From the NCBI GenBank assembly GCA_018062705.1, contig JAGORQ010000001.1, positions 21,624 to 85,623 on the forward strand: DNA of 64,000 bases, given 5' to 3'. Source of the DNA: Candidatus Shapirobacteria bacterium. GTDB taxonomy: Bacteria > Patescibacteriota > Microgenomatia > UBA12405. The notes under the pieces were generated by a model. That model saw only the letters and a program-made list of their open reading frames with translations, made no database searches and was not told the origin of the DNA. The position numbers and the translations under genes were made by a program. Every line of letters starts with the position of its first letter. Position 1 is the first letter of the stretch. Below are positions 1 to 64,000 of the stretch, piece after piece.

Positions 1-470
1 TTAGGATTGAGAGATAAGTTGGTAATAAAGTCGACGATTGATGATTCTTGATAGGCATTTAAGGCAAGCTTAGCCGATAAAACCTTGGTTACAGGATCAC
101 TATTAATTGATAATTTATTAAACAAAATATCGGGAGGTGTACTTTCTACCAGACTGCTAAGGCTACTTGAGTAATCTGGCTGTAAAAGATAAAACTTCTT
201 GATAAAACTTAGTCGATTTTGAAGTAATTGATAATCTTTTTCAAAAGGCTGAGTACTTTCCAAAATGGCCCGTCGTTGACGAATAATTTCTGATAAGTCT
301 GAATTTTTTCGATCGAGCCAAAAACGGGAAATAAAAGCGAGGATCACAAACAGCTCAGTGAAGACAATGACAAAACGACCGACCGAAGTTAACCAATTAG
401 TAATTCGGGCAATTAGTGAGGTAGGATTTTCTGATTCGGGAAGAAGTGAGAGCTCCTTTTTTTGCACCAT
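1..470 (-). CDS. PilN-like type IV pilus assembly protein, N-terminal part (gene continues beyond the window start)
   Basis: Open minus-strand frame, ATG at 470..468, absent from the ORF track because it is edge-truncated. Translation is MVQKKELSLLPE..., then a TM helix (FVIVFTELFVILAFISRFWL), then a coiled coil. The xxLLP N-terminus plus single TM plus coiled coil is the PilN architecture. Confidence 0.3.
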   Translation of the reverse strand, partial: MVQKKELSLLPESENPTSLIARITNWLTSVGRFVIVFTELFVILAFISRFWLDRKNSDLSEIIRQRRAILESTQPFEKDYQLLQNRLSFIKKFYLLQPDYSSSLSSLVESTPPDILFNKLSINSDPVTKVLSAKLALNAYQESSIVDFITNLSLNP

Positions 471-491
471 ATAAACAGTATATATGGGAAT

Positions 492-2105
492 TTATTTTTT
501 TGCGATAAATGCTTTGACGCGGTTAAGATATTTTTGATAGTCAGTGATTTCTTCGACTTGAAAAAGATTGGCTGATAGGATAAAAACGGTGAGTCCGACG
601 ACAGAAGTAAAACAAAACAAAATAAGAAGCGGTAGAGTTTTGGAAGTATCAAAAACGAACAAATCAAAAACCCTTAGGCTAAGCCAGGTAGAGAGTCCCA
701 TTAATACCGAGGCGAAAAGAATTTTTACAAAATTTAACAAAGTTTTAAGCCAGCCGGTGCCATCGATAACTCTGATGAAAATTATTAATAGTCCAAGACA
801 TTGAACTATATTACCAACTGAAGCGCTCAAGGCGAGTCCAAGTATTCCTAAATCTGTATAGTTAATAAAGAAAAAAGCGGTGCCGATGTTGGCAATTAAG
901 GAAATAAAGGATATTCGTAAAGGAGTTTTGGTGTCGTGAAGCGCATAAAAAGCTCGAACAAGGATTTGAATAACAGCTTGGGCAACAATAGCCGGGGTAA
1001 GATAGGCTAGAGTTTTGGCAGTTATGAGGGTGGCACTCCAGGGAAATTCGCGAGCACCAAATGCCAAACGAATTATGGCTACCCGATGAACTAGTAACAA
1101 TGTCGTCAGTGGGACGGCAATAAAAAGGCTTTGAAGAATGGTTTTACGGACAGTATTGCGAAAGAGATCGATTTCGTTGCGAGCAATGTTTTTCGAGAGA
1201 ATTGGCAAAGATGCCTGACCGATGGTGGTGCCAAAAATACGACTAGGAAGATACATTATTTGCATTGCCAAATTAAGAAGAGAGATTGATCCAGCCGAGA
1301 GTGAGCTCGCAAAAAACAAGGTAATGGTGTTTTCAATTTCTCCTAGACCAAGCGAAAGAGTGCGGGGGAACATTAGACGAATAACCTCCTTGACTCCGGA
1401 AAGATTTCGGTTGATGACAATTGCGTAGTTAAACCCGGTACCTTTTATAAAAGGAAGTTGAATACCAAAATGCAAAATAGCCCCAATTACAGCACCGTAA
1501 GCTATACCGTAAATTCCAAAAATTGGAGCTAGTGTGAATATACTCACAATAATTGCAAGGTTGTAAACAATGGGGGATAAAGACGGTACGATAAATATTT
1601 GATGAACCTGTAGAATGGCAGTGAAAAAATTGCTGATCAGGAAAAATATTTGAGCGAACAAAAGAATCCGAGTAAGTTCAGTCATTAAAGTTATCTGTTC
1701 GGCAGAGAATCCGGCAGCTATAATTGAGTTAAAAAATGGAGCAAAAATGAAGACGATCACAGAAATGACAATAAACACCAACAAAAGTAAATTTATGATA
1801 GTTGAGGCAATCTTGTTGGCCATTCGCTCGTCTTTGTGAAGATAGCTACTAAATACTGGAATAAATGAGGCGGACAGAGCTCCGGTGACCAAAAGTTTAA
1901 AAATTAGATCGGGAAGTCGAAAAGCGGCGTTATAGGCATCAAGTTGCAAGACACAGCAATTAAAAAAATAGGCGTATAGAAATTTGCTACGAAATAAGCC
2001 AAGTAAAGCGGACAGACCAAAAGTTACTCCTAAAACCAGTGAGGCAGATAAAATGCTGTTTTGTTTTCGAGAGCCAAGATTCAACAAGTGGTGGCCTATT
2101 TTCAT
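492..2105 (-). CDS. murJ: Lipid II flippase MurJ/MviN (537 aa polytopic membrane protein)
   Basis: 537-aa ORF with about 14 predicted TM helices and N/C regions typical of the MurJ/MviN family. Confidence 0.75.
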   Translation of the reverse strand: MKIGHHLLNLGSRKQNSILSASLVLGVTFGLSALLGLFRSKFLYAYFFNCCVLQLDAYNAAFRLPDLIFKLLVTGALSASFIPVFSSYLHKDERMANKIASTIINLLLLVFIVISVIVFIFAPFFNSIIAAGFSAEQITLMTELTRILLFAQIFFLISNFFTAILQVHQIFIVPSLSPIVYNLAIIVSIFTLAPIFGIYGIAYGAVIGAILHFGIQLPFIKGTGFNYAIVINRNLSGVKEVIRLMFPRTLSLGLGEIENTITLFFASSLSAGSISLLNLAMQIMYLPSRIFGTTIGQASLPILSKNIARNEIDLFRNTVRKTILQSLFIAVPLTTLLLVHRVAIIRLAFGAREFPWSATLITAKTLAYLTPAIVAQAVIQILVRAFYALHDTKTPLRISFISLIANIGTAFFFINYTDLGILGLALSASVGNIVQCLGLLIIFIRVIDGTGWLKTLLNFVKILFASVLMGLSTWLSLRVFDLFVFDTSKTLPLLILFCFTSVVGLTVFILSANLFQVEEITDYQKYLNRVKAFIAKK

Positions 2106-2120
2106 CAGGTTATTATATGG

Positions 2121-2126
2121 TATAAT
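2121..2126 (+). promoter_or_regulatory. TATAAT -10 box 7 nt upstream of the rpsT ATG (leaderless-type arrangement)
   Basis: tattatatggTATAATcccatctATG, read directly from the sequence. Confidence 0.35.
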
Positions 2127-2133
2127 CCCATCT

Positions 2134-2460
2134 ATGCCAATTGGAAGATCAGCAAAAAAATCACTGCGAAAAGCAGTAAAAAATCACAAGACTAACGTCT
2201 TTTTTAAAAACAAGCTTAAGCTTGTAATAAAAGAATATTTGGTTAAGCCGACAGAAAAAGGCTTGGTTGAAGTAGCCTCATTTGTGGATAAAGCCGTCAA
2301 AAAAAGCTTGATGCATATAAATAAGGCAGCCAGAATAAAATCACGTCTTTCAAAAATGCTTTCAGCACCAAAAGCTGAAGTAAAAACAAAAGCTGTGGTA
2401 AAAAAAGTTGTCAAGAAAGTACCAACTAAACGAACAGCCAAAGAAAAGATGTCAAAATAA
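2134..2460 (+). CDS. rpsT: 30S ribosomal protein bS20 with a Lys-rich C-terminal tail
   Basis: The internal Met of ORF 1984..2460 gives MPIGRSAKKSLRKAVKNHK...HINKAARIKSRL, a typical S20 sequence. The upstream 50 aa of the ORF are an artefact that overlaps the murJ start. Confidence 0.8.
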   Translation: MPIGRSAKKSLRKAVKNHKTNVFFKNKLKLVIKEYLVKPTEKGLVEVASFVDKAVKKSLMHINKAARIKSRLSKMLSAPKAEVKTKAVVKKVVKKVPTKRTAKEKMSK

Positions 2461-2494
2461 TTGAGTTGTATACTTAATTATTTTAATATCTTTA

Positions 2495-4264
2495 ATGAAC
2501 AAAAAATTTTACGTTACCACCCCGATTTATTATATAAACGATGTGCCTCATATTGGGCATACCTGCACTACTGTAGTGGCTGATATTTTGGCGCGAACTC
2601 ATCGCCAGGCGGGAGACGATGTGTTTTTTTTGACGGGGACTGATGAACATGGTCAAAAGGTTGCTGAGTGTGCTGAAAAAGAAGGGTTGGACCCTCAAAC
2701 TTACTGCGATAAAATTGCCCCGACTTTTGAAACTGCTTGGAAAGATTTAAACATTAGCTATGATTATTTTATAAGGACAACAAATCCCCAACACGAAGTT
2801 GTGGTGGCAGAATTGTTGCAGAAAATTTACGATGCGGGTGATGTTTACAAGGCGAAGTATGAAGGGTATTACTGTATTGGTTGTGAGAAATTTTTGACCG
2901 AAACTGACTTGGTCGATGGACACTGCCCACTTCATCCACCGGAGAAGACAGTTAAAAAGTCGGAAGAAAACTGGTTTTTTAAATTGTCAAAGTTTGTCCC
3001 ACAAATTATAGAAATTATTGAAAAAGAAAATTATATTTTCCCGGAAGGAAAGCGAGCTGAGGTGTTGGCAAAATTGAAGGGGGGAGTGACTGACATATCA
3101 CTATCTCGAGAAAATGTGTCATGGGGGATTCCCCTACCGTGGGATAAAAAACAAACTGCGTACGTATGGTTTGATGCCTTAATTAATTACTACAGCGCCA
3201 CCCAATTTGTCGAAGGCAAAAAAGACTTTTGGCCAGCAGATTTGCATTTGCTCGGAAAAGAAATTTTGTGGTTCCACACGGTTATTTGGCAAGCAATGTT
3301 GTTGTCGGCCAAAATTGGGTTGCCAAAAAAGACATATACTCATAGTTTTTATATGATCGACGGACAAAAAATGTCTAAAAGTTTGGGTAATGTGATTAGT
3401 CCGAAACAATTAATAGACTTGTTTGGAGTTGATGGCACCAGATATTTAATCGCCCGATCGTTTCCAGCGGAAAACGATGCTGATGTCGGTATTGGTAGAT
3501 TTGTGGAAAGATATAATGCAGATTTGGCGAACAACTTGGGTAATTTGGTGTCGAGAGTGTGTAAACTCGCAATCAAAATCCCCCTGTCTCCACCGAAGGC
3601 GGAGACCTCCCCCTTTGACGAAAGGGGGACTTATTTGGAATTAGTGAATAGTTTAAAACTGGATGAGGCGATAGGGTGGGTATTTGAAAAATTTATTGAT
3701 AAATCAAACAACAGACTAAATGAGGTGATGCCATGGAAATTGGAGGCAGATGACCCAAAAAGAATCGAGGTGTTGACTGAGTGTGTGAACAACTTAAGAC
3801 AGGTGGCATTTTATTTAAAACCAGTCATGCCTGATGTTTCTAAAAAAATAGAAGATTGTTTTGATGGTGAAGTTAAACCACTAGAAAGTTCGCTTTTTCC
3901 GCGGGTGGAAGTTCCCAAAATGGCTCCAAATTTGTTGATAAATAAAATCGTGATTGGGGAGATAAAAAATATAGAAAAATTGCCAGACAAGACAATTCAA
4001 AAAATTACGGTCGATGTAGGAACCAAAGAACTAAAAATTGTTTGTGGAGATTTAAGTCTAAAAGTTGGCGAAAAAGTACCAGTGGCACTGCCGGGATCGA
4101 GGGTGAATGATGTTAATGGCGGCAAGAGAAAAATTAAAAAAGGCAAGGTTCATGGAGTCGAATCGGAAGGAATGCTGTGCTCTGGGCTGGAACTAGGGAA
4201 AAATAAAGATGGTGAATTAATTTATAGAGTTGAGGGAGTGGTGGGGGAAGAGATAAATGATTGA
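2495..4264 (+). CDS. metG: Methionyl-tRNA synthetase with a C-terminal EMAP/Trbp111-like tRNA-binding domain
   Basis: Carries the class I HIGH motif (PHIGH) and KMSKS (KMSKS) plus the LANNLGNL anticodon-domain motif. The C-terminal ~100 aa are OB-fold tRNA-binding. Confidence 0.9.
   Translation: MNKKFYVTTPIYYINDVPHIGHTCTTVVADILARTHRQAGDDVFFLTGTDEHGQKVAECAEKEGLDPQTYCDKIAPTFETAWKDLNISYDYFIRTTNPQHEVVVAELLQKIYDAGDVYKAKYEGYYCIGCEKFLTETDLVDGHCPLHPPEKTVKKSEENWFFKLSKFVPQIIEIIEKENYIFPEGKRAEVLAKLKGGVTDISLSRENVSWGIPLPWDKKQTAYVWFDALINYYSATQFVEGKKDFWPADLHLLGKEILWFHTVIWQAMLLSAKIGLPKKTYTHSFYMIDGQKMSKSLGNVISPKQLIDLFGVDGTRYLIARSFPAENDADVGIGRFVERYNADLANNLGNLVSRVCKLAIKIPLSPPKAETSPFDERGTYLELVNSLKLDEAIGWVFEKFIDKSNNRLNEVMPWKLEADDPKRIEVLTECVNNLRQVAFYLKPVMPDVSKKIEDCFDGEVKPLESSLFPRVEVPKMAPNLLINKIVIGEIKNIEKLPDKTIQKITVDVGTKELKIVCGDLSLKVGEKVPVALPGSRVNDVNGGKRKIKKGKVHGVESEGMLCSGLELGKNKDGELIYRVEGVVGEEIND
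3577..3630. repeat. Family E two-hairpin element, in-frame inside metG (encodes ~IPLSPPKAETSPFDERGT)
   Basis: aatccccctgtc-[gtctccaccgaaggcggagac]-ctccccctttgacgaaagggggac. It has the same architecture and near-identical flanks as the intergenic copies at 43497 and 46373. Confidence 0.5.
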
Positions 4265-4985
4265 TACACATTGCCACCTAAGAAACACTGAGGATATTAA
4301 AATTAAGGGCCTAGAGTTTGCGGTGTTGTCGGCAAGCAATTTGGAAGACTCAAAAGAAAATGTCAAATTACAAATGTCAAATGACAAATTAAAGGCATCG
4401 GTGGGGGTACATCCGCAAGAATTAATTACTAATTACGAATTACTAATTACTAATTTAGAAGAATTACTAAGTCAAAATAAAGAAATTGTTGCGGTAGGGG
4501 AATGTGGACTAGACTTTAGTGCCGAAAACTACGATAGACATTCTCAAGAAATTATGTTTAGGGCGCAAATTTGTTTGGCTTTGAAATATGATAAGCCGTT
4601 GATAATTCATAGTCGGAAGGCGATGGACGAAACGTTGGAAGTGTTGAAAAGTTACAAAAACTTACGAGGAGCAATTCATTGTTATAGTGGGGGAATTAAG
4701 CGAATTAAAAAAGTTTTGGAGCTACCCGGAGAGTGGTTCTTTGGTATCGATGGAAATTTAACCTATGAAGCGGGATTGCAGGAAGTAGTAAAAAATATAC
4801 CGAAGGACAGGCTAGTGCTCGAGACTGACAGTCCAGAGTTGACCCCCATCCCCCATCGGGGTGAAAAAAATTATCCGGAGTATGTAAAATTTATTTATCA
4901 AAAAGTGGCAGAGATTTGGGTGATGAGCTTGAAAGAAACTGAGGAATTGATTGATGGGAATGCGAAAAGAATTTTTGATATTTAG
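4257..4985 (+). CDS. tatD: TatD family metal-dependent DNase/hydrolase
   Basis: Has the MIDTHCHL N-terminus and other TatD His/Glu/Asp motifs. It overlaps the metG end by 8 nt. Confidence 0.8.
   Translation: MIDTHCHLRNTEDIKIKGLEFAVLSASNLEDSKENVKLQMSNDKLKASVGVHPQELITNYELLITNLEELLSQNKEIVAVGECGLDFSAENYDRHSQEIMFRAQICLALKYDKPLIIHSRKAMDETLEVLKSYKNLRGAIHCYSGGIKRIKKVLELPGEWFFGIDGNLTYEAGLQEVVKNIPKDRLVLETDSPELTPIPHRGEKNYPEYVKFIYQKVAEIWVMSLKETEELIDGNAKRIFDI
4421..4471. repeat. (TTACTAAT)n microsatellite copy inside the tatD coding sequence (encodes ELITNYELLITNLEELL)
   Basis: attaattactaattacgaattactaattactaatttagaagaattactaag. The same octamer repeat occurs at 5986 and 41565. Confidence 0.4.
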
Positions 4986-4986
4986 C

Positions 4987-5229
4987 GGGTTTGGGCAAGC
5001 CAAACCCCTACTTTACCTTGGCTGTATCGGGTTTGGGCAAGCCAAACCCCTACTTTACTTTGGCAACTTTGGGTTTGGGCAAGCCAAACCCCTACTTTAC
5101 CTTGGCTGTATCGGGTTTGGGCAAGCCAAACCCCTACTTTACCTTGGCTGTATCGGGTTTGGGCAAGCCAAACCCCTACTTTACCTTGGCTGTATCGGGT
5201 TTGGGCAAGCCAAACCCCTACTTTACTAA
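4987..5229. repeat. Tandem array of ~5.8 copies of a 42-bp REP-like unit (GGGTTTGGGCAAGCCAAACCCCTACTTTACCTTGGCTGTATC), each with a GGGTTTGG/CCAAACCC hairpin
   Basis: Exact 42-nt periodicity starting at 4987, 5029, 5071, 5113, 5155 and 5197. ORF-track entries 4951..5229 and 4991..5257 are translations of this array. Confidence 0.85.
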
Positions 5230-5231
5230 AA

Positions 5232-5711
5232 TTGTATATGCGACTTTTAAACGGTAGGCATACTATTCGACGACAAAAAGTAGATTACACAAAACCAAAT
5301 TGTTTTATGGTGACCATTTGTGCCAATAAATTTGGTTATTATTTCGAAAAATATCCAGAATTAAAAAAGATTATTGAAGATAATTTATTAAAAATTTCTG
5401 GTGACTTTGCCAATACTAGGTTAGGTGAATATGTGGTAATGCCAAACCATATCCACTTTATATTGACAATGAGATATCAAATAAAAAATGTAAGTTTGGG
5501 GAAAATTATTGCCACATTTAAATCGAGAGTCGTAACTGACTGGCTAAAAGTAATAAACGATCAAAAACTTAATTCTTTAGCAAAAATTTGGCAAAGAAAT
5601 TATCACGAACATATTATTAGAAATAAAGATGAGTTTGAAGCTTACACTAAATATATCGTTAATAATCCAAAAAATTGGCTAAATGATTCATACCACGTTT
5701 CGGTAAAGTAG
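5232..5711 (+). CDS. IS200/IS605-family Y1 HuH transposase, REP-associated tyrosine transposase (RAYT)-like
   Basis: HuH motif (PNHIHFIL), N-terminal KPNCFMVTIC motif, and C-terminal YHEHIIRN...YIVNNPKNW typical of TnpA_REP/RAYT. The gene is flanked by REP copies in inverted orientation. Confidence 0.75.
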   Translation: MYMRLLNGRHTIRRQKVDYTKPNCFMVTICANKFGYYFEKYPELKKIIEDNLLKISGDFANTRLGEYVVMPNHIHFILTMRYQIKNVSLGKIIATFKSRVVTDWLKVINDQKLNSLAKIWQRNYHEHIIRNKDEFEAYTKYIVNNPKNWLNDSYHVSVK

Positions 5712-5748
5712 GGGTTTTGCTTGCCCAAACCCGACTTACTTTAAAAAA
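5711..5748. repeat. Single inverted copy of the 42-bp REP unit immediately 3' of RAYT1
   Basis: ggggttttgcttgcccaaacccgacttacttt is the reverse complement of the unit core GGGTTTGGGCAAGCCAAACCCCTAC, with 2 mismatches. Confidence 0.6.
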
Positions 5749-5978
5749 TCATTAACAATGTTTTCCAGTTCTTTTTGAGAAGGGTAGCGGTCGATCAAAG
5801 CGACTTCGTTGTCGATTAGCAAAATAGTGTTGCCTTGGTAGCCTCGTGCGTAAGCTTTGTTGAGATCTTTGGAATACTCGGGTTCGTTTTCAATTTGAAG
5901 ACGTTTGCAGACAACTTCCAAATCAGCAAATAATTTTTTACCTTGAGGCAAGCCTCGATCAAAAAGTTGAATTCGCAT
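5736..5978 (-). CDS. Small glutaredoxin-like (thioredoxin-fold) protein lacking the CxxC motif
   Basis: 80 aa. The beta-alpha-beta pattern (RIQLF...KKLFADLEVVCKRL...GNTILLIDNEVAL...ELENI) resembles Grx/NrdH, but no CxxC is present. Confidence 0.3.
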   Translation of the reverse strand: MRIQLFDRGLPQGKKLFADLEVVCKRLQIENEPEYSKDLNKAYARGYQGNTILLIDNEVALIDRYPSQKELENIVNDFLK

Positions 5979-5985
5979 AAAAAAA

Positions 5986-6015
5986 ATTACTAATTACTAA
6001 TTAATAATTACTAAT
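5986..6015. repeat. (TTACTAAT)n microsatellite immediately upstream of the ATG of the minus-strand gene 5736..5978
   Basis: attactaattactaattaataattactaat. Confidence 0.4.
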
Positions 6016-6022
6016 GAGAAAC

Positions 6023-6784
6023 TTAAGTTAGTATAGCAGTAGGTGGTGAAGTTAGATTTTCAAGTAAGCAGGCGATGGTGAGTGGCCCAATACAGCCATA
6101 GGTTGGGGTGATATAGCCAGCTACTTCTGAAACTTCGGTAAAATTTACATCACCACTGGCAGCATCAATCACTATGGCACCGGGTTTGATATAGTCTTTG
6201 GTCACGAGGCCTTTGACGCCGGTGGCAGAAATAAGAAGATCGGCTCCCCTGCTGATTTCTGAGATATTTTTGGTGAATTCATTGCAAAGTGTAACTTGAA
6301 TTTTTTTGGATAATAAAAATTTTTCCAAAGGTTTGCCAATCAAATTTGAATCGTTGATAATTACCGCAGTTTTTACCGTAGGGAGGAGTTGGTATTCAAT
6401 TAGAAGATGAACAATACCTTTAACTACTGCTGGGGTGTAGGGTGAATTTGGAGTAAGCCCATCAACATCTTTCGATTGAACTATGGATGATAAAATTATA
6501 TTTTTGTCAAGATTACTTGGTAGCGGAAGTTGGACAAAAAATCCGGTAACTTGGGGATTATTATTTAGATTATTAATTAGAGAAATGATTTCTTGTTCAG
6601 AAATTGTTTGGGGCAAGGAGTGGATAACACAGTCCTGACCAATCTCTTGGCACTTTTGTTGTTTAAGAGACACATACTTGAGACTGGCAGGATTGTCCCC
6701 CACCAAGATTATGTGGAGTGTGCCTCGAGGCTGGAGATTGGAAATTATTTTATTGGCAAGTGTTTTACCATCAAGAAGTACCAT
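6023..6784 (-). CDS. folD: Bifunctional methylenetetrahydrofolate dehydrogenase/cyclohydrolase
   Basis: LVGDNPASLKYVSLKQQKC, a GxGxxG NAD(P) site and a PGAIVIDAA-type C-terminus. Confidence 0.85.
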   Translation of the reverse strand: MVLLDGKTLANKIISNLQPRGTLHIILVGDNPASLKYVSLKQQKCQEIGQDCVIHSLPQTISEQEIISLINNLNNNPQVTGFFVQLPLPSNLDKNIILSSIVQSKDVDGLTPNSPYTPAVVKGIVHLLIEYQLLPTVKTAVIINDSNLIGKPLEKFLLSKKIQVTLCNEFTKNISEISRGADLLISATGVKGLVTKDYIKPGAIVIDAASGDVNFTEVSEVAGYITPTYGCIGPLTIACLLENLTSPPTAILT

Positions 6785-6792
6785 GGTGTATT

Positions 6793-7371
6793 CTATCTAA
6801 AAATGGTGGAAAAGACATTCCAGACAAAGTGGTTGGCAATGGGAGCGTAAATTGAGCCGGTGACAAAAAATAAATAGATATCAACAAAACCAGATACAAA
6901 GTTACTAATACAATAAGTTAATAAATCGTAACCTGAGTAGTGGAGCTGAAAAATTGCCAGAGGTAGGTGAGTAAAAGTAAAAAATAAACCATTGGCAATT
7001 AGGGCCAGCCATGAGGGCTTAAAAAATTTTAACCAACGATTGAGCAAAAAACCGCGAAAAAATATTTCTTCGGTAAGGGCAGTGGCCAGGCAAACTAAAA
7101 TAGTTAAAAATATTTGGGTTGATTGAAATTCAAAATGTTTGGTAAATAGCCGCTCGAGGGAAAAGACCAAACCAACCCCTAGACCAATTAAAATATTTTG
7201 AAAAACTTTTTTATTAACGAAGCCGAGATTTTTGAATTTGGTGATCAAGTATATCGGTAGTAGCCAAATGAGAGGTTTGAGCAAAAATTCGTCGAGATAT
7301 AAACTTTCAGGAAAAGCTAGTCGATAGAAAGACCAGGTGAGAAAAACAATAAAGGCAATGATGAATGACAC
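6793..7371 (-). CDS. CPBP family (CAAX/Abi) intramembrane metalloprotease
   Basis: EEIFFRGFLL (EExxxR) motif plus FxxxH motif (FTFTHL) in a 6-TM protein. Confidence 0.6.
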   Translation of the reverse strand: MSFIIAFIVFLTWSFYRLAFPESLYLDEFLLKPLIWLLPIYLITKFKNLGFVNKKVFQNILIGLGVGLVFSLERLFTKHFEFQSTQIFLTILVCLATALTEEIFFRGFLLNRWLKFFKPSWLALIANGLFFTFTHLPLAIFQLHYSGYDLLTYCISNFVSGFVDIYLFFVTGSIYAPIANHFVWNVFSTIFR

Positions 7372-7487
7372 AATTTATTTTAATATAGATTCCCGCCTTC
7401 GCGGGAATGACAATTTATTGAAACGGGAATGACGTTTTGTCTGGTCTGGTATAACTTTGGAATTTGATTTAACTTTGATATTTTTTG

Positions 7488-7515
7488 TTAGAGACGCGCC
7501 ATGGTGCGTCTCTAC
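7488..7515. repeat. Family B palindrome (TTAGAGACGCGCC ATG GTGCGTCTCTAC) just 3' of the map stop
   Basis: Perfect inverted repeat. The outer GAGACGC/GCGTCTC stems are shared with 7 other copies. Confidence 0.6.
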
Positions 7516-7525
7516 GGAGAAGATA

Positions 7526-8284
7526 TCAGAGTCGAGTTAATACCTCACAACCATTTTCGGTTATCAAAACAGTATGTTCGAATTGGGCAGAAAGTGAACC
7601 GTCATGAGTGCGGATAGTCCAACCATCATTTTTGTCCAACACTACTTGCCAGTCGGAAGAAGCGTTGACCATTGGCTCAATGGTAAAAATCATGCCTGGT
7701 TTTAAGACAGTGTCGTCGGAACGGTTGGCAAAATGATAAACGAACGGATCTTCGTGAAACTTGACTCCAACGCCGTGCCCACCTAGGTCGCGGACGATAC
7801 CATAACCATATTGACGAAGATAGTTGTCGATAACTTTACCGACACAATCATTGATGTTTTTGCCAGGTCGGAGTGCCGAAATCGCTAAGTCTAGTGATTG
7901 GCGGGTCCGATCGAGCAATTGGGAGGCTTTTTTATCCACCTGACCAACCGGATATGAGGCGGAGGTGTCGCCATAATAACCGTTTAAAATAGTGGTGATA
8001 TCGAGGTTGATGATATCGCCGGTTTTGAGGATATCTTTGGGGGACGGGATACCGTGGCAAACCACATTATTGATAGAAGTGCAGAGGCTTTTGGGGAAGC
8101 CATTGTAATTTAGTGGGGCAGGAATTGCGCCATGATCAAGAATAAATTTATGGACAGCAGTATTTAGTTCTTCAGTTGAAGTCCCCTCTCTGACAAACTT
8201 TGAGGCAAAAATTAGAGTCTCGGCTGCCAATTTAGAAGATTTTCTAATTCCCTCGATTTGTTCGGGAGTTTTGATAATAATCAT
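7526..8284 (-). CDS. map: Methionine aminopeptidase type I
   Basis: Conserved metal-binding D/D/H/E/E context (DIINLDIT, HGVG, FTIEPM, EHTV). Confidence 0.9.
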   Translation of the reverse strand: MIIIKTPEQIEGIRKSSKLAAETLIFASKFVREGTSTEELNTAVHKFILDHGAIPAPLNYNGFPKSLCTSINNVVCHGIPSPKDILKTGDIINLDITTILNGYYGDTSASYPVGQVDKKASQLLDRTRQSLDLAISALRPGKNINDCVGKVIDNYLRQYGYGIVRDLGGHGVGVKFHEDPFVYHFANRSDDTVLKPGMIFTIEPMVNASSDWQVVLDKNDGWTIRTHDGSLSAQFEHTVLITENGCEVLTRL

Positions 8285-8305
8285 ATTGGTTGATTATAGC
8301 GCAGA

Positions 8306-8402
8306 ATCGTCATTGCGAGGAGTCTTATCATACGATCCCCAAAGGGGACAGGCTACACAATCCCAACGAGATTGCCACGACCTTCGGCCTCGCAATGACG
8401 TT
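8306..8402. repeat. Family C composite element (TCGTCATTGCGAGG ... CAATCCCAACGAGATTGC ... CCTCGCAATGACG) between the deacetylase stop and the map start
   Basis: 13-bp terminal inverted repeats enclose a CCAACGAGATTGC module that is shared with 38199, 54715 and 57268. Confidence 0.5.
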
Positions 8403-9138
8403 AATTTAATAACTCGGATAATTTAACAAAATTAAAGCCCTTGGATCGGAGATAGGGAATGGTAGCCTCGAGGGCCTCAGCAGAGTGAGGGGCATTTTTG
8501 TTGCCATGAAAATGGAAGAGTAAAATCGAACCATTTTGGGTTTTGGTTTTGATACTATTAATAATTGCCGGGAGATTGTCGTTAAAAGAATCGGTGCTGG
8601 CGGCATCCCAACCAACAACGGTTAAGCCGTACCTATTTGCCAGTTTAATATCAGTATCAGTTTGGCAACCACCCGGAAAACGAAAAAAATTGGGAGTAAT
8701 ACCAGTGATTTTTTTGATGGCTGATTGGGATTTTTCAAACTCCCCGTCACCACCCCAGGTGGGCATAGCAGGTAGGGCGAAGCATTGGTCAGCAAAACGA
8801 GGATGAGAGTAAGAATGGTTGGCAATTTCAAACAGTGGGTTACTAGCTAATTGACGTGATATATCTGGATAAAGCTCGGCCCACATACCGGACATAAAAA
8901 TTGTGGCGGGAATTTTTTCCCGTTCCAAAATTTCGACTATTTTATCGTTGTACCATGACTTTACTTTACCTTGTTTTAATTCTTCTACCATACCGGGGGT
9001 CATGTCAGCATCAAAAGTTAAGGCAATATTTGGTTGGGTTCGCGGTCCGTGGCTGACGTACGAAATAAATTTTGGCGAATCGACTGAGGTGGTGTGAACA
9101 TTGAAAAACGAAACTAGAAACAAAAAGAACTTAGTCAT
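8401..9138 (-). CDS. Polysaccharide deacetylase (CE4/NodB domain), secreted
   Basis: TFDADMTPGM...ANHSYSHP...LLFHFHG motifs. N-terminal signal/TM from the internal Met (MTKFFLFLVSFF). Confidence 0.75.
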   Translation of the reverse strand: MTKFFLFLVSFFNVHTTSVDSPKFISYVSHGPRTQPNIALTFDADMTPGMVEELKQGKVKSWYNDKIVEILEREKIPATIFMSGMWAELYPDISRQLASNPLFEIANHSYSHPRFADQCFALPAMPTWGGDGEFEKSQSAIKKITGITPNFFRFPGGCQTDTDIKLANRYGLTVVGWDAASTDSFNDNLPAIINSIKTKTQNGSILLFHFHGNKNAPHSAEALEATIPYLRSKGFNFVKLSELLN

Positions 9139-9760
9139 TTTCCCGTCGATAAAGAAAGTAGGAGTAAACAAAAACAAATATCACAGAGCCAAATAATGGC
9201 ACCATTAAAAAATAGACAGACAGTGTGGGCCAAAAGACTCCCAACAATGAAGTTAAGGCGCTAAGTTTGAAAAGCTTACCGCCGACTTGGTGGGTTTGAT
9301 TCCAGACTGATTCACTACTCAAAGTCCAGGGGGTGCGAATGCCGACAAACCAGTTGCGCCTGGCTTTTTGATTAAGAACCCCGGCATAATAAAAAATTAA
9401 AGAAAGTGCTGGTAATAAAAACTGAGTTAAATTAAATTCAAATCCATAATTCCAAGCAATCGTCAAAAAGTATATATAGAATAAAAAGACAAAGACTAAA
9501 TTTACAAAATTATCGTAGTATTTTTTGAACTGAGCAAAGTTGTGTTTGTACGGATCGGTTTTGGGTAAAAATAAAAACAGAAAATACAACAAAATTAATA
9601 ATGTTGGTAAAAAGAATAGACCAAAGCTTTTGGATGAATAGCCATCTACATTGTTATTGATTCCCCAATGAGTGACGATAGTAGGTGGCAGGTAAGGAAA
9701 CGAAATGATAGCTAGAGCAAACGACAATAAAATTATTAGTGGTGGAATGAATTTTTTCAT
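9131..9760 (-). CDS. SdpI/YhfL-family (DUF1648) integral membrane protein
   Basis: About 6 TM helices with a THWGINNNVDGY N-terminal motif, like SdpI immunity-type proteins. Confidence 0.4.
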   Translation of the reverse strand: MKKFIPPLIILLSFALAIISFPYLPPTIVTHWGINNNVDGYSSKSFGLFFLPTLLILLYFLFLFLPKTDPYKHNFAQFKKYYDNFVNLVFVFLFYIYFLTIAWNYGFEFNLTQFLLPALSLIFYYAGVLNQKARRNWFVGIRTPWTLSSESVWNQTHQVGGKLFKLSALTSLLGVFWPTLSVYFLMVPLFGSVIFVFVYSYFLYRREND

Positions 9761-9816
9761 TTGGTTAATTTTACCACTTGACCGTGAGACTGAACTACGA
9801 CTAAAATGATATAAGT

Positions 9817-10392
9817 ATGTTTAAACTAAATCCCCTACCCTATGCCTACGAGGCGCTCGAACCAGTTATTAGCCGTAAAATTATGGAGTTGCATCACGAT
9901 AAACACCATGCGGCCTATGTGACAGCGGCCAACGTAGCGACAGAAAAATTAGCTAAGGCCAGAGCTGGTGAGATAGAAATTGATACCCGAGCAGTAATGC
10001 GCGATTTTAGTTTTAATGCCAACGGAGCAATGATGCATGATATTTTTTGGAACTGTATGCGGGCACCAACTGAAAATAATTTACCGACTGGAAAAATGCT
10101 TGAAGAAATTAACCGAGGTTATGGTAGTTTCGAGGCTTTTAAAAAAGAATTTACGGTTGCCGCGACCACAGTGGAAGGCTCGGGCTGGGCAGTAATGTAT
10201 AAGACTCCCGAAGTACTGACTACAGGGCAACTAGAGAAACATAATTTAATGGCGCTTAATGGCTGTTTGCCAATCTTGGCTTTGGATGTATGGGAACATG
10301 CCTACTATCTTGATTACCTCAATGACCGCAAAACTTATGTAGAAAAGTGGTGGTCGTTAGTCAACTGGGAAGCAGTTGAAAAAATGTTATAG
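9817..10392 (+). CDS. sodA: Fe/Mn superoxide dismutase
   Basis: LHHDKHH N-terminal motif and DVWEHAYY C-terminal motif. Confidence 0.9.
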   Translation: MFKLNPLPYAYEALEPVISRKIMELHHDKHHAAYVTAANVATEKLAKARAGEIEIDTRAVMRDFSFNANGAMMHDIFWNCMRAPTENNLPTGKMLEEINRGYGSFEAFKKEFTVAATTVEGSGWAVMYKTPEVLTTGQLEKHNLMALNGCLPILALDVWEHAYYLDYLNDRKTYVEKWWSLVNWEAVEKML

Positions 10393-10881
10393 ATTGTCGA
10401 GGATCGAGTTGATTTCGGTATTCAAATCGCCGGTGAAAGAAGCGGTTAGAACAGAAACCTGATCTTTTTGAATTTTTATTCGTTGAATCAAGCTGATTTT
10501 GACTTTTTGATTGTAGTAATAGCCAGATAAATTGGCCGTATATAAATTTTCTGAAGATTTTCTTTTATCATCGGTGATGGTGAGAGAAGGGATGGCTGAA
10601 GTAGCGCCAGCAATTAAACTATCAGTATATTTGGCTGGAGCAGTAGCTTCAGATGACTGATTGATAGTTTTGACTATTTGGGGTTTGATGCCACTAGTAT
10701 TTTTTTCTAATTTTAAAGCTACGTTTTTGGCCTCAACAGCAGACCAGCCAGCAGGAAGTTTGTTGATTGAGTCAGAGGAAACCTGAGGCTCAGCTCGACG
10801 AAACATTGTTGGACGACGATAGATTAAATAACCACAAAGTACACCTAGAACTAAAAGAGAAGGGAGGATATATTTTTTCAT
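10387..10881 (-). CDS. Hypothetical N-terminally anchored protein, co-transcribed with the sortase
   Basis: 164 aa with a single N-terminal TM. Its start overlaps the sortase stop at the same nucleotide. Confidence 0.4.
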   Translation of the reverse strand: MKKYILPSLLVLGVLCGYLIYRRPTMFRRAEPQVSSDSINKLPAGWSAVEAKNVALKLEKNTSGIKPQIVKTINQSSEATAPAKYTDSLIAGATSAIPSLTITDDKRKSSENLYTANLSGYYYNQKVKISLIQRIKIQKDQVSVLTASFTGDLNTEINSILDNL

Positions 10882-12197
10882 TATTTGATAATTGAAGCTT
10901 TAACAATAATGCGAGAGTTAGGATAAGTGACACTACAAGTCATTAGGGCAATTTGATCACCAGTTGTCTTAATTGAGTCGACTTGGGATTTGTCGACAAA
11001 AAGCTTGTCGGTGATTTGGTAGGTTGATACCAAACCGTTATTTTCAGTCATGACTTTGTCACCAATATTTAGAGTAAATAACTGGCTAAAGACACCATAG
11101 CCATTGTGGCCGTAGTAGAGGTTGCCCTCACGTAAAACTTCGTTGTGACCGACAATAAATTGATCGCCAATTTTTTGGGGTAAATAAATTGGTTGGTTTA
11201 AATTAAGGGAGGGAATAATTAGCGCTTGATTAGTGTCGAGAGTATTTCCTGAAGGAAGTTTCTCGGTGGAATAGACCACTTCGGCAGTAGCTGCTAATTC
11301 AGAAGAAGTGCCGAGAACTGATCCACCATAACTATTTTTGATGCCATCAATTAGCGGATTGTTGTTTGTTCTAGCTCCTAGTACTCGAAAACCACCAACA
11401 TTTTGGTTGGTACAAACTACATTACTCGGGCTACCACCACGACAACCGTTTTGGGCCTGAACATAAAAACAATATTTGCCACCAGGATTGAGGGCCTTGA
11501 CAGTGTAAGTGGTGACGTTACCAACATTGGGATCACCATATATATAGTTGCCGGTAGTTGGGCCATAACCAACAGCATAGCTAGTGTGATTGCCAGGAGC
11601 ATGATTCCAAGTTAACAAAACTTTACCTCCACCGAGAGCAATGGCCACTAAATTTTGAGGTGCACCGGGATCTGAATCATTGCATGAAGGAGGATTGTTG
11701 TTCGAATTATTTGAAGGTTGAGGGGTTTGATTCTCCACCTGCGCCGTTGGCTCTGGCGAGACAAAGGGTGTGACTGTGGGAATTATTTGACAACTCTCAG
11801 TCTGTTCACAATTTAGAGTTGGAGTAACTGTTGGGGTATTTGATGGAGAAATAGTAGCTGTAGGGCTGGGATTTGAAGTAATCGTGGGTGAGGGAGTTTT
11901 CGTGGCCGTTGGGGTACGAGTGGGTGTGTTGGTAGGGCGACAATCATCATCGTCATGACGACCATGACGGCCATGTTGATTATCGTCACAATCATCATCG
12001 TGATGATTTGAAGTGGGGGTAGGGGTTGGGGTGCGAGTAGGTGTAGGTGTGCGAGTTGAAGTTGGGGTTCGAGTTGGGGTGGGAGAATTCCATTTTGCCT
12101 CAGAAACAATTTTATTCTGAAAAAATTTAGAATTAATAAAGAACACTTCGATTATTGCTAGTGCAACAATCAGACCTGCTTTGATTGTTTTTACCAT
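10881..12197 (-). CDS. Sortase-family transpeptidase with an N-terminal TM, a Pro/Thr-rich linker containing HDDDDC motifs, and an FN3-like domain
   Basis: C-terminal sortase fold with the active-site motif ALMTCS (TLxTC). (TPTRTPTP)n low-complexity region. FN3-like block ([20 protein letters not shown]...YCFYVQAQN). Confidence 0.7.
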
Positions 12198-12296
12198 ATT
12201 GGGAGATAGTATAGCACTATGAGATATAATTTGATAGGTTTTGATGATTGGGTGAGGCTATGCCAATTTTAGGTGGCGAGAGTTTGAGATTTATTA

Positions 12297-12324
12297 GTAG
12301 AGACGGGGCATGCCCCGTCTCTAC
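12297..12324. repeat. Family B palindrome (GTAGAGACGGGGCATGCCCCGTCTCTAC), intergenic
   Basis: Perfect 28-nt palindrome. Confidence 0.6.
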
Positions 12325-12400
12325 ATGATATTTCAAACAATTGTTGATAACCAAAACAAAGAGTCGCACCCAGACAATAAAAAAATATATAATATGCATC

Positions 12401-13165
12401 ATGACAACAGATACTTCATGGAAAAATGTGGGTGGGTGGTACAAAGAAATTGTCGGTGAGGAAGGGCACTTTTATCACCGTGAGGTGGTGTTGCCAAACC
12501 TACTTCGACTGATGAAACTGGATAATAAATCAAAAGTTTTGGATTTGGGCTGTGGACAGGGTGTATTGGCTAGGGCATTGCCCCCTGAAATATATTATTG
12601 GGGAGCAGACATGGCGCCAAATTTAATTGAAGAAGCAAAGAGACTCGATAAAAATCCCCGCCATGTATTTGGGGTGGCCGATGCCACTAAAACTATTCCC
12701 ATAGTTGAAACCGGATTTAGCCATATAACTGTAGTGCTGGCATTACAAAATTTGGAGAGTCCGTTTAAATTGATGAGGAATGTAGACAAATTAATGGCCA
12801 AGGATGGTAGGTTTTTTATCGTATTAAACCATCCGGCTTTTAGAATTCCCAAAAATAGTGACTGGGAAGTTGATGAAAATAAAACAGTGCAATATCGAAA
12901 AGAAAGTAAGTACATGTCTCCCTTAAAAATTGCGATTGAGTCCAGTCCGTTTGATAAAAAGAATAATCAAATTAGCATGTCTTATCATTATCCAATATCA
13001 GCCTATAGTGAAATGTTGCACGACAATGGCATGGTGATAGAAGTGATTGAAGAATGGGTGTCGCCCAAAAAATCGCAAGGACCTATGGCTAAAATTGAAG
13101 ATGTAGCCCGGCGAGAGTTTCCGTTATTTATGTGCATTGTGGCAAGAAAGGTCCAGTCGGGTTAA
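12401..13165 (+). CDS. Class I SAM-dependent methyltransferase
   Basis: VLDLGCGQGVLA motif I. TATAAT lies 7 nt upstream of this ATG. The ORF-track start at 12341 is an upstream extension. Confidence 0.65.
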   Translation: MTTDTSWKNVGGWYKEIVGEEGHFYHREVVLPNLLRLMKLDNKSKVLDLGCGQGVLARALPPEIYYWGADMAPNLIEEAKRLDKNPRHVFGVADATKTIPIVETGFSHITVVLALQNLESPFKLMRNVDKLMAKDGRFFIVLNHPAFRIPKNSDWEVDENKTVQYRKESKYMSPLKIAIESSPFDKKNNQISMSYHYPISAYSEMLHDNGMVIEVIEEWVSPKKSQGPMAKIEDVARREFPLFMCIVARKVQSG

Positions 13166-13173
13166 AATATTTC

Positions 13174-13380
13174 ATGTCGAAAAATGAATACTGGGCAATG
13201 GGAATTGGGGTGTGGTTGATTATTTTGGTGGCAATTTTTGTGGCCACGTCGTTTGGAGAAATTAAGAAACTTGACCAATGTAAAAATGAGAGAATTCGAA
13301 AATATGTCCCAACTGATTTTGTCTGGCAAGGAATTCTGGATGGAATCAAAAATGGCACCTATCAACCAAAGTGTATTTGA
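13174..13380 (+). CDS. Small single-TM protein
   Basis: Internal Met of ORF 13132..13380 (MSKNEYWAMGIGVWLIILVAIFVA). Confidence 0.3.
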   Translation: MSKNEYWAMGIGVWLIILVAIFVATSFGEIKKLDQCKNERIRKYVPTDFVWQGILDGIKNGTYQPKCI

Positions 13381-13424
13381 ATAGCTAGAAGATTTTTTGC
13401 AGATTTATTGGTACTATACGGTCA

Positions 13425-13874
13425 ATGGTAATAGTTGAAGTCACAAGTCATAGACAGGTATTGTCGGTGGCAAAAAAATTAGCAAAAAGTGAATCATTAC
13501 TATCTGTAGGTATCAGGTTTTTTAGAAAAGACCAAGTTGAAAGAGTGGTTCAGACTGGAACTGACAGGTCCGATGCTGATTCACGTGTGTGGTGTGACGA
13601 AAATGATTTTAGGGGAGTGAGACCAGCCAATATCACACCCGGAATAATAACTTATATGAGAGAGATTGACGTGGTAAGCAAGCCCGCAATAATTGTTGGT
13701 TTTAATGGAAGTAATGGTAGGTATGGTGACAGCCTAGATTACCTAAGACATATGGATGCGGACATGGCACAGGTTATTTACAATCCAACTAAAATGCGCC
13801 GAGTGTCTCTTAACGAGTGGTGGTTTATTTCTGACCCTAAGGAAGCTTTATTGGCAATCATTACCCGTCGCTAA
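13425..13874 (+). CDS. Hypothetical protein
   Basis: 149-aa ORF with compatible codon usage and no recognisable motif. Confidence 0.4.
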   Translation: MVIVEVTSHRQVLSVAKKLAKSESLLSVGIRFFRKDQVERVVQTGTDRSDADSRVWCDENDFRGVRPANITPGIITYMREIDVVSKPAIIVGFNGSNGRYGDSLDYLRHMDADMAQVIYNPTKMRRVSLNEWWFISDPKEALLAIITRR

Positions 13875-14170
13875 AGATTATATTTAAGATAGTCAATAAA
13901 ATTAATAATTTGCTGACCACTAAACTTAATCCCCTCGGCTTCGAGACGGCGACGTTGCTCGGGCCAATTGCCCAAGGAAAACTGGTTGGCTAACACTCCC
14001 CCACTTTTGACTACCCGATGGCAGGGAATAGACATGTTTTCGTTGCCCCGAAGTGCCCAGCCAACAACTCTTGGGGTGGTACCAATTAATTTGGCTATAG
14101 AACCGTAAGTAGTTACTTTACCTAGGGGTATTTGGCTAACAATCTGACGGATTTTGAGGAATATTTGCAT
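13871..14170 (-). CDS. ogt: Methylated-DNA-protein-cysteine methyltransferase (stand-alone DNA-binding/active-site domain)
   Basis: IPCHRVV active-site motif in a ~100-aa MGMT-C fold. Confidence 0.7.
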   Translation of the reverse strand: MQIFLKIRQIVSQIPLGKVTTYGSIAKLIGTTPRVVGWALRGNENMSIPCHRVVKSGGVLANQFSLGNWPEQRRRLEAEGIKFSGQQIINFIDYLKYNL

Positions 14171-14320
14171 ATTCTGTTATATATGGTAGACTACCATCTG
14201 ATTTTACGTTAGGCAACGAATCATAATACTGCCCCTGGTACAGATAGCTGTACATAAATATTTATTTTGTGGGCAAATATTACCCCGATGTGTTATCGGG
14301 ATGCCACAATTTAATAAAAT

Positions 14321-15520
14321 ATGTACAACAACAGTCGTCGTTTTGGTGGATACAATAATCATTCTCACCGTCCAAGTTTTGGTGGCAGACCTAAACGCGC
14401 CGGATTTGCTAAAAAAATAGACGAGAGATTATTTGTCAAAAAGGCAGAGGAGTTCAAAACAATTGATGAAGCAGTAACGGTAAATAGTTTTGCCGATTTT
14501 GGACTTAATCCAGTACTGCAAAAAAATATTGTGGGTAAGGGTTATACCAAACCAACTCCAATTCAGGATAGAGTAATTCCAGAGATAATGGCAGGTAAAG
14601 ATGTGTTGGGAATTGCTAACACGGGAACCGGTAAGACAGCAGCCTTTGCACTACCTTTGATCAATAAAATTTTGCAAAAACCGAATACCAGAATTTTAAT
14701 TATGGCGCCAACTCGCGAGCTGGCACAACAAATTAAACAAGATTTCCGATCTTTTACCTATGACTTGAAAATATATATCGCTTTAGCGATTGGTGGTTCG
14801 TTTATCCGCGAACAGATAATGGATATTCGTCGTGATCCACACATTGTGGTAGGCACACCAGGAAGAATTATGGATTTGGCAGAGCGCCGAGTAATTAATT
14901 TTGCAAAATTTGATACGGTTGTTTTAGATGAAGTTGACCGAATGTTGGATATGGGTTTTGTGGAAGATATCAAGGGTATTATGCAACAAATTCCTAAGAC
15001 TCGACAAACACTTTTCTTCTCGGCCACAGTAGATCGAAAAATTGAAACATTAATCGATACCTTTTTGACAAACCCAGCTAAAATTTCAGTTAAAACTCAA
15101 GATACTTCGTCTCACGTCGAACAAGATGTGGTCCGAGTAGCTCGTGGTCAAAAAGAAAGCAAATTGTGTGACCTATTAACCCAAGAACATTTCAAAAAAG
15201 TGTTGGTCTTTGGTGCCACCAAAATGATGGTGGACAGAATTACCACCACCTTGATTCAGAGAGGTTTTAGAGCTGATTCAATTCATGGTAACAAGGCCCA
15301 AAATAAACGTCAGAGAGTCTTGCAAGCATTCAAACTTAGCCAAATAAATATTTTAGTGGCCACAGATGTGGCGGCACGGGGACTAGATATTGCTGATATT
15401 TCCCATGTAATTAATTATGATCAACCAAATAACTACGAAGATTATATTCACCGAATTGGTCGTACTGGCCGAGGTGATGCCAAAGGTTTTGCTTTGACGT
15501 TTGTTGAAGAGAGATACTAA
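14321..15520 (+). CDS. DEAD-box ATP-dependent RNA helicase with an Arg/Gly-rich N-terminus
   Basis: Q motif (PTPIQ), Walker A (ANTGTGKT), DEVD (DEAD variant), SAT, and HRIGRTGR motif VI. Confidence 0.85.
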   Translation: MYNNSRRFGGYNNHSHRPSFGGRPKRAGFAKKIDERLFVKKAEEFKTIDEAVTVNSFADFGLNPVLQKNIVGKGYTKPTPIQDRVIPEIMAGKDVLGIANTGTGKTAAFALPLINKILQKPNTRILIMAPTRELAQQIKQDFRSFTYDLKIYIALAIGGSFIREQIMDIRRDPHIVVGTPGRIMDLAERRVINFAKFDTVVLDEVDRMLDMGFVEDIKGIMQQIPKTRQTLFFSATVDRKIETLIDTFLTNPAKISVKTQDTSSHVEQDVVRVARGQKESKLCDLLTQEHFKKVLVFGATKMMVDRITTTLIQRGFRADSIHGNKAQNKRQRVLQAFKLSQINILVATDVAARGLDIADISHVINYDQPNNYEDYIHRIGRTGRGDAKGFALTFVEERY

Positions 15521-15531
15521 AACATTAAATT

Positions 15532-15559
15532 GTAGAGACGTTGCGCGCAACGTCTCTAC
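15532..15559. repeat. Family B palindrome (GTAGAGACGTTGCGCGCAACGTCTCTAC) between convergent genes; possible bidirectional terminator
   Basis: Perfect palindrome 12 nt after the DEAD helicase stop, followed by an A-run on + and a T-rich stretch on -. Confidence 0.55.
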
Positions 15560-15571
15560 AAAAAAATATCA

Positions 15572-16288
15572 TTATTTTTTTCCTGTTTCTATTTTACGCC
15601 TGGTTTCGCGGAGGGCGAGGCGGGGAAGAGTTAGACCCTGAGTTTCAAGGTACTCCCTAACTATTGATGGAAAGTTTTTGACCATTGAGCGGAGAATCCA
15701 AGAAACTGCTTTTGTTATCAGGATATCTGTTTCAAATTTTAGTTTTTCAACTAGCTCGAGTGATAGATTGGCTAGTTTTAAATTACTTGATTGGCGGAGT
15801 GGCTTACACAAGAAAACTATTGAAGCGCGACGCTGGTTAATGTTTTTTGATGTCGATAATTTCTTTAAAAATTTTGACCAATTTGGAAAATTTTCCAACA
15901 TAATTTCTGCCGAAACATCCGAGCTACACAAACTATCCACTTCTGCCCAACCATGGGTAAAGGTCAACCAATAGTCAAATTTATTGAGAGGAATTTGAGA
16001 GATAATCTTAGGATAGAATCCAATAAGTGAAGCTGCAAAAGAGGTTTCTTCAAAAGTACTAGCTTCTGAATAAAGTTTGTCGATTAACTCAACTAACTCA
16101 TTAATATTTAGAGGGTTGGCTTTGGCAGTTTTTTTGGCTAACTGGCGAATGAGATCGGTTTTGATACAACGAGTAGGCTTGTTACTGCCGAGATATTTTT
16201 GAACCCAACTGCGTTCGGATGGGTTCTCTTTGCCGGGGAGTTTGAATAACTCTGTCTGGACTTGGCGATAAAATGATTGGATGTCCAT
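15572..16288 (-). CDS. DNA alkylation repair enzyme (AlkC/AlkD-like HEAT-repeat glycosylase family)
   Basis: Resembles the all-helical DNA alkylation repair enzyme family (WVQKYLGS..., WLTFTHGWAEVDSLC). Confidence 0.55.
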   Translation of the reverse strand: MDIQSFYRQVQTELFKLPGKENPSERSWVQKYLGSNKPTRCIKTDLIRQLAKKTAKANPLNINELVELIDKLYSEASTFEETSFAASLIGFYPKIISQIPLNKFDYWLTFTHGWAEVDSLCSSDVSAEIMLENFPNWSKFLKKLSTSKNINQRRASIVFLCKPLRQSSNLKLANLSLELVEKLKFETDILITKAVSWILRSMVKNFPSIVREYLETQGLTLPRLALRETRRKIETGKK

Positions 16289-16294
16289 ACAAAA

Positions 16295-16969
16295 CTACAA
16301 TTTGTAATCTGAGATAACCTCATAACTAGCATAAGGGAGAATAGTTTTATCTAAAATACACATTTTTACCTCGGGCCAACAATTTTCCATTTCTTTAATT
16401 TGTTTTTGTGAAGACCAGACAACACCATCATCTAATTTCATTTTTTCTTTTTCACCCATACTCACCTCGATTTTATATATTGCTTGACCGTCGTCAAAAA
16501 GCACTTCTCCGGCGGGAGTTTTGGTAATTTTTAAATGCAAACTAACAAATGAAAATTTGTCTGACGTAACTTTTAGATCAGTATTTTTTTCAAAGATACG
16601 AACTAAAGACTCCTCTATTTTTTCTCCGAATCGAGGATCACCACTAGGTAAATTATAAAAATTTACTTTGGCCATAGGGTGTTCTTTTATCAGGAAATTT
16701 CCTGCGCCATCAGTAATTACCAGCCCGCAAAAAAATAGTTTTTTGCGAGGGAAGTCTAAGTCTGGCAGTCCAAGTGAGTAAATCTCTCGCAACCCTTTTG
16801 GAGTTATTTTGTATTTGTCTTGAGACTTTTCTATTAGTGCTTCTTTTGATAATTGCTTGAGGTGAAAAACAATATTATCTTCAAAATCGTAGCCTCTAGT
16901 TAGGTTTGAATATTTTTGACCGTTTTTGTTTACCAATCTGGCTAAAATAGTTTTTTGGATTTCATGCAT
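16295..16969 (-). CDS. Protein with N-terminal winged-helix-like region and a degenerate Nudix-like domain
   Basis: G-x5-E-x7-R pattern (GDPRFGEKIEESLVRIFEK) approximating the Nudix box. The N-terminal ~70 aa look like an HTH/wHTH. Confidence 0.35.
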   Translation of the reverse strand: MHEIQKTILARLVNKNGQKYSNLTRGYDFEDNIVFHLKQLSKEALIEKSQDKYKITPKGLREIYSLGLPDLDFPRKKLFFCGLVITDGAGNFLIKEHPMAKVNFYNLPSGDPRFGEKIEESLVRIFEKNTDLKVTSDKFSFVSLHLKITKTPAGEVLFDDGQAIYKIEVSMGEKEKMKLDDGVVWSSQKQIKEMENCWPEVKMCILDKTILPYASYEVISDYKL

Positions 16970-17042
16970 TTAGTGTAGTTTACTACTCTAGAAGCCAACA
17001 TTCTAAATTAGTACAATGCCTGAGTTATAGATTATCGCTACT

Positions 17043-17411
17043 ATGTTCAAAAAAATGTTTGCCAACTGTTTGCTAGTTAAAGATTTCAACAAATCTTTGG
17101 CTTTTTATAGAGATACTCTTGGACTTGAGATCAATACTACCGACGGTAAATTTGCCAATTTTAAGATAGATAATATCGAGCTGGCGATTATGGAACAATC
17201 ACAAGCGACTGAAATGTTACCAATGCAATACATGAAGGATGGTGGAAGTGTGCTACTCTGTTTCCAAGTTGAAGATGTAGTTAAAGCAGTCAAAAACCTA
17301 AAATCAAAAGGAGTAGATTTTATAGTGGATACAGAGAAGACATCTTGGGGGCAAACAGTCGCATATTTTCAAGACCCAGATAACAATGTTTGGGAAATAT
17401 CAAAATTATGA
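17043..17411 (+). CDS. VOC/glyoxalase/bleomycin-resistance family protein
   Basis: 122 aa with the beta-alpha-beta-beta-beta VOC pattern (LVKDFNKSLAFYRDTLGLE). Confidence 0.6.
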   Translation: MFKKMFANCLLVKDFNKSLAFYRDTLGLEINTTDGKFANFKIDNIELAIMEQSQATEMLPMQYMKDGGSVLLCFQVEDVVKAVKNLKSKGVDFIVDTEKTSWGQTVAYFQDPDNNVWEISKL

Positions 17412-18049
17412 TTAAAGCTGTAATTTTTGACTACGACGAGACTTTAACCAAAACTATCGAAGGTAAAGCCAAGGCGTATTCTGATTTTGCCAAGTCAGAA
17501 TATAATCAGGAGTTAACACTTGAGGCAGTCAGAAAGGCTTTTGGCAAACCGTACGAAGAATTTATCAAAACACTTTTTGGAAATGTCGAGGAGGTTAATA
17601 CCATTATTTCGAAATATCAAAAATTTAGTGAAAATTATCCACCAATCGCCTACGAAGACGCTGAGGAAAATGTTAATCGACTATTTACTAAGTACTTAGT
17701 CGGGATTGTTAGCGGTGTCAGAAGAAAAGCCCTTTTTAAAGATTTGGAAAAATTGAAATTTGACCAAAAGAGTTTTTTTCATATTCAATGTGGTGACGAC
17801 ACCGTTGACCTAAAACCAAATCCCAAAGTATTTACACCATTACTTTCAAAACTAAAATTATGCCAAATCAGTCCAAGTGAAGTTGTTTATGTTGGTGATA
17901 GTCTCGGAGACTTTCAGGTTTCGACTGCAGTTGGTTTTCAATTTATCGGCACAGCCGAGCATACAATTCCAAAATCAGAATTCGAAAAAGTCGGAGCAGA
18001 GTATATAACTGAATTTAAGCAATTGGAATTAGTCTTAAGCGGTAAGTAG
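17408..18049 (+). CDS. HAD-superfamily hydrolase (subfamily IA-like)
   Basis: DxD motif I (VIFDYDETL), GDS motif (YVGDSLGD). ATGA overlap with the preceding gene. Confidence 0.7.
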   Translation: MIKAVIFDYDETLTKTIEGKAKAYSDFAKSEYNQELTLEAVRKAFGKPYEEFIKTLFGNVEEVNTIISKYQKFSENYPPIAYEDAEENVNRLFTKYLVGIVSGVRRKALFKDLEKLKFDQKSFFHIQCGDDTVDLKPNPKVFTPLLSKLKLCQISPSEVVYVGDSLGDFQVSTAVGFQFIGTAEHTIPKSEFEKVGAEYITEFKQLELVLSGK

Positions 18050-18248
18050 GGAATAACTAGGTTGATTCTGGTATAGGTAATTTTTTCGTATGTCGTCCAG
18101 AATGTGGAGCAAAATGTTAAATTAGCCCAAAGATGAAGTATATATACTACTTTGCGAAGATGACATACTTTATGCCAGAATCTCAAATGTCTTTGACTAT
18201 CGATTCAATTGGTGAAACTTTATAGTTAAAGCAGTATATTTGTTATTA

Positions 18249-19472
18249 ATGATAAAGCTTACACACCAACAACAAGTTTTAGCTGGATATATATATAAAG
18301 AATTTGTATTAAAAGAAGCAAGGGAAAATGACGTTCCATTTATCGACTACGATCAGCAATTCCCAATTATTGACTGGTGGGCTTTGGCTGGAGCAAAGTT
18401 GCTTACTAAACTCAATCAAAGTCAGGTCGACAATTCGGATATATCCTCAGTCTGGAAGAATCGGGTTGTGTTAGACGAATGTCCTGTTTGTGGCCACACA
18501 ATGTCTTTAAAGAAATTGAAATATATTGGAATTTCTAGTATTGAAAATTGTCAAAATTGTGGTCATGGGTTTCAAAATCCGCAATTGTCATTGCCATATT
18601 CGGTAACTCCATTTCCAACACTTATGTCGGATAGTGCAATAACTATAGGTGGAAGAAAACCAAAGATTGTTGAAACCATTGACTATATTGAATCTTGTTT
18701 AAAAGATAAAGATTCTTGGAATGAGCAAGAAACATTAATAGATGTTGGATGTGGCAAAGGTGATCTCATTCAACTATTATTGGACAGAGGATACCCGGGT
18801 ACAATTTACGGTTGTGACACTGACATTAACGCAATTAAAATAGCCAAGGACAAGGTCCAAGGTAGTGACAAAGTTTCCTTAATCTGTGGCACTTTTGAAG
18901 ACCTGATTAGAATCAAAAAGCTTGGGCGGACAAATATTGGAACATTTGTATTGTCAAAATCTCTCGAGCATCTACCTAAACCAAAACAAATAATATCGCA
19001 AATGTTGAACCTGCTAAAACAATCCGGTGTGGTGATAATTTTGGAGATACCAAATCATGATCCGAAAAGTATCATTTCATCTTTGCTTGAAGACAAGACT
19101 GGCTATAATTATTTCCCAGACCATCTTCATTTTTTTACAGTCAATTCCCTAAGAATTCTAGCAAAATCCATCTTCGCAGAAATTAAAATAGACAGAGTCG
19201 GCCACCTTACAGAAAAAGAACCTGTCATAACCGAAATAGGAGCTCGGGGATGGTTTGGAAAAACTGAATGGGTTGGAGGTGAAATGGCTGTAAACAATCC
19301 GAATTTCTGTAACTCATACCAATTAAATATTTCCCATATAAAGAAATTTTTTAAGTTACACAACTTGAATATTCCTCCAAAAATTGGATCATTTGAGAAA
19401 TTCTTTGATTTATTCAAAAAAACAGATATTACCGGTTCGGCTTTATTGAACGCGGTAATAACAAAAACCTAA
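18249..19472 (+). CDS. Class I SAM-dependent methyltransferase with an N-terminal Cys4 zinc-ribbon
   Basis: CPVCGH...CQNCGH, and IDVGCGKGDL motif I. Confidence 0.6.
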   Translation: MIKLTHQQQVLAGYIYKEFVLKEARENDVPFIDYDQQFPIIDWWALAGAKLLTKLNQSQVDNSDISSVWKNRVVLDECPVCGHTMSLKKLKYIGISSIENCQNCGHGFQNPQLSLPYSVTPFPTLMSDSAITIGGRKPKIVETIDYIESCLKDKDSWNEQETLIDVGCGKGDLIQLLLDRGYPGTIYGCDTDINAIKIAKDKVQGSDKVSLICGTFEDLIRIKKLGRTNIGTFVLSKSLEHLPKPKQIISQMLNLLKQSGVVIILEIPNHDPKSIISSLLEDKTGYNYFPDHLHFFTVNSLRILAKSIFAEIKIDRVGHLTEKEPVITEIGARGWFGKTEWVGGEMAVNNPNFCNSYQLNISHIKKFFKLHNLNIPPKIGSFEKFFDLFKKTDITGSALLNAVITKT

Positions 19473-19843
19473 ATTTATTTTGATGTTTTAAATTGTTGTT
19501 TCTAGCTTTATCATTGTAGTCGCATACTTCTTCCAAATTATATCTAAGACTAAGAGCATTAATAAGTTATTTGGAGTTCTAGGGTCTCAAACACTGTCCT
19601 GGTATTCCCCCATTCCTAAATATGTCTACTAGTGGGAGCATAATAAAAAAGCCGTCAAAAATGACGGGTTATTTATTATCTTCTCACTCAGTTTCAGGTC
19701 TGGGAGCCTGTCCTGAGTGAATTCATCATGAACTTGCCGAATGAACCGAAGGACGCGGTGGAGCAGACATTAATATAATACGTAAAGATACGCCAAACAT
19801 ACTTTCTTGTAATGGTTTAATAGAAGTAAAGTATAATCAGTTC

Positions 19844-20299
19844 ATGAAAACTAAAAGAGCTGCACGAACGGTGATTATCGATGAGGATAACTTGGTCGCT
19901 TTGATTGATGTTAGAGATGGAGAGTATTATAAAATTCCCGGTGGTGGAATTGAGAAAGGTGAAACGGAAGAAGCAGCTGCCAAAAGAGAAGCTCTAGAAG
20001 AAGCTGGTTGTGATATTGAAATAATTAAAAAAATCGGAGAACAACAGTTTGAAGATATGAATCCTAAGTTTGGCGACATTATTCATCACTCTGTTTGTTA
20101 TTTAGCTAAGAAAGTCGGTGACAAGAAAAACACTAGTTTTGATGAGTGGGAAAAGAGTAACAAAATGAAACTAATCTGGGTTACTTTTCCAAAAGCTATA
20201 GAACTTTTTTCGAAAGTGAATACCCATGATTTCTTTGGGTCGGAGATAAATAAAAGAGACTTCGGGTTTGTTCTCAAAGCTAAAGAAATGTTGGCATAG
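19844..20299 (+). CDS. NUDIX hydrolase
   Basis: Canonical Nudix box GGGIEKGETEEAAAKREALEEAGC. Confidence 0.8.
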   Translation: MKTKRAARTVIIDEDNLVALIDVRDGEYYKIPGGGIEKGETEEAAAKREALEEAGCDIEIIKKIGEQQFEDMNPKFGDIIHHSVCYLAKKVGDKKNTSFDEWEKSNKMKLIWVTFPKAIELFSKVNTHDFFGSEINKRDFGFVLKAKEMLA

Positions 20300-20415
20300 T
20301 TTTAAAATCGTTCCACTCACGTAGCATCATAGACTCGGACTTATTTTGAACCCAAAATAGGTCCAAACTTTTCATACCCCCTCATAGACTTCAGAACTTT
20401 TGGTAAAATCATATA

Positions 20416-20727
20416 ATGAAAATATACAATTTTGCTACTGACCCAGGCGTTATTACTGGGCAAGAAAATAACCCTGATTTGTTTATTAGAAGAACTGATT
20501 TCTCTGCAGGGTATTCCGAAGCTGACTATCATAATCATCCCAACTCTTACGAATTCTATGTTGTGTTGAAAGGCAAAATAAAGTTTGAATCAGAAAATAA
20601 AGAAATAGTTGATGCAATCAGTGGTTCATTGGTTTATTTTAATGAAGCCGAGCCACACAGAATCGTAATGGTTGATGAAGATGTTGAAATGTTGTTGATA
20701 AAAAGACTTGGAGCTACAAAAGCATAA
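20416..20727 (+). CDS. Cupin-domain protein
   Basis: Cupin motifs (YHNHPNSYEFYVVLKG ... AEPHRIV). Confidence 0.55.
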   Translation: MKIYNFATDPGVITGQENNPDLFIRRTDFSAGYSEADYHNHPNSYEFYVVLKGKIKFESENKEIVDAISGSLVYFNEAEPHRIVMVDEDVEMLLIKRLGATKA

Positions 20728-20876
20728 GTTTACCTTAATATCCGCAAACAGCAGTCATGATTGATTCCAAAGCGGGGAGCAGATATATTCCATAAGTTAT
20801 TTGTTGGTAGAGCATAATTATATTGTAGTATAAGTTTTATTCAGCTGAGATTAAGCTACTAGACTATAATTGGAGT

Positions 20877-21533
20877 ATGAGAATACTAGTCGTCGAAGAT
20901 GAACACCGAATTGCCAACACCATTAAAAAAGGGTTGGAACTAGAACATTATGCTGTTGATGTGGCCTATGATGGAATTGAAGGTTATGATTTGGCCAGTA
21001 GTGGCGACCATGATTTGATTATCTTAGATTTAATGTTGCCCGGAAAAGACGGTCTAAAAATTTGTGCCGAGCTTAGGGCTAATAAAATTCAAACACCAAT
21101 TTTGATTTTGACGGCCAAAGGCCAAACACAAGACAAGGTGAAGGGGTTAAACATGGGAGCAGACGATTATTTGACAAAACCATTTGCGTTTGAAGAATTG
21201 TTGGCTCGAATCAAGGCGTTGTCGAGAAGACCAAAAACTGCGATTAATCAGATGATTGAAGTGGCTGATTTGAAAATTAATACCACAACTTATGAAGTTA
21301 AAAATGGTAATAAAATAATTGAACTATCGAAGAAAGAATATGCATTGCTCGAGTGTCTGGCCCGGCATGCCAATAAAATTTTGAGTAAAGATCAAATTAT
21401 GAATCAGGTGTGGAACTATGAGGCAGATATTTTACCAAATACGGTGGAAGTTTATATTAAAAAATTGAGAAATAAATTGGGGGAGAAAGTTATTAAAACA
21501 GTGAGAGGGTTTGGATATAAACTAGAGAGTTAA
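20877..21533 (+). CDS. OmpR/PhoB-family response regulator
   Basis: REC domain (D-D-K residues, ILDLMLPG) plus a C-terminal winged helix (VRGFGYKL). Confidence 0.85.
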   Translation: MRILVVEDEHRIANTIKKGLELEHYAVDVAYDGIEGYDLASSGDHDLIILDLMLPGKDGLKICAELRANKIQTPILILTAKGQTQDKVKGLNMGADDYLTKPFAFEELLARIKALSRRPKTAINQMIEVADLKINTTTYEVKNGNKIIELSKKEYALLECLARHANKILSKDQIMNQVWNYEADILPNTVEVYIKKLRNKLGEKVIKTVRGFGYKLES

Positions 21534-21534
21534 A

Positions 21535-21573
21535 TAGATTTAAGATTTAAGATGTATGATTTAAGAATAGAAC
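21535..21573. repeat. Family D element (TAGATTTAAGATTTAAGATGTATGATTTAAGAATAGAAC) between the RR stop and the HK start
   Basis: Shares more than 80% identity with copies at 23821, 24551, 32913, 39432 and 45654. Confidence 0.6.
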
Positions 21574-21588
21574 ATCAACAATCAAATA

Positions 21589-22599
21589 ATGTTTGAGAAA
21601 ACGAGACTAAAATTAACCGGCTGGTACTTGATGATTATTATGGTGGTGTCATTATCTTTTTCGGGCGTAATTTATAGAATTGTAACTCAAGAAATAGATA
21701 GATTTGCTCAGGCGCAACGATCAAGAACCGAAAGAAGGATGATGGTGTTTCCCGGAGGACCTACCGTGGTGTTTTTGGATACTGATTTGGTAGCAGAGAC
21801 AAAAAAGAGATTAGTAATTGAACTAATGTCGGTCAATGTACTTGTATTGATAATTTCTGGATGGTTAGCTTATTTGTTGTCTGGTAAGACATTGAAGCCA
21901 ATTCAGGAAATGGTGGAGGAACAAAATAGATTTATTTCTGATGCGTCACATGAACTTAAAACTCCCCTAACCTCCCTAAAAACGGCAATGGAAGTGAGTT
22001 TGCGCGATAAAAATTTTTCTTTAAACGAAGCAAAAGAGCAAATAAAGGAAAATATTGAAGAGGTAAATAAATTACAATCACTGTCGGAGGGGTTGTTGGA
22101 GTTATCAAGATTTGAACAACCAAAACAAATTAATGATTTGGAAAAAATAGTGTTGCCTAAATCAATTGCCAGTGTGGTTAAAACTTTGAAACCAATTGCC
22201 ACAAAAAAAGAAGTGAAAATAATTAACTTAATAAAAGGTGGTGGTGAAATAAAAGGCAACGAGGCGGAACTGAACAAGCTATGGACAATATTAATTGAAA
22301 ACGCGATTAAATATACTAATAATACTGGCGAAGTGAAATTGGAATTGGGTGAGACCAAAAATCATTGGCAAGTAATTATCAGTGATAATGGTGTGGGAAT
22401 CGCTCCAGCGGATGTGCCACATATTTTTGATCGATTTTATCGGGCGGACAGTGCCAGAACCAAAGCAGGAAATGATGGCTACGGACTAGGGCTAGCAATT
22501 GCTAAAAAAATAATTGAATCACACAATGCTAAAGTAGAAGTGCAAAGTGAAATTAATAAAGGTACCAGCTTTAAGCTGACATTCAGGAAAGAGATTTAA
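21589..22599 (+). CDS. Sensor histidine kinase (2 TM, HisKA, HATPase_c)
   Basis: H-box SHELKTPL and the N, G1, G2 boxes (DNGVGI, GYGLGLAI). Confidence 0.85.
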   Translation: MFEKTRLKLTGWYLMIIMVVSLSFSGVIYRIVTQEIDRFAQAQRSRTERRMMVFPGGPTVVFLDTDLVAETKKRLVIELMSVNVLVLIISGWLAYLLSGKTLKPIQEMVEEQNRFISDASHELKTPLTSLKTAMEVSLRDKNFSLNEAKEQIKENIEEVNKLQSLSEGLLELSRFEQPKQINDLEKIVLPKSIASVVKTLKPIATKKEVKIINLIKGGGEIKGNEAELNKLWTILIENAIKYTNNTGEVKLELGETKNHWQVIISDNGVGIAPADVPHIFDRFYRADSARTKAGNDGYGLGLAIAKKIIESHNAKVEVQSEINKGTSFKLTFRKEI

Positions 22600-22608
22600 A
22601 TTACCACC

Positions 22609-23817
22609 ATGAAAACAAAGGTTAAATATCTAATAATATTTTTGATAGGAGTTGGCGGTTGGTTAATTTATGCCAATTTGTTTAAAAATAAAACAGCTAC
22701 TGTCAGTTATCAAACAGCGGTGGCGGAAAAAGGAACACTGATAACCACATTATCTGGATCGGGACAAATTAGTAGTGTGAATAATCGAGCAGTAACCACA
22801 TCAACTTCGGGAGTAGTATCAAAAGTTTATGTCAAAAACGGACAAAAAGTAATAGTTGGTACAGTGGTAGCATCGGTTGACCTGGATATGACTGGAAGAC
22901 AAGCTCGAGATTCGGCCTACACTAGCTATTTGAGCGCCAAAAATACACTGGAGACGACAAAAAATAGTTTGTTGACATTACAAAGCACCCTGGCTACGGC
23001 TTATGATAAATTTCACAACGATGCCGGGGCTAGAGGTTTGGCGACAGACGATGTGACTTATGTTAACCAATACAATGCCTATCAATCAGCACAATTTAAT
23101 GTAAATAATTTTGTAAATCAACAAAAAATAGCTGAACAGCAAGTGGCTAATGCTTGGAGCAACTACCAACAAGCAAGTAATTTGATCTATGCACCGATTT
23201 CCGGAGTAATTAGTGGACTATCACTGAAACCTGGGATGGTCATAAGTGGTGGCACGACTGGTTTAAAAGTGGCCAATATTACGACTAGTGCTACACCAAC
23301 AGTAACAGTTAATCTGACTGAGGTAGATATTCCCAAGTTGACTGTAGGCAATAAAGCCACAATAACCTTGGATGCTTTGGCGGAGAAATCGTTTACCGGG
23401 ACGGTGGTGGCAATTGATAAATTGGGGTCGGTGTCGTCTGGGGTAGTTAATTATCCAGTAGTCATTCAGCTTGACAGCGTGTCGGAAGAAGTGTTCCCAA
23501 ACATGTCTGCCAGCGCCAAAATTATTACGAGTGTCAAAGACAATGTGATTTTGGTAGCGTCAACTGCTGTTAAAAAAACTAACGGGGTAGCAACTATCCA
23601 AGTGATGAAAAATGGTAAGCCAGTAAATATAGATGTGGAAGTTGGTGGAAATAATGATACTCAAACTGAAATAATTTCCGGAATTATTGAAGGCGATTTG
23701 GTAGTGACCTCGTCAACTAGTGCCTCAAAAGCCACAGGCACATCTACGTCGACTTCGGTTTTTGGTGGAAGTAATAGAGGTTTTGGGGGTGCTGGCGCGG
23801 TTAGAGTGGGGAGGTAA
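22609..23817 (+). CDS. HlyD/MacA-family periplasmic adaptor subunit
   Basis: N-terminal TM, coiled-coil, lipoyl and beta-barrel regions typical of membrane-fusion proteins. Sits in an operon with the ABC ATPase and permease. Confidence 0.7.
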   Translation: MKTKVKYLIIFLIGVGGWLIYANLFKNKTATVSYQTAVAEKGTLITTLSGSGQISSVNNRAVTTSTSGVVSKVYVKNGQKVIVGTVVASVDLDMTGRQARDSAYTSYLSAKNTLETTKNSLLTLQSTLATAYDKFHNDAGARGLATDDVTYVNQYNAYQSAQFNVNNFVNQQKIAEQQVANAWSNYQQASNLIYAPISGVISGLSLKPGMVISGGTTGLKVANITTSATPTVTVNLTEVDIPKLTVGNKATITLDALAEKSFTGTVVAIDKLGSVSSGVVNYPVVIQLDSVSEEVFPNMSASAKIITSVKDNVILVASTAVKKTNGVATIQVMKNGKPVNIDVEVGGNNDTQTEIISGIIEGDLVVTSSTSASKATGTSTSTSVFGGSNRGFGGAGAVRVGR

Positions 23818-23820
23818 AAA

Positions 23821-23877
23821 TAGATTTAAGAAATAAGATTTAAGATTCTTGCTGAAGCAAACAAGTATGAATAAGAC
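23821..23877. repeat. Family D element upstream of and overlapping the ABC ATPase start
   Basis: tagatttaagaaataagatttaagattcttgc...aagtatgaataagacaa. Confidence 0.55.
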
Positions 23878-24571
23878 AATAAAAAAAATAGTAATTGAGA
23901 CGAGGAATTTGTCGAAGGTGTATACCGTCGGAGATGTGAAGACGGTGGCACTCGATAAGGTGTCGTTTAACATTGAGCAAGGTGAATTTGTGGCGATAAT
24001 GGGACCATCTGGTTCGGGCAAATCAACTTTGATGCATATTATTGGAGCTCTGGACAAACCAACTGGCGGTCAATATATCTTGGATGGAAGTAATGTAGAA
24101 AATCTGAGTGATGATGAGCTGGCGGAAATTAGAAATAAAAAAATTGGGTTTATTTTTCAGGCGTTTAATTTATTACCCAGGACCACCACAATGAAAAATG
24201 TGATGCTACCAATGAAATATGCTGGGTTGTCGGAAGAAAAACAAAAAGCAACAGCAGAAAAGTTTTTGAAAATGGTGGGATTAGGAGACAGACTAAAACA
24301 TACCAGTAATCAGTTGTCCGGAGGACAACAACAGCGAGTGGCAATTGCTCGGGCACTAGTACTGGACCCGGCAATTATTTTGGCAGATGAGCCAACAGGA
24401 AATATTGCTTCGGCACAGGCGGATGAAATAATGGAGATTTTTGAAAAATTAAATGATGAAGGTCATACCATTGTGATGATTACTCACGAACCAGATATAG
24501 CCAATCATGCTAAAAGGATTATTCATATAAAGGATGGGCAAATATACAAAGATTTAAGAAATAAGATTTAA
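23867..24571 (+). CDS. ABC transporter ATP-binding protein (MacB/LolD-like)
   Basis: Walker A (GPSGSGKST), signature LSGGQQQRV, Walker B (ILADEPTGN). The last 8 codons are encoded by family D copy D3. Confidence 0.85.
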
Positions 24572-24590
24572 GATGTATGAATAAAACAAA
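24551..24590. repeat. Family D element that supplies the C-terminus (KDLRNKI) and TAA stop of the ABC ATPase and precedes the permease ATG
   Basis: gatttaagaaataagatttaagatgtatgaataaaacaaa. Confidence 0.55.
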
Positions 24591-24593
24591 CAC

Positions 24594-25820
24594 ATGAAAG
24601 AATTAATTAATCAATTTGTTGAAAGTTTGGGGACACTGACTCTGAATAAAACCAGGACAGGATTGGCGATTTTGGGAATTGTGATCGGTATTGGTAGTGT
24701 GATTGCGCTGGTGTCGCTCGGTGAGGCGACCCAAAAATCAATCCAAAATCAGATTGAGTCCTTGGGGTCAAACTTATTGACGGTTAATCCTGGCGCAGTC
24801 AGTTCGGGAGGAGTGCGGGGGGCACAGGGTGGTGTGACTACCTTAACTTTGGAAGATGCTAAAGCGATAATTACATCGAGCACTGTGACGACAATTAAAA
24901 CAGTGTCGCCAGAGTTTTCCAGAAGAACCCAGGTGGTAACAACCGGTAAAAATACCAACACCCAAATAATTGGAGTTAGCCCGGAATATGCGAATGTACA
25001 TAAACTGTCGGTGGAAACGGGTAGCTTTGTGTCGCAAACAGAAGTTGACGGCATGAGTAAGGTGGCAGTACTCGGGCCACAGGTTGTAACTGATTTGTTT
25101 GGAGATGGCGCTAATCCAGTTGGTCAGACAATAAGAATCAGTGGACAAACTTTTACGGTTATTGGAGTGACAGTGTCAAAAGGAGGCAGTGGTTTTCAAA
25201 ATCAAGACGATATTATTTACGTACCAATAACTACCGCCCAAAAACAATTGTTTGGAGTAAATTATTTGAGCTCAATTGGACTAGAAGCGAAAACGGCCGA
25301 GGTGATGACCCAAGCCCAAGACGAGGTAGGTTACTTATTATTATCGAGACATAAATTTAATGATCCGAGTCAGGCTGATTTTTCAATTTTTTCCCAACAG
25401 GATATTTTGAATACCGCTTCATCAACTACCGGGACGTTTACTTCGTTATTGTCGGGAATAGCGGCCATTTCATTACTAGTAGGCGGAATTGGGATAATGA
25501 ATATAATGCTAGTGACCGTGACGGAGAGAACTAGAGAAATTGGACTGCGTAAAGCCTTGGGAGCCAAAAAGAAAGTGATAACCAGTCAATTTTTGACTGA
25601 GTCAGTTATTCTGACATTTACTGGCGGAATTATTGGAGTGGCAATGGGGATACTGGCATCGTACATAATTTCACTCTTAACCGGCTCGTTATTTGTAGTA
25701 TCGGTAAATTCGATAGTGTTGGCATTTGGAGTGTCGGCGGGAATTGGAGTAGTGTTTGGCTGGTACCCAGCCCAAAAAGCTGCCAATATGCAACCGATAG
25801 AAGCGTTGAGATATGAATAG
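24594..25820 (+). CDS. ABC transporter permease, MacB/FtsX-like (4 TM with a large periplasmic domain)
   Basis: MacB_PCD-like periplasmic region and the FtsX C-terminal TM bundle. Confidence 0.8.
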   Translation: MKELINQFVESLGTLTLNKTRTGLAILGIVIGIGSVIALVSLGEATQKSIQNQIESLGSNLLTVNPGAVSSGGVRGAQGGVTTLTLEDAKAIITSSTVTTIKTVSPEFSRRTQVVTTGKNTNTQIIGVSPEYANVHKLSVETGSFVSQTEVDGMSKVAVLGPQVVTDLFGDGANPVGQTIRISGQTFTVIGVTVSKGGSGFQNQDDIIYVPITTAQKQLFGVNYLSSIGLEAKTAEVMTQAQDEVGYLLLSRHKFNDPSQADFSIFSQQDILNTASSTTGTFTSLLSGIAAISLLVGGIGIMNIMLVTVTERTREIGLRKALGAKKKVITSQFLTESVILTFTGGIIGVAMGILASYIISLLTGSLFVVSVNSIVLAFGVSAGIGVVFGWYPAQKAANMQPIEALRYE

Positions 25821-25911
25821 TTTAAATCCCAAACTCTAAACTCTAAATTCTAAAAAATTCAGTAAAAGTTAAGTAATAATTTATAAAATATATTAATAGT
25901 TATTAAATATT

Positions 25912-25931
25912 CCGCCTGCGGCGGGCTTTTT
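25912..25931 (+). terminator. GC hairpin (CCGCCTGCGGCGG) plus T-run abutting the next ATG
   Basis: tccgcctgcggcgggcttttt ATG, read directly from the sequence. Confidence 0.35.
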
Positions 25932-26384
25932 ATGAAACAAAATCAAATTATTTCCTTAGTTTTAGTAGCGGTTATTTTTGGTGCAGGTGGGTTTTTTGGA
26001 GGGATGAAATATCAACAATCAAAAGCCCCCAATTTTAATTTTGGAGACCGAGCAGGTATGGTGGGTCAATTTGGAAATAGACAAGGTGGTGGTATGGGAC
26101 AAAACGGAACTCAAGCGAGAAGAATGGGTGGGCAAACCTATGGCGATATATTGTCTTTAGATGACAAAACGATGACAGTAAAAATGGCAGATGGTAGCTC
26201 AAAAATAATTTTGTTATCTGACTCAACTTCATTTAATAAAGAGGCGACTGGTACTAAAACAGATTTAAAAGTTGGTGATAAGGTGGGTGTATTTGGTCAA
26301 AGCAATACCGATGGCTCAATCAGTGCCCAAATGGTGCAAATAAACCCAGTGATGCGACAACAAAGCCTTGTGCCGACGAAATAA
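25932..26384 (+). CDS. Hypothetical secreted Gly/Gln-rich protein
   Basis: N-terminal TM/signal (IISLVLVAVIFGAGGFFGG) and a G/Q-rich low-complexity region. Confidence 0.4.
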   Translation: MKQNQIISLVLVAVIFGAGGFFGGMKYQQSKAPNFNFGDRAGMVGQFGNRQGGGMGQNGTQARRMGGQTYGDILSLDDKTMTVKMADGSSKIILLSDSTSFNKEATGTKTDLKVGDKVGVFGQSNTDGSISAQMVQINPVMRQQSLVPTK

Positions 26385-26539
26385 GACCAAAAAAAATCCG
26401 TTAAAACGGATTCAGAAAAGGAAGGAATGAAAAAACAGTAGAGCAAAAAAATTTAAAATATAGGGGGGTATAAATTAAATTAAAGGGGGGATTTTTGGTC
26501 TGACTGTTTTTTCGTTTTTGGTTTGGGTTGGTTGTCTTG

Positions 26540-26760
26540 TGTGTTGTTGGTCACCCCCTTTGGGTGACCGCCGTGAGGACTCTTCCTATTCGCACCCATT
26601 TCTGTGCTACTTATGGAGAGGATACCTATTGGTAAAACTATAGGAAGAGTCCTAATTCCGGTCTCAGACGTTTCTGACTACACGAACAATACAAACGAAC
26701 AAACGTCTGAACTAATAAATGGTGGAGTCCACCGCTTGTTAGTTCAGACGTTACCTAAAC
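26540..26760 (+). ncRNA. Candidate structured non-coding RNA of unknown family, in a 477-nt non-coding gap
   Basis: Stacked hairpins: ggtcaccccctttgggtgacc; a 15-bp inverted repeat gaggactcttcctat / ataggaagagtccta; tcagacgtttctga; and a 13-bp stem acgtctgaactaa / ttagttcagacgt enclosing ggtggagtccacc. A TATAAAT box lies about 70 nt upstream. No conserved RNase P, tmRNA or SRP motifs were seen. Confidence 0.25.
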
Positions 26761-26861
26761 CAAAATTTTTAAAGAACTGATCGAATGGGTCAATGCAGAC
26801 ATTGAAATTCGATTGATGGGGTATTGTAATACCAAAAATATAGGCTGTCAAGACAGAGTTT

Positions 26862-27233
26862 TTATGGCAGATAAATCAATTTTAAAGCAGACTGAAGTGC
26901 TGTTTTGTGCTCGTCGGTGGCACCAAGTGACAATTCCCATTTTGGGGTCATAAACATATGGGTAATAAATCCAGAGCCGTGGACTCGTCGATAAAAATCT
27001 TCAAAATCTGAATGGGTTGCACCAGATTTTTTAATTGCTTCATAGACATCATCACTAAAAATGTCATTTTGAGAAAAAATGGGGAAATGGTGTAAACGAC
27101 GAAGATTTTTGGTGTATTTGTCTAGCCGTTTCAAATTTTTGGGGATATTTTCTGGTCCTTCGGAAGAAATGATGCCAGAAACATAACCAATTTGAGTAAT
27201 ACCTTGTTGACGCATTTTTAAAAAAAGAACCAA
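26862..27233 (-). CDS. Hypothetical protein (possibly a DUF4406/nucleoside deoxyribosyltransferase-like fold)
   Basis: 123-aa ORF. The family assignment is weak. Confidence 0.35.
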   Translation of the reverse strand: MVLFLKMRQQGITQIGYVSGIISSEGPENIPKNLKRLDKYTKNLRRLHHFPIFSQNDIFSDDVYEAIKKSGATHSDFEDFYRRVHGSGFITHMFMTPKWELSLGATDEHKTALQSALKLIYLP

Positions 27234-27295
27234 AAGACCGTCGGCGATTTCATCTAAACTCCTGGCACCTTGGAGGTGCTTTTGTATTATATGTT

Positions 27296-27619
27296 TTATG
27301 GAAAAGTATAAATTATTTTTTCAAAATCAACAACGCGGTCTTTGGCGGTGAGTTTAATCCCCTCTTTTTTATACAAGGCGAGTCTAGTTTTTCGATGTTT
27401 ATCATCTAACCATACCTTGCCACCGGAATAGACAATCCGATGAAAAGGAATTTTGTCTACATCGGGAGAACGACTGAGAATGGTGGTGATCATTTGAGAA
27501 AGTATTGGGTGGCCACCGGCGGCCACTGTCAACAAACCATAAGTGGTTACCCGACCAGGAGGTATGGTGAGGGCTAGGGCACAAACTTTTTTGGAAAATT
27601 CACCGGGAGCGAGCTTCAT
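27296..27619 (-). CDS. Alkyltransferase-like (ATL) MGMT-family protein lacking the active-site cysteine
   Basis: MGMT-C fold with PFHRIV in place of the PCHRV motif (Cys to Phe), as in ATL proteins. Confidence 0.55.
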   Translation of the reverse strand: MKLAPGEFSKKVCALALTIPPGRVTTYGLLTVAAGGHPILSQMITTILSRSPDVDKIPFHRIVYSGGKVWLDDKHRKTRLALYKKEGIKLTAKDRVVDFEKIIYTFP

Positions 27620-27677
27620 AAATTATTTCGGGCGCCAGCAACCTGCCTACCGGCAGGCAGGGTGTCGCCCCTACGGA

Positions 27678-28154
27678 TTAGTATAATGCCATTGTGTATG
27701 AATATAAATATAACGGTGAAGTAATTTTTGATTTTATAAGGGCGACACTATCTGATAGTTGTTTAAGGTTTTTTTGTTGCTCTTTTAACCGACGTTGATT
27801 CAATACATAACCTTTGACTAAATATTGTTTTAGGGTTTTAGTTGCCCAGATACGAAATTGGGTGGCCTTGACGGAATTTATGCGATAACCGACCGAAATT
27901 ATCAAGTCTAAGCTATAAGCTTTGACTGGTTTATCAGAATTTGCAATGTTCCATTTTAGAACATTGCTTTTTTCAACCAATTCGTTTGATTTAAAAATAT
28001 TATTTATGTGCTTGGTGACTGCAGGTCGTCGAGTACCGAATAAATCAGCTATTTGTGACTGTGTTAACCAGATGTTATTTTTTTCGATTTTAGTTTTTAG
28101 TTTAACTTCACCGTTAATGGATTTGTATATTGCAATCTGATTATTATTTTTCAT
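27678..28154 (-). CDS. RhuM-family (virulence protein RhuM-like) protein
   Basis: Conserved RhuM region (WLTQSQIADLFGTRRPAVTKHINNIF...FRIWATKTLKQYLVKGY). Start taken at the internal MKNNNQIAIY. Confidence 0.55.
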   Translation of the reverse strand: MKNNNQIAIYKSINGEVKLKTKIEKNNIWLTQSQIADLFGTRRPAVTKHINNIFKSNELVEKSNVLKWNIANSDKPVKAYSLDLIISVGYRINSVKATQFRIWATKTLKQYLVKGYVLNQRRLKEQQKNLKQLSDSVALIKSKITSPLYLYSYTMALY

Positions 28155-28211
28155 AAATAAATATAACCCAAATAAAAACCGAAGTAAATAATTTGGTGGT
28201 AAGATTAATGA

Positions 28212-28859
28212 ATGAAGAACCGAGCCAACAGCTCCACCAATCAACAAATTCGCAGTACTAGTGGTCAAGCATTTAGGCGGGCAGGAAAAGTATTGGTTTT
28301 AATGGTGGTTATCTTGGTTGGGGTAATGGTGGTAGGCAAAATGTACGGCGGGATGAAAGAGGATAAATTTTGTGTGACCAAACATGTTCCAACAACTACA
28401 AAACCTAAGGATTTGGTGACTGCCCAAGATTGGCTCTATACGGGTGATTATGATTTTGAGAGCGGTAATTGCGAACAAGCAATTTCCGATCTTAATATGG
28501 CAATTGGAATTAATCCAAAATATGCTGAGGCATACAATAACCGAGGTTACATAAAAACCAGACTAAAGCGCTATGCTGAGGCGTTACCCGATTTTGACAA
28601 AGCGATAGAATTAAGACCGGGTTATCCTCATGCGCTGATGAATCGAGGTGATTTGTACAATTATTATTTGGTGGTAAAAGACAAGACTAAAGCGATGGCG
28701 GATTATGATAGGGTGATTGCTTTGGGAAAAGAGACTATAAAATCAGAAGCAGTTTGTGGCCACCGTGATATGGCCACTTACGAGGGAAATTTTGTCAGAG
28801 CAATTTTTAATGCGGTTTTGAGGAAGGGAGAGTGTTGGAAATTGTATTTTGAAAAATAA
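28212..28859 (+). CDS. Membrane-anchored TPR-repeat protein
   Basis: N-terminal TM followed by three or more TPR units (AEAYNNRGYIKTRLKRYAEALPDFDKAIELRPGYPHALMNRGDLY). Confidence 0.6.
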   Translation: MKNRANSSTNQQIRSTSGQAFRRAGKVLVLMVVILVGVMVVGKMYGGMKEDKFCVTKHVPTTTKPKDLVTAQDWLYTGDYDFESGNCEQAISDLNMAIGINPKYAEAYNNRGYIKTRLKRYAEALPDFDKAIELRPGYPHALMNRGDLYNYYLVVKDKTKAMADYDRVIALGKETIKSEAVCGHRDMATYEGNFVRAIFNAVLRKGECWKLYFEK

Positions 28860-29503
28860 TGTCGTATTTACAAATAAATGATTTTGATGCGGAGTTAGAG
28901 CAGTTGCAGTTGAAACACGGCAATCCGAGTATCTGTTCAATAAATGGAGCCGGTTGTATTGATAACCCAAGACTATTTCTTTTGTTTATGAATCCGACAG
29001 CAAAAAATGTATCGGCCAACAAAAACTGGAGAGGTTTGAGAGCGCCATGGATTGGGACAAAAAATATTTGGAAACTGCTACTTAAACTTAATTTAATAGA
29101 CAAGGAACAATTTGATAAAACTCAGAAATTAAAACCGACTGAGTGGACAACGGATTTTGCAGAAAGCTTATATAAAACTTTGGCTAATAATAAAATCTAT
29201 TTAAGCAATTTGGCTAAGTGTACTCAGGATGATGCCAGACCACTAAAGAATGCCGTGTTTAGGGAATATTTAGAGCTAACTAAAAAAGAAGTTTATAAAG
29301 TGTCAGCAATAAATATAGTTTCGTTTGGAGTGCAAGTGAGCGAAATTTTACTGGGAAAGAAAATTGAATTGAAAAGTTCGACTGAAGAAGAATTGGTGAT
29401 TGAGGACAAAAAGTTTAATATCTATCCAACTTATTACCCGGTGGGACAAGGAATGAGAAATATGGGTAAAGCGGTGGAGCGAATATCAGCGCTTCTTGGG
29501 TAA
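28859..29503 (+). CDS. Uracil-DNA glycosylase superfamily protein (family 4/5-like)
   Basis: UDG-like motif block (LFLLFMNPTA...) and overall ~210-aa size. The assignment is tentative. Confidence 0.4.
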   Translation: MSYLQINDFDAELEQLQLKHGNPSICSINGAGCIDNPRLFLLFMNPTAKNVSANKNWRGLRAPWIGTKNIWKLLLKLNLIDKEQFDKTQKLKPTEWTTDFAESLYKTLANNKIYLSNLAKCTQDDARPLKNAVFREYLELTKKEVYKVSAINIVSFGVQVSEILLGKKIELKSSTEEELVIEDKKFNIYPTYYPVGQGMRNMGKAVERISALLG

Positions 29504-30397
29504 ATCGTGGTGGAAGATTACTTTGCCAAGAGCTAGAGTCATGGGACGGTTTTTCATGGAGTCAAGAATTATTTTATTTAAATTATCGCGGTACTCAGCG
29601 GTGTCGGCAGACTCAAAATCGGGAATTAGTTCGGGGGAATTTTTTTGAAGATACTCGTAAAGTCGGGTTTTGATTTTGGAACTTTGATTGAGATGTTCAA
29701 ACCAAACTTCGGAAACTCCGGCATGCTGGAGCGCATCGAGCAATTCATTAATGGCTTTTTTATTATTGACAAAATGTGGCAGAATTGGACCGACAAAGGC
29801 GTAAGTGGAAACACCATTATCGTGTAATTGTTTTAGTGCTTCAATGCGAGCAGAAATAGGTGGTGCTAGAGGTTCGAGAAAGCGAGCCACTTGGTCGTCG
29901 AGTGTGGTGACAGTAAAACCAACTTGAACTTTTTTTAATTTTTTTAAAATATCAATATCTTGAGTAACCAAGGGTGATTTTGTTTGAATGCCAATTGCTC
30001 CTTCATAACCAAAATCAACAAAAACTTGAAGACATTGGCGGGTGATATGGTATTTGGCTTCGAGACCGGTGTAGGGGTCGGTGACCGAACTAAAAAAGAT
30101 AAAACCAAAATCTTTTGATGATTTAATTTTATTTTGGTGTGTAGAGACGCCAGGCCTGGCGTCTCTACGAGACAGCTTGTTTAATTCATTTTTTAATAAT
30201 TCAGGCGCGTTGGTTTTGACATCTAAATAACTCCCCCACTCTTCATCGGGGTGATGCCAGCGGGCTATTTGGGCGGCATAGCAGTACGTGCAACCGAGCT
30301 GGCAACCGCCGTAGGAATTAACTACCCAATCGGCACCAGGCAGACCGGATTTGGTGAGGATTGTTTTGGCGGTAATTTCGTTAATTTTGAGGAGCAT
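29486..30397 (-). CDS. Radical SAM protein of the spore-photoproduct-lyase/DNA-photolyase-like (SplB) type, carrying an in-frame family B palindrome insert
   Basis: The CxxxCxxC cluster (CQLGCTYC) near the N-terminus and the overall architecture fit SplB-like rSAM. Residues SRRDARPGVST are encoded by the palindrome at 30141..30168. Confidence 0.55.
   Translation of the reverse strand: MLLKINEITAKTILTKSGLPGADWVVNSYGGCQLGCTYCYAAQIARWHHPDEEWGSYLDVKTNAPELLKNELNKLSRRDARPGVSTHQNKIKSSKDFGFIFFSSVTDPYTGLEAKYHITRQCLQVFVDFGYEGAIGIQTKSPLVTQDIDILKKLKKVQVGFTVTTLDDQVARFLEPLAPPISARIEALKQLHDNGVSTYAFVGPILPHFVNNKKAINELLDALQHAGVSEVWFEHLNQSSKIKTRLYEYLQKNSPELIPDFESADTAEYRDNLNKIILDSMKNRPMTLALGKVIFHHDLPKKR
30141..30168. 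repeat. Family B palindrome (GTAGAGACGCCAGGCCTGGCGTCTCTAC) in-frame inside the radical SAM gene
   Basis: Perfect 28-nt palindrome. The minus-strand reading frame passes through it without a stop. Confidence 0.6.
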
Positions 30398-31588
30398 TTA
30401 TTTTTTGGTAGTTTTGTTAATATAATACTTTTTATTTTTAACTTTATCGGGTAGTAACGATTCGGTGGTGTATTTTTCATACCCTTTGCCGTAGCCGAGG
30501 TCTTTCATCAGATCGGTAGGAGAATTGCGTAAATTCATCGGAATAGGCAAGTTTCCATAGGTCTTGATATCCGCTTGGGCTAAGCGGAGGCCGTCGTAGG
30601 CGGAGCGGTTTTTGGGGGAGAGGGCCAGATAGGTAACCCCATGGGCCAGGTTGATGGCACATTCAGGATAACCAATTTGGGTGACAGCTTGAAAGACTTG
30701 GTTGGCCAACATTAAGGCAGAAGAGTTGGCTACTCCAATATCTTCGGAGGCAAAAATCACCATCCGCCGGGCAATAAACTTGGGGTCCTCCCCCGCTTCA
30801 ACCATCCGTGCCAAGTAATAAAGAGCCGCATCGGGATTTGAGGCACGCATACTTTTAATGAAGGCACTAATAGTGTTGTAGTGTTCCTCGCCTTTTTTGT
30901 CGAAACGTAAATAAGAATTTTGGAGAGTGGATTTGAGAGTGTCGATAGTGATTTTTTGGTAGAGAGTAAAGGCGTTGTCCAACATGGTGATGGCTTGGCG
31001 GGCATCACCGTTGGCCATTTGAATTAGCCAATCTTTGGCTTTTTTGTCAATCCCCCCTTTAGTCCCCCCTTTGACAAGGGGGGAAAGAATATCTATACAG
31101 CGTTTTATTATTTGACCCATTTCATCGTCGGATAATTCTTTGAGAACAAAGACACGGCAGCGGGATAATAATGGAGAAATGACCTCGAAACTGGGATTTT
31201 CGGTGGTGGCACCGATGAGAGTTAGTAGACCTGATTCAACATAAGGCAGGAGAAAATCTTGTTGGGCTTTGTTGAAGCGATGAATTTCGTCTAAAAATAA
31301 TATTTTTTTGTTGAGGCCGGGCTGACCTGACCCAATAATTTTTTTGATATCGTCTTTACTAGCAGAAACAGCTGATAACTCATATAAATCGGCCTGGGAT
31401 TCGTGGGCAATAATTTTGGCGAGAGTAGTTTTACCCACACCGGGTGGGCCCCAAAAAATCATCGAGAAAATCTGATGATTGTCGATAGCCATTTTTAGAG
31501 GCTTCCCCTCCCCGACTAAATGAGTTTGGCCGACAAAGTCGGCTAGGGATTTTGGTCTTAATAGTGAAGCTAAAGGTTGAGTTAACAT
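30398..31588 (-). CDS. rarA: Replication-associated recombination protein A (AAA+ ATPase MgsA/RarA)
   Basis: Walker A (GPPGVGKTT), Walker B ([10 protein letters not shown]), and the characteristic C-terminal MgsA helical domain. Confidence 0.85.
31049..31090. repeat. Degenerate family E-like hairpin (AATCCCCCCTTTAGTCCCCCCTTTGACAAGGGGGGAAAG) in-frame in rarA (encodes ~[14 protein letters not shown])
   Basis: Shares AATCCC...CCCCCTTTGA(C/A)(G/A)AAGGGGG with family E copies. Confidence 0.3.
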
Positions 31589-31667
31589 TTTTGGGTTTTA
31601 TTTGGATGTCTTAGAATATAATTTATTATTAATTTAATCAAGTTGGAAGTGTTGTACAATAGTCGGC

Positions 31668-31994
31668 ATGTCAGAAGATATAAGTAAGCAACAGCTGGAG
31701 GCTATATATGCGAATGCGTTTAAACGATTGGGAGAACGATGTGTCCTTAGTCGGTCAGATTTGGCGAAGATAGCTGTTGAAGTTGGTTTAAAAGAAAAAA
31801 GCCTAGGTCCCCAGTTTTTAGAAGCGTCTATTAGAAGCCGTTTCATGGTGGATAATAATAGGCCGTTAACAGTGGTTCTGGTGGGTCAGGAAAGATTACT
31901 GTGGGATAGTCAGTTTCCACTGGAGAGAACAAACATTAGCCAAATAGTTGAGAGAAAGAATGGGGCCAAAAACAGACGGGTGAGAATTTTATAA
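31668..31994 (+). CDS. Hypothetical protein
   Basis: 108-aa ORF with no recognisable motif. Confidence 0.35.
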   Translation: MSEDISKQQLEAIYANAFKRLGERCVLSRSDLAKIAVEVGLKEKSLGPQFLEASIRSRFMVDNNRPLTVVLVGQERLLWDSQFPLERTNISQIVERKNGAKNRRVRIL

Positions 31995-32056
31995 AGATAT
32001 AGGCCTTTTTAATTATTAGATGAAGCTGTCAAGATGCTTTGATATAATCACTGATT

Positions 32057-32908
32057 ATGAAAAAGTTGGCCGGAATAATTTTATTATTGACGGTGTTTTT
32101 TGTTGGTCTATTAAATAGTAAGCATATTTATAGGGCTAAATTGGTGGTGGCTGATGCGCCTGTTGTTCCGACACTTACGCCAACCTTGATACCGACGCCA
32201 TCAATAAAGGTATTATCTTTTGAGGAAATGAATAAATATTATGGTCCTTGCGTGGTGGCGCCAACTCTCATGTACCACCACATTCAACCAGAGGTGGAGG
32301 CAAAAACAAAAGGTCAGGGTGGGCTAAGTATTAGCCCCGACTGGCTTAGAAAACACTTGGAATATCTAAGGATGAACGGCTACACAATAATTGATGCGCA
32401 TGATTTAAATGGTTTTTTTGACAATGGTTTGAAACTGCCAAATAAACCAGTAATTATTACTTGGGACGATGCTTACGAAGACAACTATTCTTTTGCCTTG
32501 CCAATTATTCGAGAACAGGTGGCCAAGGTAACCCTGTTTACACCAACTGGTTTGGTAACTAATCCTGACTATTTGAATTGGGAGCAGATTCGTGAAATGG
32601 CAGGCAGTGGTTTGGTATATTTTGGCAACCACACCTGGTCACACCAGAGCATGAAAACAACTGCTGAGAAAATTAGAGAGGAAATCGGAACAGCCGACAA
32701 ACAGCTTGTAGAGCACGGATTAAATAGTCACAAGGTATTTGCCTACCCATACGGTAGTTATAGTAAACTGGCTGAGGAAGAATTAAAAAGGCTGGGATAT
32801 GGTTTGGCTTTTGGCACTAAGAGTGGAAAAATTTTATGCAAGGGAATGAGGCTAGATTTGCCGAGAGTGAGGGTGGGGAATGCGCCGCTGTCGAGGTATG
32901 GAATATAA
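32057..32908 (+). CDS. Polysaccharide deacetylase (CE4/NodB), secreted; second paralog
   Basis: N-terminal TM, then ITWDDAYEDN ... GNHTWSHQSM motifs. Confidence 0.75.
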   Translation: MKKLAGIILLLTVFFVGLLNSKHIYRAKLVVADAPVVPTLTPTLIPTPSIKVLSFEEMNKYYGPCVVAPTLMYHHIQPEVEAKTKGQGGLSISPDWLRKHLEYLRMNGYTIIDAHDLNGFFDNGLKLPNKPVIITWDDAYEDNYSFALPIIREQVAKVTLFTPTGLVTNPDYLNWEQIREMAGSGLVYFGNHTWSHQSMKTTAEKIREEIGTADKQLVEHGLNSHKVFAYPYGSYSKLAEEELKRLGYGLAFGTKSGKILCKGMRLDLPRVRVGNAPLSRYGI

Positions 32909-32912
32909 AAAA

Positions 32913-32955
32913 TAGATTTAAGATTTAAGATGTAAGATTTATGAATAAGACAAAG
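32913..32955. repeat. Family D element immediately after the deacetylase stop
   Basis: tagatttaagatttaagatgtaagatttatgaataagacaaag. Confidence 0.55.
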
Positions 32956-32970
32956 ATGTTAAAATAAATT

Positions 32971-33114
32971 ATGATATTAAGAAATATTTCTCCGCTAATG
33001 TCTTTGATTTTTGGATTTTTGATTTTGATTAATCCAAAATTGTTGTCGGTGCTGGTGGCAATTTATTTGATTGTTACTGGGCTAATTGGATTGGGTGTGC
33101 TGAGGCTTGGATAA
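32971..33114 (+). CDS. Small (47 aa) two-TM hydrophobic protein, not in the ORF track (below its length cutoff)
   Basis: ATG at 32971, TAA at 33112..33114, translation MILRNISPLMSLIFGFLILINPKLLSVLVAIYLIVTGLIGLGVLRLG. Its 3' end overlaps the convergent gene 33074..34072. Confidence 0.3.
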   Translation: MILRNISPLMSLIFGFLILINPKLLSVLVAIYLIVTGLIGLGVLRLG

Positions 33115-34072
33115 ACTTTTTTTCTAATTTTTCGAGCTTGCGGGTTTTTCGGGCAAGGCTGTTTAATGAATCCTGGGCAGATTGATTTAGCTCATGAGGG
33201 GAGATTAATTTTTCCATAACCTCACTATAATAGTGGTGAAATTCCTGTAACCTTTTTTCTTTGGTACTTGAGTTCCGGGAGTGCCTTAAGGTGGCGATGG
33301 TGCTTTTTGTGAGTCGACGCAAAAATAATATTGCATGGTTAGGCGATAAGGAAGCATAGGCACTTAGATCAGGATTAAAGTCTTGTTTTTCGTAGTGAGA
33401 GACACTAACTCCATACATTCGACCACTAGTAGAGATTACTGTTTTACCTTGGTTTGGCAGATATCCTAGGTTCTGGTAAGCTTGCTCTTCGGATACTGTT
33501 TCACTGATAAATACAGGATAAACTTCGGCGTAGGGTGAGGGGAAATCTTTTTTTGGATTAATAGAGTCACTGATGCCAGGACCAACATAGACGATAGTTT
33601 CACCGGTACTAATTTTATGAAGCTGAGAATCGTGGGGGTCGGGAATTTGACTCTGAAATAGCTCGCAAACTTTTTGTTGACGAAGATTGTTGTCCATTTC
33701 TAGATACTTTGGATGTAAGAAAAAAGCTACGTTGTTAGTAGTCACCAAGGCATCGTTTTCACCCCATATTTCCAATTCATTTGTCTCAATAAATGGTTGT
33801 AGCTCTGTCCAGATTTCTGGACTACAACATAATACAGGAATGGTAAGGTCAATATCTTTGCCTTTGGCCCGATTTTCGGAAATTCCCGGACGAAGGTCGG
33901 CGATAATTGAGCCAATACGGTTGAGGATATGATAAGGACATTTGGGTAAAAGATCTAATAATGGCGCCAGTTTTTCGGGTGCATTAATAGATTCAGGTAA
34001 AGAATTGACCCGATGACCAAGTAAGTGCGTCAAATCTTCATTGATGTTCTGCATAGTTGAGACTATAGCCAC
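33074..34072 (-). CDS. Hypothetical cytoplasmic protein (332 aa), first gene of an uncharacterised three-gene cassette
   Basis: Long ORF with no recognisable domain. Overlaps the downstream regulator gene by 35 nt. Confidence 0.45.
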   Translation of the reverse strand: MAIVSTMQNINEDLTHLLGHRVNSLPESINAPEKLAPLLDLLPKCPYHILNRIGSIIADLRPGISENRAKGKDIDLTIPVLCCSPEIWTELQPFIETNELEIWGENDALVTTNNVAFFLHPKYLEMDNNLRQQKVCELFQSQIPDPHDSQLHKISTGETIVYVGPGISDSINPKKDFPSPYAEVYPVFISETVSEEQAYQNLGYLPNQGKTVISTSGRMYGVSVSHYEKQDFNPDLSAYASLSPNHAILFLRRLTKSTIATLRHSRNSSTKEKRLQEFHHYYSEVMEKLISPHELNQSAQDSLNSLARKTRKLEKLEKKFIQASAHPIQLAQ

Positions 34073-35129
34073 GGCCGCGACTGGTAGAAATTAATGTAGA
34101 TGGTAAGCCAATGTCAACTAACTTTTGACGGAGGCGGGAAATTAATTTGTCGATAGCTGAATCGGAAACTGTAAGAGGATTTTTGTGCCAACAAATTTCA
34201 ATTAACTGATCGCGGTTGATAAATTTTTCTTGAGACATTTTAACCAATAACTCTATTTCGTGCGGGGCAAAATAGCTATTGATTTCTGATTCACCAAGAA
34301 AAATGTTTTTATTTGACGAATCAATTACAAATTTATCGATTACTTTAAAGTTACTTAAAGTATGTGTCAAAGCAAGACTGATAACTTGGTTGGAAGTGTT
34401 GGTTAGTCCTAGTTTTTGAAAGTGAAGTTTGAAATCATCATCTTGTTTGGTAATATTTTTTAGTCTGACAATTTCAGTAACAGGTAACTGGTTGAGAAGC
34501 TTGATGGAGACAGGGTGCAAGTTATTTACTATTTCATCTTCAGATTTGGTTATTAGTGAAAATTCAAAAACCTTTTTGACTAAATAGGGGTAGCCGCCGG
34601 TAACACTTTGAATTTTCTGCAATTGGGCATTGGTGTAGTCAGTTGAAAAACGTTTTGAATAATGCTCAATTAACTCGGGAAATTCACTATTGCCAGCCAA
34701 CGGAAAATAGTCCAACTGTCGAGATGACGCTGATACTCCATACCAATTTGGATTTGAATAAAAATGATAAATAAGGTTGGTGTTTTTGCGGTGCTGATTG
34801 CGAAGCTTTTCAATTAGCTCATAGGTTTCTACACATTTGTTGGAAAACAAAGGAAAATTCTCAATCAAAAAGTAAGTTGGCCGTGAATTATTGTTTAAAC
34901 TAAATTTTTGGTCGAGGTAGTCAGCTAGTTTATCTGGATGAAGGGATATATCAATAATTGACAGTTCGTTTTCTAGCTCGAGCAAATTAAATGCCTCACT
35001 AATAGTTCTTTTGATACCAGACTTTGGTAGTCCGATAAAAAATGAATTCAGACGCTCTTCAATAATTTTTTTTAGTGTATCGGCTGTTGAGGCTACACGG
35101 TAGACAAATTTAATTGGTTGACTGTCCAT
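34038..35129 (-). CDS. Transcriptional regulator: N-terminal P-loop-like/ATPase-like region plus C-terminal OmpR/PhoB-type winged helix
   Basis: C-terminal trans_reg_C signature (LTVSDSAIDKLISRLRQKL...SRGRGYSL). N-terminal degenerate GxxxxGxK (GLPKSGIKRT). Confidence 0.5.
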   Translation of the reverse strand: MDSQPIKFVYRVASTADTLKKIIEERLNSFFIGLPKSGIKRTISEAFNLLELENELSIIDISLHPDKLADYLDQKFSLNNNSRPTYFLIENFPLFSNKCVETYELIEKLRNQHRKNTNLIYHFYSNPNWYGVSASSRQLDYFPLAGNSEFPELIEHYSKRFSTDYTNAQLQKIQSVTGGYPYLVKKVFEFSLITKSEDEIVNNLHPVSIKLLNQLPVTEIVRLKNITKQDDDFKLHFQKLGLTNTSNQVISLALTHTLSNFKVIDKFVIDSSNKNIFLGESEINSYFAPHEIELLVKMSQEKFINRDQLIEICWHKNPLTVSDSAIDKLISRLRQKLVDIGLPSTLISTSRGRGYSLNYAEHQ

Positions 35130-35230
35130 TTAGTAATTCTAGCACGCAGAAAAACAGACAAACTGTGTCAGATAATGTCAGGTAACTATGTAACCTATAA
35201 GTTATATTGTGGTCAATATTTAATTAAATA

Positions 35231-36866
35231 TATGAAGAAATTAATTGAAGGACAAAATATTGGTGAGAAAAAACCAAACCCAGCATTTGAATCTCAGATC
35301 GAAAGGCTGACGTTTTGGGGAAATGTGGAACTGGAGAGATTTGATTTTGTCGATGAAAAATACCTTCAAGGTTTATTTTTAAGTAGTCACTATCAATTAC
35401 TAGACGAAGATGGGAGCGAAATCATTTCTTCTTTAAAGGGTGAGAGATTATTTAGCTTTTTAAAAGATACTACAAAAAACCAATGGCCAACAGAAGTTGT
35501 TGACTTAGCTGAAAATCCGAGTGGAGATTTAGTAGAATTTTTAAGTTCAGAAAATATAGGCGATGAAGAATATGAGAGGATTATAAAGGTCAGCCAGATA
35601 ATGGCTACCAGAGCATACGAAAAAGTTGATAAAACTACGCCTCAAGAAAACAGACTGATTGATAACGGTGTGTCGGTGGCGGATATGGTGATACAAGTAA
35701 TGAATGCAGGGATAGAAAATAAAAACATGTTGCCAATGACGAATGGAAGCTGGAGAAACACAATTATTGATTTGGTTTCATCTGAGGAGCTTGAAGCCTA
35801 TACAAGAAATCTAAATTACGTTGATGGAATATTGGATAACAGAGACTGGTATAAGGATATGGGAATTGACCTACTAAAGAAGAGCCTGACAGAAGAATTA
35901 AGTGGTAGCCCATTACAAAAAACAAAAGAATTAATTGAAATACTGACGATAAGACCTCGGGCAATCACTGATTGTGCAAAAGAATTGATTCACACCACGA
36001 TTAGATATAGTCAAAACGCAAAGTTGATGATGGGAATGTTGGTTAAATACGCCGATTTAGCTCAACAAGATATTGACGGGACAATGAAGATTCCAAATTA
36101 TTGGCACATGTCACAGCTCTTTAAGTATACAAACAATAAAATAGAATCAGGTTTAGCTATTCCTATGGAGCCAGATCAAGGACAATCTTGGGAAGAAACT
36201 GTGATTAAAAATATGAAAAATCCAAATCGGTTCAGAGAAGTGCTAGAAAAATGGAGAAAAAGAGATGATTTAAGTGTTGAACAGGCTTCGGTCGATTTGT
36301 TTTTAGATGGTGCGATTAGGGACGATCTTTCGGTTAATAGTTATCTAAATATATTTAATAACCCTGGACTGATAACAAAATTAATACCAACACTGGAGGC
36401 TTCAGTAAATTATTCCCTTGGAGCTAATAATTTGGCGAGAAAAATATTGCATGTGGCTGAGGCTGGTCAAAGATTCAAAGAAAAAATCAATGCTGGTCTT
36501 AAAGTCGAGGTTGTTGTTTTAAAAGATAACAAGGAAACTATAAAAATTGGTTTAGACCTAGGAAAAGTAAAAGGTAATCTAACCAAAACAATAGATGGAG
36601 CCACCAATCGAAATAGACAAGGCGAATGGTTAAGTGTGACTCCCAATGGTCGGGTACATTTGGCTGTTGGTGAACATACACCGGGAGGAAAACTGTTGAA
36701 CAATGCTTTGGTCTGGAAAGAAATTGGACAAAGAATAAATATGAAACTGAGAATATTGCCAATTGGAAAATCCAGCACCACAAGATATTTGATGGATATC
36801 CCCCAAAATGGCGAATTAGTTGTCAGCAAACCACCACAAGAATGGCGGTTTAGACTTTCTGAATAA
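35231..36866 (+). CDS. Large hypothetical cytoplasmic protein (about 545-580 aa) divergent from the regulator
   Basis: Long ORF with no TM or signal and no recognisable motif. The ORF-track start at 35118 overlaps the divergent gene, so the internal ATG at 35231 (MKKLIEGQ) is preferred. Confidence 0.45.
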
Positions 36867-36918
36867 TGATGACGATTCTCAATACCTTTTTTGAGGTTGT
36901 GGTAAAAATCTAGGGCGA

Positions 36919-37266
36919 TTAGTTTTTTTTAAGTACAAGTTTGCCGTTTTCTATGGTAGCACTATCTGGAACAGCTATCATTGTAACCTTGGTACATTTT
37001 CTAATACCCAGCGCGTGCAACCACGAGTTTCCAGAATAAAAAGTTTCCTTGCATCCTAATTGGTATCTAAACTCATGTGTCCCTCTGAGATTGGGAATAG
37101 GTAACCCACCGTATTCAGCCTCAAGGACTACAAACATCTCAAAATTTTTTACCCGAGCAGAGGAATGGTGGTTAATTTTTGAGTGAGGAACAGTGTCTCC
37201 TGTGGCCAAGAAAGATACAACTTTTTTTTCGTCTGGAACTTCAACAGTGACAAAAGCTTTTGCCAT
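36919..37266 (-). CDS. Hypothetical protein
   Basis: 115-aa ORF. Confidence 0.3.
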   Translation of the reverse strand: MAKAFVTVEVPDEKKVVSFLATGDTVPHSKINHHSSARVKNFEMFVVLEAEYGGLPIPNLRGTHEFRYQLGCKETFYSGNSWLHALGIRKCTKVTMIAVPDSATIENGKLVLKKN

Positions 37267-37305
37267 ATTTCTATGTATTATAAGTCACTATCTCGTTTTA
37301 GTCAA

Positions 37306-38169
37306 CTAGGCTCTCTTTTTAATAAAATACCAATATATGATAACTAGTAGAAATATTATTGGAGAGTATACTGCTCCCCAGATAAGGAAATTGCCGAGAT
37401 TGCGGACATTGGCAATCAGGGAGCGGACGGCTTCTTTGAAAACTACGGCCGGGCGCCACTCGTTGGTAGGAGCGTATGGTAGAGCTAGTTCATCGGTGGA
37501 TAAATAGATGGATATTTTGGTAAGTTTGGCTGATTGCTCGTAGTATTTTTGTTGACCTTTGATACTGTCAATTTGTTGCTGAATGTTGGTTAGCTGTTGC
37601 TGAACATTCATTAGATCATTAACTTGGGTGGCTTTGGCCAAAATTTCCTGAAACTTTTGTTTGGTTTGAAGCAGAACTTCTAGCTGGGCATCAAGATCGG
37701 TGTACTGATCGGTAACATCATTGGCATAAACGGATCGGGAAACGACTTTGACGGCTAGCTTGGAAAATTCGGTCATAGCTTCTGATCTTTTTTCTTCAGG
37801 GACACGAACAGAGATATTGCCCGAAGCCGATTGGTCAGGACGATTAAGATTTGAATTGATCATATAGCCACCAAGGTTTTTGGTAGTAACTTCGATTTGA
37901 GAGATAGAGGCTGGGACATCTTTAACTTGAAGCGACAAACTAGTGTCTTGAATGACTAGCCGATTGGCAGAATCGGAAAGGGCTACTTCTCGAGTGGGCA
38001 TCATTTTCGAAGAGACAGAATCAAAGGCAAGACCGCCTGAACCGGCCATCATAGTATTAATTCCACCTCCAGCTATAGGAATGGTGGGAGAGGTGCTGGA
38101 CCGACCATAAACAAATGCAATCGTAACGATAACTAAAATTAACCAGTTTTGTTTGAGCCAATTGATCAT
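37306..38169 (-). CDS. DUF4349-like protein: N-terminal TM, coiled-coil, C-terminal TM
   Basis: Coiled-coil block (QLEVLLQTKQKFQEILAKATQVNDLMNVQQQLTNIQQQIDSIKGQQKYYEQ) and a C-terminal hydrophobic anchor. Start taken at MINWLKQNW, because the upstream part of the track ORF lies over repeat C2. Confidence 0.4.
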   Translation of the reverse strand: MINWLKQNWLILVIVTIAFVYGRSSTSPTIPIAGGGINTMMAGSGGLAFDSVSSKMMPTREVALSDSANRLVIQDTSLSLQVKDVPASISQIEVTTKNLGGYMINSNLNRPDQSASGNISVRVPEEKRSEAMTEFSKLAVKVVSRSVYANDVTDQYTDLDAQLEVLLQTKQKFQEILAKATQVNDLMNVQQQLTNIQQQIDSIKGQQKYYEQSAKLTKISIYLSTDELALPYAPTNEWRPAVVFKEAVRSLIANVRNLGNFLIWGAVYSPIIFLLVIIYWYFIKKRA

Positions 38170-38198
38170 ATATTTAAAGTATAGCACCACCATACTTT

Positions 38199-38346
38199 CG
38201 TCATTGCGATCCGCCAGTTGGCGGAGTGGCAATCCCAACGAGATTGCTTCGTCCCCTTCGGCTACGCTCAGGGTCCTCGCAATGACCCTTCGACTTCGCT
38301 CACAATCCTCGTTATAACCCTTCGACTTCGCTCAGGGTTATAACGT
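38199..38346. repeat. Family C composite element in a divergent promoter region; includes a duplicated CTTCGACTTCGCTCA(G/C) submodule
   Basis: gtcattgcga...ggcaatcccaacgagattgcttcg...cctcgcaatgacc, then two copies of cttcgacttcgctca. Confidence 0.5.
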
Positions 38347-38351
38347 ATTAT

Positions 38352-39614
38352 ATGGTTATGAAAATATGGTGGATTTTGCTAATTTGTCTGGGAATTAGAC
38401 TTATAGGAATTAATCAATCGTTGTGGCTAGATGAGGCAATATCGGCCAATGTAGCCAAGAATTTTTCCTACCAAGAAATACTGACAAAATTTAGTCCGGG
38501 AGATTTTCACCCGCCAGGATATTATCTGATGTTGAAAACTTGGGGAAGTATTTTTGGTTATTCGGAAATTAGCTTAAGACTAACGTCGGTAATATTTAGT
38601 TTAATAACGATTTATGTGGTTTATTTACTGGGAGGATCGGCTGGTGCAATGCTGGTTGGATTTAATCCCCTGTTAGTGTATTACTCGCAAGAAGTGAGAA
38701 TGTACTCGATGGTGACCATGTGGCTAACTTTGGCGATCTATTTTTTGATAAAAGAAAAATATTGGCTAGTGGGACTATTTTTTGGATTGGCGTTTGGGAC
38801 GTTTTACGGGTCGGTATTTTTGATGGTGGCGGTGTTTATCTATTTAATTGTTAATAAAAAATATAAACCGGCAGGAATCGTAACAATAGTTCCATTGATA
38901 TTCTTGCTAATTATATGGCCATTGATGAGTCAACAACTTCAAAATTCAAAGGTGATGTTGGCCACAGTGTCGGGCTGGAGCCTTGTGCTAGGAAAAGTAA
39001 ATCTGAAAAATTTATTGTTGATTCCGATGAAATTTACGTCGGGGAGAATCAGCTTTTATCCAAAGATTATTTATTATGTTTTGGCGGGAGGATGGTCTAT
39101 ATTTGTGTTTTTTAAAGTGCTTAGTGCTAAGTTCAAAGTGCAAAGCAAAATCTATAGTTTTTTGTTTTGGACTACGTTGGCAATCGGGGTGGTGTTTTCG
39201 ATATTTACCCCTATGTTTGAGTATTTTAGATTTTTGTACTTGATACCAATTATGGCGCTAGCAATAGGGAAAAATAAACTGATAGCCGGAGGGTTTTTGG
39301 CGTGGAGTTTGGTGTATGTACTAAACCCGAGTTTTTATCGAGAAGATTGGAAGAGTGTGGTGGCAGAGTTATCGAAAGACCAACCAGTTTACATGATCAA
39401 ATCATTTGAAGATCCGGTGAGTTATTACAATCTAGATTTAAGATATAAGACGTATGATTTAAGAATAGAACCGAAAGAAAATAGAATAACGGTAATACCC
39501 TATGGTGAGGAGATACATGGAGTGAACCATGTTAAATTGATGGAAAAACAGGGTTATAAAATGGTTGACCAAAAAAATTATCGAGGATTGGTGAGTGAAT
39601 CTTGGAGTCGGTGA
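38352..39614 (+). CDS. GT-C fold glycosyltransferase (GT39/GT83, PMT/ArnT-like) membrane protein
   Basis: DE motif in the first periplasmic loop (LWLDEAISANV) and about 11 TM helices. A family D repeat lies in-frame near the C-terminus. Confidence 0.6.
   Translation: MVMKIWWILLICLGIRLIGINQSLWLDEAISANVAKNFSYQEILTKFSPGDFHPPGYYLMLKTWGSIFGYSEISLRLTSVIFSLITIYVVYLLGGSAGAMLVGFNPLLVYYSQEVRMYSMVTMWLTLAIYFLIKEKYWLVGLFFGLAFGTFYGSVFLMVAVFIYLIVNKKYKPAGIVTIVPLIFLLIIWPLMSQQLQNSKVMLATVSGWSLVLGKVNLKNLLLIPMKFTSGRISFYPKIIYYVLAGGWSIFVFFKVLSAKFKVQSKIYSFLFWTTLAIGVVFSIFTPMFEYFRFLYLIPIMALAIGKNKLIAGGFLAWSLVYVLNPSFYREDWKSVVAELSKDQPVYMIKSFEDPVSYYNLDLRYKTYDLRIEPKENRITVIPYGEEIHGVNHVKLMEKQGYKMVDQKNYRGLVSESWSR
39432..39472. 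repeat. Family D element in-frame inside the GT39 gene (encodes LDLRYKTYDLRIEP)
   Basis: tagatttaagatataagacgtatgatttaagaatagaacc. Confidence 0.55.
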
Positions 39615-40369
39615 ATTATTGGCAGGGTAGCTTGGTAACCAAAGTTGATCATTTCTTCAATAGACTTTTCTGACTTAACTTGGGTAATTAGATTTTCTGG
39701 CTCGACGATAAAATCAGCATCTTCTAAATTTAATTTAGTTAGCTGATAAACGGAACAGTAAAATGCTTTAATGAGATCGTTGAGCTTACCTAGATTTTCG
39801 AGGTTGTTCATCGGAAAAACGTGACTAAGCAAATTAACCGCCAAGACAATATCACCATGTTCACGCGCAACTGATACAGGTACTGGTGAGGTAATTCCGC
39901 CATCTAATAAGGTGTGGTGGTGATGTTTAACTGATGGCATGATTAACGGGACAGCTACTGAGGCGGAAACTGCTTTGAACAAATTGCCTTCATTTAGAAC
40001 ACAGGGTTCTCCTAAATCAATATTGGTAGCTACGGCAGTAAAGGGAATTTTTAAATTAGCAAAAGTGATATCACCTAACTTTTGCCGGAAGTCGTTTAGT
40101 TTTCGACGATATTCAAGAAAAAATATATATTTTTTTCCGGCTACTTGAAACTTCGTTTGACGATAAAAATTTTCGACGTCATTTATATCGCCATTTATAC
40201 AATAAAGCGAACCAACCAAGGCTCCGGTAGAACAGCCGACAATATGGTCAATTTTAATATTGTTGTCAAGAAGACATTTAATGACTCCAATATGGGCGGC
40301 ACCACGAATACCACCGACACCGAGGGCTAGAGCTAACTTTGGTTTTTTTGGCAATTGATATATTGACAT
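39578..40369 (-). CDS. Patatin-like phospholipase
   Basis: GxGxxG oxyanion motif (GVGGIRGAAHIG) and the GCSTG lipase serine motif. Confidence 0.8.
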   Translation of the reverse strand: MSIYQLPKKPKLALALGVGGIRGAAHIGVIKCLLDNNIKIDHIVGCSTGALVGSLYCINGDINDVENFYRQTKFQVAGKKYIFFLEYRRKLNDFRQKLGDITFANLKIPFTAVATNIDLGEPCVLNEGNLFKAVSASVAVPLIMPSVKHHHHTLLDGGITSPVPVSVAREHGDIVLAVNLLSHVFPMNNLENLGKLNDLIKAFYCSVYQLTKLNLEDADFIVEPENLITQVKSEKSIEEMINFGYQATLPIIHRLQDSLTNPR

Positions 40370-40452
40370 GCTGGCAGTTAATATTTATACTGCTAATTGT
40401 CTTCGATATTATAAAGAAGACAAAACATTATATATTATTTTTAGGAGGATAT

Positions 40453-40866
40453 ATGAGATATCTACCTTTTAAGCCGTTACTAGATTACCGCCCATTTTTT
40501 TGGGATGAAGATGACTGGCAAGAAACAGCCGGAGCATCAGGAATTAATGTTTATATTGATGAAAAAGAAACTGAAGTAACCGTGGAAGCGCCAGTAGCAG
40601 GACTGGAACCAAAGGATGTAAAGGTGACATACCATGACGGGATGTTGCATATTTTCGGATCAAATAGTCAAAAAGATGAAGATAAGAAAAAGGGTCAGGT
40701 AGTGAAAAAGTGGCAAATGGCCACTAGTTTTGACTATGTAACTTCCCTACCCCGACCAATCGATGCCAAATCTGTCGACGCCAAGGTAAAAAACGGTGTA
40801 ATTACCATCAAAGCAAAAGTAGCCGAAGAGTCGAAACCAAAAGAAATTGAGGTTAAGGTTGGTTAA
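40453..40866 (+). CDS. Hsp20/alpha-crystallin small heat-shock protein
   Basis: ACD motifs (VTYHDGMLHIFG...NGVITIKA). An AGGAGG RBS lies upstream of this internal ATG. The track start at 40339 is a hydrophobic upstream extension. Confidence 0.8.
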   Translation: MRYLPFKPLLDYRPFFWDEDDWQETAGASGINVYIDEKETEVTVEAPVAGLEPKDVKVTYHDGMLHIFGSNSQKDEDKKKGQVVKKWQMATSFDYVTSLPRPIDAKSVDAKVKNGVITIKAKVAEESKPKEIEVKVG

Positions 40867-41557
40867 ACATTAAAGACTTCACTTCACCCGGGGATAGTGG
40901 TCGCCACTCCCCGGGTTTTAGTTGGCCTAGACTGATGCGACCGATGGAAATGCGACAGAGATCAATTACAAATAAATTGAGCGAGGCGCAAAGCAGACGG
41001 ATCTGGCGTTTTTTTCCTTGATATAGGGTGATTTTCATTTGAGTGTTGTCAAAGTTGCCAACCGTAGCCTCAACATCAGCCGGAACGCGACGAATTGTTT
41101 GGAGTTTTTCAGCAGTGACTTTGCCCCGAATTGTCACTAAATACGTTTTGGGTAAATGAAATCGAGGGTGGGTTAGCCGAAGGGTCAACTCACCATCGTT
41201 GGTTAAAATTATTAGACCAGATGATTCAAAATCGAGGCGACCAACCGGAAAAACCCGAGGGTTGAGAGGAACATAGTCGAGAACAGTTTTGCGTCCACGA
41301 TCATCACTGGTGCTACTGAGGACGAATTTTGGCTTGTTGAGCAGATAATAGACTAGGGTTGGTCCGCCAGCTGGCGGATGGGGTGGGATTATTTTTTTGT
41401 CGACAATAACTGTATCGACATCAGGGTCAACCTTATCCCCAAGTATGGCTATTTGACCATTAATTTGAATCCGGTGGCTAATGGTAAATTGATCGATTTG
41501 GCGACGGGAGGCGACTCCAAGGGAGGCGAGGTATTTATTTAGTCTGATTAATGGCAT
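40853..41557 (-). CDS. Pseudouridine synthase, RsuA/RluB family, with an S4 domain
   Basis: S4 N-terminus (LNKYLASLGVASRRQ) and the catalytic region (PVGRLDFESSGLIILTNDG). Confidence 0.8.
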   Translation of the reverse strand: MPLIRLNKYLASLGVASRRQIDQFTISHRIQINGQIAILGDKVDPDVDTVIVDKKIIPPHPPAGGPTLVYYLLNKPKFVLSSTSDDRGRKTVLDYVPLNPRVFPVGRLDFESSGLIILTNDGELTLRLTHPRFHLPKTYLVTIRGKVTAEKLQTIRRVPADVEATVGNFDNTQMKITLYQGKKRQIRLLCASLNLFVIDLCRISIGRISLGQLKPGEWRPLSPGEVKSLMFNQP

Positions 41558-41564
41558 GTGTTTT

Positions 41565-41598
41565 TAATTACTAATTACTAATTACTAATTACTAATTT
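41565..41598. repeat. (TTACTAAT)n microsatellite in the divergent promoter region between the rluB-like gene and the nuclease gene
   Basis: taattactaattactaattactaattactaattt. Confidence 0.4.
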
Positions 41599-41604
41599 GA
41601 AGAA

Positions 41605-42495
41605 ATGAGATATGATAGTTTTATGGCTAAAGACAAGTATAGCGCAATCTGGGTGAGTCATTCTTCGATAGGGAGTTTTTTGGAATGTCCGAGAGGTTAT
41701 TATTTGCGAAACATTTATAAAGATCCAAAATCGGGACATAAAATAAAAATTGTTAGCCCACCTTTGGCGTTGGGAACAGCGGTGCACGAGGTAATTGAGA
41801 GCTTGTCGAATATTCGGACCGACGAGCGATTTAAAGAATCGCTTTTGGAAAAATACGAGAGGGCCTGGAAAAAAGTGTCGGGTAAGCTAGGGGGATTTTT
41901 TGATGCCGACACTGAATATAAATATAAAATGCGGGGTCAGGAAATGATTGAGCGGGTGATGAAGCACCCTGGACCAGTGGCTGAAAAAGCAGTCAAGATT
42001 AATATGGAACTCCCCTATTATTGGCTGTCGGAAGAAGACAATATTATCTTGTGTGGCAAAATTGACTGGCTAAAATATATTGAAAAAACTGATTCAGTGG
42101 AAATAGTTGATTTTAAAACTAGCAAGAATGAAGAGGGTGAGGATAGTCTTCAATTACCAATCTACAATCTTCTTGTACATAACTGTCAGAAGAGAAAGGT
42201 GGATGGGGCGTGGTATTGGTACTTGGGTATGAGCGATGAATTGGTGAAAAAAGAATTACCAGATATTGTGGAAGCCGAAAAAAAGATATTAAAAATTGCT
42301 AAGCAAATGAAATTGGCCAGACAGCTGGAAAGGTTTGTCTGTCCATCTGGCACTGAGGGTTGCCGAGCCTGCCGACCTTATGAAATGGTGCTAAATGGTA
42401 GCGCAGAATTTGTGGGCAACGACGAATATCGAGCGGATGTGTATGTGATCAATAAACCTACGATGACTGAGGTAGAGGATGCGAGGGTACTTTAG
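41605..42495 (+). CDS. PD-(D/E)XK nuclease with a Cas4/RecB-like 4-Cys cluster
   Basis: One N-terminal Cys (FLECPRGYY), a D...E-V-D-F-K core (EIVDFKTSK), and three C-terminal Cys (CPSGTEGCRACRPY). No CRISPR array or cas genes are nearby. Confidence 0.55.
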   Translation: MRYDSFMAKDKYSAIWVSHSSIGSFLECPRGYYLRNIYKDPKSGHKIKIVSPPLALGTAVHEVIESLSNIRTDERFKESLLEKYERAWKKVSGKLGGFFDADTEYKYKMRGQEMIERVMKHPGPVAEKAVKINMELPYYWLSEEDNIILCGKIDWLKYIEKTDSVEIVDFKTSKNEEGEDSLQLPIYNLLVHNCQKRKVDGAWYWYLGMSDELVKKELPDIVEAEKKILKIAKQMKLARQLERFVCPSGTEGCRACRPYEMVLNGSAEFVGNDEYRADVYVINKPTMTEVEDARVL

Positions 42496-42513
42496 GTTTT
42501 GTATAATACCCAA

Positions 42514-42900
42514 ATGGCGAAGATTTTTGTAATACACCCAGAATGTATTAATATAGATTTAAGACTCAATTTACATTTACAATACAGACCACACCAGCTT
42601 GATGTTTTATCTCAAATTAAAACCATAACAAAAAATGCAAGGAACCTAGTTGTGATAGATGATTATGATTTAGAAAATACCCCAAAAGATGGTGATGTAT
42701 ATTTATTGGAAGAAGGTCCAACTCGACTGGTAGCAGGCTGTATAGTCAGAAAAGATGAGGCAATATTCATTGGTGCTTACACTGAAAAATGTGTTTCAGA
42801 AGCTGCCAATGTCGCAAGACGTGCTGGTGCAATCGTAACTATTAATAGAAAGCTAACTGTGCCACTAGATCCTAGATTATATTCTGAAATATTAAAATAG
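42514..42900 (+). CDS. Small isochorismatase-family-like (cysteine hydrolase-like) protein
   Basis: IGAYTEKCVSEAANVARRAGAIVTI resembles the isochorismatase catalytic-Cys block, but the protein is short (~128 aa). Confidence 0.3.
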   Translation: MAKIFVIHPECINIDLRLNLHLQYRPHQLDVLSQIKTITKNARNLVVIDDYDLENTPKDGDVYLLEEGPTRLVAGCIVRKDEAIFIGAYTEKCVSEAANVARRAGAIVTINRKLTVPLDPRLYSEILK

Positions 42901-43494
42901 TCCTAGTTGTGGTGCTTCAACTTTTTTGGGATAGGAAAAGTCGACCGGAAAGGTGCGGATAGTGTTCCATTTGTCCATGAATTTTAGTTGCTTGTTTTTG
43001 AGGCCAAAATCGTAGACTTCCTTGGTAACCTGGACATCAGCTTCGCAATATTTTTTTAATTTGGCAAGCGATTCGGCCGAGTGCTCCGCCCAATACTTAA
43101 CAGCGTTGAGACCATGATCGATTTTGGTGTGGCCGAGGGTTTCGGCGGCCAAATTCCCCAGACCAATTCTAAAACCGAGTGATAATTTAATCGGATCCAT
43201 TAGGTCAAAATGATTTAATTTTTTAAAATCATAAGGAGCTAGCGGAGCCATGGCCGGCACATCAAAATGAAGAGAATTGAAACCAATTATCCGATCGACA
43301 TTGGTAAATATTGGCCACATTTTGGGAAAATCTTCTTCCCAAAAACTCATCATTTGTCCATCGATTTCATTTAGATTATCGTCGAGAGTGCGTTTGAAAA
43401 CAGAGATAATGGAGATACCCAAATCGGCCGGATCGCCAGTGGCGATATCGTCAAATATTTTTTTGGTTTCGATGTCAAAAAAAACTTCAATCAT
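42892..43494 (-). CDS. DEDDh-type 3'-5' exonuclease (DnaQ-like fold)
   Basis: FDIET (Exo I), HFDVP (Exo II), and H...D in the C-terminal block. Confidence 0.5.
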   Translation of the reverse strand: MIEVFFDIETKKIFDDIATGDPADLGISIISVFKRTLDDNLNEIDGQMMSFWEEDFPKMWPIFTNVDRIIGFNSLHFDVPAMAPLAPYDFKKLNHFDLMDPIKLSLGFRIGLGNLAAETLGHTKIDHGLNAVKYWAEHSAESLAKLKKYCEADVQVTKEVYDFGLKNKQLKFMDKWNTIRTFPVDFSYPKKVEAPQLGLF

Positions 43495-43496
43495 AA

Positions 43497-43549
43497 ATCC
43501 CTCTGTCCTGCGGTCGCCGGACCTCTCCCTTTGAAGAAAGGGAGAAATA
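43497..43549. repeat. Family E two-hairpin element immediately 5' of the exonuclease ATG
   Basis: aatccctctgtc-[ctgcggtcgccggac]-ctctccctttgaagaaagggagaaataac. Confidence 0.55.
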
Positions 43550-43575
43550 ACTAAATACGTAGAGAGAAGATTATA

Positions 43576-44139
43576 TTAGAAACCGAGATCTTGTTCAACA
43601 AAGAGGATATGAGTGCGGGAGGCAACAGGTTCTTTATTGAGAATTAAAAGCTTATTAACACCACTGTGAACACCATAAGCTTTCAAGGCCCTAGCATCTT
43701 CAAGAGGTAGTACAACATCATAAATTCTCTTGAGAGCTGCGGTCAAGTCACCACTAATTTTTTTGGTGCTGACTACAAAAATAACTTTTTTGGCGCCAAA
43801 AACATACGCCGGAAGTTGGCTACCAGTAGCTGAGGCAATGACTAATTCGCCAGTTTCAGTGACCGCATGAACACTACCAATAGCAATATCTGGCAGGGAG
43901 GCTAAGTGGCGGGCTTCAGCATCGCCGGCATAAAACTTGGGTTTGATGGCATCATATTTGCCCGACTCATTAATTTCTTGGGAAATTCCTAACTGGTCGA
44001 GAGTGGTGGAAGACATGGTCATAACTTGACTACCTTCGGGAATTAACTCATGAATTTTTTTGATGACATCATCACTACTAACACTAACCGACACCTCAAA
44101 ACCATTATTTTTGAGATTTGAAATTAAATCTTGATTCAT
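43576..44139 (-). CDS. LUD-domain protein (YkgG/LutC family, DUF162)
   Basis: Pattern of conserved Gly-rich segments (IAIGSVHAVTETGELVIASATGS). Confidence 0.5.
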   Translation of the reverse strand: MNQDLISNLKNNGFEVSVSVSSDDVIKKIHELIPEGSQVMTMSSTTLDQLGISQEINESGKYDAIKPKFYAGDAEARHLASLPDIAIGSVHAVTETGELVIASATGSQLPAYVFGAKKVIFVVSTKKISGDLTAALKRIYDVVLPLEDARALKAYGVHSGVNKLLILNKEPVASRTHILFVEQDLGF

Positions 44140-44191
44140 TTTTTATAATAAATTTTAACTACTACAACTGTAGTATTAGTTAAGACAAATG

Positions 44192-45415
44192 TCAAGAGAT
44201 GTTGCCGAAGCCAATAGCGTCATGAACAGCTTCGCCCAGGCCCAGCATTTTGGCTGGAGTGAGAACGAAACTACCGTATTTTTGGGTAACTTTATCAATG
44301 GCTAAATTTAGATTGATATGTTTTTTGATGTCACCAAATAGATCGAGTTGGAGGCTATTGTTTTGCGATAAATTGAAAAAAGTGACGGCTAAATTGGCCA
44401 CCGGAGAATGGTAAGGGGAGGATGACATAATTTTGTAAGCTCGACGATAGAGGTGGTAATCATCGGAAACTGGTTCGGGGTAAATAGCGCCGTGATGCCA
44501 AAACTGACGGTCGCGATAGAGTAGTGAAATATGGACACCACTGGCGGTATAACCATGACTTCTGAGGCGAAGACCGGCTTTGACAACTAGTTTGTGGAGA
44601 ATGGGTGAGAGTTCCTCGGGGGTACTAAGTGGTTTGGGGAGTGAATACATATGACCAAAACTTTTGCGGGCAAAATCAACATTATCAATTTCTAGGCCTC
44701 GAAGACGAAGATACCAATAATAGCCGTTAATGGAGTTAAAGGCATGATGGAGAATGTGGATTGGGGCATTATAAAAATCCATAACTGAAAAAATACCTGA
44801 GTGGTGAAGGTGGGTGGCGTTAGCTCGGGCAATACCAGTCAGATCGGTGAGTTCAAGTTTTTGATAAATTTCTAAATAGTTTTTGGAATTTATTTCATCT
44901 AGACCATCGGGCTTGTGAAGATTACTAGCAGTTTTGGCCAAAAAACGGTTTGGACCAATACCAACCGAGACAGTTAGCCAATCCCCGATTTCACTTTTTA
45001 TTTTTGACTTTATTTCTCGACCTATAAGGTGCAGGCCAATTTTGAGGCCGGGAAAATTTTGAAAATTAAGAGAAAATTCATCAATAGATTTGGCGGTATA
45101 GTCGGCAGTATAGTAGCTTAATAATTTGTGGAGTTTATGGTGGACAAAACGATATTTGTCGGGATCGGAAGTGAGAACAATTAAGTTGGGACAAAGCTTT
45201 TTGGCCTCAAAGATGCGAAAACCGGTTTTGATGCCGAGGGCTTTGGCCTCGACTGAAGGAGCAAGAATGCAACCGCGAGGACTGTCGTAGGCGGCCACAG
45301 CGATCGGCCGACCACGGAGGAGTGGATTAGCCTGTTGCTCGATCCGAGCAAAACAGGAATTTAAATCGACGTGCATAAAAGTCGATTGACATTGATTAAA
45401 ATCGAGATTAATCAT
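44192..45415 (-). CDS. dinB: DNA polymerase IV (Y-family)
   Basis: MHVDLNSCFARIEQ N-terminus and the ImpB/UmuC core motifs. Confidence 0.9.
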   Translation of the reverse strand: MINLDFNQCQSTFMHVDLNSCFARIEQQANPLLRGRPIAVAAYDSPRGCILAPSVEAKALGIKTGFRIFEAKKLCPNLIVLTSDPDKYRFVHHKLHKLLSYYTADYTAKSIDEFSLNFQNFPGLKIGLHLIGREIKSKIKSEIGDWLTVSVGIGPNRFLAKTASNLHKPDGLDEINSKNYLEIYQKLELTDLTGIARANATHLHHSGIFSVMDFYNAPIHILHHAFNSINGYYWYLRLRGLEIDNVDFARKSFGHMYSLPKPLSTPEELSPILHKLVVKAGLRLRSHGYTASGVHISLLYRDRQFWHHGAIYPEPVSDDYHLYRRAYKIMSSSPYHSPVANLAVTFFNLSQNNSLQLDLFGDIKKHINLNLAIDKVTQKYGSFVLTPAKMLGLGEAVHDAIGFGNIS

Positions 45416-45653
45416 TGGAGACTTCTTGGAGTTCCCAAAATAAATTGTCAGTGTTGAGACTTAACCGAAAAAAAGTCTGATTGGCAGTGACAGAGAAAAT
45501 GTGGAACAGAGTCTGCCCGCGACGGATAGTATGGTGGAGACCGATTTGAGAAACGGTGTAATCTACTCCACGCCAAAAAAATTTACGCGGACCAACCCGA
45601 TTGGTGGCGGAGTCGAAACTAGAGATGACAGAGATGGGAATTTTTAACTGCAT
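45408..45653 (-). CDS. Small hypothetical protein overlapping the dinB start by 8 nt
   Basis: 81-aa ORF translationally coupled to dinB. Confidence 0.35.
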   Translation of the reverse strand: MQLKIPISVISSFDSATNRVGPRKFFWRGVDYTVSQIGLHHTIRRGQTLFHIFSVTANQTFFRLSLNTDNLFWELQEVSND

Positions 45654-45698
45654 GATTTAAGAAGTAAGATTTAAGATGTATGAATAAAACAAAAAAAC
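45654..45698. repeat. Family D element abutting the start codon of the minus-strand small gene
   Basis: gatttaagaagtaagatttaagatgtatgaataaaacaaaaaaac. Confidence 0.55.
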
Positions 45699-45705
45699 AT
45701 AGGTC

Positions 45706-45735
45706 ATTCCCGCGGAGGCGGGAATCTAATTTTTT
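45706..45735 (+). terminator. 8-bp GC hairpin (ATTCCCGC GGAG GCGGGAAT) plus T-run; terminator-like with no obvious upstream + gene
   Basis: A similar hairpin attcccgccttcgcgggaat occurs at 7389..7408. Confidence 0.3.
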
Positions 45736-45737
45736 AA

Positions 45738-45805
45738 ATCTCCCTCGGCTGCGCCGCATCCCTCATCTCTGCTGAGACATCTTCGACTTTGATGAAAGAG
45801 GGACT
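45738..45805. repeat. Divergent family E-like element
   Basis: aaatctccctcggctgcgccgcatccctcatctctgctgagacatcttcgactttgatgaaagagggact. Confidence 0.3.
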
Positions 45806-46024
45806 ATAAGGTAAATTTATACTATACCGAAGAAAAGCCGAAGTCAAGAGATATTAGATTTCAAAAACTTTGAAAATATACAATAAGTACGAAACATATG
45901 AGGATAAGTAATACTATCTTAGTTGCACAAACTAAAAAAGAGGTATAATACCTGCTGTAGAGAAGTTTCTGTCAAGCAAAGTTAGTTGAAAAGAGGTCGC
46001 TACAGATTATTAATTTTTACTAAA

Positions 46025-46372
46025 ATGGTAAAAAAATTGTATGTCGGCGGCTTGTCATTTTCGACAACTGATGACACTTTGAGAGCGGCATTCGCTCAAG
46101 CTGGAACCGTCGTTTCAGCAGTAGTTATTAAAGATAAATTCTCCGGTCAATCAAAAGGCTTTGGATTTGTGGAAATGGATTCGGAAGAGTCCGCACAAGC
46201 AGCTATTGATATGTGGAATGAGAAAGAATTGGATGGTCGCACCGTTAAGGTGAACGAGGCTCGTCCAATGGAAGAGAGACCCCCACGACGTGATAATTAC
46301 TCTCGTGGTCCTAGCCGACAAGGTTTCGGTGGTGGTTCACAAGGTGGTTACGGTGGTGGTTCAAGATACTAA
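46025..46372 (+). CDS. RRM-domain RNA-binding protein with a Gly-rich C-terminal tail
   Basis: RNP-2 (LYVGGL) and RNP-1 (KGFGFVEM). The promoter TATAAT at ~45936 predicts a ~85-nt 5' UTR that contains an inverted repeat. Confidence 0.8.
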   Translation: MVKKLYVGGLSFSTTDDTLRAAFAQAGTVVSAVVIKDKFSGQSKGFGFVEMDSEESAQAAIDMWNEKELDGRTVKVNEARPMEERPPRRDNYSRGPSRQGFGGGSQGGYGGGSRY

Positions 46373-46421
46373 AATCCCTCTGTCAGCGTTGCTGACATCT
46401 CCCTTTGAAGAAAGGGAGAAC
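46373..46421. repeat. Family E two-hairpin element immediately 3' of the RRM gene stop
   Basis: aatccctctgtc-[agcgttgctgacat]-ctccctttgaagaaagggagaacc. Confidence 0.55.
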
Positions 46422-46423
46422 CT

Positions 46424-46452
46424 AAAAAAACCCGTCGCAAGACGGGTTTTTT
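46424..46452. terminator. Rho-independent terminator, bidirectional (A-run, CCCGTC GCAA GACGGG, T-run)
   Basis: aaaaaaacccgtcgcaagacgggtttttt. Confidence 0.7.
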
Positions 46453-46475
46453 GATGGATTTTAAAATGTACCCAA

Positions 46476-46501
46476 AGAGACGCATTGCAATGCGTCTCTA
46501 C
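46476..46501. repeat. Family B palindrome (AGAGACGCATTGCAATGCGTCTCTAC) overlapping the RAYT2 stop codon
   Basis: Perfect palindrome. The minus-strand TAG of RAYT2 lies inside it. Confidence 0.6.
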
Positions 46502-47040
46502 AATTTGGAAAATAATCTGTCCTTTTGCCAGTTTTTGGGGTTGTTTCTGATGTAGTATTTGATTTGAGTTAACCGTTTTTCGTCGTGAATAATTTCGTCA
46601 TAAAAACGAGGTTGCCAGGCGAAATAAATATTATGTTTTTTGCAGATGCGTTTGACGGCACCTTTGAAGGATTTGATGGTTTGGGAAATTGTTTGGATTG
46701 ATTTGGAATTTATATCTTGATAAAAATCTGGGTGGTTCCGATGGCTATGGATAAATATTGGCGTTGGGGAACTTTCGTGTAGAGACGCATGGCAATGCGT
46801 CTCTACAGGGATATCCCGAATGGTGATTAGCAGGTGAACATGGTTGGGCATGACCACCCAGGGGTTGATAATTAAAGATTTTCGAATAGAGATGGTTTTG
46901 ATTAATTCATCAACAGCAATTTGACCCCTATCCGATAATTCCATTTTTCCGTTGATAATTTTGCCAAAGAAATTGTTATGGTTGTAGGTGCAGATGGTGA
47001 TGAAGTAAAAGCCAGGTGTGGAGTAGTCCCAACCATTCAA
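46498..47040 (-). CDS. IS200/IS605-family HuH Y1 transposase (RAYT-like), second copy, carrying an in-frame family B palindrome
   Basis: YFITICTYN N-terminal motif, HuH (PNHVHLLIT), C-terminal YYIRNNPKNW. Residues VETHCHASLH are encoded by the palindrome at 46779..46806. Confidence 0.7.
   Translation of the reverse strand: MNGWDYSTPGFYFITICTYNHNNFFGKIINGKMELSDRGQIAVDELIKTISIRKSLIINPWVVMPNHVHLLITIRDIPVETHCHASLHESSPTPIFIHSHRNHPDFYQDINSKSIQTISQTIKSFKGAVKRICKKHNIYFAWQPRFYDEIIHDEKRLTQIKYYIRNNPKNWQKDRLFSKL
46779..46806. repeat. Family B palindrome (GTAGAGACGCATGGCAATGCGTCTCTAC) in-frame inside RAYT2
   Basis: Differs by 1 nt from the copy at 46476. Confidence 0.6.
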
Positions 47041-47094
47041 TCGATTGGATTCAGTGCGATATTTTTCGGCAAAGCGGAGAACAAATAAATTGTA

Positions 47095-47652
47095 CTATTT
47101 TTGGCAGGCAGTGGGTGACCAGAGGCCGAGATTGTTCGATTCAGCCTGTTTTTGGGAATCTTTGAACTGTGTTTGGAATTTGTAGGGAATGCGATAGGTG
47201 TATTCATGACCATAACCATTCGCAATGATTTTTTGATTAACTAGGGTGCCGTCGGGCAGATAAACGTAGCGTAGTAGTCGGCCGTATTTGTCGAGATTGC
47301 CTTGGGTTGGGTCGGATACCAATATTACACTTTGATTTTCCAAAAGTTTTTTGGTGAACTCTGAGGCTTCCTTTCCAAAACACTGGACCGGTTTGCGCGG
47401 GTCGACCACTTCGGGAGTGTCGACACCAATTAGGCGGACCGTTTCGATTTTATTATCGATAATAACTTTGATGGTGTCACCATCAACGACCCGGTCGACT
47501 TTTACTGGTGCACCTGAAATTGAGGCGGTGATTGACGGTGTAACAGTGGCAACTATTTTTGTCGGCGTGACGGACGGAAATAAACTCTTAACTAATTTAG
47601 CCTGACTGCGAGGGAGAAAAAGGAGAAGGAAGGAGAGGAGAAGAATTTTCAC
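47095..47652 (-). CDS. Secreted thermonuclease (SNase/micrococcal nuclease family)
   Basis: Signal peptide, VVDGDTIKV...RLIGVDTPE, and YG...R catalytic residues. Confidence 0.8.
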   Translation of the reverse strand: MKILLLSFLLLFLPRSQAKLVKSLFPSVTPTKIVATVTPSITASISGAPVKVDRVVDGDTIKVIIDNKIETVRLIGVDTPEVVDPRKPVQCFGKEASEFTKKLLENQSVILVSDPTQGNLDKYGRLLRYVYLPDGTLVNQKIIANGYGHEYTYRIPYKFQTQFKDSQKQAESNNLGLWSPTACQK

Positions 47653-48548
47653 AATTTACTAACTAACAAATTTTTGGCTTCGTTGATGAATTTTACATCA
47701 ATATTTTCAATAACGTCGTTGGTCGAATGATAATTTTTCATGACTAAACTTTGATCGTTTTGGAGCCAGTAAGTTTTGGATGAATATTTTTCAAGATTTC
47801 GGAATTGAAGTACAAGTTTTAAATCAGTTTTAGTTAAATTTGGACTGCTTAACCCAATACCATCAACTACAAAAATTTGCTTGGCCGACTCGAGAATATC
47901 TTGATGCTTTGATTCAAAAACACGAAAACCGTGACCATCATAATCAACAATATCTTCGGGATACTCGTCGTAGGAAATTTCCTCATTACCGGCAAAAATA
48001 AATAGATTTTTTGTTAGAGAATTTGGATCTGATTTAATAATGTCAACCAGCATGGCGACAGCACAGCCATTGTCCATGGCGCCAGGACCAATAATGGAAT
48101 CGTGATGGGCAAATATTATGTTTTGTGGATTGATGATGTTGCCAACTAAAATATTTTTGGTGAAAAAATCTTCTTTGACGACAGTGATATTGCCATTGAT
48201 AACCTTGGCATTGTTTATTATTTCTTGATCGATCCGGGATATTGCGAGCGATGGTTGGTCGTAAAAAGACACTACACTGATATTGTCTGCATGAGGACTA
48301 GAATGAATAAATTCTTTGGAAACTATTTGGCCACTACTAAAACTACAACCCAGACAAGGAACGGCTTCACCATCTACCAACAACTCGGCTTTGGTGATTC
48401 GAGGAACGGAAGACTCAAAAGGTTCTTCAACAAAGTTGATGTTTGAACTTTTTAATTCGTCAATAATTACTTGCGCCCCCTTGGATTCATCTATACCGTA
48501 GCGAGGAGAGATGGAGGTTAGCTTTTGTAAAAAACTTAGATCAAACAT
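47649..48548 (-). CDS. M28-family Zn-dependent peptidase-like protein
   Basis: HHDS and GAMDNGCAVA motifs. Confidence 0.45.
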   Translation of the reverse strand: MFDLSFLQKLTSISPRYGIDESKGAQVIIDELKSSNINFVEEPFESSVPRITKAELLVDGEAVPCLGCSFSSGQIVSKEFIHSSPHADNISVVSFYDQPSLAISRIDQEIINNAKVINGNITVVKEDFFTKNILVGNIINPQNIIFAHHDSIIGPGAMDNGCAVAMLVDIIKSDPNSLTKNLFIFAGNEEISYDEYPEDIVDYDGHGFRVFESKHQDILESAKQIFVVDGIGLSSPNLTKTDLKLVLQFRNLEKYSSKTYWLQNDQSLVMKNYHSTNDVIENIDVKFINEAKNLLVSKL

Positions 48549-48565
48549 GACTGATTATAACCCAA

Positions 48566-48766
48566 TCAGGCGGTGACGGAGCAGAAGACTCTTTTCTCGC
48601 CATAGTCGTGTTTATCAAACTGTTTTTGATGTTTAGTATCATGCTCGGCAAATTCCTCCTTAAAAACTCGATGCATTTCTTTGATTATAAGTTTAAAGTA
48701 TTCACCAAACTTAACGTCGAATTTTTCATCAATTTTTTTCTCTAACTTATCACTAAATTCTTGCAA
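48566..48766 (-). CDS. Small charged hypothetical protein
   Basis: 66-aa Lys/Glu-rich ORF. Confidence 0.3.
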   Translation of the reverse strand: MQEFSDKLEKKIDEKFDVKFGEYFKLIIKEMHRVFKEEFAEHDTKHQKQFDKHDYGEKRVFCSVTA

Positions 48767-48853
48767 ATCCTTTTTTGTAACAAAATCAGTATTCTTGTTT
48801 ATAAATAATACTACCTCTAGTTTTAATTTTTAAAAATAGACATCAAAAGCATC

Positions 48854-49468
48854 TCAGAAAGTCAGATGACCGTAGCAGGTATTGCCATTGGTACCACTAT
48901 TGGTACCATCGGGACAAGTGGTGGTAGCTCCCCAATAAACATTGGTGATAGTGGTATTGGTAAAAATTGCCTTGTCAAAATTTGAATTATAAGTTTGACC
49001 GTCGATACTAAAAATAGCACCAGTTAGATTGGCGTTGGTAAAATTGGCACCAACTGCTTGGACATCTGTCAGCCTGGCACCGGTAATGTCGTCACCGGTG
49101 AAATCAGTACCGTTGAGACGAGCATAGTTGAGATTGGCACCAGTTAGTTTGTGGCCGGTAAAATCATGATAAATAATTCGTTCTTGTGACAAATCGGCAT
49201 TGGTCAGATCGGTGAGATATGAACCAGAGGTACTATAAATATTGTTGGTGATGTAGGTGGTGGTACCGACACCAGTTGAACTACCACCAGTACTTAGGGT
49301 GACTGCAGTTTCACGAGGAAAACAAGTTTGCTTACCAGCAATAATTCTGATTAAACCAAGCGGGGTGATACAAGCATTTAGCGAACCGGCGGCCAAAACT
49401 TCTTTAGTGACTAGAGCCACAACTAAACCAATAACGAGACCAGTACAGAGAATCGTTATTTTTTTCAT
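48854..49468 (-). CDS. Secreted pentapeptide-repeat protein
   Basis: Signal peptide plus tandem A(D/N)LxG pentapeptides (ANLNYARLNGTDFTGDDITGARLTDVQAVGANFTNANLTGAIF). Confidence 0.75.
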   Translation of the reverse strand: MKKITILCTGLVIGLVVALVTKEVLAAGSLNACITPLGLIRIIAGKQTCFPRETAVTLSTGGSSTGVGTTTYITNNIYSTSGSYLTDLTNADLSQERIIYHDFTGHKLTGANLNYARLNGTDFTGDDITGARLTDVQAVGANFTNANLTGAIFSIDGQTYNSNFDKAIFTNTTITNVYWGATTTCPDGTNSGTNGNTCYGHLTF

Positions 49469-49551
49469 TAAATTAATAATATAATCTTGGTACAGAGAGT
49501 CAATGACCTAGAGTGGTGAAACCGTAGCTGAAACAAGGTAGAATTGTCAAT

Positions 49552-51249
49552 ATGTGGAACTGGAAAAAATGGTTGATGGTTGGCATACTGACTGGATTAG
49601 CAGTATTTAGATTTAGTGGAATACTGAACAATCCTCCATCGCTGTTTTCTGATGAGGTGGATGAGGGTTACCAGGCATTTGTTTTAAATAACTGCGGTAC
49701 GGATTATTTTGGAAATAAATGGCCAGTGCATTTTCAATCTTTTGCCGACTTTAGAACACCGCTTTATATATATAGTATTGCTGGACTAGAAAGATTAGGA
49801 GTAGGGAGCGAACTGGCAGTGAGATTGCCGTCAGCAATTATGGGGATAGTTACTATTGGTGGCTTTTTTGGATTAATAATGTTGGTGTTTAATAACTATT
49901 GGCTGGCAGTGACCGGAATGGTCTTGCTAGCAATTAACCCGTGGTGGTGGCATTTTAGTCGAGGTGGGTGGGAAGTGGTGGGGATGATAATGTGTTTGTT
50001 GTGGGCACTAATTTGCTGGCTAAAATATTTGGATAACAAGCGAATTGGCTGGTTGTTGACTGGAGCAACTTTACTGGCGGGAAGTTTTTATTTTTATGCT
50101 ACTGCCAAAATGATGGCGGTAATATTGGGGATATTGCAAATTATCGTCTGGAGAAAACAGACCACAAAAATTGACAAAAAACATTTAATATTGGGGCTGG
50201 CTTGGTTGATGTTGGTAAGTGCGCCGATGATCAAAGACACTTTAAATGGGCGGGCTGGATACCGGTTTAATTATATTAATATTTTTTCTGACCCTACCAA
50301 TTCAAAAGTGGTTGACGGGGTACGTTACCAGGATGGGTTGTTGATGCAAAAGAAAGATACGGTTGGAATAGTGCCCAGCGCTGAAACTAAAATTGCTCAC
50401 AATAAACTAAGTTTGTTGGTGTCTAAATTTGGACGAAATTATCTAAAAGCATTTTCGACTGATTATTTATTTTTGACTGGCGACGGAAATTTGCGACATG
50501 GATTTGGAAGCAAAGGTTACTTGCTTTATCCAGATTTTATTTTAGTTATTTTGGGAATTGGAGCGGTCATATTTTCAAAAAAATACAAAAATAATCTGGG
50601 GACATTCATGTTGGGATGGTTACTGTTGGCACCAATTCCCAATGCGTTGACTCGGGATAGTGATTTTCCAAACGGTACTCGGTTGCTACTGATGTTAATA
50701 CCTCTTATGTACTTGGTGGTGGTGGGAATTAAAACTATTTGGAACAAAAAATGGCTACTGGCAATTACACTGGTAACCTACGGTTTGTCGTTTGCTGATT
50801 TTTATCATTATTATAGTTATCACTTTCCTCAAATTGCGCCAAAGGAATGGCATTACGGTATTAAAGAAGCGGTAAATGAATCGATTAAATTGGCACAACC
50901 TGATGACAAAATATATTTTAGTAATAGTTATGAGCCAGTACTACCATTTTTTTGGTTTTATAATAATTATTTACCGAGTAGTGGTAGCTGTGTGCCAGCA
51001 AAGGCGCTGGTAAAAACTAGCGAGTTTGGATTTGAAGGCAAAAGTTTGGAAAATAAATATTATTTTGGTAATTTTGAATGGAGGGAAATGGTGAAGAACA
51101 GATCCAGCCTAGAAAACAAAATATTTGTAATCAATAGCAAAGATATGGATCAAATTAAAATGTTACCGGGAGTAAAAGTTGACTTTTTGGCTCTACCACA
51201 AATTAAGTTTACCGAACAAGAAAAATTTTGGATAATCAGGCTAGATTAA
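49552..51249 (+). CDS. GT-C fold glycosyltransferase (PMT/ArnT-like, GT39/83) polytopic membrane protein; second paralog
   Basis: DE loop motif (FSDEVDEGYQAF) and about 12 TM helices. Confidence 0.6.
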   Translation: MWNWKKWLMVGILTGLAVFRFSGILNNPPSLFSDEVDEGYQAFVLNNCGTDYFGNKWPVHFQSFADFRTPLYIYSIAGLERLGVGSELAVRLPSAIMGIVTIGGFFGLIMLVFNNYWLAVTGMVLLAINPWWWHFSRGGWEVVGMIMCLLWALICWLKYLDNKRIGWLLTGATLLAGSFYFYATAKMMAVILGILQIIVWRKQTTKIDKKHLILGLAWLMLVSAPMIKDTLNGRAGYRFNYINIFSDPTNSKVVDGVRYQDGLLMQKKDTVGIVPSAETKIAHNKLSLLVSKFGRNYLKAFSTDYLFLTGDGNLRHGFGSKGYLLYPDFILVILGIGAVIFSKKYKNNLGTFMLGWLLLAPIPNALTRDSDFPNGTRLLLMLIPLMYLVVVGIKTIWNKKWLLAITLVTYGLSFADFYHYYSYHFPQIAPKEWHYGIKEAVNESIKLAQPDDKIYFSNSYEPVLPFFWFYNNYLPSSGSCVPAKALVKTSEFGFEGKSLENKYYFGNFEWREMVKNRSSLENKIFVINSKDMDQIKMLPGVKVDFLALPQIKFTEQEKFWIIRLD

Positions 51250-51701
51250 ATTTGACCTAAAGATATTTTTTGGATGCTGACTGGCTGATCGTTGACCATG
51301 ACTTTGGTGCCAATCGGTTGACCGAGAAGGGCAATGCCGAGTGGACTGTCAGCGGATACCCAGTCTGGACGGAGTCGAGCATCGTTTTTGCCAACCAAGG
51401 TGAGGGTGATTTGACGTTTATCGGTTTCAAAAAAAATAGTGACCTGGTGACCAAACTCGACAGTATTGGTTTGAGTTGGAGCGGTAGCCACAGTTGATTC
51501 TTTTAAATCGGTTTCGAGTTGATCAATTTGAGATTGAAGCACCTGGGCTCGTTCGCCTAGAAAGATGTAGGCGGAATTTTCTTTGAGGTCGCCCTCGGCG
51601 GCGGCGGCTTGACGCTCGTCGTAGGTGCGGGTGAGCTCGGACTTGAGCTCCTGAATTTGAGTGGTAAGGTTGTCTAAACCTAGTTGAGTAATCAAGGACA
51701 T
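51246..51701 (-). CDS. greA: Transcription elongation factor GreA
   Basis: N-terminal coiled coil (LTTQIQELKSELTR...) and C-terminal FKBP-like domain (VEFGHQVTIFF...GKNDARLRPDWVSADSPLGIALLG). Start at the internal Met. Confidence 0.8.
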   Translation of the reverse strand: MSLITQLGLDNLTTQIQELKSELTRTYDERQAAAAEGDLKENSAYIFLGERAQVLQSQIDQLETDLKESTVATAPTQTNTVEFGHQVTIFFETDKRQITLTLVGKNDARLRPDWVSADSPLGIALLGQPIGTKVMVNDQPVSIQKISLGQI

Positions 51702-51748
51702 GACGTCTATTTTAACACAAGAGCTAGTTTTGTAAGTTATACTTTGGC

Positions 51749-52447
51749 ATGAAATATGCAGTTTTGACAGGCGGATCATCAACAATTGGGCGGTTAGTAG
51801 CCAACGAGTTAATTAAAAATGATTTTGAAGTGGCGTTAATTGGACGAGATACTCAAAAATTAAAAGAAATCGGATTGCCGTATATTGAAGCAGATTTGTC
51901 GAACACAAAAAATATAGATACGTTAGTTAATAAAATATTAGAAAAAAATAAAAAAATAGACTTAATTGCCAATATTGCCGGTGTCTGGCACAACTCCGAT
52001 AGTGTTTTTGCTGGCGTAGATTTTGAGAAGTTTGAAGATAAAACAATAACTGAAACGATGAATGTGGGGATTTTGTCGCCGATGCTTTTGGTAAAGAAAT
52101 TAATTCCCAATATGGCAACTAATTCTTTGATAACTAATTTGTCTGGTACTTTTGAAAATGGGGGAAAAGGCTGGCTTCCTTATTTTGTTTCAAAAAGAGC
52201 GATTGAAGATTTTACTGTAGGATTAGCTGACGAATTACGAGAGAAAAATATTCGGGTGTGTGGAATTTCACCATCGGACACAGCAACCGAAAGTTATAAA
52301 AAGTTTTTCCCACAATATATTGAAGATTCTCTTGACCCAAGAGAAATTGCTAAATTTGTAACAGATCTATATTTTAATTCAAAAGAAACTGGGAAAATTT
52401 TTGTATTGAAAAAAGACACAAAACCTTTTGAGAATTTTCATTATTAA
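51749..52447 (+). CDS. SDR-family oxidoreductase
   Basis: TGGSSTIGR Rossmann motif, NIAG, YxxxK (YFVSKRA). Confidence 0.8.
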   Translation: MKYAVLTGGSSTIGRLVANELIKNDFEVALIGRDTQKLKEIGLPYIEADLSNTKNIDTLVNKILEKNKKIDLIANIAGVWHNSDSVFAGVDFEKFEDKTITETMNVGILSPMLLVKKLIPNMATNSLITNLSGTFENGGKGWLPYFVSKRAIEDFTVGLADELREKNIRVCGISPSDTATESYKKFFPQYIEDSLDPREIAKFVTDLYFNSKETGKIFVLKKDTKPFENFHY

Positions 52448-53007
52448 TGACCTACAAAACTCATAATGCATTTGGATTGGGATTGATGTTGGCGATAGCC
52501 ATATATCAGCCGGCAGAATCGATTGGGGTGGCCACAATAATTTTGGCGCTAATTGCTAATGCAGTTGGATCGATTGCCCCAGATATGGATCAGGGGTCAA
52601 ACAAGCTTTGGAGTATGTTGCCGGTGGGCAATATTATTGGAAAATTTTTGAGACGAATTTTTTTGGGGCACAGAGCAGTGTCACACTCATTCTTGGGAAT
52701 CTGGATAATTTATAAAATAAACATGTGGATATTTTTTAATATATTTAACCCTAATTTTGTAAATCCGGAGTGGATTGTGTTGGGATTTATGGTGGGATAT
52801 TTGTCGCACATTTTGATTGATGGATTAACTGAAGAGGGTGTTCCCCTACTCTGGCCACTGCCCTGGAAAGTAGGCTTCCCGCCAATTAAACCCTGGCGGA
52901 TAAAAACTGGTAAATGGTTTGAAAACTTGATTATTTTTCCAGGAATATTATTGTGGATTGGCTGGATGGGGTGGGATAAGTGGCTTCACTTGATATTGTT
53001 TTTATAG
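52447..53007 (+). CDS. Membrane-bound metal-dependent hydrolase, YdjM/DUF457 family
   Basis: Conserved His residues in TM segments (HNAFGLG...HRAVSHSFLG...HILIDGLT). Confidence 0.45.
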   Translation: MTYKTHNAFGLGLMLAIAIYQPAESIGVATIILALIANAVGSIAPDMDQGSNKLWSMLPVGNIIGKFLRRIFLGHRAVSHSFLGIWIIYKINMWIFFNIFNPNFVNPEWIVLGFMVGYLSHILIDGLTEEGVPLLWPLPWKVGFPPIKPWRIKTGKWFENLIIFPGILLWIGWMGWDKWLHLILFL

Positions 53008-53460
53008 AGAATGCCAATTGAACAATAGTAGAATTAGACTAGCGGTGGAAAACATCATGATGATTTGAAAAAAGACTTGCATAATAATCAGGCATTGTTG
53101 ATAAGAGATGTTGCCAAAAATATAGCGAAGAATTTGAAACCGATCATCAATATAATGTGGGAAATGCTTTGGTTCCAAAAATTGCTGGAGGAAAAAGTAA
53201 AGTGTTTCGCCGGCACTACGAATGACCCAAAAAATTAGGAAGAAAAATAAACCAAACTTTAGTTGCTCGGTGACTACGGTAATAATTGAGGCAATTAGAC
53301 CGTAAAGCGAGAAGATAAATATATCTTCCCAGACAAAGGCGCCAATTAAAAATGCCCAACTGTAGGTGAACTCGGCAATTTGCTTGCCCCGACGAATACT
53401 TCGCCAGGAGATGACTAAGAGGATTAAAAAAATTAGGGTAGAGAGGTAGGCGGGGAACAT
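53002..53460 (-). CDS. Hypothetical polytopic membrane protein
   Basis: About 4 TM helices from the internal Met MFPAYLSTLIF. The upstream part of the track ORF lies over repeats B7/B8. Confidence 0.4.
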   Translation of the reverse strand: MFPAYLSTLIFLILLVISWRSIRRGKQIAEFTYSWAFLIGAFVWEDIFIFSLYGLIASIITVVTEQLKFGLFFFLIFWVIRSAGETLYFFLQQFLEPKHFPHYIDDRFQILRYIFGNISYQQCLIIMQVFFQIIMMFSTASLILLLFNWHSL

Positions 53461-53496
53461 TGCCTGATTGTAACATTTATGAAAAAACTTGTACCA

Positions 53497-53522
53497 AGAG
53501 ACGTCATATATGACGTCTCTAC
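53497..53522. repeat. Family B palindrome (AGAGACGTCATATATGACGTCTCTAC)
   Basis: Perfect palindrome, intergenic. Confidence 0.6.
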
Positions 53523-53613
53523 AAAAATATTCTAGAGTCTTCGCTAAAACAAAACAAAACAAACAGAAGAGTTTAAATTGAAGATAAATACCTAGGTTTA
53601 GTTTTATGCTGAA

Positions 53614-53638
53614 AGAGACGCACATAGTGCGTCTCTAC
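53614..53638. repeat. Family B palindrome (AGAGACGCACATAGTGCGTCTCTAC) 4 nt from the stop of the minus-strand kinase gene
   Basis: Near-perfect palindrome with one central unpaired nt. Second copy 92 nt from B7. Confidence 0.6.
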
Positions 53639-53642
53639 AAAA

Positions 53643-54086
53643 TTAAATTATTTCTTTAACTAGTTTTTCGACTGGTAAGGTGGCGTCGAGGCTTTTGTCG
53701 ATAAGTCCGGCACGTTTAAGCTCGGATTGATAATCAAAATTACCATCAAGATAAAGTGATAGATCTTCTTTGCCGGACTTTAAATTAATTTGATTACGAC
53801 GAGTGGCTTCGGTGACAGTTATTTCGAGTTGATAAATTTTGAAACCAAGTTTTTTGGCTTCGCGAAGATCATCGAGAGTTAAGTAATCAGTGTTGGCAAT
53901 TAACAAAATATCTTTTTGAGCAAAAGCATCTTTGAGGATTTTGGGGATTTGATCGGCATATTTTTCGTGAACATCGGAAGTTGTTAGTTCTTCGTCAATT
54001 TCCCGATATTGGATATTTTTGGACCGGAGATGTGTGGCGAGAGTGGTTTTACCCGAGAGTGACGCGCCGATGATGATGGTTTTCAT
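53643..54086 (-). CDS. P-loop NTPase, small kinase-like protein
   Basis: Walker A (GASLSGKTT) in a 147-aa protein. Confidence 0.5.
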   Translation of the reverse strand: MKTIIIGASLSGKTTLATHLRSKNIQYREIDEELTTSDVHEKYADQIPKILKDAFAQKDILLIANTDYLTLDDLREAKKLGFKIYQLEITVTEATRRNQINLKSGKEDLSLYLDGNFDYQSELKRAGLIDKSLDATLPVEKLVKEII

Positions 54087-54087
54087 A

Positions 54088-54678
54088 TTATTTTTGAGGA
54101 TTTTTAAACATTTTACCGTGTCCAGGAATTATAAAATCGGCGACCTCAAGCACGGTCTGTCTTGATTTTTTAAGTGCTTCAATGTCGGTGGCAAAAGGGT
54201 CGACTAAATTCATTAAGTCTTCAACGGTGTCAGACTTTTGTTCACCATCTTCCCACCAAAAAACATCTGGGGCAATAGCTACTGTGCCATCTTTGGTGGT
54301 AACTAATAGCGTGGCATCTTCGGGTGAATGACCGGGGGTGGATAATATTTTTATGTCGGTGCCTGGCAAATAATCCTTGTAAAAATGCTCCTCATCTTCT
54401 CGCCACATGATGCCTCCATCATAAATGTCTACACCAGGAAAAAGTCGGATGTTTAAAAAATGATCGGGGTGGTAATGACTCAAATAAACTCCGGTAATGT
54501 CGGAAATTTTGAGATTATTTTTTGATAAAGCCTCGAGTAATAATTTTGAATTGGTGCCGGGATCAACAATAAATTTTTTGGTAACCGTATCGATTAAAGT
54601 GGTAGTGGGGCTGGCAATATAGATACCGTCTTTGCCAGGGTGGGCATAGCCTTCAATGAGAATGGTGATTGTATTCAT
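54088..54678 (-). CDS. MBL-fold metallo-hydrolase
   Basis: HxHxDH motif (LSHYHPDH) and downstream His/Asp ligands. Confidence 0.75.
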   Translation of the reverse strand: MNTITILIEGYAHPGKDGIYIASPTTTLIDTVTKKFIVDPGTNSKLLLEALSKNNLKISDITGVYLSHYHPDHFLNIRLFPGVDIYDGGIMWREDEEHFYKDYLPGTDIKILSTPGHSPEDATLLVTTKDGTVAIAPDVFWWEDGEQKSDTVEDLMNLVDPFATDIEALKKSRQTVLEVADFIIPGHGKMFKNPQK

Positions 54679-54714
54679 ATGGGGTTATTTTATAACATTT
54701 ACTTTTTATTTGGA

Positions 54715-54772
54715 CTGTTCCAATTTCAACTAGATTGCCACCCTTTCGACTTTGCTCAGGATCGCAATAACG
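54715..54772. repeat. Family C module copy (CAATTTCAACTAGATTGCC...TTTCGACTTTGCTCAGGATCGCAATAACG) immediately upstream of the MBL hydrolase gene
   Basis: About 85% identical to the copy at 57268, including the adjacent start-codon-proximal sequence. Confidence 0.5.
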
Positions 54773-55057
54773 TATGTATATGAATATTGATTAACAAAGT
54801 GTAATATTAATTATGAAAGGAAAACATAAAAGGATTAGAAGAAAAGAACTAAAAGACACTACTTCGATTGGCGAATGGTCAAGAATGTTGCACAAATGGT
54901 GGAAATTGAGTGTGCTAAATAAAATTGAATTCAAGAAGAAACGGGAAGACATACAATAGTACCCGTCTTTGTTTTCTAGCTATTTTATTGATGGTGATTG
55001 ATGCCATGTCGATATCAGGAGTTTAATTAAAATCTGTGTGTTAATTGGGACGGAGCA

Positions 55058-56044
55058 TTAGCTTTCAACTACTTTTTTTAACTCGTTTAATAAATTATCT
55101 TCAACTTCTATTTCACCTGCATCTAGCCTTGACTTGGTGGTCTTGTCGCCTTTTTCGCCAGGCATAAATATTTCATCAACTCCGGGCATTTTTTTGGTTG
55201 ATTTTACTTTGGTAGCTAACTCGGAAGTTTGTTTTTTAAAATCATTTATGTCTACTAACATTGTAGGATCAATGGCATAAATCAAGTTCCCCCAACCTTT
55301 TTCCGGACTGATACCAACATAAGAAGCGGCAATTAATGGACCAGTAAACATTTCGACAATAAGTGAAAGTGAAGCGCCTTTGTAGGATCCATCAAATGGT
55401 CGGATTGCCCCTTCCATAGCTAAGGCTGGATTAGTGGTTAAATTGCCTTGTTCATCGTAGGCAATACCTTCGGGAATTTGACGACCGGCAGTTTTGGCTT
55501 CAATTAATCCAAAATAAGGCATGGCTGATGTAGCCATATCTAAAACCACCGGCTCACTATCTGTTGGGACGCCAATAGCAAATGGATTGGTACCAAATAT
55601 TGCCTGATAAGAACCGTGATAATTTACACTAGGTGGCGAACCGGCAAATACAAAACCAATTAAATTTTCTTTAGCAATTTGGCGGGCAAAATAACCGATG
55701 GCGCCAGTTGAAGTTGAAGTATTATTGATACCAACAATTCCAAAACCATGCTCTTTGGCTTTTAAAATTGCCGTTTCGACGGCTTTTTTCATAACCACCA
55801 TACCCTGATTGTGGGCACCATCGAGTAGGGAGGAGAGTTTTGTTTCTTTGATGGTTTTGATTTCTGACGCAGTTGGGTCTTTGGGAATTCCTTTACCAAT
55901 TAATTTAACAACTCCTTGATTATTACCCCTAAGTTGGGCATACATTAAAACTTCGGAAATTATGTTGACTTCTTCTGGTTGATAACCATATTTAACCAAA
56001 GCTTTATCGACAAGTGTTTTTAGTTCGGAAATTGATATTTTCAT
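55058..56044 (-). CDS. Ldh_2-family malate/L-lactate/sulfolactate dehydrogenase
   Basis: Overall Ldh_2 family pattern (N-terminal YGYQPEE...AQLRGNNQG, C-terminal EKGDKTT). Confidence 0.65.
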   Translation of the reverse strand: MKISISELKTLVDKALVKYGYQPEEVNIISEVLMYAQLRGNNQGVVKLIGKGIPKDPTASEIKTIKETKLSSLLDGAHNQGMVVMKKAVETAILKAKEHGFGIVGINNTSTSTGAIGYFARQIAKENLIGFVFAGSPPSVNYHGSYQAIFGTNPFAIGVPTDSEPVVLDMATSAMPYFGLIEAKTAGRQIPEGIAYDEQGNLTTNPALAMEGAIRPFDGSYKGASLSLIVEMFTGPLIAASYVGISPEKGWGNLIYAIDPTMLVDINDFKKQTSELATKVKSTKKMPGVDEIFMPGEKGDKTTKSRLDAGEIEVEDNLLNELKKVVES

Positions 56045-56050
56045 ATTGTC

Positions 56051-57238
56051 CTATTGTATAACAATCGATTGCTTTTTTTGGAAAAATAAAAATGAGGCGG
56101 TGATGAAGAGTAAAATTAGTCCGATGATGGTATAGATAATTGGACTTTGAAATAGACCGATAAAATACATGCCAAGCCAGACACCGACAGCACTAAAAAA
56201 TGAAGAAAACATGTTGACAAAGGAAATTGAGGTGGCACGCTCTCGGGAACTTAACTCTTGATTTAAATAAGTGTCAGAAATTATTGGGGCAGTAGCAGTG
56301 ATCATTTCAATTAATAAAATAATACTCACTCCACCAATAAAACCGGCTATTTTTGATGGAAGTAAAACCAAAACTACCAGTAATAAATAGGTGTAGATGA
56401 CTTTGTTTTGGGAAAAACGAATAATTAGATGACCAATCACCATAACCGCAATTGTTTTGAGAATCGCACTAACTCCAAATAACAAACTTTGATTTTTGGC
56501 ATCGAGTCCTAAATCAATGGCATAGGAATAATTGAGATATTCACGAAAAATTACTCCAAAAGAAATTGCCGTAACCGACATTAGAGCAATTAATTTGATC
56601 CGTGATGAATGACTGATTGCCTTGAAACCATCGACAATCATTTGCCGATAACCAGTCCAGGAAAACTGCTGACTATCAATTGTCGGTTCGTTGACAAAAA
56701 ACCAGATGATAATTTCAACAAGACTGGTAACTCCGTACAACAAATAGGGTAGTGGACCCCAGAGGTTAAAAAGATAACCACCAGCAAAAGAACCAATGAT
56801 AATTCCGATACGAGAAATAGTTGAGGCAAGAGAATTAATTTTGGAAAAACTTTTTTCGTGGCCGACTGACAACAAGTGATCATAAATTAGCGCGGTATTG
56901 GAACCCGAGACAAAAGCCCCAGCCACCCCCCAGAGAAGTGAGCCAATTATTAAGTGGGTACTGTTAGTGGCAAAAGCAACGGTAAAGGCGGCCAGGGCAA
57001 TGCCAATTTTGCCAATAATAATTGAAGTTTTGCGGCCAAAAACATCAGCAAAAGCACCGGTGGGCACTTCCAAAAACATAGTTAAAATAATACCGATACT
57101 TTCAATTAATCCGACGGTAGACATGGGGATAAACCGGGTATACCAGATTAACCAAATAGGCAGTAAAAACTTCATGCCTTCAAAAAATGAGGAAAGATAG
57201 TAGAGACGAATGTTTTTGTCGGTGGACATGTTTGGCAT
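56051..57238 (-). CDS. MFS transporter
   Basis: 12 TM helices. Loop 2-3 motif (GAFADVFGRK). Confidence 0.8.
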   Translation of the reverse strand: MPNMSTDKNIRLYYLSSFFEGMKFLLPIWLIWYTRFIPMSTVGLIESIGIILTMFLEVPTGAFADVFGRKTSIIIGKIGIALAAFTVAFATNSTHLIIGSLLWGVAGAFVSGSNTALIYDHLLSVGHEKSFSKINSLASTISRIGIIIGSFAGGYLFNLWGPLPYLLYGVTSLVEIIIWFFVNEPTIDSQQFSWTGYRQMIVDGFKAISHSSRIKLIALMSVTAISFGVIFREYLNYSYAIDLGLDAKNQSLLFGVSAILKTIAVMVIGHLIIRFSQNKVIYTYLLLVVLVLLPSKIAGFIGGVSIILLIEMITATAPIISDTYLNQELSSRERATSISFVNMFSSFFSAVGVWLGMYFIGLFQSPIIYTIIGLILLFITASFLFFQKKQSIVIQ

Positions 57239-57267
57239 ATTTTATAACAATTACTTTTTATTGGGCT

Positions 57268-57323
57268 GGGGAGATTCCAACGAGATTGCTTCTCCTTCGA
57301 CTTCGCTCAGGATCGCAATGACG
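57268..57323. repeat. Family C module copy (GAGATTCCAACGAGATTGCTTCTCCTTCGACTTCGCTCAGGATCGCAATGACG) upstream of the MFS gene, in a divergent promoter region
   Basis: Shares the CCAACGAGATTGC, CTTCGACTTCGCTCAGG and CGCAATGACG submodules with C1-C3. Confidence 0.5.
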
Positions 57324-57375
57324 ACTTGGTTTATTTTTTAATTCAAGAAGAAACGGGAAACTGTATAATGAAATT

Positions 57376-57837
57376 ATGAAATGGATTCAGGGAGTGTTGA
57401 TAGTGCTAGTGCTGGGGGTATGGTGGAACGTGAGACTGGTGGAAAAAAAATTAATTGAGAAACAAAGCAACAAAGTTGAAACAAAAGTAATTGAAGCTGG
57501 GACTGATAATCAAGACTTGGCAATTCAAATTGATAATCTAAAAAAAGAGGTGAATGAACTAAAAAAACAACAGAGTAAAAGTCAGGTACTGGGAGCCAAT
57601 ATTGGTGGGGACCCAACAACTGTCCTGGGCACTGGATTTATCAAAATTCGCGACGAAAAATGGACAACGATAGAGGTGTTTGAAAAACCACTAGCATCGG
57701 CTAAAGTAGTGGGTAGTATTAATTTTGGAAAATTAATTTACTATACCAAGCAAGAACCGGGGTGGTATTTGGTGGAATATTTGGATGGTAAATACGGCTG
57801 GGTGCAAAACCAGTTTATGGAGGAGATAACTGAATGA
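57376..57837 (+). CDS. Membrane-anchored protein with a coiled coil and a C-terminal bacterial SH3-like domain
   Basis: N-terminal TM, coiled coil (DNLKKEVNELKKQQ), C-terminal GWYLVEYLDGKYGWV (SH3b-like). Confidence 0.4.
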   Translation: MKWIQGVLIVLVLGVWWNVRLVEKKLIEKQSNKVETKVIEAGTDNQDLAIQIDNLKKEVNELKKQQSKSQVLGANIGGDPTTVLGTGFIKIRDEKWTTIEVFEKPLASAKVVGSINFGKLIYYTKQEPGWYLVEYLDGKYGWVQNQFMEEITE

Positions 57838-58640
57838 CAATACTAGGCAAAATACTCTACTGGTACAGTTTCTTTTTGCTGATGTTGATATTGGTGTCTG
57901 GATTAGCGCTGGGTAGTGCCAACCGAAACACGGGGACACTAACTATCGTTGGTTTGATGTTGAGTTATTTTGGGTTGAAGAGATTAAAAGTAAAAATACT
58001 GCCAAATATTATAAGTTTTGTAGGGGCAATGGTGGGGATAGTGCTATTGGCAATGAATGCTGGCAGAGCCCAATCCCCTTATCAATTGACATTGGGATTA
58101 ATCTTTGGACCGGTGGCATTATTTTTTTGGCTGGAAATGGCTGAATGGATAGGAGAGGGGTGGAAAAAAATTAATTTGAAAAAATTTAAGAATTTAGAAT
58201 TTAAAAATTTAGAAACTAGAAAAGGAGAAGAAGGAGAAGTGATAAGAAGCAATGTGACTGATGAAGACAGACGGCGGTTTTTAAAAATAGTGGGTGGAAC
58301 TAGCCTAGGAATTGTGGCATTGTCACTAATTAACCCCAAAAAAGCTGGGGCGGCGTTTTTTGGAAGTGTGCCAGGTCCAGGGACAGTGGCCCTAAAAGAT
58401 AGTGGTGGAGTGAAAATTGACCCGGCAATAAAACAACCGACAGATGGATATAAAATTAGCCAGGTGGACGACTCAACTGCACCGGCATATTACGGTTATG
58501 TAAACAACGGTGGTGCCTGGTACATAATGAAGGAAGAAGCAGATGGTAGCTATCGCTATGTGCGAGGCGCAAGTGGATTTTCGACTGGCTGGACAAATAG
58601 GGCGAGTCAAACCTATGATTATTTTGATGCAGTTTTTTAG
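57834..58640 (+). CDS. Membrane protein (4-5 TM) with an extracytoplasmic C-terminal domain; contains an internal twin-arginine-like motif
   Basis: ATGA-coupled to the upstream gene. The internal DEDRRRFLKIVGGTSLGIVALSLI resembles a Tat signal and is preceded by AAGGAG and an in-frame GTG. Confidence 0.4.
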   Translation: MTILGKILYWYSFFLLMLILVSGLALGSANRNTGTLTIVGLMLSYFGLKRLKVKILPNIISFVGAMVGIVLLAMNAGRAQSPYQLTLGLIFGPVALFFWLEMAEWIGEGWKKINLKKFKNLEFKNLETRKGEEGEVIRSNVTDEDRRRFLKIVGGTSLGIVALSLINPKKAGAAFFGSVPGPGTVALKDSGGVKIDPAIKQPTDGYKISQVDDSTAPAYYGYVNNGGAWYIMKEEADGSYRYVRGASGFSTGWTNRASQTYDYFDAVF

Positions 58641-58652
58641 ATATAATGCGGA

Positions 58653-59144
58653 ATGATAATAACTGACATAAATGGTAGCCAACGAGAGTGTGTGGAAACA
58701 CGAATTGACCCGCAATATCCAGGTTTTGTGACGGTGGTATATGCCTCAAAAAACCGACCGGGGGATAAACATGTGGAATGGTATCCGATGGAAGAGTTTA
58801 TGAAGCTGAACCCGGAAGTGGTGACAGTTCTGGGTGGTATGCCAAACACACCAAAGGATGATTTGGGGGTAGTGACCCACGCCGGAGAGATGTACATGGA
58901 GGATACAAAAAAAGATTGGCAAACAAATATCTATGTGGGATTTTATGTTTGGATTTCTCGAGGAGAGGGGGAGGCTCAGGTGCGCTTAATTAAAAGTAAT
59001 AGTAAAAACACATTAACAATAGATAGGGTGTGGGATAAGGTGCCCAACACAACCTCACAGTATGTGATTTCACATAATATTCATGATGTTAAAATATTAG
59101 GTAACGAATTGCCGACTATAAATTTACAAAAAACAAATCAATAA
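58653..59144 (+). CDS. Hypothetical protein
   Basis: 163-aa ORF in the same operon. Confidence 0.4.
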   Translation: MIITDINGSQRECVETRIDPQYPGFVTVVYASKNRPGDKHVEWYPMEEFMKLNPEVVTVLGGMPNTPKDDLGVVTHAGEMYMEDTKKDWQTNIYVGFYVWISRGEGEAQVRLIKSNSKNTLTIDRVWDKVPNTTSQYVISHNIHDVKILGNELPTINLQKTNQ

Positions 59145-59159
59145 TTTTTAACAAAGAAT

Positions 59160-59609
59160 ATGAAAAAGGAATATTGGTTGTTTGTTGCAATAGGATTACT
59201 GGTGTTGGCCTTGGTGATTGATTCGGTGTCAGGACCAATAAATTTGCCAATAAAAAATCAACTAGAATACTTTGACCCGACAATAATGCAAAAATACCCG
59301 TTGACAACAGTGGGGATATTTTTTCGCAGTTTGGGAATTATTGTGGGATATGGACTGCTCTGGTCGTTATTTGAGAGATTGTATGGGATAAAGTTGATTG
59401 CAACCTTTTTGTTGACAGGGTTGATGGAATTGTTTGTGGTGCAACAATTGGCGACAGGGATGAGAACAGTTAATTTTCAGTGGATAATGGCGATTGCTGT
59501 GGCTGGAGCAGGATTTGGGTTGCCATTGGTTTATTACTTTGTAAGATTATTGATCCCATCACCAAGAGTACAAGTGGTGGTAGATGAAAATTCAAAGAGT
59601 GTGTTATAA
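59160..59609 (+). CDS. Hypothetical 4-TM membrane protein
   Basis: Four hydrophobic helices. Confidence 0.4.
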   Translation: MKKEYWLFVAIGLLVLALVIDSVSGPINLPIKNQLEYFDPTIMQKYPLTTVGIFFRSLGIIVGYGLLWSLFERLYGIKLIATFLLTGLMELFVVQQLATGMRTVNFQWIMAIAVAGAGFGLPLVYYFVRLLIPSPRVQVVVDENSKSVL

Positions 59610-59619
59610 GTAGCTAGCT

Positions 59620-60069
59620 ATGAAAAAAATAATAAAGAAGGAAGTGAAGAAAAAGGCGGTGGTGAAACCTGTTGATGTAGTGAAAGTTGAGGAGGTGGTT
59701 TTGGAGGTAAAAAAAGTTGAACCGGTAGTGAAGATTAAACCAGACTTAGTGAGCTTTTATAGTAATAATATTAGATGCACTTTTATGAATAACCAGTGGT
59801 ATTTTTCATTGGAGGATATTTTGAAAGTAGCTAAAGTGGTTGATCCAACTAAGATGCTAATTGAGCTTAAGAACTTAGAATCAATGAAAGACCGTTATTA
59901 TCATATGGTGGAAACTTTTAGTTATTATGATGAAGTTAATCCAGTGGTAATACCAATAGTAAACTATCAGTCTTTTGTGTCGATACTACCGGCAATTAGA
60001 GAAATGAGTTATGGAGTGCCTGGTCCGTTCCCGGAATGGCTGAGGTCAATGGCAAATCGAAAATTTTGA
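59620..60069 (+). CDS. Bro-N/KilA-N-like domain protein with a Lys/Val-rich N-terminus
   Basis: FYSNNIRCTFMNNQWYFSLEDILKVAKV resembles the Bro-N core (F..IR......WF...DV...L). Confidence 0.35.
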   Translation: MKKIIKKEVKKKAVVKPVDVVKVEEVVLEVKKVEPVVKIKPDLVSFYSNNIRCTFMNNQWYFSLEDILKVAKVVDPTKMLIELKNLESMKDRYYHMVETFSYYDEVNPVVIPIVNYQSFVSILPAIREMSYGVPGPFPEWLRSMANRKF

Positions 60070-60119
60070 AGACTGGTGTCTGATAAGTTGAGTTTGGCTT
60101 GCTATAATTTTGGTATCAC

Positions 60120-63100
60120 ATGGCCACGATTACAATGTACAACAGCATCAATATTGATGATGCATTTTCTCCAACTTTCGTTGCCATTGGTTATGGAGTG
60201 ACATCTGGATCATCAACTGCCGACACGACAGGAGCGTGGACTGCTCGGACTTTACCTTCATCATCAAATTGGAATTCTGTTTGTTATGGCAACAAACAAA
60301 TCGTCGCTGTCTCTGGCTCGACCACTGTTGCCGCTACAAGTCCAACTGGTGTTACCTGGACTGCACGTTCCTTGCCAGTTAGTGCTGTTTGGCAGTCGGT
60401 AGTTTATGGTACTCGCTTTGTCGCTATCGCCAATGGATCAACTGATACTGCCTATTCTGTGGACGGAATTAGTTGGACTAGTGGAGGTGCCCTTCCTAGC
60501 TCCGCCGCTTGGTTTTGTTTGGCTTATGGTGAGGGGACCTATGTTGCTGTTTCAACTACATCTTCTACTGCCGCCGCTTATTCAACTGATGCCGGCACAA
60601 GTTGGAACAGTGCTACTCTGCCGGCAACAGGCAATTGGCAATCAGTTACTTATGGCAACGGCACCTTTGTCGCCGTTGCTTATGGTGGAACTGATGCTGC
60701 TTATTCCGCCGATGGCACCACTTGGAATACTGCCACTTTACCCAGTTCTCAAAATTGGTCCAGTGTCACTTGGGGTAATCCAGGCAATACTGCTAACGGT
60801 GTTTTTGTTGCTGTTGCCTATGGTACGGCCATTGGAGCTATTTCCACCAATAATGGTGCCACTTGGACGCAGGTTTCCCTGGCTCCAGACGTGGTTGTAA
60901 ATGGTAGTTTTACAGGAAATGCTGATGGGTGGACTCTTGGTGCTGGTTGGACCTATGGTACCAACAATGTTGTCCATACATCAGGCACGGCTACCATCAC
61001 CCCCAACCCCGCCTTAACAATCGTTGCTGCTACTCAATACGAAGTTACCTATACTATTTCAGGATGTAGCAGTGGTTCAATTACTGCCAGAATTGGCAAC
61101 GTCAATGGTACTGCCAGGTCAACTAATGGCACCTATGTCGAAGTCATCACATCATCAAACACCAACAGCTTGATACTTACTCCTACTACTGATTTTGACG
61201 GAGCTATCGATGATATTAAAGTTCGCTATTCTGCCAACTGGAACTGTATTAGTTATGGAGAAATTTCTGCCCAAGGAGTTAAAGTGTTTACTGTTACTCC
61301 CTATGGACAGGCATTTACCGCAGTTTCCTTTGATGGTACTAACTGGTTTACCAAAACAATATCATCGGCTGCCAACTGGAAATATCACTGCTATGCCCCA
61401 GTAACTTGGAATTCAGGAGACACCCTCTCGATTCAAAATAATGCCACAATTACTGTTAATACAAACCAAACAAAATTTTGGAAAACTTTTACTGCCACTT
61501 ACGGTCAGCTTTCAATTCAAAATTCCAGTACCTCAGCCCCCATTGGCTTTTATATGGGGCGTGTTTCCGCAGCTACTGCCAACGATATTACCCCACTTTC
61601 TGGTGCTTTTAATATTGATATAGATGGTAACTGGATACAAATAGGAACTGGAACTGGTATCGCCGGACAGACCGTAACCGCTTCATTTTCAGAATATATT
61701 CCCAGTTTATGGATCGAGACTGGCAGTGGTACTGGCGTTTATGAAATTTGGAACAATATTACTGGTGCTACCGGTAATTACATGAATTTATTTGGTAAAG
61801 ATGGTCTTGAGTGGGCGGGGAGTGGTAAACAAGGGAACTACTTTGTTCAGACTCCAGCAACTAATCCCACTGAAATATTATCCTTATCTTCTGGTGCCAC
61901 TACCAATCAGTCTTATTTTGTAACGTGTACAGATACTACAGGTGTTTTGCCAGGTGCGTATATTACAGGAACCAATATTCCAGCAAACACGGTTGTTAAT
62001 AAAGTTGTTGATGGCACTACCCTCGAATTAAATGTTGTGTGCACTGCCACTGGTTCTGCATATACTTTTACTGTTTACAACCCTGTTCAATCTCAATGGA
62101 CAACTACAATTGTTTTTGGTAATGGAACCAATGGTAATTTGGTTCCCAGTGGTGCCAAAATTAGACAACCAAATATTTTAATTAGTGATATCACTAATGC
62201 TTCAATTTTGGGAGCCAATCATACAACTCAGGCTTACATTAATATGGGTAATGGTGGTCTAATAGATGCACGAATTTGTCTGTTTGGTGAGTCTTATGTA
62301 AATTTTGCCCAAGCGGCATCTGTTTACTTACGTAATGTTGGGTTTGCCTATCAATGGGCACTTTCAGAGTGTTACTCAGTAGATATGGATGGTATTGGCA
62401 ACGCCGCCAATCCTACTGTTTGGTATTATTCGGGTCAATGGATTATTCGAGACCCTCGTTATGGAATCTTGCCACCTTTTGGCTATACTGCATCTTCAGC
62501 CACAAGCAATGTTTCTATTTCCTACGTCCATAATGCAACTATAAAAAACTGGCACAAAGTAGTTTATTGTTCGGCTTATTTTACAGGCACTTCAATTCTG
62601 ATGCCAATCGACCTGTCATACACTGACGATGCTGTATTTGAAAATATTCGCTCTGTAGTCCTCATGCCACATCGTGCCATCCGCTGTTTTAATATTAGTG
62701 CTCGGGTGTATCGTACCACTTTTACCAACCTTGAGCTTTATGGTGCGAACCCTCTTCAAGTCGCCACCAGTGACAACAATACTTTTGCCGGCATAGAGTA
62801 CTCACTTGATATGTTTAAGCCTATAGTGGCCTTCAAATCAAATCATCGCTTGTCCCAGAAAGCTGATGGCACTCTACTTTCTGACAATGTTCCTGTTTAT
62901 ATAAAAACTCGAACATTTTTTTCTTGGGCGACTCGGGATATGTATTTTGAGTCGGGTGAGTACAGTGCCACTCCTTTTCAAAACAATTGGCTTTTTCCCG
63001 ACATAATTTCTGTCCGACCTACCGAATCTGTCCCTGCATCCGTTACTTTTAACTGGACACAGAGGGAACCTACCGCCGCCACCACCACTGCCTATGAAAT

Positions 63101-64000
63101 TCATAGATCAACATCTGAAGGTTTTACGGCTCGAAATACTGCCACAGCAGTTTTTCGTATTGCCACACCAGCCACAGTTACTTATGCAAATAGTCCCACT
63201 ACACCGGTTGTTGCCGGTGCCCCAAATCTTACATTTAATGTCAACAAGACTATTACAGCAGCATCGGCAATTTGGACTGCAAATGGCTTTGCTGTTGGAG
63301 ACGTGGTCGAAGTGACGGGAACTGTGGCTAATAATGGCACTTACACAATTACTACCCTAACTACTACGGTGATGACGGTCATGGAAACACTGGTTACTGA
63401 AGCAACTTATACTAGCGGTGCTACCGTTACAGGACGACCCCCGACATTAGACACCAAATATTACTACCGCATGCGCAAATTCCACAGCATTACGGCACAC
63501 GTAGACTGTTCTGTTGCTAGCGGTTCTACAACCATGACGTGTTCTAATATCAACACCAACTGGGGGTTTGACAAATTATATGCCGCCAAAGATTTTTATT
63601 ACGATTCTGGCTCTACTGTTATTCGCAACCGAAAATACAATTTATTTGCACTACCTTATTATCTTGGAGCCACCATTACTGGCCCTGGCATTCCCGCAGG
63701 CACAACTATTACTTATATAGACGCGGCCGGACAAAAATATAATATTAGTCAGGCGACCACATCGGCGCAGACAAATGCTACTGTCACTCTTCCAATTCAA
63801 GCTGGCATGGCAGTGGTTTGGCAAATAAACAGACCAGGAGAAGGGCTCCCTTACGGAAATACTGTTGCCAGTGTTGAAAGTGCAACTAGTCTGACCCTGA
63901 ATCAAGCTGCAACCGCTGATATTGCCTATCTTTCCAATGGTTCTTTTACTGGAAATGCTGATGGTTGGACTTTAACAGCTGGTTGGGCTTATGGAAGTAA
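60120..64000 (+). CDS. Giant BNR/Asp-box-repeat surface protein with Thr/Ser/Asn/Gly-rich beta-rich repeats (>1290 aa; 3' end beyond the window)
   Basis: Open frame from ATG 60120 (or 60135) to the window end with no stop. Absent from the ORF track because it is edge-truncated. Six ~45-aa N-terminal repeats each carry an Asp-box (YSVDGISW, YSTDAGTSW, YSADGTTW...) and W.SV.YGNG.FVAV. The internal motif LSNGSFTGNADGWTLxAGWxYG recurs about 3 kb apart (60895 and 63935). Confidence 0.7.
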   Translation, partial: MATITMYNSINIDDAFSPTFVAIGYGVTSGSSTADTTGAWTARTLPSSSNWNSVCYGNKQIVAVSGSTTVAATSPTGVTWTARSLPVSAVWQSVVYGTRFVAIANGSTDTAYSVDGISWTSGGALPSSAAWFCLAYGEGTYVAVSTTSSTAAAYSTDAGTSWNSATLPATGNWQSVTYGNGTFVAVAYGGTDAAYSADGTTWNTATLPSSQNWSSVTWGNPGNTANGVFVAVAYGTAIGAISTNNGATWTQVSLAPDVVVNGSFTGNADGWTLGAGWTYGTNNVVHTSGTATITPNPALTIVAATQYEVTYTISGCSSGSITARIGNVNGTARSTNGTYVEVITSSNTNSLILTPTTDFDGAIDDIKVRYSANWNCISYGEISAQGVKVFTVTPYGQAFTAVSFDGTNWFTKTISSAANWKYHCYAPVTWNSGDTLSIQNNATITVNTNQTKFWKTFTATYGQLSIQNSSTSAPIGFYMGRVSAATANDITPLSGAFNIDIDGNWIQIGTGTGIAGQTVTASFSEYIPSLWIETGSGTGVYEIWNNITGATGNYMNLFGKDGLEWAGSGKQGNYFVQTPATNPTEILSLSSGATTNQSYFVTCTDTTGVLPGAYITGTNIPANTVVNKVVDGTTLELNVVCTATGSAYTFTVYNPVQSQWTTTIVFGNGTNGNLVPSGAKIRQPNILISDITNASILGANHTTQAYINMGNGGLIDARICLFGESYVNFAQAASVYLRNVGFAYQWALSECYSVDMDGIGNAANPTVWYYSGQWIIRDPRYGILPPFGYTASSATSNVSISYVHNATIKNWHKVVYCSAYFTGTSILMPIDLSYTDDAVFENIRSVVLMPHRAIRCFNISARVYRTTFTNLELYGANPLQVATSDNNTFAGIEYSLDMFKPIVAFKSNHRLSQKADGTLLSDNVPVYIKTRTFFSWATRDMYFESGEYSATPFQNNWLFPDIISVRPTESVPASVTFNWTQREPTAATTTAYEIHRSTSEGFTARNTATAVFRIATPATVTYANSPTTPVVAGAPNLTFNVNKTITAASAIWTANGFAVGDVVEVTGTVANNGTYTITTLTTTVMTVMETLVTEATYTSGATVTGRPPTLDTKYYYRMRKFHSITAHVDCSVASGSTTMTCSNINTNWGFDKLYAAKDFYYDSGSTVIRNRKYNLFALPYYLGATITGPGIPAGTTITYIDAAGQKYNISQATTSAQTNATVTLPIQAGMAVVWQINRPGEGLPYGNTVASVESATSLTLNQAATADIAYLSNGSFTGNADGWTLTAGWAYGS

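What the first reader, a model, noticed from the sequence alone, without database searches (positions are those of the whole stretch)
57376..64000. Operon of five small membrane/SH3b/Bro-N-like proteins followed by a giant BNR/Asp-box beta-propeller surface protein
Five translationally coupled genes (stop/start overlaps or 10-15-nt gaps) precede a >1290-aa ORF. Its N-terminus has six Asp-box (S-x-D-x-G-x-T-W) blades and the rest is T/S/N/G-rich beta-repeat sequence with a ~3-kb internal duplication. The Bro-N-like gene hints at phage ancestry. Candidates are a giant adhesin for host or episymbiont attachment, or a phage-tail-fibre-like structure. The ORF track misses this gene because it runs off the window.
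Basis: partly seen in the sequence, partly recalled or inferred. Interest (0 to 1): 0.55.

Follow-up and report, generated by a model that had tools for sequence, protein, structure and literature searches.

The report
Phage-like giant fibre gene cluster
A small symbiotic-type (CPR/Microgenomates) bacterium carries an intact 2,822-residue gene related to virion proteins of large tailed phages, next to conserved small membrane proteins and, in relatives, its own Tat export genes; it probably builds a cell-surface fibre for binding other cells, but that function is inferred, not shown.

Summary
Five tightly packed small genes (57376-60069) precede a giant ORF that starts at 60120. On the source contig this ORF is complete: 2,822 aa with no frameshift. 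Corrections:
- The N-terminal propeller has seven Asp-box-like blades, with a ~110-aa CBM-like module inserted before blade 7.
- The "3-kb duplication" is only that module, repeated 1,011 residues apart.
- SH3b is confirmed.
- Bro-N is not supported by any test.
- The giant protein has no signal peptide, LPXTG motif or TM segment.

The window is chromosomal DNA of a Shapirobacteria-like CPR bacterium, not a prophage. Homologues of the giant protein occur in two settings. One is Microgenomates genomes. The other is tailed-phage contigs, next to terminase, tail-sheath and neck genes, and a rough tree interleaves the two.

The bacterial loci alone add g1-g4, a paralogous ~660-aa module, a 431-aa beta-helix protein, 2-5 tatA genes plus tatC, and a Sec-signal SH3b protein. 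g2 carries a conserved twin-arginine signal after an even number of TM helices. The giant gene is under strong purifying selection (dN/dS ~0.07).

Best reading: a domesticated phage fibre module serving as an envelope fibre or adhesin, possibly exported or anchored through g2 and Tat. That last step is inference. I found no description of the cluster in the literature library.

The parts
57364..57369 (+). TATAAT box 6 nt upstream of the g1 ATG, with no SD sequence; candidate promoter of a g1-g2 unit with a very short or absent leader
   Evidence: Read directly from the sequence. Similar boxes lie upstream of g1 in L002 and L029. This is a consensus match only; function is not shown.
57376..57837 (+). 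g1: 153-aa protein with an N-terminal TM anchor, a coiled-coil-like linker and a C-terminal SH3b domain (probable cell-wall binding)
   Evidence: Pfam SH3_3 E 2.9e-8 at res 101-148. One TM at res 4-22. Homologues lie upstream of the giant gene in 10 of 26 bacterial loci and in 0 of 19 viral loci.
57834..58640 (+). g2: 268-aa membrane protein. It has about 4 N-terminal TM helices and a charged linker, then an internal twin-arginine signal: RRRFLK (res 146-151, nt 58269-58286), a G/S/T-rich h-region, a basic c-region (NPKK) and AGA|AFF. A conserved ~95-aa C-terminal domain follows.
   Evidence: The sequence is and the TM scan. The motif is conserved in 20 of 20 locus homologues. In a 40-sequence alignment D143, R147 and F149 are invariant and L150 and K151 are >=90 % conserved. 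The family has 402 members with E<=1e-3, and every source that names an organism names a Microgenomates lineage. g2 is present in 20 of 26 bacterial loci and 0 of 19 viral loci.
58653..59144 (+). g3: 163-aa soluble protein with no TM and no signal. It has a unique N-terminal half plus one copy of a ~70-aa domain (res ~70-142) that occurs as tandem arrays in many large proteins.
   Evidence: No Pfam, PHROG or PDB hit. 1,348 representative proteins match at E<=1e-3, many with 2-11 matched stretches in proteins up to 7,645 aa. A few of these hit Pfam Phage_BR0599 weakly. g3 is present in 9 of 26 bacterial loci.
59160..59609 (+). g4: 149-aa integral membrane protein with 4 predicted TM helices
   Evidence: TM scan. 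Homologues are in 17 of 26 bacterial loci and 0 of 19 viral loci. g4 also lies next to g2 in all three loci retrieved starting from g2.
59620..60069 (+). g5: 149-aa protein with a Lys/Val/Pro-rich N-terminal tail and a conserved ~105-aa C-terminal domain. It has no TM and is restricted to the Shapirobacteria-like subgroup. The Bro-N resemblance is unconfirmed.
   Evidence: No Pfam family at E<=1, and none at E<=10 for five homologues. No GenBank phage hit. Homologues are 59-69 % identical in L002, L004, L010 and L029.
60080..60108 (+). Best sigma-70-like site of the region: CTGATA, 17-nt spacer, TG-TATAAT. The -10 box ends 11 nt before the giant gene's ATG.
   Evidence: Promoter scan, 10 of 12 matches with a TG extension. 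A 'gctataat' box is also present upstream of the giant gene in L002 and L029. Consensus match only.
60120..64000 (+). Giant gene. The first 1,293 of 2,822 codons are in the window; it ends at window-equivalent 68588 on the source contig.
   Evidence: Frame analysis. The complete ORF is L001:4714-13182, and L001 is 100 % identical to the window over 8,594 nt. The start is supported by conservation of M1, A2, I4, N11 and D13 across 20 homologues. dN/dS is 0.07 against the 81 %-identical orthologue.
60120..60884 (+). Blades 1-6 of an Asp-box-type beta-propeller (res 1-255)
60909..61235 (+). CBM-like ~110-aa module, copy 1 (res 264-372), inserted between blades 6 and 7
   Evidence: Repeated at res 1275-1383. 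tblastn hits genes annotated as tail fibre J, tailspike or 'carbohydrate binding protein' in Rhodobacter and Brucella phages at E 3e-7 to 9e-5. Some relatives carry PF02018 (which I know as CBM_4_9) in precomputed Pfam. No Pfam hit in the query itself.
61236..61403 (+). Blade 7 of the propeller (res ~373-428, Asp-box-like SFDGTNW at 403)
   Evidence: Self-BLAST matches res 337-435 to blades at 139-224. S403, D405, G406 and W409 are invariant or nearly so in the family.
61404..63929 (+). All-beta central region (res ~429-1270), the most widely conserved part of the family. Its fold is not assigned.
   Evidence: AF2 pLDDT is mostly 85-97 up to res ~890 and lower beyond. This region aligns in both bacterial and phage homologues. 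It shows no profile similarity to the NosD-like beta-helix neighbour. The only weak hits are a PHROG 'head protein' (E 0.0018, res 1049-1102) and a PDB 'decoration protein' (E 0.006).
63942..64000 (+). Start of CBM-like module copy 2 (res 1275-1383). Only its first 19 residues are inside the window.
   Evidence: DNA identity between the copies is 77.5 % over the first 80 nt only.

Best explanation
The locus is the upstream half of a gene cluster conserved across Microgenomates. The cluster is built around proteins of phage virion origin that the bacterium has kept for its own use.

SHOWN
- The 2,822-aa protein is intact, chromosomal and under strong purifying selection.
- It is homologous over about 2,100 residues to proteins encoded in virion modules of tailed phages.
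- Bacterial and phage versions interleave in a rough tree.
- Bacterial loci, but no phage locus, add g1 (TM + SH3b), g2 (polytopic, with a conserved internal twin-arginine signal and a conserved C-terminal domain), g3 and g4. Downstream they add a paralogous ~660-aa module, a 431-aa beta-helix protein, 2-5 tatA genes, tatC and a Sec-signal SH3b protein.
- In the query the ~660-aa module is also fused to the giant protein's C-terminus.

INFERRED MECHANISM
- The giant protein, the ~660-aa module and the beta-helix protein lack signal peptides, as phage fibre proteins do. They would therefore fold, and perhaps oligomerise, in the cytoplasm.
- They would then be placed on the cell envelope as a long fibre. 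The conserved N-terminal part would be proximal. The propeller, the CBM-like modules and a fast-evolving C-terminal tip would bind surface glycans of a partner or host cell.
- g2 would be inserted by Sec (its even number of N-terminal helices) and Tat (its RR-preceded last helix), placing its conserved C-terminal domain outside the membrane.
- The co-encoded TatA(n)C would serve g2. More speculatively, it would also serve fibre proteins bound to g2, by hitchhiking.
- g1 and the large SH3b protein would tie the assembly to peptidoglycan.
- Neighbouring Cache/PAS kinases and response regulators would control expression.
For: - Completeness and identity with the window.
- Cellular context. MurJ, MetRS, sortase, DEAD helicase, MacB, DinB-type polymerase, Ldh_2 and MFS are present in the window, and none of the 20 window ORFs scanned against Pfam is a phage hallmark. 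The closest genome is a 949-kb Shapirobacteria MAG.
- Purifying selection. dN/dS is 0.07, and pN/pS rises from ~0.1 to 0.52 in the last 120 residues, as expected for a receptor-binding tip.
- Phage homologues. L006 has gp13/Ad2-like, gp15-like and virion structural proteins. L038 has terminase and tail sheath directly upstream. L045 has a terminase, and it carries the same trio in the same order: giant, ~660-type module, then the N-domain of the beta-helix protein.
- Fold evidence. There are local Foldseek matches (probability 0.99-1.0, 80-91 columns) between the C-terminal module model (pLDDT 90.6) and the LKA1 tailspike gp49 and a T4 baseplate chain. The N-terminus is a 7-bladed propeller.
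- Association counts, bacterial versus viral loci: g2 20/26 vs 0/19, g4 17/26 vs 0/19, TatC 16/26 vs 0/19. Linkage persists although gene order differs (L013, L020). Loci retrieved from g2 alone again show g4 (3 of 3). One of the three shows g3, the ~660-type module, the 431-aa beta-helix protein and TatC/TatA.
- A 96 %-identical strain has the canonical downstream set of 660 aa, 432 aa, 3 tatA, tatC and an 823-aa SH3b protein.
- g2 signal. The RR(KR)xFLK motif, h-region, basic c-region and AxA site are conserved in all homologues, preceded by 2 or 4 TM helices.
- Precedents. Dual Sec/Tat insertion is described in PMC5449189 and PMC3471235. Tat hitchhiking is described in PMC4273604 and PMC10924467.
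Against: - No experiment or expression data exist. Surface location is not shown.
- The giant protein has no signal peptide, RR motif, TM segment or sorting signal. Export is therefore entirely inferred from gene neighbourhood.
- At about 295 kDa per chain it is far larger than any Tat cargo I know of, so hitchhiking is the weakest step.
- The tat genes are not visible on the query contig. There a Cache histidine kinase follows the giant gene directly, and no tat, 660 or 431 homologue lies elsewhere in the 64-kb window.
- No carbohydrate-binding or catalytic family is detected in the query by Pfam. The fold of about 1,700 central residues is unassigned.
- The C-terminal module was modelled on a homologue (P0122, 61 % identical), not on the query itself.
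- Foldseek does not report which residues matched the tailspike or baseplate chains.
- The NJ tree has no support values.
- Some ~400-500-kb 'viral' contigs (the L007 type) showed no hallmark gene in the two neighbours tested.
- In one near-identical strain the gene is split by a net 2-nt deletion.
Confidence: 0.5

Rival explanations
1. Released weapon or tool rather than an anchored fibre. The phage-type fibre proteins accumulate in the cytoplasm and are released by lysis of some cells. Release could alternatively go through holin-like g2/g4 and the wall-binding 823-886-aa SH3b protein. The released proteins would act as free receptor-binding or depolymerising proteins, a 'fibre-only' analogue of tailocins or gene transfer agents.
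For: - The giant, ~660 and 431 proteins lack signal peptides, the ancestral phage condition.
- g1, g2 and g4 give faint PHROG hits to spanin and holin families (E 0.06-0.6).
- The 886-aa SH3b protein hits a PHROG 'amidase' family at its C-terminus (E 1.4e-5).
- A NosD/Beta_helix protein of the kind found in depolymerases is present.
Against: - The PHROG lysis hits are far from significant.
- No endolysin catalytic domain, tube, sheath or baseplate gene is present in any bacterial locus.
- The conserved g2 Tat signal and the co-located tatA/tatC genes are not explained by a lysis route.
- Lysis-dependent release is costly for a cell with a genome of about 1 Mb.
Confidence: 0.15
2. Primarily an enzyme. 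The propeller and central beta regions would form a glycoside hydrolase or polysaccharide lyase (sialidase-like or tailspike depolymerase-like) that degrades a partner's capsule or wall. Adhesion would be secondary.
For: - Asp-box propellers occur in sialidases and other glycosidases. Foldseek lists sialidase, arabinanase and levanase among its hits.
- The CBM-like modules hit phage genes annotated as 'carbohydrate binding protein' or tailspike.
- A neighbouring protein has a Beta_helix/NosD match.
Against: - No catalytic family is detected by Pfam, PHROGs or PDB sequence search.
- The best propeller matches are non-enzymatic scaffolds: Kelch, YCF48, WD40 and YVTN.
- The central region has no profile similarity to the beta-helix neighbour.
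- Catalytic residues could not be assessed.
Confidence: 0.12
3. Anti-phage function. The cell displays or accumulates phage receptor-binding-type proteins, taken from its own phages, to mask receptors or interfere with virion assembly (superinfection exclusion or decoy).
For: - There is close kinship with proteins of phages that exchange this gene with Microgenomates. L006 is 55 % identical over 1,600 residues, and the tree is interleaved.
- CPR bacteria rarely encode CRISPR-Cas (PMC6509639).
Against: - No defence-system test was run (PADLOC was not used).
- A 2,822-aa protein plus a multi-gene export and anchor set is an expensive way to exclude phages.
- Known exclusion proteins are small.
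- The fast-evolving C-terminal tip fits either this reading or the adhesin reading.
Confidence: 0.08
4. Decaying or transient phage DNA. The locus would be a prophage remnant or a recently transferred phage gene with no cellular role.
For: - The phage homology is established.
- The GC3-skew polarity of the giant gene differs from g1-g5 in this genome.
- A near-identical strain has a frameshifted copy.
- Downstream context differs between strains.
Against: - The ORF is intact at 2,822 aa with dN/dS 0.07 while synonymous sites are almost saturated.
- At least 18 full-length orthologues of 64-81 % identity exist.
- The partner genes are conserved and are not phage genes. The loci examined carry no integrase, capsid or terminase.
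Confidence: 0.05
5. Conventional Sec-secreted, sortase-anchored giant adhesin, unrelated to phages.
For: A sortase gene is present in the window. The composition is T/S/G/N-rich, as in many adhesins.
Against: - The N-terminus is MATITMYNSINIDDAF..., with no hydrophobic signal.
- There is no C-terminal LPXTG or TM. The only LPATG is inside the propeller at res 167.
- Phage homology is demonstrated.
Confidence: 0.03

Closest known systems
Phage tail fibres and tailspikes / baseplate-attached receptor-binding proteins (e.g. Pseudomonas phage LKA1 gp49, PDB 4ru4; T4 baseplate chains 5iv5_BJ and 5hx2_A)
   Same: - Homologues are encoded in virion modules of tailed phages.
- There is no signal peptide.
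- The architecture is modular and all-beta, with a conserved N-terminus and a fast-evolving C-terminal end.
- The CBM-like module is shared with annotated tail fibre and tailspike genes.
- A ~90-residue stretch of the C-terminal module superposes on 4ru4 and on the T4 baseplate chain.
   Different: - Here the gene is chromosomal, in a locus with no capsid, tail-tube, sheath, terminase or integrase gene.
- It is flanked by cellular membrane, SH3b and (in relatives) Tat genes.
- No PHROG or GenBank-phage family covers res ~430-2200.
- Its position in the virion (tail, neck or head fibre) is unknown.
Substrate-dedicated TatA-TatC systems encoded with their cargo in Gram-positive bacteria (Bacillus subtilis phoD-tatAd-tatCd; from my own knowledge, not checked here)
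   Same: A minimal TatA/TatC set, without a recognisable TatB, is co-located with a protein carrying a canonical RRxFLK signal.
   Different: - There are 2-5 tatA paralogues in a row.
- The RR signal is internal, following 2-4 TM helices.
- The neighbouring large proteins have no signal at all.
- Tat dependence is untested.
Dual Sec/Tat-inserted polytopic membrane proteins (actinobacterial Rieske proteins and the families described in PMC5449189 and PMC3471235)
   Same: An even number of N-terminal TM helices is followed by a cytoplasmic loop, a twin-arginine motif, a last moderately hydrophobic helix and a globular C-terminal domain.
   Different: - The g2 C-terminal domain is small (~95 aa) and has no recognisable cofactor-binding motif. 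The known examples export cofactor-containing domains.
- An AxA site after the h-region could allow cleavage.
Tat 'hitchhiker' export of signal-less partners (E. coli PaoABC, PMC4273604; heterodimeric substrates reviewed in PMC10924467)
   Same: Signal-less proteins are encoded beside one RR-signal protein and a Tat system.
   Different: Known hitchhikers are compact redox enzyme subunits. Here the candidate cargo would be 431-2,822-aa fibre proteins. No interaction has been tested.
Phage-derived domesticated structures (R-type tailocins, gene transfer agents, contractile injection systems)
   Same: Phage virion genes are retained under selection in a bacterial chromosome for a cellular function.
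   Different: Those systems keep tube, sheath and baseplate (and capsid in GTAs) and are released by lysis or secretion as particles. This cluster keeps only fibre-type proteins and adds membrane, SH3b and Tat genes.
Adhesion-type proteins shared between CPR/DPANN cells and their viruses (concanavalin/LamG-domain proteins, PMC11310336) and giant genes of ultrasmall or predatory bacteria (bioRxiv 10.1101/2023.11.21.568195)
   Same: The idea is the same: viruses of symbionts and the symbionts themselves share cell-attachment proteins, in small-genome bacteria that encode very large proteins.
   Different: This is a different protein family. The specific g1-g4 / ~660 / 431 / Tat cluster did not come up in my full-text searches. 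I searched the first paper only for adhesion and LamG passages, and I know the second only from its title and abstract in the search listing.
Asp-box (BNR) beta-propellers such as YCF48/HCF136 and sialidases
   Same: The S-x-D-x-G-x-x-W motif repeats every ~40 residues. The model is a seven-bladed propeller. YCF48 is the Foldseek hit with the highest sequence identity, 17 %.
   Different: Pfam BNR models do not match. A CBM-like module is inserted before blade 7. The propeller is the N-terminal domain of a 2,822-aa chain. No catalytic residues were identified.

Membership tests
Asp-box (BNR) beta-propeller | Repeated S/T-x-D-x-G-x-(T)-W motif at blade spacing | tested here: met
   Seven motifs start at res 33, 73, 113, 155, 196, 242 and 403, with ~40-45-aa spacing. 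Several are degenerate (TADTTGAW, TSPTGVTW, STNNGATW).
Asp-box (BNR) beta-propeller | Beta-propeller fold | tested here: met
Asp-box (BNR) beta-propeller | Match to curated BNR/sialidase sequence models | tested here: not met
   No Pfam family at E<=1 for the window part or at E<=5 for the full length. Distant relatives carry other precomputed Pfam families on their propeller arrays (PF03736, PF25852, PF03478).
Phage tail fibre / tailspike (receptor-binding protein) | Encoded within a virion structural module | tested here: not met
   Not met for this locus, where the neighbours are cellular. Met for homologues L006, L038 and L045. The protein is therefore a homologue of phage virion-module proteins, not a phage gene in situ.
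Phage tail fibre / tailspike (receptor-binding protein) | Structural similarity to a known fibre, spike or baseplate attachment domain | tested here: inconclusive
   Local Foldseek hits of the modelled C-terminal-module homologue reach 4ru4 (probability 1.00, 91 columns) and 5iv5_BJ (probability 0.99, 80 columns, 20 % identity). The matched positions are not reported and there is no global match.
Phage tail fibre / tailspike (receptor-binding protein) | Conserved proximal part and variable distal (C-terminal) tip | tested here: met
   pN/pS is 0.09-0.16 over the first 1,800 codons and rises to 0.28 and 0.52 in the last two 300-codon windows. The N-terminal residues are nearly invariant across the family.
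Phage tail fibre / tailspike (receptor-binding protein) | Homotrimeric fibre assembly | not testable with these tools
   Only monomer prediction was available.
Tat (twin-arginine) substrate: g2 | S/T-R-R-x-F-L-K motif followed by a moderately hydrophobic h-region | tested here: met
   The g2 sequence is DEDRRRFLKIVGGTSLGIVALSLI. The motif is RR, or KR in one sub-branch, in all 20 locus homologues. R147 and F149 are invariant, and L150 and K151 are >=90 % conserved in 40 sequences.
Tat (twin-arginine) substrate: g2 | Basic c-region and AxA-type site | tested here: met
   The sequence NPKK-AGA|AFF is conserved as (T)KK-A-x-A-AFFGS in the family.
Tat (twin-arginine) substrate: g2 | tatA/tatC present | tested here: inconclusive
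   TatA_B_E and TatC Pfam families appear in the cluster of relatives: L002, L004, L005, L049 and L051, and TatC in 16 of 26 bacterial loci. They are not seen in the query's window or on the 14.6 kb of its contig that could be read.
Tat (twin-arginine) substrate: g2 | Tat-dependent export shown experimentally or by a dedicated predictor | not testable with these tools
   No TatP/SignalP-type tool and no assay were available.
Dual Sec/Tat-inserted membrane protein: g2 | Even number of TM helices before the RR motif, so that the motif is cytoplasmic | tested here: met
   The hydropathy scan plus direct reading gives about 4 helices in the query and 2 in shorter homologues. This is an approximate method. 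A few homologues have no N-terminal helix.
Bro-N domain (PF02498): g5 | Match to the Pfam Bro-N model or to annotated Bro/antirepressor proteins | tested here: not met
   No Pfam hit for g5 at E<=1 or for five homologues at E<=10. PHROG best E is 0.066, to a family of unknown function. tblastn against 50,697 phage records finds nothing at E<=10. The fold was not tested.
SH3b (PF08239): g1 | Score above the curated Pfam cutoff | tested here: met
   SH3_3 scores 34.2 bits against a cutoff of 27, E 2.9e-8, at res 101-148.
Sec/sortase-anchored giant adhesin | N-terminal signal peptide | tested here: not met
   There is no hydrophobic N-terminal segment. The only hydropathy peak in 2,822 residues is at res 1306-1324, inside the second CBM-like module.
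Sec/sortase-anchored giant adhesin | C-terminal LPXTG plus hydrophobic tail | tested here: not met
   The C-terminus is ...TAIRTTDSIVS. The single LPATG, at res 167, lies in the propeller.
Carbohydrate-binding module (CBM_4_9-like): res 264-372 and 1275-1383 | Match to a curated CBM model, or a fold match | tested here: inconclusive
   No Pfam hit in the query. Relatives carry PF02018 in precomputed Pfam. tblastn hits phage genes annotated 'tail fiber J', 'carbohydrate binding protein' or 'tailspike' at E 3e-7 to 9e-5. The domain could not be searched separately by fold.
Prophage | Integrase, terminase, capsid or tail genes nearby | tested here: not met
   The 20 window ORFs scanned against Pfam are cellular or unassigned. 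The precomputed Pfam of the L002, L004, L005 and L049 neighbourhoods shows none.

The most novel reading that the evidence does not exclude
Microgenomates (CPR) bacteria assemble a cell-surface appendage from domesticated phage fibre proteins. These proteins fold in the cytoplasm and are moved across the membrane by a dedicated multi-TatA Tat translocon. They ride on, and stay tethered to, a dual Sec/Tat-inserted membrane protein (g2). This would be a previously undescribed appendage-assembly pathway, would involve by far the largest Tat cargo known, and would serve to attach these episymbiont-type cells to their partners.
Probability: 0.2. Interest if true: 0.88.

Novelty: new variant of a known kind. 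Interest (0 to 1): 0.62.

Why it matters
How CPR/Patescibacteria cells attach to partner cells, and what they attach to, is largely unknown outside Saccharibacteria.

This cluster offers a concrete and widespread candidate. The g2 family has 402 members and the C-terminal module family at least 450. The giant gene has at least 18 full-length close orthologues, and the cluster is found in bins labelled as several Microgenomates lineages.

The cluster has parts that can each be tested: a Tat signal, SH3b anchors and a variable tip.

It also documents repeated exchange of a ~2,000-residue structural protein between Microgenomates and large tailed phages. That exchange can be used to link those phages to hosts.

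If Tat really handles fibre proteins, it would extend the known limits of that pathway. If it does not, the cluster is still a clean case of phage receptor-binding proteins recruited by a minimal-genome bacterium. None of its main proteins has a significant Pfam or PHROG match.

Tried and rejected
- Bro-N for g5 is rejected at the sequence level. Pfam gave nothing for g5 at E<=1 or for five homologues at E<=10. PHROGs and tblastn against GenBank phages also gave nothing.
- BNR, sialidase and any other Pfam family for the giant protein: no hit.
- A large internal duplication is rejected. hhalign of family profiles for res 380-1270 against 1386-2200 gives probability 12 %, with only a 25-column FN3-like motif (Y-EIY-STS-GFT). 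Only the 110-aa module is duplicated.
- My own guess that res 430-900 and 1600-1900 are tailspike-like beta-helices is not supported. There is no profile similarity to the NosD/Beta_helix neighbour. The long strands in the AF2 model do not look like a beta-helix. The question is left open.
- PDB sequence searches found nothing useful. The queries were the giant protein, the A1 profile, the C-module profile, the g2 and g3 profiles, and a g3-repeat protein. The only hit was a weak 'decoration protein' match at E 0.006.
- Both whole-model fold searches of the 1-1200 model were swamped by propeller hits.
- PHROGs gave no hits for the ~660, 431, phage 636, phage 148 and related proteins.
- tRNA and Rfam scans of the window found nothing, so there is no tRNA integration site.
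A 96 %-identical strain was used instead.
- Prophage is rejected on the gene content of the window and of the related loci.
- Sec/sortase adhesin is rejected.
- Literature searches for the cluster found no description.

Full report
OBSERVATION. The coordinates are right.
- Five + strand ORFs of 153, 268, 163, 149 and 149 aa lie at 57376-57837, 57834-58640, 58653-59144, 59160-59609 and 59620-60069.
- g1 and g2 overlap by 4 nt. The next gaps are 12, 15 and 10 nt.
- One frame is open from ATG 60120 to the end of the window, 1,293 codons. The ORF lister omits it only because it runs off the window.
- Looking up g5 by exact sequence returned the source contig, Logan SRR11088367_52141 (24,357 bp). 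It is 100 % identical to the window over 8,594 nt.
- On that contig the gene is complete: 2,822 codons, no internal stop, ending at window-equivalent 68588. A dCache/HisKA/HATPase kinase follows it.

ORGANISM AND CONTEXT.
- The window encodes MurJ, MetRS, a sortase-FN3 protein, a DEAD-box helicase, HlyD/MacB, PMT_2 glycosyltransferases, a DinB-type polymerase, Ldh_2 and an MFS transporter.
- No phage hallmark gene appears among the 20 ORFs scanned against Pfam. No tRNA or Rfam RNA was found.
- The closest relative of the giant protein (81 % identity, full length) lies on a 949-kb contig of a Candidatus Shapirobacteria MAG. That taxon belongs to the Patescibacteria / Microgenomates group.
- The locus is therefore chromosomal DNA of a CPR bacterium, not a prophage.

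ANATOMY OF THE GIANT PROTEIN.
- Residues 1-255 contain six repeats of ~40-45 aa with Asp-box-like motifs.
- A ~110-aa module (res 264-372, NGSFTGNADGW...FDGAIDDIKV) follows. Then comes a seventh blade with SFDGTNW at residue 403.
- An AlphaFold2 model of res 1-1200, built with 56 homologues, has mean pLDDT 84.9 and is all-beta.
- Pfam BNR models do not match.
- The inserted module recurs at res 1275-1383 (53 % identity; hhalign E 4e-45). The ~900-residue regions after the two copies are not detectably related.
- The module hits phage genes annotated as tail fibre J, tailspike or carbohydrate-binding protein at E 3e-7 to 9e-5. Some relatives carry PF02018, which I know as CBM_4_9.
- Residues ~2200-2822 are a paralogue of a free-standing ~550-720-aa protein family with at least 450 members.
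- A model of one such protein (P0122, 61 % identical, pLDDT 90.6) is a chain of beta domains. It has no global PDB match. It does have local high-probability matches to the LKA1 tailspike gp49 and to a T4 baseplate chain.
- The giant protein has no signal peptide, RR motif or TM segment. It has no C-terminal LPXTG.

RELATIVES IN TWO WORLDS. The family has 554 hits with E<=1e-3 among the candidates scored, and at least 18 full-length orthologues of 64-81 % identity. It is found in two settings.
- The first is bacterial MAGs. Those with informative labels are Shapirobacteria, Levyibacteriota and the 'Patescibacteria group'. Several TPA assemblies are labelled Gammaproteobacteria or Saccharibacteria. 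I doubt those labels, because the contigs carry the same Microgenomates-type neighbours.
- The second is IMG/VR viral contigs of 25-494 kb, plus a 406-kb contig.
- In L006 the homologue is 55 % identical over res 1-1603. It sits after genes matching head-tail adaptor Ad2/T4 gp13 and the tail sheath stabiliser gp15, and before a 'virion structural protein'.
- In L038 the homologue follows a terminase and a tail sheath gene. In L045 a terminase (E 1e-82) lies nearby.
- L045 also has the same three genes in the same order as the bacterial loci: giant, a ~660-type module, then a protein sharing the N-domain of the bacterial 431-aa beta-helix protein.
- A rough neighbour-joining tree of the N-terminal 1,100 residues interleaves bacterial and viral sequences. 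It has no support values.
- GenBank phages and PHROGs do not cover the central ~1,700 residues.

CONSERVED BACTERIAL NEIGHBOURHOOD. I compared 26 non-redundant bacterial loci with 19 viral loci.
- g2 occurs in 20 bacterial loci, g4 in 17, g1 in 10, g3 in 9, g5 in 6, TatC in 16 and TatA in 14. None of these occurs in any viral locus.
- The canonical order in Shapirobacteria-like genomes is: g1-g5, giant, a ~61-aa Cys-rich protein, a ~660-aa module, a 431-aa NosD/Beta_helix protein without a signal, three tatA genes, tatC, an 823-886-aa protein with a Sec-type signal and SH3_3 domains, and a ~130-aa membrane protein.
- A strain 96 % identical in DNA to the query over the last 5.4 kb of the giant gene has exactly this downstream set. 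The query contig diverges 15 nt after the stop codon and carries a kinase instead.
- No tat, 660 or 431 homologue lies elsewhere in the window.
- Linkage to tat persists where gene order is rearranged, as in L013 and L020.
- As an independent test I retrieved three loci starting from g2. All three have g4 adjacent. Two have SH3_3 proteins directly upstream of g2, and in the third the upstream protein matches g1's SH3b region by BLASTP. One also shows g3, a 1,031-aa ~660-type protein, the 431-aa beta-helix protein, tatC and two tatA genes, without a giant gene within 10 kb.
- The core therefore appears to be g2/g3/g4 plus the fibre-type proteins plus Tat, with the giant protein as a frequent member.
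- Cache/PAS histidine kinases, response regulators and LytR_C proteins recur beside the cluster.

THE SMALL PROTEINS.
- g1 has an N-terminal TM helix, a coiled-coil-like linker and an SH3b domain.
- g2 has about four TM helices and a charged linker, then DEDRRRFLKIVGGTSLGIVALSLINPKKAGA|AFF and a ~95-aa domain. The RR(KR)xFLK motif, the h-region, the basic c-region and the AxA site are conserved in all homologues.
- The g2 C-terminal half is 50-60 % identical between lineages whose giant proteins share only 30-38 %. The number of preceding helices is even, 2 or 4.
- This is the architecture described for membrane proteins inserted jointly by Sec and Tat (PMC5449189, PMC3471235).
- Every source that names an organism for a g2 relative names a Microgenomates lineage: Levybacteria, Amesbacteria, Collierbacteria or the Microgenomates group.
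- g3 is soluble. Its last ~70 residues are a domain found in tandem arrays in 1,348 representative proteins of up to 7,645 aa. A few of these weakly match Pfam Phage_BR0599.
- g4 has four TM helices.
- g5 has a lysine-rich tail and a conserved domain. No test links it to Bro-N.

SELECTION AND COMPOSITION.
- Against the 81 %-identical orthologue the giant gene has dN/dS 0.07, with synonymous sites near saturation. pN/pS rises to 0.52 in the last 120 residues.
- The same two genomes share only 32-62 % identity in g1-g5.
- In this genome the third-position GC skew switches sign exactly between g5 and the giant gene. g1-g5 score +0.34 to +0.71, while the giant gene scores -0.28 and the kinase -0.34.
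- In five related genomes (L002, L004, L005, L018, L029) every g1-g5 homologue present and the giant gene share a negative sign.
- Together with the divergent downstream context, this suggests either a replication-terminus-like skew switch or a recombination breakpoint at about 60.1 kb.

MECHANISM.
- Shown: an intact, selected, chromosomal homologue of phage virion-module proteins; a bacterial-only set of membrane, SH3b and Tat partners; and a canonical Tat-type signal in g2.
- Inferred: the fibre-type proteins fold in the cytoplasm, as phage fibres do, and are installed on the envelope as a fibre. The propeller, the CBM-like modules and the variable tip would bind glycans of another cell. g2 and TatA(n)C would provide export and/or the membrane anchor. 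The SH3b proteins would tie the assembly to the wall.
- The weakest step is Tat transport of signal-less proteins of 431-2,822 aa by hitchhiking. The precedent (PMC4273604, PMC10924467) involves only compact enzymes.
- Rivals are release by lysis as free fibres, a mainly enzymatic role, an anti-phage decoy, a decaying prophage and a classical Sec/sortase adhesin. The last two are contradicted by tests made here.

COMPARISON AND NOVELTY.
- The locus behaves like a domesticated phage receptor-binding module. It is not a tailocin, GTA or contractile injection system, because it has no tube, sheath, baseplate or capsid genes. It is not a prophage.
- In my understanding it resembles substrate-dedicated TatAC operons of Gram-positive bacteria, and it matches the architecture of dual Sec/Tat membrane proteins. 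The combination with giant fibre proteins did not come up in three full-text searches of the held library.
- The nearest published idea I found is that CPR viruses carry concanavalin/LamG adhesion-type proteins (PMC11310336).
- I therefore rate it a new variant of a known kind, with a minority reading (a Tat-assembled appendage) that would be categorically new.

LIMITS.
- The function is inferred from homology and neighbourhood only.
- The tat genes are not seen in the query itself.
- The central folds are unassigned.
- Some large 'viral' contigs (the L007 type) showed no hallmark gene in the two neighbours tested.
- MAG taxonomic labels are uneven.

Noticed in passing
window ~60,070-60,120 (g5/giant junction); whole-window profile: Strand-compositional polarity switches here. 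Cumulative GC skew rises steadily from 0 to 5.2 over 60 kb and then falls. Third-position GC skew is +0.34 to +0.71 for g1-g5, but -0.28 for the giant gene and -0.34 for the kinase after it. In five related genomes (L002, L004, L005, L018, L029) the g1-g5 homologues present and the giant gene share one sign. The switch coincides with a jump in identity to the Shapirobacteria MAG (32-62 % for g1-g5, 81 % for the giant). This points to a terminus-like skew switch or a recombination/replacement breakpoint.
   Followed up: partly
window 57364-57369, 58642-58647, 60103-60108: TATAAT boxes lie 5-11 nt upstream of the ATG of g1, g3 and the giant gene, with no Shine-Dalgarno sequence. Only g2 has a clear GGAGGAG. 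Similar boxes occur in L002 and L029. This suggests about three transcription units with very short or absent leaders, rather than one coupled operon.
   Followed up: partly
L049:2700-2712 (equivalent to giant codons 1915-1917; outside the window): A strain 96 % identical in DNA has a net 2-nt deletion that splits the giant gene into overlapping 946-aa and 892-aa ORFs. The site is not a homopolymer. It is either an assembly error or real inactivation in that strain.
   Followed up: partly
L001:13184-14663 (just beyond the window) versus L049:5441 onward: The query contig and the near-identical strain diverge 15 nt after the giant gene's stop codon. The query has a dCache/HisKA kinase. The other strain has the canonical 660-aa / 432-aa / tatA x3 / tatC / SH3b set. 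Cache/PAS kinases, response regulators and LytR_C proteins recur next to the cluster in many loci, which suggests a regulatory module.
   Followed up: partly
window 58860-59078 (g3 residues ~70-142): This ~70-aa domain (W-I-SRG-x-GEGQ-x-R ... PD-x-TSQYVIS) is a very widespread repeat. 1,348 representative proteins match at E<=1e-3, often with 2-11 tandem copies in proteins up to 7,645 aa. It has no Pfam family of its own. A few carriers weakly hit Phage_BR0599, and others carry PAD or pectate-lyase-like domains.
   Followed up: partly
L005:7473-7838 (- strand), next to a giant homologue: A 121-aa gene has precomputed Pfam hits to 23S_rRNA_IVP and, weakly, bAvd (the accessory protein family of diversity-generating retroelements). 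It sits beside a 695-aa unannotated gene directly upstream of the giant gene. A DGR link was not examined.
   Followed up: no
L002:18458-18643 and equivalents in L004, L029: A conserved 61-84-aa Cys-rich protein (CTGGCG...C...GC...C.C, zinc-ribbon-like) lies between the giant gene and the ~660-aa gene in Shapirobacteria-like loci. It has no family match.
   Followed up: no
one search hit list (P0193, P0235): Free-standing homologues of the C-terminal module also occur in bins labelled Woesearchaeota (211-kb contig) and Thorarchaeota. This reflects either phage contigs binned with archaea or a wider host range of the module.
   Followed up: no
L007 and L033-L035, L040 (370-505-kb contigs): These very large contigs are classed as viral by IMG/VR. 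They carry a 1,784-aa homologue next to a 2,494-aa multi-glycosyltransferase, sugar-nucleotide enzymes, an intein-containing PhoH and a Volactin/MreB-like gene. The two neighbours tested gave no PHROG hit. Whether these are huge phages or small cellular genomes is unresolved.
   Followed up: partly
window 10884-12197 (- strand): A 438-aa protein combines an FN3 domain with a C-terminal sortase domain. This shows that the genome has sortase-type surface display, which the giant protein does not use.
   Followed up: no
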